IMG/VR virus record: IMGVR_UViG_2693429508_000008
DNA length: 6,533 nucleotides
Source of the DNA: a virus
Taxonomy: Duplodnaviria; Heunggongvirae; Uroviricota; Caudoviricetes
Reading direction: 5' to 3' (one strand)
In this document: positions 1 to 6,533 of the stretch, one piece after another
Layout of the letters: every line of letters begins with the position of its first letter
How positions within the stretch are numbered: position 1 is the first letter of the stretch
The notes under the pieces: generated by a model
Told to the model about the DNA's origin: nothing
The model's database searches: none
The model's input: only the letters and a program-made list of their open reading frames with translations
Made by a program: the position numbers and the translations under genes

Positions 1-33
1 GACAGTGCGATCCCGCCAGGCTTCAGGGGGTAA
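1..33 (+). CDS. 3' end of an upstream gene (partial; possibly the replication initiator partner of the DnaC-like protein)
   Basis: Frame 1 is open from the window edge to TAA at 31-33. That stop sits within or just after the GGGGG ribosome-binding site of the next gene (ATG 40). Only 10 codons are visible, so identity is a guess from synteny. Confidence 0.3.
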   Translation, partial: DSAIPPGFRG

Positions 34-39
34 CAGACC

Positions 40-786
40 ATGAAAAATATTGCGACAGGAGGCGTTCTGGAGCGTATCCGCAGACTGACCCCACCACATG
101 TAACCGCCCCATTCAGAACGGTTGCGGAGTGGCGCGAGTGGCAACTTGCTGAAGGCCAGAAACGTTGCGAGGAGATCAACCGCCTGAATCGTCAGTTGCG
201 GGTGGAAAAAATCCTGAACCGCTCCGGCATCCAGCCGTTGCACCGGAAGTGTTCGTTTGCGAATTACCGGGCGCAGAACGACGGTCAGCGACATGCACTG
301 AGTCAGGCGAAATCCATAGCTGACGAACTGATGACAGGCTGTACGAATTTTGTGTTCAGCGGTAAGCCCGGCACCGGAAAAAATCATCTTGCAGACGCGA
401 TTGGCAACCGGCTGATGGCGAAGGGGCGTAGCGTGATTATCGTCACCGTGTCCGATGTCATGAGCGTGTTGCATGAGAGCTACGACAACGGCAAATCCGG
501 TGAAAAATTTTTACAGGAGCTTTGTGGTGTTGACCTGCTGGTCCTGGATGAAATTGGCATGCAGCGGGATACGAAAAACGAGCAGGTGGTACTGAACCAG
601 ATTGTTGATCGCCGGACGGCATCGTTACGCGGTGTGGGGATGCTGACAAATATTAACCATGCAGCGATGAATACACTTCTCGGCGAGCGGGTGATGGATC
701 GCATGGTCATGAACGGCGGGCGCTGGGTGAATTTTAACTGGGAGAGCTGGCGTCCGAATGTTAGCCATTCGAGGGTTGTTAAGTAG
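40..786 (+). CDS. DnaC-like replicative helicase loader (phage replication protein, IstB/DnaC AAA+ family)
   Basis: 248-aa ORF with ribosome-binding site GGGGG about 8 nt upstream of ATG. Translation closely parallels E. coli DnaC along its whole length, including Walker A (FSGKPGTGKNHLA), Walker B (LLVLDEIG) and the C-terminal GERVMDRM motif. Confidence 0.9.
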   Translation: MKNIATGGVLERIRRLTPPHVTAPFRTVAEWREWQLAEGQKRCEEINRLNRQLRVEKILNRSGIQPLHRKCSFANYRAQNDGQRHALSQAKSIADELMTGCTNFVFSGKPGTGKNHLADAIGNRLMAKGRSVIIVTVSDVMSVLHESYDNGKSGEKFLQELCGVDLLVLDEIGMQRDTKNEQVVLNQIVDRRTASLRGVGMLTNINHAAMNTLLGERVMDRMVMNGGRWVNFNWESWRPNVSHSRVVK

Positions 787-800
787 TTTCAGGAGGATTT

Positions 801-1223
801 ATGGCGAAACCTTTTACTCCCGAACAGCGGGAAGAACTGAAGACGCGAATTGTGGAACTCGTGCATCAGGACGGTCGGGTCACGATTCGGCAGTTGTCAG
901 ATGAAACAGGTATCAGTCGTGCGTCTGTCGGTCGCTTATGCATAGAACTGGTCGCAAGTGGTGATGTATATAATTCTGGCTACGGCTTATTCCCGTCTGA
1001 ACAGGCTCGCAAGGACTGGCAAAGCGCCCGCAAAAAACTCTCGAGAGTAAAGGTGAGGAAACCGGTTGTTGTTGATCCGGACCTTATCTGGTCATTACCT
1101 GACGGAGAAATACGCCGCTACGACAGGCGCCTGAATATAATCTGTCGCGAGTGCCGGAAGAGCGAAGCTATGCAGCGTGTACTGGCTTTCTATCAGGGTA
1201 ATTTTCAGGAGGCGATACTGTGA
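801..1223 (+). CDS. Hypothetical phage protein, possible N-terminal winged-helix DNA-binding domain
   Basis: 140-aa ORF with strong AGGAGG ribosome-binding site 5 nt upstream of ATG 801, 14 nt after the dnaC-like stop. N-terminal segment TIRQLSDETGISRASVGRLCIELVASG is helix-turn-helix-like; the C-terminal half has a CRECRK motif. No family recognised. Confidence 0.6.
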   Translation: MAKPFTPEQREELKTRIVELVHQDGRVTIRQLSDETGISRASVGRLCIELVASGDVYNSGYGLFPSEQARKDWQSARKKLSRVKVRKPVVVDPDLIWSLPDGEIRRYDRRLNIICRECRKSEAMQRVLAFYQGNFQEAIL

Positions 1224-1637
1224 ATGAAATTAGCTATCAGGCTTCAATTACCGCTGGCATTCGCATCAAAGGAGAGGAGCATGGAAATAAAACCAGAAGA
1301 TGAGTTAAGCAATATCGTTTTATTTCCGGTAAAAGAGGATGACCCTCGTAATCAGGTTAATTTTCTTTATGAGCCATCGGAAAGACCATATTGCCATCAC
1401 GCCTCTGTACGGGTTGACGAAAAAGAGCGTCAGGTCCGCTGTAAAATCTGCGGTGCGGTTGTGGAGCCGTTTGACTGGATGCTCTCTGTGGCAAAAAGAG
1501 AAACCAGACTGGCAGATGATGTAAGGCTATTGCGCCAGGAGGAACAGGAAAGGCGGAGAAATATAGAAAAGCTGATACAGATTGAGCGTAACGCGAAAGC
1601 GCGGATACGCAGGGCGACAAAATCCAGAACTGAATAA
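1224..1637 (+). CDS. Hypothetical phage protein with a possible zinc-ribbon (CHH...CxxC) and a basic coiled-coil C-terminus
   Basis: 137-aa ORF; ATG 1224 directly abuts the upstream TGA (1221-1223) with AGGAGG 11 nt upstream. An alternative start at ATG 1281 (MEIKPEDE...) has GGAG 6 nt upstream. Contains C-H-H...C-K-I-C and an Arg/Glu-rich tail. No family recognised. Confidence 0.55.
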   Translation: MKLAIRLQLPLAFASKERSMEIKPEDELSNIVLFPVKEDDPRNQVNFLYEPSERPYCHHASVRVDEKERQVRCKICGAVVEPFDWMLSVAKRETRLADDVRLLRQEEQERRRNIEKLIQIERNAKARIRRATKSRTE

Positions 1638-1784
1638 TTAAATTTAGCACTGTTAAAAATTTAATCCTTAACCGGAGGGATTTCTGCACCCTCAAATCAT
1701 CAGGAGACCGCCCGAAAGGGCGGGGAGCAGTCACACATCTGTTTCCGATAGCCCCGTTCTAATGCTACACTCTTTGATATTTTT

Positions 1785-2471
1785 ATGACCCCAATAAACA
1801 TATTTATGACAGTTGCTGATTTCAAACGGCCCAAATTGGAGCTCCCAAACGGGGCAAACAAACTACTACTGCACTCTTGCTGTGCTCCATGTTCCGGTGA
1901 GGTGATGGAGGCGCTTCAGGCCTCGGGAATCGACTACACCATCTTTTTCTACAACCCGAACATTCATCCTCAGAAAGAGTATTTAATTCGTAAGGATGAG
2001 AATATTCGCTTTGCTGAACAACACGGCGTGCCGTTTATTGATGCTGATTACGACACAGACAACTGGTTTGAACGAGCCAAAGGAATGGAATGGGAGCCCG
2101 AACGAGGGATCCGTTGCACCATGTGTTTTGACATGCGTTTTGAGCGGACAGCGCTGTACGCCGCTGAAAATGGTTTCAGTGTGATCAGCAGTTCACTGGG
2201 CATTTCACGCTGGAAAAATATGCAGCAGGTTAACGACTGTGGGCGGCGAGCCGTCGCGCATTATCCGGGCATGGTGTACTGGGATTATAACTGGCGCAAG
2301 CAGGGCGGCTCGTCCCGTATGATTGAAATCAGCAAGCGCGAAAAATTCTATCAGCAGGAATATTGTGGCTGTGTGTATTCTCTGCGCGATACCAATCTAC
2401 ACCGCAAATCTCAGGGACGCCCTCTTATCAAAATTGGTCAACTCCACTACGGTAAAGAAGAGAAGGAGTGA
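1785..2471 (+). CDS. queH: QueH-like protein (DUF208; putative epoxyqueuosine reductase, tRNA queuosine biosynthesis)
   Basis: 228-aa ORF containing the [11 protein letters not shown] motif and further conserved Cys residues (CTMCFD, CGC) that I recognise as typical of DUF208/QueH. No obvious Shine-Dalgarno at ATG 1785 or the alternative ATG 1806, so the start is uncertain. Assignment is by motif recall, not by search. Confidence 0.7.
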
Positions 2472-2492
2472 TTTTATGGGGCACCTTTCTGA

Positions 2493-2522
2493 TTGATTTC
2501 ATATTGGCGAGGTAAGTAGAAT
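2493..2522 (+). promoter_or_regulatory. Candidate sigma70 promoter for the hok mRNA (-35 TTGATT 2493-2498, -10 TAGAAT 2517-2522, 18-bp spacer)
   Basis: Hexamers and spacing read directly from the sequence. The predicted start (about 2529) coincides with a 5' element complementary to the 3' end of the hok transcript. Confidence 0.4.
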
Positions 2523-2698
2523 GACTGCGGGTGCTTGAGGCTATCTGCTTCAGGCATGAACACCAAAAGGCAGATAGAGAAAAGCCCCAGTTAACATTAC
2601 GCGTCCGGCAAGACGCTTAACATTAATCTGAGGCCAATTTCATGCTTTGCACATGTAGGTTAGCCTCTTACATGCCGAAAGGCAAGGAGAAGCAGGCT

Positions 2699-2854
2699 AT
2701 GAAGCAGCAAAAGGCGATGTTAATCGCCCTGATCGTCATCTGTTTAACCGTCATAGTGACGGCACTGGTAACGAGGAAAGACCTCTGTGAGGTACGAATC
2801 CGAACCGGCCAGACGGAGGTCGCTGTCTTCGTAGACTACGAATCCAGGAAGTAA
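2699..2854 (+). CDS. hok: Hok/Gef-family type I toxin (small membrane-depolarising peptide), HokD/RelF-like
   Basis: 51-aa translation MKQQKAMLIALIVICLTVIVTALVTRKDLCEVRIRTGQTEVAVFVDYESRK has the Hok signature (hydrophobic helix, then TRK-LCE-R-R-G--EVA-F--YES-K). AAGGAGA ribosome-binding site at 2685-2691. The longer in-frame ORF from 2642 is probably leader sequence. Confidence 0.9.
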   Translation: MKQQKAMLIALIVICLTVIVTALVTRKDLCEVRIRTGQTEVAVFVDYESRK

Positions 2855-2932
2855 GAGTGACCGGGCGGGGAGCTGATCCCATCCCCGCCCACCTCTGATG
2901 TGTCAGGCATCCTCAACGCACCCGCACTTAAC

Positions 2933-2976
2933 CCGCCCATCGCTGTGATCTCTCAGCGTTTCGGCGGGTTTTTTGT
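2933..2976 (+). terminator. Rho-independent terminator at the 3' end of the hok transcript
   Basis: Composite stem CCCGCC (2933-2938)/GGCGGG (2964-2969) with inner stem CGCTG/CAGCG, followed by TTTTTTGTTGTTTATTT. Confidence 0.7.
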
Positions 2977-3103
2977 TGTTTATTTCCGGTGAATTTGATT
3001 CGCGCACCTTCGCAGATAGAATCGACTCACTTAAGTAGCGCGCAGGGAGAAGAGGGATGGACCCCGAACAGGGGAGAGCTATTTATCTGGAAGGATTCTG
3101 AAG

Positions 3104-3391
3104 ATGAAAATCGAAGAATTGCGTGAAATTTTTAGTGAAAATGGCCTCTATGCTGTGCGCGTTGAGAATGGAGCGATTGTCAGCCATTGCCGCATTAGAT
3201 GTTTGCAATCTCAACAAAGGAAGAGCGGTGCTGTGTTATTTTATTTTTGTAATGGACTTCTGACGGACGGTTTTATTTTGCGTGAGGACGAATTTGTCAC
3301 ATCATTACGGGTTTTGAAAGAGATTGGTTTTAAGGCTGGTTTTCTGCTTTTGCTGAAGAATAAACTCATCTACAATCTTGAGCAGGATTGA
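3104..3391 (+). CDS. Hypothetical small phage protein (95 aa)
   Basis: ORF with AAGGA 8 nt upstream of ATG 3104. Its stop TGA (3389-3391) lies 38 nt before the next gene's probable ATG at 3430. No family recognised. Confidence 0.5.
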   Translation: MKIEELREIFSENGLYAVRVENGAIVSHCRIRCLQSQQRKSGAVLFYFCNGLLTDGFILREDEFVTSLRVLKEIGFKAGFLLLLKNKLIYNLEQD

Positions 3392-3429
3392 ACTCCTGCT
3401 GTGTAACACCGTGCCACCGGAGAAAGCCG

Positions 3430-4229
3430 ATGGCACATATACAACTGGTCAAACAAACCTCTTCCGGATTACTTCTCCCGGCGACGCCGGAGAGTTGCGA
3501 TTTTCTGCATCAAATCAAAATAGGTGAGTGGATACACGCAGACTTTAAGCGTGTGTGTAACTACGCATTCCACAAGCGTTTTTTCAAACTCCTGCAACTG
3601 GGTTTCGATTACTGGACTCCGGTCGGTGGGGCGATCACGCCTCGCGAACGAAAACTGGTGTCCGGTTTCGTTGATTACCTGTGTGAATCAGTAGGCCGGG
3701 AACATACGCCAGCTCTGAGCGAAGCCGCAGAGCAATATCTGAATACAGTTGCGACACGCAGAACCAGTGATACGGCATTGCTAAAGTCGTTTGAGGCTTT
3801 CCGCGAGTGGGTAGCCATTCAGGCCGGATTTTACACCGAGCATTTTTATCCGGACGGTAGCCGTGGGTGTCGGGCGAAATCTATCGCGTTTGCGAATATG
3901 GACGAAACCGAGTTTCAGCAGGTTNCGCAGAGCAATATCTGAATACAGTTGCGACACGCAGAACCCGGGATACGGCATTGCTAAAGTCGTTTGAGGCTTT
4001 TCGCGAGTGGGTAACCATTCAGGCTGGATTTTACACCGAACATTTTTATCCGGACGGTAGCCGCGGGCGTCGGGCAAAATCCATCGCTTTTGCGAATATG
4101 GACGAAACCGAGTTTCAGCAGGTTTATAAATCTGTTCTGAATGTGCTGTGGAACTGGATTCTGTTCCGTAAATTTTCCTCTCCGGAACAAGTCGAAAATG
4201 TGGCCGCGCAGCTGCTGGAGTTTGCGTAA
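3430..4229 (+). pseudogene. Conserved lambdoid nin-region protein (DUF1367-like by recollection) with its frame broken by a ~200-bp tandem duplication containing an N
   Basis: Probable start ATG 3430 (GGAGA 6 nt upstream); the ORF-track start at 3388 is a TTG. The reading frame runs to 3942, then the same protein segment (AEQYLNTVATRR...DETEFQQV) recurs in a +2-shifted frame that continues to TAA 4227-4229. Removing one repeat copy would restore a single ORF of about 200 aa. Confidence 0.6.
3726..4124 (+). repeat. Imperfect direct tandem duplication, 2 x 199 bp (3726-3924 and 3926-4124), joined by ambiguous base N at 3925
   Basis: Copies aligned by eye: 11 mismatches in 199 bp (about 94% identity). 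Period is exactly 200 bp. Confidence 0.85.
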
Positions 4230-4519
4230 TGGTGGATTTACGTAAAGCGGCGCGGGGGCAGATGTGCACCGTCAGAATTCCTGGCTACTGCAATCACGAT
4301 CCGGAAACGTCTGTGCTGGCGCATTACCGACTGGCGGGAACGTGCGGAACAGCGATAAAGCCACACGATATGCAGGCAGCGATTGCCTGTAGCTCGTGCC
4401 ACGATTTAATCGACGGGCGGGTAAAAACCAGCGATTACACCAAAGAAGAATTACGCCTGATGCATGCAGAAGGTGTTTTTCGCACACAAGAAATCTGGAG
4501 AAAGGAGGGATATTTATGA
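4229..4519 (+). CDS. ybcO: YbcO-like protein (DUF1364; putative Zn-binding nuclease of lambdoid nin regions)
   Basis: 96-aa ORF. Start ATG 4229 overlaps the upstream stop (TAATG); GGAG 8 nt upstream. Translation MVDLRKAARG...CTVRIPGYCN...ETSVLAH...IACSSCHD matches my recollection of E. coli DLP12 YbcO in length and Cys/His pattern. Confidence 0.75.
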   Translation: MVDLRKAARGQMCTVRIPGYCNHDPETSVLAHYRLAGTCGTAIKPHDMQAAIACSSCHDLIDGRVKTSDYTKEELRLMHAEGVFRTQEIWRKEGYL

Positions 4520-5070
4520 TTTACCCAACGAATACAGGAAAAAGCGGAGAACACCTTCGTCTCACCACGCTGGAAAGTGTCTGGATTCAGGGAAAACTAC
4601 GTATGTGGGGGCGCTGGTCGTATATTGGTGGCGGTAAGACGGGGAATATGTTTAACCTGATGTTGACCTCTAAAAAGCTGACAAAAACGGCAATTAACGA
4701 GGCGCTCCGGAGGATGAAAAAAGCAGGTCTGAACAAGTCTGAACTTGAGGCTTTTTTGCGGGATATGATTAACGGTAAGCAAAAGAGCTGGCTGGCGCAT
4801 TGTACTGATGCAGAGGCGTTATGTATTGATCGGGTCATAAGTGAGGTGCTGGCAGAGCATCCAGGATTGATTAGCGTCCTTCGGCAACGGTATGAGGGGC
4901 GGGGGATGACCAAACGCAAAATGGCTGAACTGCTGAATGATGCACACCCGAAATGGAGTTTAAGAACCTGTGAAAGACGCATTGAGCATTGGCTAAAGGT
5001 GGCAGAATTTATTTTGTACAAACCAATGGTTATGGCTTTTGGTATAGAGAAAAAAGTTATTGCTTTTTGA
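4516..5070 (+). CDS. Putative late-gene antitermination protein Q (Q-like, non-lambda type); assignment by synteny and weak motif resemblance
   Basis: 184-aa ORF. Start ATG 4516 overlaps the ybcO-like stop (ATGA) with AAGGAGGG 6 nt upstream; the longer ORF from 4396 is rejected. Position (last gene before a terminator and tRNA cluster) and an N-terminal RMWGRW motif resemble the E. coli prophage Q family. Not verified. Confidence 0.5.
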   Translation: MIYPTNTGKSGEHLRLTTLESVWIQGKLRMWGRWSYIGGGKTGNMFNLMLTSKKLTKTAINEALRRMKKAGLNKSELEAFLRDMINGKQKSWLAHCTDAEALCIDRVISEVLAEHPGLISVLRQRYEGRGMTKRKMAELLNDAHPKWSLRTCERRIEHWLKVAEFILYKPMVMAFGIEKKVIAF

Positions 5071-5151
5071 CGTAAAAACTGCTTCAATTCTTGTACGCTT
5101 CGCAAAGCTGTACCGCGAGGCGAATAGCAGACATGGACATTTGAAAGAGCC

Positions 5152-5175
5152 CGCTTTATGCGGGTTTTTTTATAC
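5152..5175 (+). terminator. Rho-independent terminator downstream of the Q-like gene (candidate tR'-like site)
   Basis: Stem AGCCCGC (5152-5158)/GCGGGTT (5164-5170) with a 5-nt loop, followed by a run of 7 T. Confidence 0.65.
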
Positions 5176-5221
5176 CTGAAAAACGGCACAGGACGTTAAA
5201 CGTGCTGGTGGTCAGATGAGT

Positions 5222-5250
5222 TTGCAGATGTGATGACATATGGTTATTAT
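5222..5250 (+). promoter_or_regulatory. Weak candidate promoter for the tRNA cluster (-35 TTGCAG 5222-5227, -10 TATTAT 5245-5250, 17-bp spacer)
   Basis: Hexamers read from sequence; the -10 ends 10 nt before tRNA position 1. The -35 is a poor match. Confidence 0.3.
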
Positions 5251-5259
5251 TCTGCCTCC

Positions 5260-5336
5260 GGCCCTTTAGCTCAGTTGGTCAGAGCGAGCGACTCATAATC
5301 GCCAGGTCGCTGGTTCAAGTCCAGCAAGGGCCACCA
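5260..5336 (+). tRNA. tRNA with CAU anticodon (Met or lysidine-type Ile2; likely Ile by analogy with lambdoid-phage ileZ)
   Basis: Cloverleaf folded by hand: acceptor GGCCCTT/AAGGGCC, D arm GCTC...GAGC, anticodon loop CTCATAA, T arm GCTGG-TTCAAGT-CCAGC, encoded CCA at 5334-5336. Resembles E. coli ileX. Confidence 0.85.
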
Positions 5337-5337
5337 A

Positions 5338-5411
5338 CCACCACTAGCTCATCCGGATAGAGCATCAACCTTCTAAGTTGACGGTGCGAGGTTCGAGTCC
5401 TCGGTGGTGGG
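5338..5411 (+). tRNA. tRNA-Arg (anticodon UCU, reads AGA)
   Basis: Acceptor CCACCAC/GTGGTGG, anticodon stem TCAAC/GTTGA with loop CTTCTAA, T arm CGAGG-TTCGAGT-CCTCG, discriminator G5411. The 3' CCA is not encoded (CCT follows). Starts 1 nt after the preceding tRNA. Confidence 0.8.
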
Positions 5412-5416
5412 CCTGC

Positions 5417-5492
<76 letters not shown>

Positions 5493-5495
5493 TAT

Positions 5496-5570
<75 letters not shown>

Positions 5571-6183
5571 GCGAGATTTGAGACGAAGGTTGTTATTTGC
5601 ACTGACACAATATTGTGTGGGAATGTCTGACTCCTTACCATCTCCTGTTCTGTGATGTTGTTTTGTTGCAGTTCCAGTGCTCTTTTTTCAGCACCAGAAT
5701 GGTGCATTGTCGGTCAGGTTACGTAGTGAACCTCTGGCAGGGGACTGATGATTCATCATTCTGGTGTTGTAAATATCTCTTCGGACAACTTACAAAATAT
5801 TCTAAGCAAACCCCGGGAACACACTCTTAACTGCCTTGGCTGGCGGTTTTTTGTACAGTGCTCGGTATGTGTGAGCTGGAAATCAGATTTTGCATGGACT
5901 GGAATCATGCTGTTATTTAGGGGCGAAGAACTGGCTTTTTCTTCCGCCTTCTCACCAGTAACGATTAGAAAAATAATGAAATGCCCCCCTCCGGGGAGGA
6001 GGACCGTAGAAAAAAGGACCCGCCAGCAAAAACATTGGGGATGAACAGCTTTCGCTACTCAGATTGCTGGCGGGTAAAGTTCCTCATGAATTAAGAATGC
6101 TACGCGATCTTTTTTAATGGAAATGAAAATTATTGTCAATTAGTCGTGCGTGTTTTTTCATACAATATTGGTAAAGGTGATTC

Positions 6184-6219
6184 AGGCCATCAGAGTTTTG
6201 CTGATGGCCTTTTTTCTTT
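6184..6219 (+). terminator. Strong rho-independent terminator
   Basis: Perfect 10-bp stem AGGCCATCAG (6184-6193)/CTGATGGCCT (6201-6210) with loop AGTTTTG, followed by TTTTTTCTTT. Confidence 0.75.
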
Positions 6220-6244
6220 CCGATAGCACAGGTCTGTCGGGGGG

Positions 6245-6522
6245 NNNNNNNNNNNNNNNNNNNNNNNNNNNNNNNNNNNNNNNNNNNNNNNNNNNNNNNN
6301 NNNNNNNNNNNNNNNNNNNNNNNNNNNNNNNNNNNNNNNNNNNNNNNNNNNNNNNNNNNNNNNNNNNNNNNNNNNNNNNNNNNNNNNNNNNNNNNNNNNN
6401 NNNNNNNNNNNNNNNNNNNNNNNNNNNNNNNNNNNNNNNNNNNNNNNNNNNNNNNNNNNNNNNNNNNNNNNNNNNNNNNNNNNNNNNNNNNNNNNNNNNN
6501 NNNNNNNNNNNNNNNNNNNNNN
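6245..6522. other. Assembly/scaffold gap (278 N)
   Basis: Continuous run of n characters; only 11 defined bases follow (6523-6533). Confidence 0.99.
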
Positions 6523-6533
6523 GGCTTCTGACT

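Follow-up and report, generated by a model that had tools for sequence, protein, structure and literature searches.

The window, by which is meant the whole stretch of 6,533 nucleotides that was analysed, derives from a Rac-like lambdoid prophage and is 99.8% identical to an E. coli/Shigella-like chromosome. Two consecutive genes on its + strand, ORF1 and ORF2, are the subject of this study; both are real genes, form part of the rightward early operon and represent ordinary lambdoid accessory content. The gene on their 5' side is ydaV, as indicated by NCBIfam model PRK12377 (504 bits), PHROG 50 ('DnaC-like helicase loader') and the RefSeq name. It extends to 786, with ORF1 beginning at 801 on the same strand, and is the dnaC-like replication gene directly after which an earlier sequence-only reading of this DNA had placed ORF1. 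The genes and their immediate signals are as follows.

40–786, + strand: ydaV, DnaC-like helicase-loader gene, the context 5' of ORF1
791–796, + strand: Shine-Dalgarno sequence AGGAGG, read from the sequence, 4 nt 5' of the ORF1 ATG
801–1223, + strand: ORF1, 140 aa, DUF977/Ren-like, called 'LygF' in some phage records
1224–1280, + strand: spacer of 57 nt, most likely non-coding, taken earlier for the first 19 codons of ORF2
1281–1637, + strand: ORF2, 118 aa plus stop from its most likely start, predicted zinc-ribbon/coiled-coil protein of PHROG 1621

The coordinates of ORF1 agree with those of RefSeq CDS WP_001118169.1 on the 99.8% identical chromosome. No promoter-like or terminator-like sites were found on the + strand between positions 600 and 1900 and, as the two genes also run in the same direction, their co-transcription is plausible; transcription starting rightward in the early region probably continues through the replication genes into both.

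ORF1 and its relationship to lambda Ren

ORF1 scored 116.5 bits against PF06163 (DUF977), for which the cut-off is 22.1 (E 1.1e-33), with residues 1–136 corresponding to positions 1–134 of 134. The score thus exceeds the gathering cut-off and the whole model is covered, placing ORF1 in this family, from whose other members it differs only in that the DNA of its N-terminal third has diverged further. Of 5,426 complete E. coli genomes, 3,617 (67%) contain DNA homologous to DUF977, and a dN/dS of approximately 0.22 was obtained for ORF1 from 22 alleles. Two parts of the protein could be delimited.

801–1046, + strand: winged helix-turn-helix domain, ORF1 residues 1–82 (AlphaFold2, Foldseek, Pfam)
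1134–1193, + strand: C-terminal motif NIICRECRKSEAMQRVLAFY, ORF1 residues 112–131, common to lambda Ren

The AlphaFold2 model of the N-terminal domain is composed of helices 7–24, 29–36 and 40–53, a beta wing and a helix at 67–82, with pLDDT values by block of 76 (residues 1–10), 92–95 (11–70) and 86 (71–80); the C-terminal half is poorly modelled (pLDDT 42–64). Foldseek returned IclR/GntR/MarR winged helices as the best matches of this domain (probability 1.0, E ~0.01), and in Pfam both HTH_24 (26.0 against a cut-off of 21.9, E 7e-6) and HTH_IclR (23.1 against 22) were matched. The helix-turn-helix-like segment that had been noticed at the N-terminus is therefore substantiated by the HTH_24 match as well as by a predicted winged helix with pLDDT above 90 over residues 10–70, and sequence and model alike contain a winged-helix DNA-binding domain of the kind found in MarR/IclR-type regulators. 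The dimerisation/ligand domain of such a family and an above-threshold family HMM are nevertheless both missing from ORF1: in the Pfam scan MarR_2 remained at 21.7 against a cut-off of 27 and the IclR effector domain was absent, and among NCBIfam regulator models ORF1 scored far under the cut-offs.

Lambda Ren is among the closest known counterparts. ORF1 (E 2.7e-44) and lambda Ren (NP_040633; E 1.6e-41) both match phrog_142 ('Ren-like exclusion protein') over their full length, and the DUF977 and Ren profiles align by hhalign at 96.5% probability (E 1e-9, 87 columns). Within the motif NIICRECRKSEAMQRVLAFY, 12 of 20 residues are identical to lambda Ren residues 73–92 (BLASTP, E 3e-7); the motif is mostly invariant in the DUF977 alignment, where R116, A123, Q125, V127 and A129 vary, and it is also conserved in the Ren alignment. 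The two proteins thus share PHROG 142, an N-terminal winged-helix region and the C-terminal motif ECRxSxxMxRVLAxY, and their genes occupy the same slot directly 3' of the helicase-loader gene, on the same strand, in the rightward early transcript (P in lambda, its end being overlapped by ren, and ydaV here). They differ in several respects: Ren has 96 aa as against 140 aa, the winged helix and the C-terminal helix of ORF1 being separated by an insertion of approximately 40 residues; pairwise identity is limited to about 20 residues; Ren falls under the Pfam DUF977 threshold; and the loader encoded by ydaV is DnaC-like rather than lambda P. These profile and motif comparisons identify ORF1 as a DUF977 protein homologous to lambda Ren. 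Functional equivalence is not assured, however, because of the sub-threshold score of Ren, the insertion of some 40 residues and the poorly modelled C-terminal half.

Toothman and Herskowitz in 1980, and Thomason and Court in 2022, are said to have found that Ren relieves Rex exclusion and the phenotypes caused by RexAB. By analogy, ORF1 may act as a non-essential lytic-growth factor that shields the development of its own phage from Rex-type abortive infection or exclusion, its winged helix serving for the recognition of DNA or of a partner. Lambda ren is itself non-essential, as expected for a gene of an accessory region (PMC10695390). Against this reading, inspection of 19 kb of the reference prophage revealed no RexAB-like genes that might be the natural target of a Ren-like activity. 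The proposal that positions such as this one often host accessory genes for host takeover, anti-defence or exclusion is supported in so far as both genes are accessory rather than core, the slot is known for exclusion and counter-exclusion, and ORF1 is homologous to lambda Ren.

The same slot after ydaV is occupied in the Rac prophage of E. coli K-12 by ydaW, whose product likewise has winged-helix-like segments although it belongs to a different family, DUF1627/phrog_630. Over-expressed YdaW was reported to block RcaT, the toxin of retron-Sen2 (bioRxiv 10.1101/2020.06.22.160242), and genes of this slot can thus be counter-defence factors. YdaW was discarded as an orthologue of ORF1 on account of its family and of a BLASTP match to ORF1 at only E 0.054, and the retron result is for the same reason not transferable to ORF1. 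In Salmonella, genes of the DUF1627 and DUF977 families are both present, in tandem.

The start codon and architecture of ORF2

The features of the second gene, in addition to the spacer that precedes it, are the following.

1269–1279, + strand: Shine-Dalgarno region AAGGAGAGGAG, read from the sequence, serving ATG 1281
1296–1328, + strand: acidic N-terminal motif EDELSNIVLFP, ORF2 residues 6–16
1392–1460, + strand: predicted zinc ribbon C-x-H-x13-C-x2-C, ORF2 residues 38–60
1467–1631, + strand: long helix, ORF2 residues 63–117, with a heptad core and the exposed motif E102-R-N-A-K-A-R-I-R-R111

ORF2 had been described as a 137-aa protein whose start codon abuts the stop codon of ORF1 (TGA-ATG). 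The open reading frame 1224–1637 exists and its ATG does adjoin the TGA of ORF1, but comparison with related sequences indicates that translation most likely begins at ATG 1281, yielding 118 aa, and the two genes would for this reason be separated by 57 nt instead of abutting. The RefSeq gene (WP_001343130.1) starts at 1281, and in the alignment all homologues outside E. coli/Shigella begin at the corresponding position; in one E. coli entry of 132 aa (P0009) this position is occupied by GTG (V), the start having been assigned to an ATG further upstream. Furthermore, the PHROG profile alignment begins at residue 20 of the long form, the sequence AAGGAG (1269–1274) stands 6 nt 5' of ATG 1281, and the nearest Shine-Dalgarno-like sequence to ATG 1224 is located 11 nt upstream of it. 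AAGGAGAGGAG is kept in most spacer alleles, its 3' half being altered in two of them (L039 and L062). The codon at 1224 is ATG, GTG or GTA depending on the allele, the non-start codon GTA occurring in 4 loci, and substitutions in the 57-nt spacer of other alleles are mostly non-synonymous. The spacer is also missing from homologues in other genera and from ORF2 copies in other gene contexts. A start at 1224 was thus rejected as being at odds with the RefSeq annotation, the starts of homologues, the PHROG profile, the limits of shared DNA (see below) and the allele codons.

ORF2 matched phrog_1621 at E 5.1e-56 (residues 20–136 of the long reading frame to profile positions 1–120 of 134), a profile also matched by the Serratia and Yersinia homologues. 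The sequence-only reading had recognised neither family, whereas ORF1 belongs to a DUF977/Ren-like family and ORF2 to PHROG 1621, which is catalogued without an assigned function; PHROG 1621 and the related PHROGs 8538 and 4865 are catalogue entries that are all annotated 'unknown function'. Searches yielded 148 homologues of ORF2 and 1,591 clusters at 50% identity (E<=1e-3), the viral contigs of the family spanning 49–72% G+C, and the dN/dS of ORF2 is approximately 0.056 (50 alleles). Pfam, PDB sequence and fold searches provided no functional anchor by homology: no Pfam family covers the 118 diverse members scanned, narrow and broad family profiles retrieved nothing but coiled-coil noise from the PDB, and Foldseek comparison of the ORF2 model with the PDB and with viral predicted structures (BFVD) gave no match at E<=0.001.

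Three elements make up the protein. The N-terminal motif, which takes the family-wide form D..N(V/I)(V/I)xF(P), falls in a region of low pLDDT in the AlphaFold2 model; E6, F15 and P16 are invariant in 37 enterobacterial homologues, and positions 8, 12, 13 and 15 are conserved in 119 diverse relatives. The CHH...CxxC motif, a putative zinc ribbon in the sequence-only reading, is borne out by conservation in the same 119 relatives, with C38, C54 and C57 present in 100% and H40 in 93%, the remainder having Cys at this position; a beta hairpin is modelled at residues 43–54. This ribbon bears its closest, though weak, resemblance in sequence and model to the TFIIB type: Zn_Ribbon_TF (PF08271) scored 21.5 bits, under its gathering threshold of 29, and reached E<=0.01 in just 18 of 118 diverse family members, and the best Foldseek match was a weak one to 1pft (E 0.24, probability 0.91, 27 columns). 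The remainder of the protein is predicted by AlphaFold2 to form one 55-residue helix (63–117; pLDDT 85–96 over residues 71–110), and residues 99–118 carry a net charge of +5, in agreement with the basic coiled-coil tail proposed earlier. Conserved hydrophobic or small residues at 84/88/91/95/98/102/105/109/112 describe a heptad pattern in the 119 relatives, in which E102, N104, K106 and R108, and the motif ERNAKARIRR as a whole, are near-invariant.

Phage zinc-finger regulators such as P2 Ogr, Mu Com and lambda Orf73/TraR-DksA are proteins of approximately 60–120 aa with a single four-ligand zinc site, and those of this type act on RNA polymerase or mRNA. ORF2 matched none of the Pfam models of the P2 Ogr, Mu Com and TraR/DksA type at E<=1, and the ligand spacing C-x-H-x13-C-x2-C and the order of ribbon then long helix are its own, so that the analogy is one of kind only. 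Nor does ORF2 have the make-up of the DksA/TraR-like RNA-polymerase binders, in which a C4 zinc finger comes after a coiled-coil hairpin: the same Pfam scan gave no such match, the order of elements is reversed and ORF2 has a single helix, not a hairpin.

Linkage of the two genes and their possible functions

The extent of DNA that accompanies ORF2 from one phage context to another was delimited by comparing its copies.

1252–1723, + strand: ORF2-linked DNA module, travelling with ORF2 between phage contexts
1708–1723, + strand: GC hairpin ccgccc-GAAA-gggcgg without a T-run, right-hand limit of the shared DNA (sequence and RNA fold)

Matches to ORF2 DNA alone begin at query position 192/193 (window 1252/1253), and breakpoints of shared DNA lie at approximately 1209–1212 and 1252. 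On the right, shared matches end at 1681 or 1723, many of them stopping exactly at 1723. The hairpin at 1708–1723 was not called as an intrinsic terminator, and it was rejected as an ORF2-linked RNA site since the DNA shared with ORF2 copies of Stx phages stops at 1681 and the copies in nin regions are directly followed by other genes.

A conserved co-occurrence of the two genes across prophages was checked and largely not found. Among 5,426 E. coli genomes, ORF2 was detected in 1,679, DUF977 in 3,617 and the ORF1–ORF2 junction in 975; the junction is thus missing from 704 of the 1,679 genomes with ORF2, and ORF2 does not adjoin in 73% of those with DUF977. The gene directly 5' of ORF2 in 80 viral contigs was DUF977 in 36 and an Ea22-like gene in 37, so that among near-identical copies of ORF2 approximately one in two has an Ea22-like gene in front of it in place of DUF977. 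Many loci have the order ydaV, DUF977, DUF4406, Ea22-like, ORF2, with DUF977 upstream in the same operon, and in Salmonella genes of the ORF1 and ORF2 types are 2.2 kb apart. In phage ArgO145 an Ea22-like gene followed by ORF2 occupies the leftward early region. Elsewhere, in Klebsiella, Serratia, Yersinia, Erwinia, Pantoea and Kluyvera, ORF2 adjoins nin genes and Q, with the orders NinG-ORF2-YlcG-Q (Klebsiella), RusA-ORF2-Q (Serratia) and NinH-ORF2-75 aa-Q (Yersinia). No DUF977 gene was seen in the loci examined of those genera, the Kluyvera locus offering only about 500 bases upstream. As to the scope of these surveys, matches in the IMG/VR context scan of ORF2 relatives were overwhelmingly E. 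coli loci, the scan of genome contigs with the very specific pattern KLIQIERN gave 12 loci, and for more distant relatives the contexts comprise five uninformative metagenomic contigs, of which four exceed 60% G+C and are ill suited to simple ORF calling. The pairing of ORF1 and ORF2 is facultative and the genes are probably independent.

These data bear directly on the pairing of a regulator with a Zn-ribbon effector that the sequence-only reading had envisaged, and which they do not support. A functional module in which the winged-helix protein, as regulator or antitoxin, controls a zinc-ribbon effector or toxin would be in keeping with the adjacency in 975 E. coli genomes and 36 of 80 viral contigs, with the frequent persistence of DUF977 upstream in the same operon (Salmonella included) and with a superficial likeness to a DNA-binding antitoxin followed by a small toxin. 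It is very improbable all the same, in view of the ORF2 genomes that lack the junction, the DUF977 genomes that lack an adjoining ORF2, the recombination breakpoints between the two genes and the other genes that intervene in many phages. ORF2 furthermore occurs with no DUF977 in its vicinity in Stx phages, where it lies in the leftward early region, and in five other genera, where it lies in the nin region, which argues against a toxin-antitoxin system because a toxin needing that antitoxin should not occur alone. A toxin-antitoxin or defence pair was rejected on this non-obligate co-occurrence and on the PADLOC scan, in which no defence or toxin-antitoxin model was matched: ORF2 matched no family and ORF1 gave weak matches at helix-turn-helix level only (E>=0.0017). 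The 975 adjacent copies, and the operons shared in many more genomes, would be compatible with a loose functional relationship. Our joint explanation, held with a little better than even confidence, is instead that the locus contains two independent delayed-early accessory genes, a Ren-like ORF1 and a free-standing putative factor, ORF2, and not a two-component system.

For the second of these genes we infer the biochemical activity, oligomeric state and target, as we do the activity of ORF1, from architecture and conservation. According to the model, ORF2 would oligomerise via the heptad core of its long helix, with the Cys-His-Cys-Cys zinc ribbon holding the fold, and its Glu/Asn/Lys/Arg face (ERNAKARIRR) would contact a target that is conserved among bacteria, most likely nucleic acid or the transcription/translation machinery; the acidic D..NVVxFP peptide may constitute a docking or autoregulatory element. 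The conserved basic helix could, however, as easily bind an acidic protein as nucleic acid. A further and unlikely reading is that ORF2 represents a large undescribed family of phage regulators, zinc-ribbon-capped coiled coils that bind RNA or DNA by the ERNAKARIRR helix and control the late-expression switch or a host process. The motif may be akin to the arginine-rich peptides of NAKTRR type in the N proteins of lambdoid phages, and the recurrent position of ORF2 just upstream of the Q antiterminator gene would fit a role in the late switch. Somewhat unlikely, too, is a protein-protein inhibitor for host takeover or counter-defence, docking through D..NVVxFP and/or the zinc ribbon onto a conserved host protein (candidates being RNA polymerase, defence proteins and factors of replication or division), with the long helix serving for oligomerisation only. 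Such a function would suit a small, non-essential-looking gene that moves among the accessory slots of temperate phages; the N-terminal motif resembles a docking peptide in a low-confidence, probably disordered region, the ribbon is nearest (by weak matches) to the TFIIB type, whose archaeal and eukaryotic members bind RNA polymerase, and very strong purifying selection fits a conserved partner. Conversely, there is no likeness to known anti-defence or host-takeover proteins by PADLOC or fold matching, and the most conserved surface is rich in Arg, Lys and Asn, as is more typical of nucleic-acid binding. We consider it quite improbable that ORF2 is a C-terminal module that became detached from Ead/Ea22-like proteins and acts in the pathway of Ea22, which is reported to bias lambdoid phages to lysogeny by way of a host partner. 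Ea22 proteins are described as pro-lysogenic, with a coiled coil between the N-terminal domain and a C-terminal domain that varies (PMC10834534). ORF2 is often next to Ead/Ea22-like genes (PF13935; directly after them in the 37 of 80 viral contigs mentioned above), overlaps the 3' end of one by 23 nt in ArgO145 and is occasionally fused as a C-terminal domain. In-frame fusions join the Ea22 N-terminus and coiled coil to full-length ORF2: P0002 and P0043 match both PF13935 and PF08271 and P0004 matches PF13935, and P0002 and P0004 share the junction ...AELEAR|EIKPEDELSN with P0241 (256 aa), for which there are no precomputed Pfam data. The fusions are rare, however, with P0002, P0004 and P0043 being single-member clusters and P0241 only a 50%-identity cluster representative, and they could be frameshift artefacts; among ORF2 relatives PF13935 is confined to such fusions, the ORF2 of the window having no match to it in Pfam. 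Moreover, ORF2 has its own ribosome-binding site and start, it stands alone beside Q in other genera where no Ea22-like gene is annotated or recognised, and its family profiles found no meaningful match to any solved chain in the profile search, notwithstanding the NMR structure reported for the C-terminal domain of lambda Ea22 (PMC10834534).

What had appeared as a mystery pair is hence resolved into a Ren-family gene and an orphan gene that moves on its own and whose start codon has been corrected, which amounts mostly to a tidying of the record. If the nucleic-acid-binding reading is true, ORF2 would represent a new class of small phage factor that sometimes serves as the C-terminal module of Ea22-like proteins; its family is in any case very widespread in phages and under strong purifying selection, making it a reasonable candidate for a first characterisation. 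The DUF977–Ren link, drawn from sequence homology, provides a testable candidate function, the relief of Rex-type exclusion, for a family with DNA matches in 67% of complete E. coli genomes.

Prophage setting and gene boundaries

The window is a piece of a Rac-like lambdoid prophage, with the region of interest being 99.8% identical to E. coli (Shigella-like) strain FDAARGOS_943. The prophage in this strain, which serves as reference, carries its genes in the following order:

cI-like repressor, Cro/CI family regulator, YdaT, hypothetical protein, ydaV (DnaC-like)
DUF977 gene (ORF1), hypothetical gene (ORF2), QueH, hokD, DUF1367, DUF1364
DUF1133 (Q-like gene), tRNA genes, lysis genes

The features of the window to which this analysis refers are:

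801-1223, + strand: ORF1, 140 aa, first gene after ydaV
1281-1637, + strand: ORF2, 118 aa
1785-2471: QueH (epoxyqueuosine reductase; PF02677, E 2e-65), prophage cargo directly after ORF2; RefSeq start equivalent to 1806
2529-2854: hok/sok type I toxin-antitoxin locus, with the hokD-like toxin ORF ending at 2854 and an Rfam sok match (117 bits, 2529-2704, reported strand +)
3726-3924 and 3926-4124: 200-bp tandem duplication in the DUF1367 gene
5260-5570: tRNA cluster, Met(CAT), Arg(TCT), Thr(TGT) and Gly(TCC)
6245-6533: run of ambiguous bases

The coordinates of ORF1 are identical to those of the RefSeq gene call, and the gene is preceded by a strong ribosome-binding site (AGGAGG, 791-796). A 137-aa reading frame for ORF2 does exist, and its ATG at 1224 abuts the ORF1 stop codon as the sequence-only reading had described; however, six lines of evidence indicate that the true start is most likely the ATG at 1281, which yields a 118-aa protein and leaves a 57-nt spacer (1224-1280) where no gap had been claimed. 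ORF2 is annotated from 1281 in RefSeq, and all aligned homologues from outside E. coli/Shigella start at the equivalent position; in P0009, a 132-aa entry from E. coli, this codon is GTG and the protein is called from an ATG further upstream. Furthermore, the PHROG profile aligns to the long version from residue 20, and AAGGAG lies 6 nt upstream of 1281, as opposed to 11 nt for the nearest Shine-Dalgarno-like sequence to 1224. Position 1224 varies between the 48 loci that share this junction: 21 have ATG, 23 have GTG and four have GTA, which is not a start codon. Changes in the spacer are mostly non-synonymous. Finally, where ORF2 has other gene neighbours, the shared DNA begins only at about 1252. 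The 137-aa form was rejected as the less likely one on the basis of RefSeq, the homologues, the PHROG profile, the spacer variation and the extent of shared DNA.

Purifying selection acts on both genes (dN/dS about 0.22 in ORF1, 0.056 in ORF2). A search of the + strand from 600 to 1900 yielded no promoter-like or terminator-like site, making co-transcription with ydaV plausible. Between the end of ORF2 and the RefSeq start of QueH lies a gap of 168 nt (1638-1805) containing a GC-rich hairpin (1708-1723) with a GAAA loop and without a T-run, and DNA common to many phages, including an Actinobacillus phage, stops exactly at 1723. The hairpin, which shows no significant gain in folding stability over shuffled sequence (z = -1.67), could be a mosaic-exchange boundary or a nin-region terminator analogue.

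Several insertions of IS600, IS1 and IS2 indicate that the reference prophage (L001) is defective. Upstream of the window (L001 7051-7473) it encodes, beside its immunity region, a Cro/CI family regulator in the position of K-12 ydaS and a 'toxin YdaT family protein'; Rha and YdaE family proteins are also encoded. QueH and the four-tRNA cluster are carried by one prophage, and the CAT tRNA is probably of the lysidine-modified Ile2 type, as RefSeq annotates it as tRNA-Ile. An IS1 element located between the Q-like DUF1133 gene and the tRNAs in the reference strain is absent from the window. The two DUF1367 duplication copies (94% identical) are linked by a single ambiguous base N at 3925, and the gene is intact in the reference prophage (600 nt); the duplication, which breaks the reading frame, most likely arose as an artefact of assembly or scaffolding. 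The window contains 279 non-ACGT positions, and the run of ambiguous bases from 6245 means that its end is not real sequence.

ORF1 and the Ren family

ORF1, whose family had not been recognised from the sequence, is a DUF977 member of full length (PF06163; 116.5 bits, where the cut-off is 22.1) and belongs to PHROG 142, 'Ren-like exclusion protein' (E 2.7e-44); some phage records annotate this type of protein as 'LygF'. Lambda Ren (from NC_001416) also hits this PHROG along its entire length (E 1.6e-41). When a profile of 31 DUF977 proteins was compared with one of 20 Ren proteins, they aligned with 96.5% probability (E 1e-9), ORF1 residues 16-131 corresponding to Ren 6-92, and for the common C-terminal motif (NIICRECRKSEAMQRVLAFY vs NLVFKECRQSAAMKRVLAVY) even pairwise alignment reaches significance (E 3e-7). 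In the AlphaFold2 model, residues 1-82 form a confidently predicted winged helix, in keeping with the helix-turn-helix originally noted, and the C-terminal half is poorly defined; Foldseek retrieved winged-helix domains of the IclR/GntR/MarR type. In addition, ORF1 occupies the ren slot of lambda, directly after the helicase-loader gene. By these sequence, fold and positional comparisons, ORF1 is assigned to the Ren family rather than being an unknown, although lambda Ren, unlike ORF1, scores below the Pfam DUF977 threshold and ORF1 possesses about 40 additional residues mid-protein.

Ren reportedly relieves Rex exclusion and phenotypes caused by RexAB. By analogy, ORF1 would probably act as a non-essential early protein that shields phage development from Rex-type exclusion via its winged helix and conserved C-terminal helix. 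Lambda ren is itself non-essential (PMC10695390). YdaW of K-12, reported to block the retron-Sen2 toxin (bioRxiv 10.1101/2020.06.22.160242), occupies the same slot but belongs to the DUF1627 family; it is thus only a positional analogue and was rejected as the ORF1 orthologue.

In most DUF977 genes of E. coli, the DNA match to ORF1 begins only at about nucleotide 141 of the gene, and coverage of at least 80% was obtained in 87 genomes only. The part encoding the N-terminal winged helix (window 801-940) is therefore much more diverged in DNA, and may move with the upstream replication module.

ORF2 as a self-contained module

The proposal of a regulator paired with a zinc-ribbon effector was not supported, the pairing being facultative. 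Presence in 5,426 complete E. coli genomes was as follows:

ORF2 DNA: 1,679
DUF977 DNA: 3,617
ORF1-ORF2 junction: 975

Matches to DUF977 alone stop at about 1209-1212 and those to ORF2 alone start at about 1252, which places recombination breakpoints between the genes. Across 80 viral contigs from IMG/VR whose ORF2 is near-identical, ORF2 is immediately preceded by DUF977 in 36, by an Ea22-like gene in 37 (with a 23-nt overlap or 1-nt gap) and by something else in six; many Ea22-type loci keep DUF977 farther upstream (ydaV > DUF977 > DUF4406 > Ea22-like > ORF2). In phage ArgO145, ORF2 follows an Ea22-like gene in the leftward early region, and Stx2a phages carry near-identical DNA at a similar map position in records that are unannotated there. 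The order is NinG-ORF2-YlcG-Q in Klebsiella, RusA-ORF2-Q in Serratia, NinG-NinH-ORF2-75 aa-Q in Yersinia and DnaC-like > DUF1627 > DUF977 > three genes > ORF2 in Salmonella, while in Erwinia, Pantoea and Kluyvera, where neighbours were named by eye from translations, ORF2 lies among nin-region-looking genes just before a Q-like gene. Given these varied arrangements, the breakpoints and its own ribosome-binding site, ORF2 is a self-contained module and has recombined into several different slots among the early genes. A toxin dependent on ORF1 as antitoxin would not be expected in such a range of slots, and this reading is considered very unlikely.

The DUF977-ORF2 interval is a variable cargo slot (L100 1413-4354, Salmonella; L008 56-1661) that is empty in the window; it holds DUF4406 and an Ea22-like gene in some E. 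coli phages, and an Ea22-like gene, a disrupted methyltransferase-like gene and a 339-aa ORF in Salmonella. In-frame fusions of the Ea22 N-terminus to ORF2 are rare but present in public data (P0002, P0004 and P0241, with the common junction AELEAR|EIKPEDE). Reversed-order chimeras join ORF2 residues 1-85 (P0040, P0042) or 1-72 (P0060) to the C-terminal part of DUF977. Such chimeric proteins suggest that recombination or frameshifting is frequent around ORF2.

Family, structure and proposed role of ORF2

ORF2, also reported as unrecognised, is in fact catalogued in PHROG 1621 (unknown function; E 5e-56), with weaker matches to PHROGs 8538 and 4865; a Pfam scan of 118 diverse members found no family covering them. 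Its own Pfam matches are all sub-threshold (TFIIB-type Zn_Ribbon_TF, 21.5 vs 29 bits; Ribosomal_S27e, 13.5 vs 24.5 bits), and NCBIfam and PADLOC searches gave no match. Homologues occur in Escherichia, Shigella, Salmonella, Klebsiella, Kluyvera, Serratia, Yersinia, Erwinia, Pluralibacter and Morganella, to which a genome scan added Photorhabdus and a candidate in Pantoea. Searching 1.84 billion cluster representatives with the family profile returned 1,591 clusters at E<=1e-3 and 256 at E<=1e-10.

An alignment of 119 diverse members defined an N-terminal motif, D..N(V/I)(V/I)xF, and putative zinc ligands in the pattern C38-x-H40, C54-x2-C57 (C38, C54 and C57 100%, H40 93%), together with conserved R50, a DPFD motif (62-65) and A71. 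Along the helix, hydrophobic or small residues recur with uninterrupted heptad spacing (84/88/91/95/98/102/105/109/112), and E102, R103, N104, K106, R108, R110 and R111 are exposed and conserved or near-invariant. In the AlphaFold2 model, an N-terminus of low confidence precedes a small beta ribbon and a single helix (63-117; pLDDT 85-96 over residues 71-110). The CHH...CxxC segment and basic tail noticed initially were thereby confirmed, the tail being helical. Neither Foldseek (PDB and viral structures) nor sequence profiles of the family against PDB identified a meaningful relative.

ORF2 probably forms a zinc-stabilised coiled-coil oligomer, which would probably offer a surface rich in Arg, Lys and Asn to a target conserved across bacteria, with nucleic acid or the transcription/translation machinery favoured. 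The main rival is a protein-protein inhibitor, for which the N-terminal peptide, conserved in motif and of low confidence in the model, would serve as docking element. A tie to the Ea22 pathway is a further possibility: Ea22 is reported to favour lysogeny (PMC10834534), and Ea22-like genes adjoin or are fused to ORF2 in some phages, while other hosts place ORF2 beside NinG, NinH or RusA. The basic-surface oligomer is the reading we favour.

ORF1 and ORF2 are ordinary lambdoid accessory content, as had been suggested from their position. DUF977 is known but poorly understood, and the family of ORF2 is catalogued but has never been characterised. The residual interest lies partly in the DUF977-Ren link, which is testable, and partly in the ORF2 family, which is large, strongly constrained and unannotated.

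Follow-up and report, generated by a model that had tools for sequence, protein, structure and literature searches.

A queH gene carried as a discrete cassette in lambdoid prophages of Escherichia coli, apparently captured from an enterobacterial chromosome

The QueH family (DUF208, PF02677, COG1636) consists of epoxyqueuosine reductases that use an iron-sulfur center, and no cobalamin, to convert oQ34 to Q34. Which of its residues ligate the [4Fe-4S] cluster and which the adjacent extra iron was reportedly established by Li et al. in 2021. Escherichia coli cannot make B12 de novo, and its own enzyme for this step, QueG, is B12-dependent. QueG is encoded on the chromosome and belongs to a protein family unrelated to QueH, with which it shares the conversion of oQ34 to Q34 (PMC9508795). 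In S. aureus, QueG and QueH coexist, with differential expression and different cofactor dependence (PMC13443448). Among viruses, a 2019 survey of 7-deazaguanine synthesis genes reported that homologs of QueA, QueG and QueH were absent from the genomes analyzed (PMC6884629), and our literature searches for phage or prophage QueH turned up nothing published on the copy in E. coli prophages described here.

We analyzed a 6,533-nucleotide stretch of viral DNA (the window). A sequence-only reading had proposed that its ORF at 1785-2471 encodes a QueH-like enzyme, carried in a phage accessory slot upstream of a tRNA cluster. The features that bear on this proposal are the following.

1735-2477, plus strand: putative minimal QueH mosaic cassette, the ORF with a leader of about 50 bp to ATG 1785 (about 70 bp to ATG 1806)
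1763-1771, plus strand: extended -10-like element TGCTACACT, with TG at 1763-1764 and the hexamer TACACT at 1766-1771, 34 nt before ATG 1806
1785-2471, plus strand: maximal QueH ORF, 228 codons plus stop, uninterrupted
1806-2471, plus strand: likely true coding sequence of QueH, 221 aa, from the RefSeq/PGAP start and ortholog N-termini
1872-1895, plus strand: HSCCAPCS motif, with C32, C33 and C36 at the positions of Thermotoga maritima C9, C10 and D13 (HMMER alignment to 7lc5)
2115-2126, plus strand: CTMC motif, with C111 and C114 at T. maritima C87 and C90, and R110 directly before
2364-2372, plus strand: CGC motif, C194, G195 and C196, with T. maritima C169 at C194 and C171 at C196
2529-2854: hok/sok module (type I toxin-antitoxin), directly following QueH (Rfam and Pfam)
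5260-5570, plus strand: phage tRNA cluster, CAU (Met/Ile2-type), Arg UCU, Thr UGU and Gly UCC (ARAGORN and Rfam)

The ORF, whose 228 codons and HSCCAPCS motif were confirmed, is a canonical and intact QueH, and the assignment to DUF208/QueH made from the sequence alone was correct. The Pfam profile PF02677 (QueH) matched residues 27-201 over positions 1-174 of its 175, that is, at full length, with an E-value of 1.9e-65 and 220.6 bits against a curated cut-off of 23.5 bits. A phmmer search of PDB sequences matched T. maritima QueH alone, in the form of 7lc5 and mutant entries (E 5e-22); the C9S and D13N mutants deposited there mark these as mechanistically studied positions. The AlphaFold2 model, for which an alignment of 49 diverse homologs served as input, had a mean pLDDT of 95.7 and a pTM of 0.91. 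Its top five Foldseek matches were all T. maritima QueH (E 5e-14, TM(target) 0.92 and rmsd 1.3 Å against 7lc5), and the next were TtuA (PP-loop enzymes), far behind with TMq of at most 0.53 and TMt of at most 0.40. The modeled protein thus has the QueH fold, with its adenine-nucleotide alpha-hydrolase-like Rossmann core. An NCBIfam profile scan of the protein gave no match, so the RefSeq name of QueH must rest on other evidence.

The active-site residues agree with this assignment. With T. maritima QueH (7lc5, 7lc7, 9deu), to which it is about 30% identical, the window copy shares the Cys framework CC...CxxC...CGC as well as R110 and K144. We take this framework (CC-x2-C/D, CxxC, CGC) to hold the [4Fe-4S] cluster and the adjacent iron. 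Conservation was counted in 57 full-length representatives of a library clustered at 50% identity: C32, C33 and C36 align with Cys in 55/57, 56/57 and 53/57; R110, C111 and C114 are each conserved in 57/57, K144 being invariant too; and C194, G195 and C196 are conserved in 53/57, 53/57 and 55/57. Every one of these family-conserved residues is present in the window copy, including all seven framework Cys (columns of 53-57 out of 57), which were also invariant or nearly so in a second homolog alignment. At the position of T. maritima Asp13 the window copy has Cys, the choice of the family majority (53/57), so that T. maritima is the outlier. Two further differences are a basic C-terminal extension of about 25 aa, found in the window copy and its proteobacterial orthologs and not in T. 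maritima QueH, and the prophage location of the window copy. From its 84-92% identity to orthologs in non-phage chromosomal contexts and the purifying selection on it (see below), the window copy would be expected to reduce oQ-tRNA to Q-tRNA without cobalamin. An old suggestion linking DUF208 to RuvABC/YebC Holliday-junction resolution (PMC3403352) was considered because QueH lies near phage recombination genes; it has been superseded by the characterization of QueH.

The real start of QueH is probably ATG 1806 (M8 of the ORF), leaving the seven codons from 1785 untranslated, since the PGAP start and the N-termini of chromosomal orthologs agree on it. In a 100%-identical locus, in E. coli FDAARGOS_944, PGAP places the start at the ATG equivalent to 1806, and the N-terminus read from this ATG matches chromosomal orthologs residue for residue (for example, Erwinia MTNPAFKRAKLELP). 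The product is identical to WP_012421537.1, which RefSeq names “epoxyqueuosine reductase QueH” at that locus. No Shine-Dalgarno sequence is evident ahead of either ATG 1785 or ATG 1806.

The gene is widespread in E. coli. By megablast, it was found in 995 of 5426 complete genomes, nearly always as a single chromosomal copy and annotated as “epoxyqueuosine reductase QueH”; the copy covered at least 80% of the gene in 985 of these 995 records. In IMG/VR, the viral contigs that carry it number 188. The window QueH is thus already known to databases, common, and a canonical family member, and the initial description of it as unexpected cargo does not hold. That description rested on the premise that enterobacteria normally use QueG. 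For E. coli the premise stands: queG was present in 5426 of 5426 complete genomes, and hence alongside every QueH copy. For the order as a whole it does not, with a chromosomal queH in several genera (see below).

The prophage that carries the 100%-identical copy in FDAARGOS_944 sits next to ybhA/modABC, and its genes come in the order seen in the window: a ydaV-like loader, DUF977, a small protein, QueH, hokD, DUF1367, DUF1364, a DUF1133 Q-like gene, four tRNAs and lysis genes. This order agrees with the placement of QueH as cargo in a lambdoid nin-like region. In E. coli 042, QueH is found in a Rac-like prophage with kilR, sieB, ydaT/U/V and trkG, and sits after the ydaV and DUF977 (ydaW-like) genes. 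The Rac prophage of K-12 is presumably truncated right after ydaW, and this laboratory strain may have lost the QueH cargo through deletion.

Among deposited phage genomes, the only genuine isolate with QueH is Escherichia phage HannyBb, in which it is annotated “hypothetical protein”. In PHROGs, the family of the window QueH is phrog_3217, labeled “unknown function”, and its model covers residues 41-228 only. The loss of the first 40 residues, including the CCAPC motif, is a probable explanation for why phage pipelines would miss QueH. This annotation gap is of practical relevance, as it leaves phage QueH called hypothetical. The short model also suggests that starts are systematically mis-called in phage records.

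We ranked the closest relatives of the window QueH among GTDB species representatives.

E. albertii: 99% identity, same phage neighbors
Scandinavium: 92% identity, phage genes absent nearby
Kluyvera: 91% identity, phage genes absent nearby
Enterobacter spp.: 83-90% identity, phage genes absent nearby

Taken together, the non-phage chromosomal orthologs (Enterobacter, Kluyvera, Scandinavium, Erwinia and Providencia) have about 80-92% amino acid identity to the window QueH, and the best relatives outside E. coli, which bear the name QueH and come from Erwinia, Providencia, Proteus, Photorhabdus, Gibbsiella, Pantoea, Dickeya, Serratia and others, have 79-86%. The chromosomal genes of the Enterobacterales have the same length and N-terminus as the window copy and differ in their surroundings. 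Their neighbors are metabolic or core genes: purL on one side and glrK-glrR-glnB-hmp-glyA on the other in Erwinia, tmcA and purC in Providencia, and, in Scandinavium, Enterobacter and Kluyvera, dehydrogenase, glycosyl-hydrolase, chorismate-mutase, DHDPS and EAL-domain genes. The window copy, in contrast, lies between phage DUF977/ren-like genes and hok/sok. From these comparisons, the phage gene appears to be a recent capture of an ordinary enterobacterial queH. The clade is 75-80% identical in amino acids to copies in Sphingomonas, Stenotrophomonas, Pseudomonas and Paracoccus. Such high conservation across Proteobacteria points to either very strong constraint or frequent horizontal transfer. 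One “Bacillus subtilis” contig with a 78% QueH looks like contamination or misassignment.

The close identity to orthologs in non-phage chromosomal contexts (84-92%) makes neofunctionalization of QueH unlikely, and it speaks against a role in 7-deazaguanine DNA modification or anti-restriction, or in anti-defense, instead of on tRNA. In favor of such a role, phages do use 7-deazaguanine chemistry on DNA (PMC6884629). Yet none of the partner genes DpdA/Tgt, FolE and QueC/D/E was found in the window ORFs, in the annotated 40-kb prophage or in a 24-kb part of HannyBb, which extends to the whole prophage the earlier remark that QueC/D/E and DpdA are missing from the window. In addition, a PADLOC defense-system scan gave no matches, and QueA, QueG and QueH were not found in the phages surveyed in 2019 for 7-deazaguanine synthesis genes. 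We regard such a role as scarcely credible.

From its homology boundaries, QueH is a discrete mosaic cassette in the nin-like early region of Rac/lambda-like prophages. In comparisons with the window, homology ends abruptly on the left at 1735 in 62 of 80 IMG/VR loci. On the right it ends at 2477 (HannyBb, the shortest), 2529, 2634, 2936 or 3924, with 2936 as the boundary in 44 loci. Moreover, QueH is absent from 40 of the 43 viral contigs that share the DUF1133 Q-like gene. It is therefore a discrete insertion with flanks that vary among related phages, as in a moron. With the morons of lambdoid phages it shares discrete mosaic ends, a function of host type and a presence that varies among related prophages, and it has what may be its own promoter; it differs in its cargo, a tRNA-modification enzyme, whereas the usual lambdoid morons carry virulence, exclusion or toxin genes. 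Just left of the 1735 boundary, at 1703-1727, lies a GC-rich hairpin (ccgccc-gaaa-gggcgg) that no T-tract follows. Where another gene lies upstream, as in three loci, homology starts inside this hairpin, at about 1710. The hairpin could be what remains of a terminator, or else a recombination boundary.

The cassette includes a candidate promoter. The extended -10-like element TGCTACACT is conserved in every prophage allele of QueH. Of the six closest chromosomal queH loci that lack phage neighbors, five have it as well, 33-35 nt before the start (Scandinavium, Kluyvera, two of three Enterobacter, and Symbiopectobacterium), and it lies at 31 nt in an Erwinia locus. The window and Enterobacterales chromosomal queH genes have TGCTACA(A/C)T upstream in common, while Providencia has TATACT instead. 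More generally, 19 of 67 chromosomal queH loci show the pattern TGnTAnnnT between -70 and -10, compared with 2.5% of random 60-nt windows. A generic sigma-70 promoter and terminator scan of positions 1500-2900 found no promoter upstream of QueH and no terminator; the element was missed because its -35 is weak. We infer that TGCTACACT is apparently the native QueH promoter, carried over from the chromosome, and that it may be active in the lysogen.

Selection on the coding sequence suggests that the gene is in use. All 80 IMG/VR copies are intact, and their 18 nucleotide alleles encode just 6 different proteins. Relative to the window allele, the most frequent of the divergent alleles has 19 synonymous and 3 non-synonymous changes; with 19-21 synonymous differences against 3 non-synonymous ones, dN/dS is about 0.03-0.04. 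These values indicate strong purifying selection on QueH, which is being kept for function. One could instead consider the gene inert hitch-hiking cargo, neutral or decaying, given its redundancy with the universal queG and the lack of a clear ribosome-binding site. The dN/dS of ~0.03, the intactness of 80/80 viral copies, the 985/995 E. coli records that retain at least 80% of the gene, and the conservation of the promoter-like element all argue the other way and make this highly improbable.

When QueH would act is a separate question. Its place is in the rightward early (nin-like) region, and it is read from the same strand as the replication and Q-like genes, so that co-transcription after induction can be expected; an isolated phage, HannyBb, also carries it. 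QueH could thus serve not the lysogen but lytic growth, by tuning how the NAU/NAC codons of phage genes are decoded. Against this, a putative native promoter of chromosomal type has been kept, suggesting expression independent of the phage program, and re-modifying the tRNA pool inside one lytic cycle would seemingly bring a small gain. We consider a primarily lytic role unlikely. It is nonetheless compatible with a role in lysogens; the two readings are not mutually exclusive.

The sequence-only reading had also grouped QueH with the downstream tRNAs into a translation-reprogramming module. The four tRNAs are indeed present, 2.8 kb 3' of QueH in the window; this spacing is inflated by about 200 bp. 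The inflation stems from a 199-bp near-duplicate at 3726-3924 and 3926-4124, whose halves are 94.5% identical, are joined by a single N at 3925, and break up the DUF1367/NinB-like gene, which here reads as two overlapping ORFs. A single copy is present in the reference prophage with the 100%-identical locus, which identifies the duplicate at 3726-4124 as an assembly or scaffold join artifact. As had been noted from the start, queuosine is made on tRNAs with GUN anticodons, and the four encoded here have the anticodons CAU, UCU, UGU and UCC (PGAP labels the CAU tRNA as tRNA-Ile, lysidine type).

To determine whether QueH and tRNAs co-occur, we used viral contigs anchored on QueH with at least 5.5 kb downstream (n=41), and took the base rate from contigs anchored on the Q-like gene, as a search of E. 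coli genomes is confounded by host tRNA genes. tRNAs were found downstream in 32 of 41 QueH loci and in 21 of 40 Q-like-anchored contigs without QueH (78% versus 52%, uncorrected for kinship), a modest enrichment. On the other hand, 9 of the 41 QueH loci, including that of phage HannyBb, have no tRNAs downstream. The QueH loci carry at least 6 different tRNA sets, at distances from QueH of 2.6-6.9 kb: CAU-Arg(UCG)-Arg(UCU) in 16, CAU-Lys(UUU)-Thr-Gly in 8, and the set of the window in 2. tRNA-Lys(UUU) takes the position of tRNA-Arg(UCU) in 8 relatives, and some carry only Thr-Gly.

That QueH and the tRNA cluster form one module, selected and inherited jointly, is very unlikely in the light of these data, the modest enrichment being the one point in its favor. 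The tRNA sets and distances vary, each element occurs alone, and tRNAs are common without QueH; in the 21 QueH-less contigs they directly follow the Q-like gene. The slot after the Q-like antiterminator is the usual site of tRNAs in lambdoid phages, and their position there puts them in a different transcription unit from QueH. The QueH cassette has sharp boundaries of its own, from 1735 to 2477-2936. Finally, none of the encoded tRNAs has a GUN anticodon, which means that none is a queuosine substrate. The tRNA cluster is a module separate from QueH, and the functional link between them is weak.

Our combined findings lead us to favor, with a probability of about 0.72, the reading that this is a bona fide QueH moron, captured from the chromosome, that gives lysogens B12-independent conversion of oQ to Q. 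In this view, queH came from an enterobacterial chromosome, where a lambdoid (Rac/lambda-like) phage lineage would have picked it up, apparently together with its native extended -10 promoter, and the gene would now be a discrete moron flanked by the replication/ren-like genes and the hok/sok module. It would be expressed from its putative own promoter in lysogens and, during lytic growth, from the early operon as well. Its product would reduce the oQ34 epoxide to the Q34 cyclopentene in host tRNA-Asp, -Asn, -His and -Tyr, providing a cofactor-independent back-up for the completion of queuosine at times of cobalamin shortage. Such a back-up is the likeliest benefit because the QueG of E. coli needs B12 and E. 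coli lacks de novo B12 synthesis. QueH, found in 995/5426 genomes, is redundant with QueG, which is universal in E. coli. The gut is not obviously cobalamin-poor, which counts against this benefit, and a selective advantage to lysogens is our conjecture.

It is possible, at somewhat short of an even chance, that temperate phages of a widespread family, present in ~18% of complete E. coli genomes, alter host tRNA modification by lysogenic conversion via QueH. If so, Q34 formation would become independent of the B12 supply, decoupling queuosine completion from cobalamin in roughly one strain in five, and the decoding of Asp, Asn, His and Tyr codons would shift in B12-poor niches. QueH would then be the first enzyme specific to the tRNA-queuosine branch to be documented in a phage, and a testable example of a prophage changing the tRNA-modification state (epitranscriptome) of its host. 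Apart from these points and the annotation gap, the QueH described here is an ordinary, already-named member of a characterized enzyme family.

Two further features of the window deserve mention. The hok/sok module downstream of QueH was recognized from Rfam sok RF01794 (117 bits at 2529-2704) and from Pfam HOK_GEF, which matches the ORF at 2642-2854 (mok/hok). A promoter-like site lies ahead of it at 2493-2522, and the module often, not always, travels with QueH, as seen from the 44 loci with the right boundary at 2936. A scaffold gap, written as 278 N at 6245-6522, lies close to the 3' end of the window.

Follow-up and report, generated by a model that had tools for sequence, protein, structure and literature searches.

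False segmental duplications in genome assemblies were reportedly described by Kelley and Salzberg in 2010. False duplications are recognized by a gap separating the members of the duplicated pair and by the presence of haplotype-specific sequence (Ko et al., 2022, Genome Biol 23:205, PMC9516828). In heterotype false duplications, known from assemblies of vertebrate genomes, a single scaffold retains both diverged versions of a locus with a gap between them, each copy carries sequence specific to its version, and genes are spuriously gained or broken (PMC9516828). The locus studied here resembles this class in each of these respects. However, the published cases concern the haplotypes of diploid animals, whereas in the present, haploid organism paralogs carried by two prophages most likely account for the two versions. 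The present case is also very small, at 199 bp with a gap of one N.

A second related class consists of joins with an unmerged overlap, as associated with SSPACE, GapFiller, ALLPATHS-LG and Meraculous. According to the SSPACE manual, a single n denotes contigs that are predicted to overlap and for which the overlap was not found. A literature search for this explicit SSPACE convention returned indirect statements only (PMC5368935, PMC3158087, PMC5902842, PMC5320598, PMC3446322). Several scaffolders are documented to output negative gaps, in which contigs connected through read pairs have a predicted overlap (PMC5368935, PMC3158087), and insertions of a single N have been described as pointing to anomalies of construction (PMC5902842).

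The affected gene itself is an ordinary member of the DUF1367 (PF07105) genes of lambdoid prophages, found at the ybcN position of the nin region; in the record of phage Rac (MN652886) the gene is named irsA. It shares with this family the conserved order hok/sok, DUF1367, YbcO/DUF1364, Q-like DUF1133 and tRNAs, and it gives a full-length profile match once one copy of the repeat is removed. It differs by its interruption alone, which we read as artefactual.

The window, by which we mean the whole stretch of 6,533 nucleotides that was analysed, was found to be the entire record CXDS01000177.1 (6533 bp) of assembly GCA_001259615.1, the exact 170-aa protein of the interrupted gene being on record once. 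CXDS00000000 is Shigella sonnei Sh5827, a lineage I member of the Holt et al. 2012 collection (PMC5447701, Table 1), and the window is a short-read draft scaffold. Judged from sequence comparisons, its 200-bp tandem duplication is very probably an assembly artefact combining two alleles, and not a feature of the genome.

The prophage region and its scaffold pieces

The neighbourhood of the repeat was an ordinary lambdoid prophage early-right (nin) region. The features of the window are listed below.

1..3924, + strand: piece 1, the left contig, lambdoid prophage early-right region, with the early-right genes DnaC/YdaV-like ATPase, then DUF977; collinear with the FDAARGOS_944 prophage and matched by IMG/VR record L029
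1785-2471: QueH, epoxyqueuosine reductase homologue (PF02677, E=2e-65)
2529-2704: sok RNA (Rfam, 117 bits)
2699-2854: Hok/Gef peptide, giving a complete hok/sok type I toxin-antitoxin module at 2529-2854
3104-3391: 95-aa ORF adjoining DUF1367 upstream
3430..3942, + strand: apparent truncated DUF1367 gene, 170 aa (Pfam PF07105 positions 1-165/198, E=5e-76)
3726..3924, + strand: copy A, the allele native to this prophage lineage
3925, no strand: single N, read as a scaffold join without sequence support; the only single N in the record
3926..4124, + strand: copy B, another natural allele of this gene segment, and a common one; begins piece 2
3926..6244, + strand: piece 2, the right contig, with the DUF1367 3' part to 4229, YbcO, DUF1133 and four tRNAs
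4229-4519: YbcO/DUF1364 (Pfam)
4516-5070: DUF1133 Q-like antiterminator (Pfam)
5260-5570: four tRNAs with anticodons CAT, TCT, TGT and TCC (tRNA search)
6245..6522, no strand: scaffold gap written as 278 N; the 11 bases left after it (6523-6533) lie in the holin gene

The closest complete relative was the prophage of E. coli FDAARGOS_944 (L001), which is collinear over 1-6244 and about 200 bp shorter. In the flanks of the repeat, 12 mismatches to this prophage were counted in 5,365 bases (4 in 680-3924 and 8 in 4125-6244). The mismatches of the left piece were distributed very unevenly: 107 of the 111 clustered at 35-678, in the ydaV/DnaC-like ATPase gene, and the next 3.2 kb held 4. The edge of this divergent patch forms a sharp mosaic (recombination) boundary, which is typical of lambdoid phages.

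Two other features of the region were recorded. QueH, a tRNA-modification enzyme, is present as a phage moron upstream of the four-tRNA cluster. The 95-aa ORF at 3104-3391 had zero matches in the Pfam scan; the precomputed annotation of CXDS01000177.1 assigns it to PF27490 (Rem), probably from a newer Pfam model.

The right end of the window was also informative about how the scaffold was built. In L001, L009, L010, L012, L062 and L067, six relatives, the flanks of the 278-N run are separated by 148-149 bp, indicating that the length of the run is a size estimate from read pairs and not the real spacing. The original prediction had taken the N gap beginning at 6245 as a sign of a draft assembly, and this holds in the refined form of a size-estimated gap. 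Database masking was considered as another source of the N runs and rejected, given the same discrepancy in length and the fact that CXDS01000177.1 itself has the runs. The holin CDS of L001 begins 7 bp past the left flank of the gap. The gap covers the start of a class II holin gene, and the terminal GGCTTCTGACT, 11 bases lying inside that gene, is an oddly tiny end piece for a scaffold.

A tandem repeat with a single N inside the DUF1367 gene

The repeat was analysed with Tandem Repeats Finder and by direct comparison. The program reported one array, at 3726-4124, with a period of 200, 2.0 copies, 94% matches, zero indels and a score of 712. When the direct repeats 3726-3924 (copy A) and 3926-4124 (copy B), each of 199 bp, were compared directly, 11 mismatches were found, corresponding to 94.5% identity. 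The N at 3925 was the sole single N of the window and sat precisely between the two copies. Outside both copies, homology ended sharply on the left and on the right. The junction as deposited reads ...CAGCAGGTT-x-CGCAGAGCAA..., where x is base 3925 (N); its copy-B side is also given as CGCAGAGC. The position equivalent to 3925 is a T in relatives.

The 11 differences between the copies fell in 10 codons, of which 7 were changed synonymously and 3 non-synonymously. Such a mainly synonymous pattern is as expected between two functional alleles. The SNPs formed a cluster at 3766-3888, and the duplicated block consists of this cluster plus SNP-free margins of 40 and 36 bases. An antisense ORF of 162 aa (3781-4269) crosses both copies and the N; its length depends on what we consider a false join.

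The effect of the repeat on the gene was then followed in the reading frames. The true start of the DUF1367 gene is the ATG at 3430, according to the RefSeq annotation of the collinear FDAARGOS_944 prophage. The 170-aa frame from this start runs through copy A and the N, and the frameshift-induced stop falls within copy B. The gene calls of CXDS01000177.1 are 3430-3942 (170 aa) and 3978-4229 (83 aa). A look-up of the exact 120-aa product of ORF 3867-4229 gave zero matches, since the record places the start of that gene at 3978. The 5' fragment matched positions 1-165 of the 198 of the PF07105 profile with 255 bits and the 3' fragment matched positions 99-198 with 153 bits, both above the gathering cut-off of 25 bits. 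Together the two fragments span the full profile, with about 67 profile positions encoded twice. When either copy A or copy B was removed together with the N, an uninterrupted ORF of 600 bp was restored. Its 199 aa equal the RefSeq homologue WP_000940336.1 in length, and the restored versions differ from it at 2-3 residues. The real locus should hold one intact 600-bp, 199-aa DUF1367 gene.

These results bear out the structural part of the original prediction. It had described two 199-bp copies, about 94% identical and one ambiguous base apart, which both methods confirmed. The three peptide differences it gave between the copies (S/R, A/T and C/R) were all correct, and the two ORFs into which it saw the gene split, 3388-3942 and 3867-4229, are both present, with the DUF1367 gene broken.

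The same structure could in principle have arisen in the genome. Illegitimate or unequal recombination between two lambdoid prophages of one genome could have joined an A-type gene at 3924/3925 to a B-type gene at 3726, out of register, giving a genuine hetero-allelic partial duplication. The DUF1367 gene would then be a real pseudogene, and the N would be merely an uncalled base. However, such an event needs a non-homologous junction, and microhomology was not visible at 3721-3730 or at 3920-3930. It also needs the only single N of the record to fall on the junction by coincidence.

Two natural alleles, single-copy relatives and record ends

Both copies were compared with single-copy versions of the locus. 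Copy A differed from the complete, collinear prophage L001 at 1 of 199 positions and from the single-copy IMG/VR records L029, L009, L104 and L098 at none. This allele is rare in complete E. coli genomes, where only FDAARGOS_943 and FDAARGOS_944 reach 99.5%. Copy B, on the other hand, had 10 mismatches in 199 to L001, where 0.45 would be expected at the rate of the flanks (Poisson P=6e-11). It was 100% identical to E. coli E7-1N7, reached at least 99% in 86 complete genomes and had 0 mismatches to 7 single-copy IMG/VR records. Each copy thus equals a separately existing version of the single-copy locus, as is characteristic of false duplications.

The flanks were even closer to a single-copy relative than the copies are to each other. 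The single-copy record L009 was 100% identical to the window over 3082-3924 (843 bp) and over 4125-5203 (1079 bp), which means that, relative to L009, the window is a known single-copy sequence with "N + 199 bp" inserted. With flanks identical to those of L009, a duplication would need to be very recent and its copies should be identical, yet they differ at 11 positions. In a genuine duplication the divergence of the copies should be commensurate with that of the flanks; here it was 11 in 199 against 0 over 843 + 1079 bp. Moreover, all 11 differences exactly reproduce an already existing allele. Duplication in situ followed by divergence was rejected, given the identity of the flanks to a single-copy relative and the fact that 11 of 11 differences recreate an existing allele. 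A variant of the genuine event, in which an A-A duplication was formed and a B-type paralog later converted the second copy, would yield that allele, but it requires two rare events during a time in which the flanks gained zero substitutions.

A-type and B-type prophages were identical over 3697-3765 and from 3889 to beyond 5200, with SNP clusters at 3652-3696 and 3766-3888. The single-copy record L079 carries a B-type patch of 16 SNPs, at 3652-3888, in an otherwise A-like background. In the first of the two clusters, the B-type bases, as in L061 and L079, are 3652G, 3658C, 3663T, 3684C and 3696T. The patch gives DUF1367 a mosaic structure resembling that left by gene conversion and creates an ambiguity for assembly. 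The marked mosaicism of lambdoid prophages, seen in this patch and in the ydaV-like patch at 35-678, does lend some plausibility to recombination as the origin of the repeat, as does the existence of co-resident paralogs: the DUF1367 gene is present twice in 46 of the 1,331 complete E. coli genomes.

If the junction were real, a defined and reproducible form of it might be found elsewhere. The original prediction had proposed a comparison with complete genomes. With an 842-base query against the 1,331 complete E. coli genomes that have the gene, the best matches listed showed two overlapping pieces falling onto 600-642 bp, which is the single-copy layout, and the junction was in none of those listed. 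The FDAARGOS_944 prophage, for example, has one 600-bp DUF1367 gene with a start equivalent to 3430. A 119-base query centred on the junction gave solely permuted two-piece matches spanning 199 bp. A shared 32-mer was represented in the genome collection by one E. ruysiae single copy only. All 8 phage records were single-copy, and so were all of the approximately 100 IMG/VR records with the segment except L101. A pattern of the junction with 0-4 free bases allowed had zero matches in the genome, viral and metagenome collections. As positive controls, the junction pattern matched the window itself, and both half-patterns were present in 83 of the 106 fetched loci. The junction base is N in the one record that has it, and the junction with a defined base was absent from all collections searched, which argues against a genuine event. 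Closed and independent assemblies of the locus showed single-copy layouts only and no junction, as expected of a false duplication.

The exception among the IMG/VR records, L101 (IMGVR_UViG_2690316210_000010), has a different arrangement. At 5346-11300 it contains three serial DUF1367-YbcO-Q units with a period of about 2,180 bp, which carry the 199-bp segment as alleles A, A and B. A single N is located at 8772, and the record ends within the third unit. Modules of the nin region may genuinely be arranged in tandem here, or the array may be a scaffolding artefact of the same kind on a larger scale.

The ends of related draft records were also compared with the boundaries of the N runs. L029 matches 1-3924 at 99.85% and ends precisely at the base equivalent to 3924. 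On the other side, L061 is 100% identical to 3926-5193, and L079 and L010 each show 2 mismatches over 3926-6244; one end of L010 is the exact equivalent of 6244. Both N boundaries of the window thus match record ends in independent drafts to the base. This coincidence is as expected if the breaks are set by the repeat structure of the assembly graph and not by a recombination junction. For a genuine duplication, the break of the sibling assembly L029 at the same base is difficult to explain, since it points to a property of the graph. The repeat also shows what is found in false duplications, an undetermined base between the copies on one draft WGS scaffold. Taken with the missing microhomology, the position of the N and the identity of the flanks to L009, these results make a genuine duplication extremely unlikely.

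The original prediction had proposed that an assembly artefact probably merged two alleles, and that the copies were alleles and not a fresh duplication. Both proposals are supported: the former by the N at the junction, the uniqueness of the junction, the contrast between flanks and copies, the occurrence of both alleles elsewhere and the record ends, and the latter by the exact identity of each copy to a single-copy allele together with the flanks of L009.

A possible assembly route and its consequences

If the duplication is an artefact of assembly, the following route would account for it. The sample would have held two versions of DUF1367, allele A native to the prophage and allele B, which is common in related lambdoid prophages. 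The left contig would have ended after allele A, and the right contig would have started with allele B. Read pairs would have joined the two contigs. With 11 mismatches in their 199-bp overlap, the contigs would not have been merged, and a scaffolder or gap-filler may have placed them one after the other with a minimal gap of one N. A spurious tandem duplication of 200 bp would result, and with it a frameshift and two gene fragments that are equally false.

The two alleles most likely come from two co-resident prophages of one genome, a source that fits the sequence comparisons best. Alternatively, the same artefact may have formed with allele B supplied by a mixed or contaminated sample containing two strains or sub-populations. 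Both alleles are natural and the flanks of A-type and B-type prophages are identical, so that a minority strain would give the same graph structure, and contaminated samples are among the reported failures of the pipeline (PMC5320598). However, Sh5827 comes from a curated single-colony phylogenomic collection, and Shigella and E. coli commonly carry several lambdoid prophages, with two DUF1367 genes in the 46 complete genomes mentioned above. The break of L029 at the same base is also explained more easily by a shared two-prophage architecture than by repeated contamination. We consider a mixed sample very unlikely. With two co-resident prophages as the preferred source, pieces 1 and 2 may either come from the same prophage or form a chimera of two prophages; both fit, as A-type and B-type prophages do not differ in the right flank.

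The accession series and the originating collection suggest that the assembly was made with a Velvet/SSPACE/GapFiller pipeline. The Sanger pipeline for such data relies on Velvet, SSPACE and GapFiller, which have been termed greedy tools capable of false joins (PMC5320598). GapFiller extends both edges of a gap base by base and closes it only where the extended ends share 10 nt or more (PMC3446322). The N at 3925 was presumably written by a scaffolder or by a gap-filler. In the Velvet-based pipeline, k is 66-90% of the read length (PMC5320598), and for short reads the SNP-free margins of 40 and 36 bases could be approximately k-1. A bubble-arm model of the de Bruijn type in its pure form, with one k, was also considered and gave an approximate fit only, the margins of 40 and 36 being unequal.

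Other single-N joins in related draft records were inspected for the same structure. In L010, 1-540 and 1281-1820 are second copies of each other (540 bp at 99.6%), with an N at 851. In L012, 3788-4112 and 4944-5268 (325 bp) are 99.4% identical; this repeat ends exactly at an N, and the two single Ns of the record, at 3687 and 4113, bracket a piece of 425 bp. L009 has a second copy of a segment around the N at 5532. The second copies in L010, L012 and L009 all concern the region downstream of the tRNA cluster. The window is like other joins with an unmerged overlap in having a single N, and L010 and L012 also have second copies nearby. It differs in that an exact tandem overlap at the N was found in the window alone and at none of the other single-N joins examined in the related drafts. 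Together with L101, these records suggest that false duplications at single-N joins arise systematically when this part of the prophage is assembled in drafts.

The finding concerns data quality alone. An intact prophage gene appears as two fragments, and 200 spurious bases are added to the record. Artefacts of this kind also yield false "tandem duplications" in automated scans. They could be recognized by a simple filter, namely a single N between near-identical direct repeats, each arm of which equals a different natural allele. For the DUF1367 family, there is nothing biologically new in the interrupted gene. For Shigella, in which gene decay is a research theme, such artefacts are a sensitive matter, as they inflate the counts of pseudogenes.

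Follow-up and report, generated by a model that had tools for sequence, protein, structure and literature searches.

The 674 bases at positions 5571–6244 are the non-coding spacer of a lambdoid prophage, with an autonomous tRNA operon on one side and a lysis cassette on the other. Positions here and below refer to the window, i.e. the whole 6,533-nucleotide stretch of virus record IMGVR_UViG_2693429508_000008. An initial annotation had treated the spacer as a single unit of ~670 bp, but it consists of two independently moving modules that are joined just past a terminator, T1. Segment A (5571–5855, plus strand) is the 3ʹ trailer, or external transcribed spacer, of the tRNA operon, and its pattern of sequence change indicates that it encodes a conserved, folded plus-strand RNA. 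Segment B (5870–6244) is a non-coding module that travels with a class II holin. Together with a second terminator, T2, T1 probably keeps the lysis genes off until phage induction.

A spacer between prophage tRNA genes and a holin in the assembly gap

Positions 4516–5070 encode a Q-type antiterminator (DUF1133 at 2e-107, Phage_antitermQ at 8e-07), and a conserved terminator lies between Q and the tRNA genes, at about 5145–5172. ARAGORN identifies four plus-strand tRNA genes at 5260–5570, namely a tRNA with anticodon CAT (Met or Ile2), Arg-TCT, Thr-TGT and Gly-TCC, with Rfam tRNA matches of 56–70 bits. The operon has its own sigma-70 promoter (5222–5250, plus strand; TTGCAG, 17 nt, TATTAT), which ends 9 nt before tRNA-Met; the promoter scan reported it in a register shifted by one base (TTTGCA-18-TATTAT, 5221–5250). 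We aligned 43 distinct upstream sequences. The four-tRNA clusters read out among them keep a -35-like hexamer, a spacer of 16–17 nt, a -10 (TATTAT, TATCAT or TACTAT) and then 9 nt to the tRNA, and this geometry is kept even though the sequence between the hexamers is wholly different from cluster to cluster. The promoter, which lies outside the 674 bases, is predicted to drive transcription into them.

On the other side, the spacer runs into an assembly gap (6245–6522). It had been suggested that the spacer could be the leader of a gene hidden in this gap, and the one complete genome that we examined bears this out. In NZ_CP065615, the equivalent of position 6244 is followed by GCGGGAT and then ATG, such that the gene for a P21-type class II holin (PF04971, P21 holin S, 1.5e-35) starts 8 bp past the last readable base. 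Lysozyme and Rz come after the holin in the complete genome. Alignment to NZ_CP065615 identifies 6220–6244 (plus strand) as the holin leader and the last 11 bases of the window (6523–6533, plus strand) as part of the interior of the holin gene. Since position 6523 maps 150 bp past position 6244 in that genome, ~149 bp are missing in the gap, not 278. The gap covers the start of a class II holin gene, and the spacer is therefore the leader of the lysis cassette. With Q upstream and lysis genes downstream on the same strand, the locus is laid out as a lambdoid Q-dependent late unit. The initial annotation had correctly recognized this slot, between the Q/tRNA region and the lysis genes, and was also right that no Stx-like coding sequence is present: the stretch has no toxin gene. 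The annotation of the region is settled as, for the most part, an ordinary non-coding leader with terminators between a prophage tRNA cluster and a holin, and the gap conceals nothing exotic.

Nine complete E. coli genomes contain the entire 674-bp spacer, with an identity of at least 99.3%. Among complete genomes, that of CFSAN029787, which we take to be an enteroinvasive strain, is the nearest found; CFSAN029787 and FDAARGOS_943 both have the exact sequence. In a search of a phage collection, neither segment A nor segment B had a high-identity match in sequenced phages; segment A was matched weakly by two sequences, the LT-IIb prophage and vB_EcoS-683R6.

Inverted repeats in the spacer are rarer than chance

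The repeats that first drew attention to the spacer are present in it. The 14-bp palindrome (ACACAATATTGTGT, 5605–5618) is perfect, and both arms of the 10-bp inverted repeat are where they had been placed (CACCAGAATG, 5692–5701; CATTCTGGTG, 5757–5766). The 12-bp inverted repeat is also genuine, and its left arm was correctly positioned (ACCCGCCAGCAA, 6018–6029), but the partner (TTGCTGGCGGGT) is at 6064–6075 rather than 6065–6076, i.e. one base to the left. The strong terminator near the end of the spacer is also where it had been placed, and has a 10-bp stem at 6184–6210, followed by TTTTTTCTTTC. These repeats and the terminator are rarer than expected by chance. We made 500 dinucleotide-preserving shuffles of the 674 bases and looked in them for perfect inverted repeats within 60 nt. 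Repeats of at least 12 bp turned up in 0.6% of the shuffles and repeats of at least 10 bp in 3.2%, and 3.6% had a 7+7 palindrome. Furthermore, the terminator scan reported five terminator-like sites in the spacer, as compared with 1.4 ± 1.4 expected.

Segment A: a tRNA trailer with a predicted, conserved RNA fold

Segment A has 50 distinct homologues that form seven clusters and are 56–62% identical to the window. In all 50, which are from E. coli and Shigella prophages, it begins at the base right after tRNA-Gly, and it precedes three different lysis cassettes. It occurs in 233 of 5426 complete E. coli genomes (a few percent), and also in Shigella flexneri. The transcription unit that we infer from the sequence, with a promoter 9 nt before the first tRNA, segment A after the last, and then T1, has the layout of a 3ʹ external transcribed spacer.

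RNAalifold and pair counts place a branched domain at the 5ʹ end of the plus-strand RNA (5598–5681). This domain is closed by an invariant helix, P1 (GCACUG/CAGUGC; 5598–5604 with 5675–5681), and includes a hairpin, HP1 (5605–5609 with 5614–5618), which corresponds to the 14-bp palindrome, and two short helices (5621–5624 with 5647–5650; 5654–5656 with 5671–5673). After a conserved T run (5683–5688) comes a long imperfect hairpin of ~23 pairs (5689–5769), the core of which is the 10-bp inverted repeat. Its helices pair 5689–5693 with 5765–5769, 5695–5704 with 5754–5763, and 5706–5713 with 5745–5752, giving runs of 5, 10 and 8 pairs with single mismatches between them, and an apical 3-bp helix pairs 5732–5734 with 5740–5742.

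Across the alignment, 97.7% of cells in this fold are paired, as compared with 37–54% when the partners are slid, although the control is inflated, as the alignment used for it is also the one that yielded the structure. In six of the pairs, both sides change. HP1 reads ACACA/UGUGU in the class of the window and GCGUA/UACGU in the commonest class; two of its pairs are changed on both sides, in 10 sequences each, G.T is found in 34 sequences, and the loop ranges from 4 to 9 nt. In the long hairpin, 99.1% of cells are paired (50 sequences). Twelve of its pairs never vary, and ten vary on one side only, by G.U, A.U and G.C exchanges; most pairs of this hairpin are invariant and hence are neutral on the fold, neither for nor against it. 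The helices of segment A contain 544 G.U cells versus 11 A.C cells, and the many G.U pairs confine the long hairpin, as an RNA helix, to the plus strand. The consensus fold is likewise strand-specific, with an energy of -36.9 kcal/mol for the plus strand versus -7.8 kcal/mol for the minus strand.

Our best guess is that the folded RNA serves in the processing or stability of the tRNA precursor, and may be a substrate of RNase III or RNase E. An RNase III hairpin would be expected to have about two turns (20 bp or more) of double-stranded RNA with few interruptions; by its length and shape, the long hairpin is a candidate for such cleavage. As far as we have searched, the RNA of segment A has not been described previously, being absent from Rfam and from the searchable literature. 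Six fragments of each segment were searched for in the full-text literature, and the one match was a chance match to a primer, in a paper on the O protein/replication origin.

Terminators at the end of segment A and ahead of the holin

By our definition, an intrinsic terminator has a G+C-rich stem-loop and, directly after it on the transcribed strand, a T run; T1 and T2 both have this structure. T1 (5829–5855, plus strand) has a 7-bp stem followed by TTTTTTGT and closes the tRNA-operon module; just past it, at about 5860–5870, the sequence becomes homologous to the holin-linked module. A diverged class of segment A, which is ~56% identical overall and 70% identical in the BLAST match, has a stronger counterpart of T1 in the same place (CCGCC..GGGCGG, then T8). 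In the commonest class there is only a weak T tail at this position, and hence a terminator here is not universal. T2 (6184–6219, plus strand) is located ~33 nt before the holin start codon. Its stem (AGGCCATCAG/CTGATGGCCT) has 10 pairs, six of which are G-C, and is followed by T6CTTT (TTTTTTCTTT). T2 does not vary among the three intact prophage classes, is weakened in the two remnants that lack the holin, and is present ahead of the holin of phage PhiR5_2 with its stem unchanged and a different loop; i.e. this terminator is conserved together with the unit that it would serve.

We also considered a plus-strand small RNA that ends at T2, and rejected it. The only good -10 for such an RNA (TACAAT, 6161–6166) has no -35 at a distance of 16–18 nt, and in other classes the -10 is lost, reading TACATG.

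Segment B and its minus strand

Segment B is found in about 1500 E. coli records at roughly 84–88% identity, on chromosomes and on about 560 plasmids that are mostly of IncF type. Its alignment comprises five sequence classes. In the examples that we examined, segment B is directly upstream of holin, YdfR and lysozyme, or within holin-less remnants. The most conserved block is a terminator-like hairpin on the minus strand, H3 (6005–6085). The 12-bp repeat provides its perfect stem (6075–6064 with 6029–6018), which is invariant in four of the five classes and is followed on the minus strand by CC and T6 (6015–6010); on the plus strand, no T run follows the stem. The terminator scan revealed a second terminator-like hairpin, H2 (5967–6004, minus strand; stem 6004–5983, then ATTTCATTATTTTT), which is less conserved than H3 and for which the better-folding strand varies between classes. 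Both H3 and H2 fit our definition of an intrinsic terminator on the minus strand, and the minus strand of 5965–6244 folds with z = -3.8.

A candidate promoter precedes these hairpins on the minus strand (6111–6139; TTGACA at 6139–6134, 17 nt, TAAAAA at 6116–6111). Its -35, 17-nt spacing and -10 are the same in all intact classes, while five positions of the spacer and the downstream bases vary. The putative -10 lacks the usual final T, and the site was not reported by the consensus scan. The two terminator-like hairpins and the promoter-like site suggest a putative antisense small RNA of about 100 nt that would end at H3.

Alternative explanations for the spacer

A decayed coding sequence, be it a pseudogenised cargo gene or a real small protein gene, might account for several frames in the spacer. 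The two ORFs named in the initial annotation do exist (5615–5830, 71 aa; 5748–6044, 98 aa), part of segment B is annotated by RefSeq as a 63-aa “hypothetical protein” in some genomes, and a mini-ORF of 12–17 codons starts at 6041 in all five segment B classes. However, none of six candidate ORFs matched Pfam or PHROGs, and reading frames are not conserved: no ORF of at least 30 aa is common to the diverged homologues of segment A, several of which lack one altogether, and a one-base indel breaks the 63-aa frame in the window. As for the mini-ORF, every difference within its shared first 12 codons is amino-acid-changing, and its putative ribosome-binding site abuts the start codon. The original view of the spacer as non-coding is therefore supported, and we consider a coding origin very improbable. 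Operator sites for late-gene control had also been put forward. On this view, the palindrome and inverted repeats would be bound by a phage regulator of the late genes, and each of them is unlikely to have arisen by chance. An operator would be expected to conserve the DNA palindrome, but the homologues replace its letters and keep the RNA stem by compensatory changes, around a loop of variable length. G.U pairs, which would be mismatches in a DNA duplex, abound in the helices, and the arms lie 55 bp apart in the 10-bp repeat and 34 bp apart in the 12-bp repeat. Furthermore, a T run comes after the 12-bp repeat on one strand, as it does in a terminator. The 14-bp palindrome and the 10-bp repeat behave as plus-strand RNA helices, and we give operators next to no credence.

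Alternatively, the spacer could encode a discrete small RNA that acts in trans, or two of them, in an arrangement like that of the convergent pairs found downstream of the lambdoid late promoter. A plus-strand RNA would be released from the tRNA trailer, in the manner of 3ʹETS-leuZ (see below), and end at T1; an antisense RNA of about 100 nt would be made from the minus strand of segment B, starting near 6104 and ending at H3, near 6010. The targets of each, reached by base-pairing, would be RNAs of the host or the phage, and their existence would be compatible with insulation by the terminators. There is precedent for convergent small-RNA genes in this prophage slot (Tree et al. 2014, PMC4104026). 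In EPEC, PasA and PasC are encoded at the corresponding place near the holin; PasA is antisense to that gene and has a longer form, of 236 nt, that ends at a second terminator (PMC8550237 table S6; 10.64898/2026.05.13.724894). The spacer shares the position of the Pas genes, next to a holin and with T-run terminators on both strands, which amounts to resemblance and not membership. STnc100 (114.5 bits) fills the place of segment A in the commoner segment B prophages, and segment A combines a U-rich run with a hairpin, a single-stranded stretch rich in A and U, and a U-tailed terminator. The conserved TTGACA-17-TAAAAA, the two terminators, the fold (z = -3.8) and the near-invariance of H3 on the minus strand of segment B also fit such RNAs, as does a helix outside H3 that consists of G-C, A-U or G.U pairs on the minus strand in all five classes but on the plus strand in only two. 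However, the covariance-model search suggested in the initial annotation found no known small-RNA family in 5571–6244: AgvB (RF02702), AsxR (RF02703), STnc100 (RF02076), Esr41 (RF02676) and isrK (RF01394) gave no match there at E-values up to 10, and the best Rfam matches in the spacer are generic hairpin or terminator look-alikes (10–22 bits, as compared with cut-offs of 37–245). The same search finds STnc100 in a related prophage at the score given above, indicating that the method works. Similarity to the Pas genes of E2348/69 was judged by blastn, the criterion used by Zhu et al.; with PasA, PasB, PasC and PasD1/2 (E2348/69, table S6 coordinates), blastn-short gave only chance matches of 8–14 nt with E of at least 0.1. 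Several features of the spacer itself also argue against discrete small RNAs. Segment A differs between classes past the long hairpin, and thus has no conserved seed there; the candidate minus-strand -10 lacks the conserved final T, and the site was missed by the scan; and a change in the pS88 class disrupts H3 on the minus strand but leaves it intact on the plus strand. The literature search described above, which covered both segments, weighs in the same direction. We regard discrete small RNAs as possible but doubtful.

Other prophage loci were considered as candidates and rejected. For IpeX of DLP12, nmpC of K-12 is on the other strand, and the region upstream of essD has no similarity to the window. 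The region upstream of essQ in the Qin prophage, which has the small protein gene ynfU, is also without similarity. svsR is located at the 3ʹ end of the phage cI repressor gene, and HnrS after the Rz lysis gene in prophage Sp9, i.e. both are in other places.

Segments A and B can also be read jointly. Segment A would then represent an undescribed family of structured phage RNAs of ~200–285 nt, fused 3ʹ to prophage tRNA operons of E. coli and Shigella. Its RNA may be made constitutively in lysogens from the tRNA promoter and be released by tRNA-processing enzymes, and it may act in trans, e.g. as a sponge for a host small RNA or a decoy for an RNA-binding protein. Segment B may supply a convergent, antisense partner RNA. 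We put this joint reading forward tentatively, and think it unlikely to hold in full.

A proposed barrier between tRNA transcription and lysis

What could be the function of a spacer of this kind? The explanation that we favor combines the two-module spacer and folded trailer with a barrier formed by T1 and T2 and with read-through by Q. In a lysogen, segment A would be transcribed together with the tRNAs from the promoter at 5222–5250; after induction, it would be transcribed from the Q-dependent late promoter. The segment A transcript would fold into the branched domain and the ~23-pair hairpin, and would stop at T1. Polymerases coming from the tRNA promoter would be stopped by T1 and T2, leaving the holin silent in the lysogen. 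Polymerase modified by Q, which is encoded just upstream, would read through T1 and T2, and the lysis genes would be expressed. Use of the promoter and the efficiency of termination are, like the barrier itself, the override by Q and the role of the folded RNA, predictions from sequence. As a whole, we consider this explanation reasonably likely to be correct.

Simple insulation leaves unexplained a trailer of ~200 nt with a fold that is maintained at 56–62% identity. It also leaves unexplained the minus-strand terminators that are kept in segment B.

Relationship to known systems

The window shares its gene order with the lambdoid late operon (pRʹ, tRʹ, a “moron” slot, and then S, R and Rz): a Q-type antiterminator, a terminator, tRNA genes, a non-coding stretch and a class II holin. 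This slot is where tRNAs and stx are found in Stx phages. From what is established for lambda and Stx phages, Q would be expected to override any terminator that the late transcript encounters. In contrast to the lambdoid cargo slot, the window has neither a toxin gene nor any other cargo gene. It has instead a tRNA operon with its own promoter, a structured trailer, and a terminator a short distance (~33 nt) before the holin start.

Segment A is reminiscent of other RNAs associated with tRNA genes. 3ʹETS-leuZ, reportedly described by Lalaouna and colleagues in 2015, is said to derive from the E. coli glyW-cysT-leuZ tRNA operon, where it is released as a small RNA from the 3ʹ external transcribed spacer. 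Both 3ʹETS-leuZ and segment A are non-coding, directly follow the last tRNA on its 3ʹ side and are closed by an intrinsic terminator, and segment A, like 3ʹETS-leuZ, would be co-transcribed with the tRNAs. However, segment A, at about 285 nt, is much longer than 3ʹETS-leuZ and has the branched domain and the ~23-pair hairpin. The species 1 and 2 RNAs of phage T4 (rnaC and rnaD) are stable, accumulate, and are encoded inside the T4 tRNA cluster. Like them, segment A would be a structured non-tRNA RNA in or next to a phage tRNA cluster and be co-transcribed with it, but T4 is a virulent phage and segment A resides in a lambdoid prophage.

PasA/PasC (EcOnc51/52), PasD/STnc100 (EcOnc13) and AsxR/AgvB occupy the same slot as the spacer, with the same converging terminators from both strands, and PasA, as an antisense RNA to the holin with a longer form that ends at a second terminator, resembles the minus strand of segment B. 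PasA–D and the tested EcOnc RNAs have been seen by Northern blot, RIL-seq and Hfq crosslinking, whereas the RNAs of the window are predicted from sequence. Segment A also differs from the Pas and AsxR/AgvB RNAs in being attached to a tRNA cluster; we found no such attachment described for them.

In pathogenic E. coli, prophage small RNAs from this slot, i.e. AsxR, AgvB and the less characterized Pas RNAs, interact with RNAs of the host or change how virulence is regulated. The tRNA trailer adds a new conserved and structurally constrained RNA element to the same location, and, given the separate promoter of the tRNA cluster, lysogens would be expected to express it. If the proposed barrier is real, it would also point to a design rule for lambdoid prophages, by which a terminator ~33 nt before the holin start keeps lysis silent beside a constitutive promoter.

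Results

The window covers the junction of regulatory and late genes of a lambdoid prophage. Its genes are a DnaC/IstB-like ATPase (40-786), a DUF977 protein and a zinc-ribbon protein, a full-length epoxyqueuosine reductase, QueH (1785-2471; PF02677, 2e-65), a complete hok/sok-type toxin-antitoxin locus (2529-2854), a DUF1367 protein with an internal duplication, YbcO (4229-4519), a Q-type antiterminator (4516-5070) and, past a terminator at about 5145-5172, four tRNA genes (5260-5570). QueH is a tRNA-modification enzyme, and the same prophage carries the four-tRNA cluster. The hok/sok locus comprises sok (2529-2704; Rfam match of 117 bits) and a Hok/Gef family peptide (2699-2854; PF01848, 4e-23). 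The duplication in the DUF1367 gene is a 199-bp direct repeat with 94% identity (3726-3924 and 3926-4124) with a single N between its two units (3925). It seems less a biological feature than an artefact of assembly, in which either near-identical copies of a prophage were joined or a repeat was collapsed. Between Q and the tRNAs, the stretch 5086-5173 ends in a conserved terminator, with a stem that varies among relatives with compensating changes. It gave weak, sub-threshold Rfam matches (Trp_leader, 23 bits; isrK, 19.9 bits, E 0.11) and is probably a short late-promoter transcript comparable to lambda 6S RNA or StxS.

The region from the first base past tRNA-Gly to the assembly gap (5571-6244) is a real feature with a mostly ordinary function. 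Nine complete E. coli genomes contain these 674 bp at an identity of at least 99.3%. In one of them, NZ_CP065615, a 216-nt class II holin gene (PF04971, P21 holin S; 1.5e-35) begins 8 bp past the equivalent of 6244 and is followed by a YdfR-like gene, lysozyme, Rz and terminase. Hence, the suggestion in the initial annotation that the region is the leader of a gene concealed by the gap was correct. The 11 bases 3ʹ of the gap fall within the holin gene, 150 bp past 6244, so the true gap is about 149 bp and not the 278 of the N run (6245-6522); read from the complete genome, it conceals no cargo gene.

The region consists of two modules. Segment B (about 5870-6242) has matches in about 1500 E. 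coli records, with identities of roughly 84-88%; it also has matches on about 560 plasmids, for the most part conjugative and IncF-type. Where the prophage is intact, the examples examined have it immediately 5ʹ of the same holin/YdfR/lysozyme cassette. On the plasmids it persists as a remnant without the holin, judging from the one examined, pECOS88 (locus L008, 3501-3844), where iss is about 390 bp away. A second such remnant is chromosomal, in an island with pap genes alongside and IS elements on its flanks (locus L131, 4001-4344). Segment A (5571 to about 5855) is near-identical only in the nine genomes; relatives with 68-78% identity occur in 224 further genomes, all chromosomal, and those examined have tRNA-Gly directly 5ʹ and unrelated lysis cassettes 3ʹ. 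The two modules meet just past a terminator, T1 (5829-5855), that closes segment A. Only 5259-6244 of the window matches NZ_CP065615, the Q region being different; this difference and the two-module make-up are usual lambdoid mosaicism. Four IMG/VR contigs (L035, L037, L054 and L074) are similar from window position 5705 and unrelated leftward, which places the breakpoint in the long hairpin of segment A, within its 5ʹ arm; L037 has an additional, second partial copy of the region.

All of the repeats described previously are present where they were placed, except for the 12-bp inverted repeat, whose second arm is at 6064-6075. The strong terminator (T2, 6184-6219) has a 10-bp stem (6184-6210) and then a T run, as proposed. 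Among 500 dinucleotide-preserving shuffles, a perfect 12-bp inverted repeat within 60 nt arose in 0.6%, an inverted repeat of at least 10 bp in 3.2%, and a 7+7 palindrome in 3.6%. Both of the ORFs named for the region do occur; neither matches Pfam or PHROGs, and they are not retained in diverged relatives. The description of the region as non-coding and structured is confirmed.

Sequence comparison marks segment A as the trailer of an autonomous tRNA operon; a conserved RNA fold is predicted for its transcript. The operon promoter (5222-5250, plus strand) was recognized by aligning 43 distinct upstream sequences, from which four-tRNA clusters were read out (e.g. loci L133, L191, L194 and L197), and also by a promoter scan. 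Its geometry is constant: a -35-like hexamer (TTGCAG, TTGCAA, TTGCTG or TTGATT), 16-17 nt, and a -10 (TATTAT, TATCAT or TACTAT) located 9 nt from the first tRNA. The spacer sequences are unrelated between clusters. Since this geometry is kept, the tRNAs are probably transcribed in the lysogen, with transcription entering 5571-6244.

Scanning viral contigs with a 20-mer from the long hairpin yielded 99 loci and, from these, 50 distinct trailers in seven clusters, 56-62% identical to the window and with no ORF common to them. RNAalifold predicts a branched 5ʹ domain, whose closing helix (GCACUG/CAGUGC) is invariant, followed by a U run that is also conserved and then by a hairpin of about 23 pairs. 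With the helix of the 14-bp palindrome (5605-5618, plus strand) added by hand, standard pairs occupy 97.7% of 2427 cells, for a fold derived from the same alignment that tested it; with partners slid by 1-3 columns, 37-54% of cells pair. Six pairs are altered on both sides, in sequences related by descent, and the pairs of the long hairpin are mostly invariant. The palindrome helix is ACACA/UGUGU in the window's class; the commonest class has GCGUA/UACGU instead, and across homologues the loop is 4-9 nt long. The helices contain 544 G.U cells versus 11 A.C cells, only 75.7% of pairs are intact when read on the opposite strand, and the consensus fold has an energy of -36.9 kcal/mol for the plus strand versus -7.8 for the minus strand. 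The G.U excess and the energies argue that the helices belong to an RNA in the tRNA direction, and not to DNA operators, which the initial annotation had offered as one possibility for the region. At the position of T1, one diverged class has a stronger terminator and the commonest class only a weak one. A degenerate pattern of the hairpin, searched among species-representative genomes, had no hits outside E. coli and Shigella flexneri.

Segment B aligns in five sequence classes. T2, which ends about 33 nt before the holin start codon, does not vary among the three classes still followed by a holin and is weakened in the two remnants; phage PhiR5_2 shares the stem but not the loop, again just 5ʹ of the holin. 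T2 is therefore part of the holin unit. The most conserved block, 6005-6085, holds the 12-bp inverted repeat. Read on the minus strand, this repeat leads into CC and T6, and then into a second terminator-like hairpin (6004-5983); such a T run is missing on the plus strand. The minus strand of 5965-6244 has a fold z of -3.8. Upstream of the repeat on that strand, TTGACA-17-TAAAAA (6139-6111) is constant in all intact classes, with a variable spacer and variable downstream bases; its candidate -10 does not end in the usual T, and a consensus promoter scan did not report the site. In every class, the minus strand can form the helix outside the 12-bp stem, through G-C, A-U or G.U pairs; the plus strand can form it in only two. 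One plasmid class has a change favouring the plus strand over the minus. We take these features as signs of a candidate antisense RNA, about 100 nt long.

Discussion

What is the function of the region? By analogy with established lambdoid late transcription, we infer that in the lysogen, polymerase from the tRNA promoter would produce the tRNAs and a structured trailer and halt at T1, with T2 catching read-through ahead of the holin. Upon induction, Q-modified polymerase would pass the post-Q terminator, T1 and T2, and lysis would be expressed. The parts of the region are inherited together, and we consider this combined account of trailer and insulation rather probable. The conserved fold of the trailer needs an additional reason beyond insulation. 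In our preferred reading, the trailer acts in tRNA-precursor processing or stability, given that its long hairpin matches an RNase III substrate in size. The main alternative is that the folded trailer is released as a trans-acting RNA.

It is possible, if somewhat doubtful, that the region gives rise to at least one discrete regulatory small RNA; this would be compatible with a trailer that also insulates. The cargo slot of lambdoid prophages, 3ʹ of the late promoter, has convergent small-RNA genes (Tree et al. 2014, PMC4104026). In EPEC, PasA is antisense to, and just upstream of, the holin, and its longer form stops at a second terminator (Pearl Mizrahi et al. [quoted passage not shown] 2026, 10.64898/2026.05.13.724894). 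In the commoner prophages with segment B, STnc100 (114.5 bits) fills the place of segment A (e.g. locus L002, 3698-3886, about 115 nt upstream of segment B). The architecture of the region thus fits a known pattern, these small RNAs sharing its slot. Nonetheless, the region resembles the Pas RNAs and STnc100 in position but does not belong with them: it has no similarity to PasA, PasB, PasC or PasD, and the covariance-model search proposed in the initial annotation, run against Rfam, found no known family in 5571-6244, even with E-values up to 10 included. The further prophage small RNAs that we checked sit elsewhere and were dropped as identities for the region. Full-text literature searches with fragments of both segments returned nothing relevant.

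Both unannotated in the records examined and both absent from Rfam, the new elements described here are a predicted conserved structured RNA joined to prophage tRNA operons and a candidate antisense RNA.
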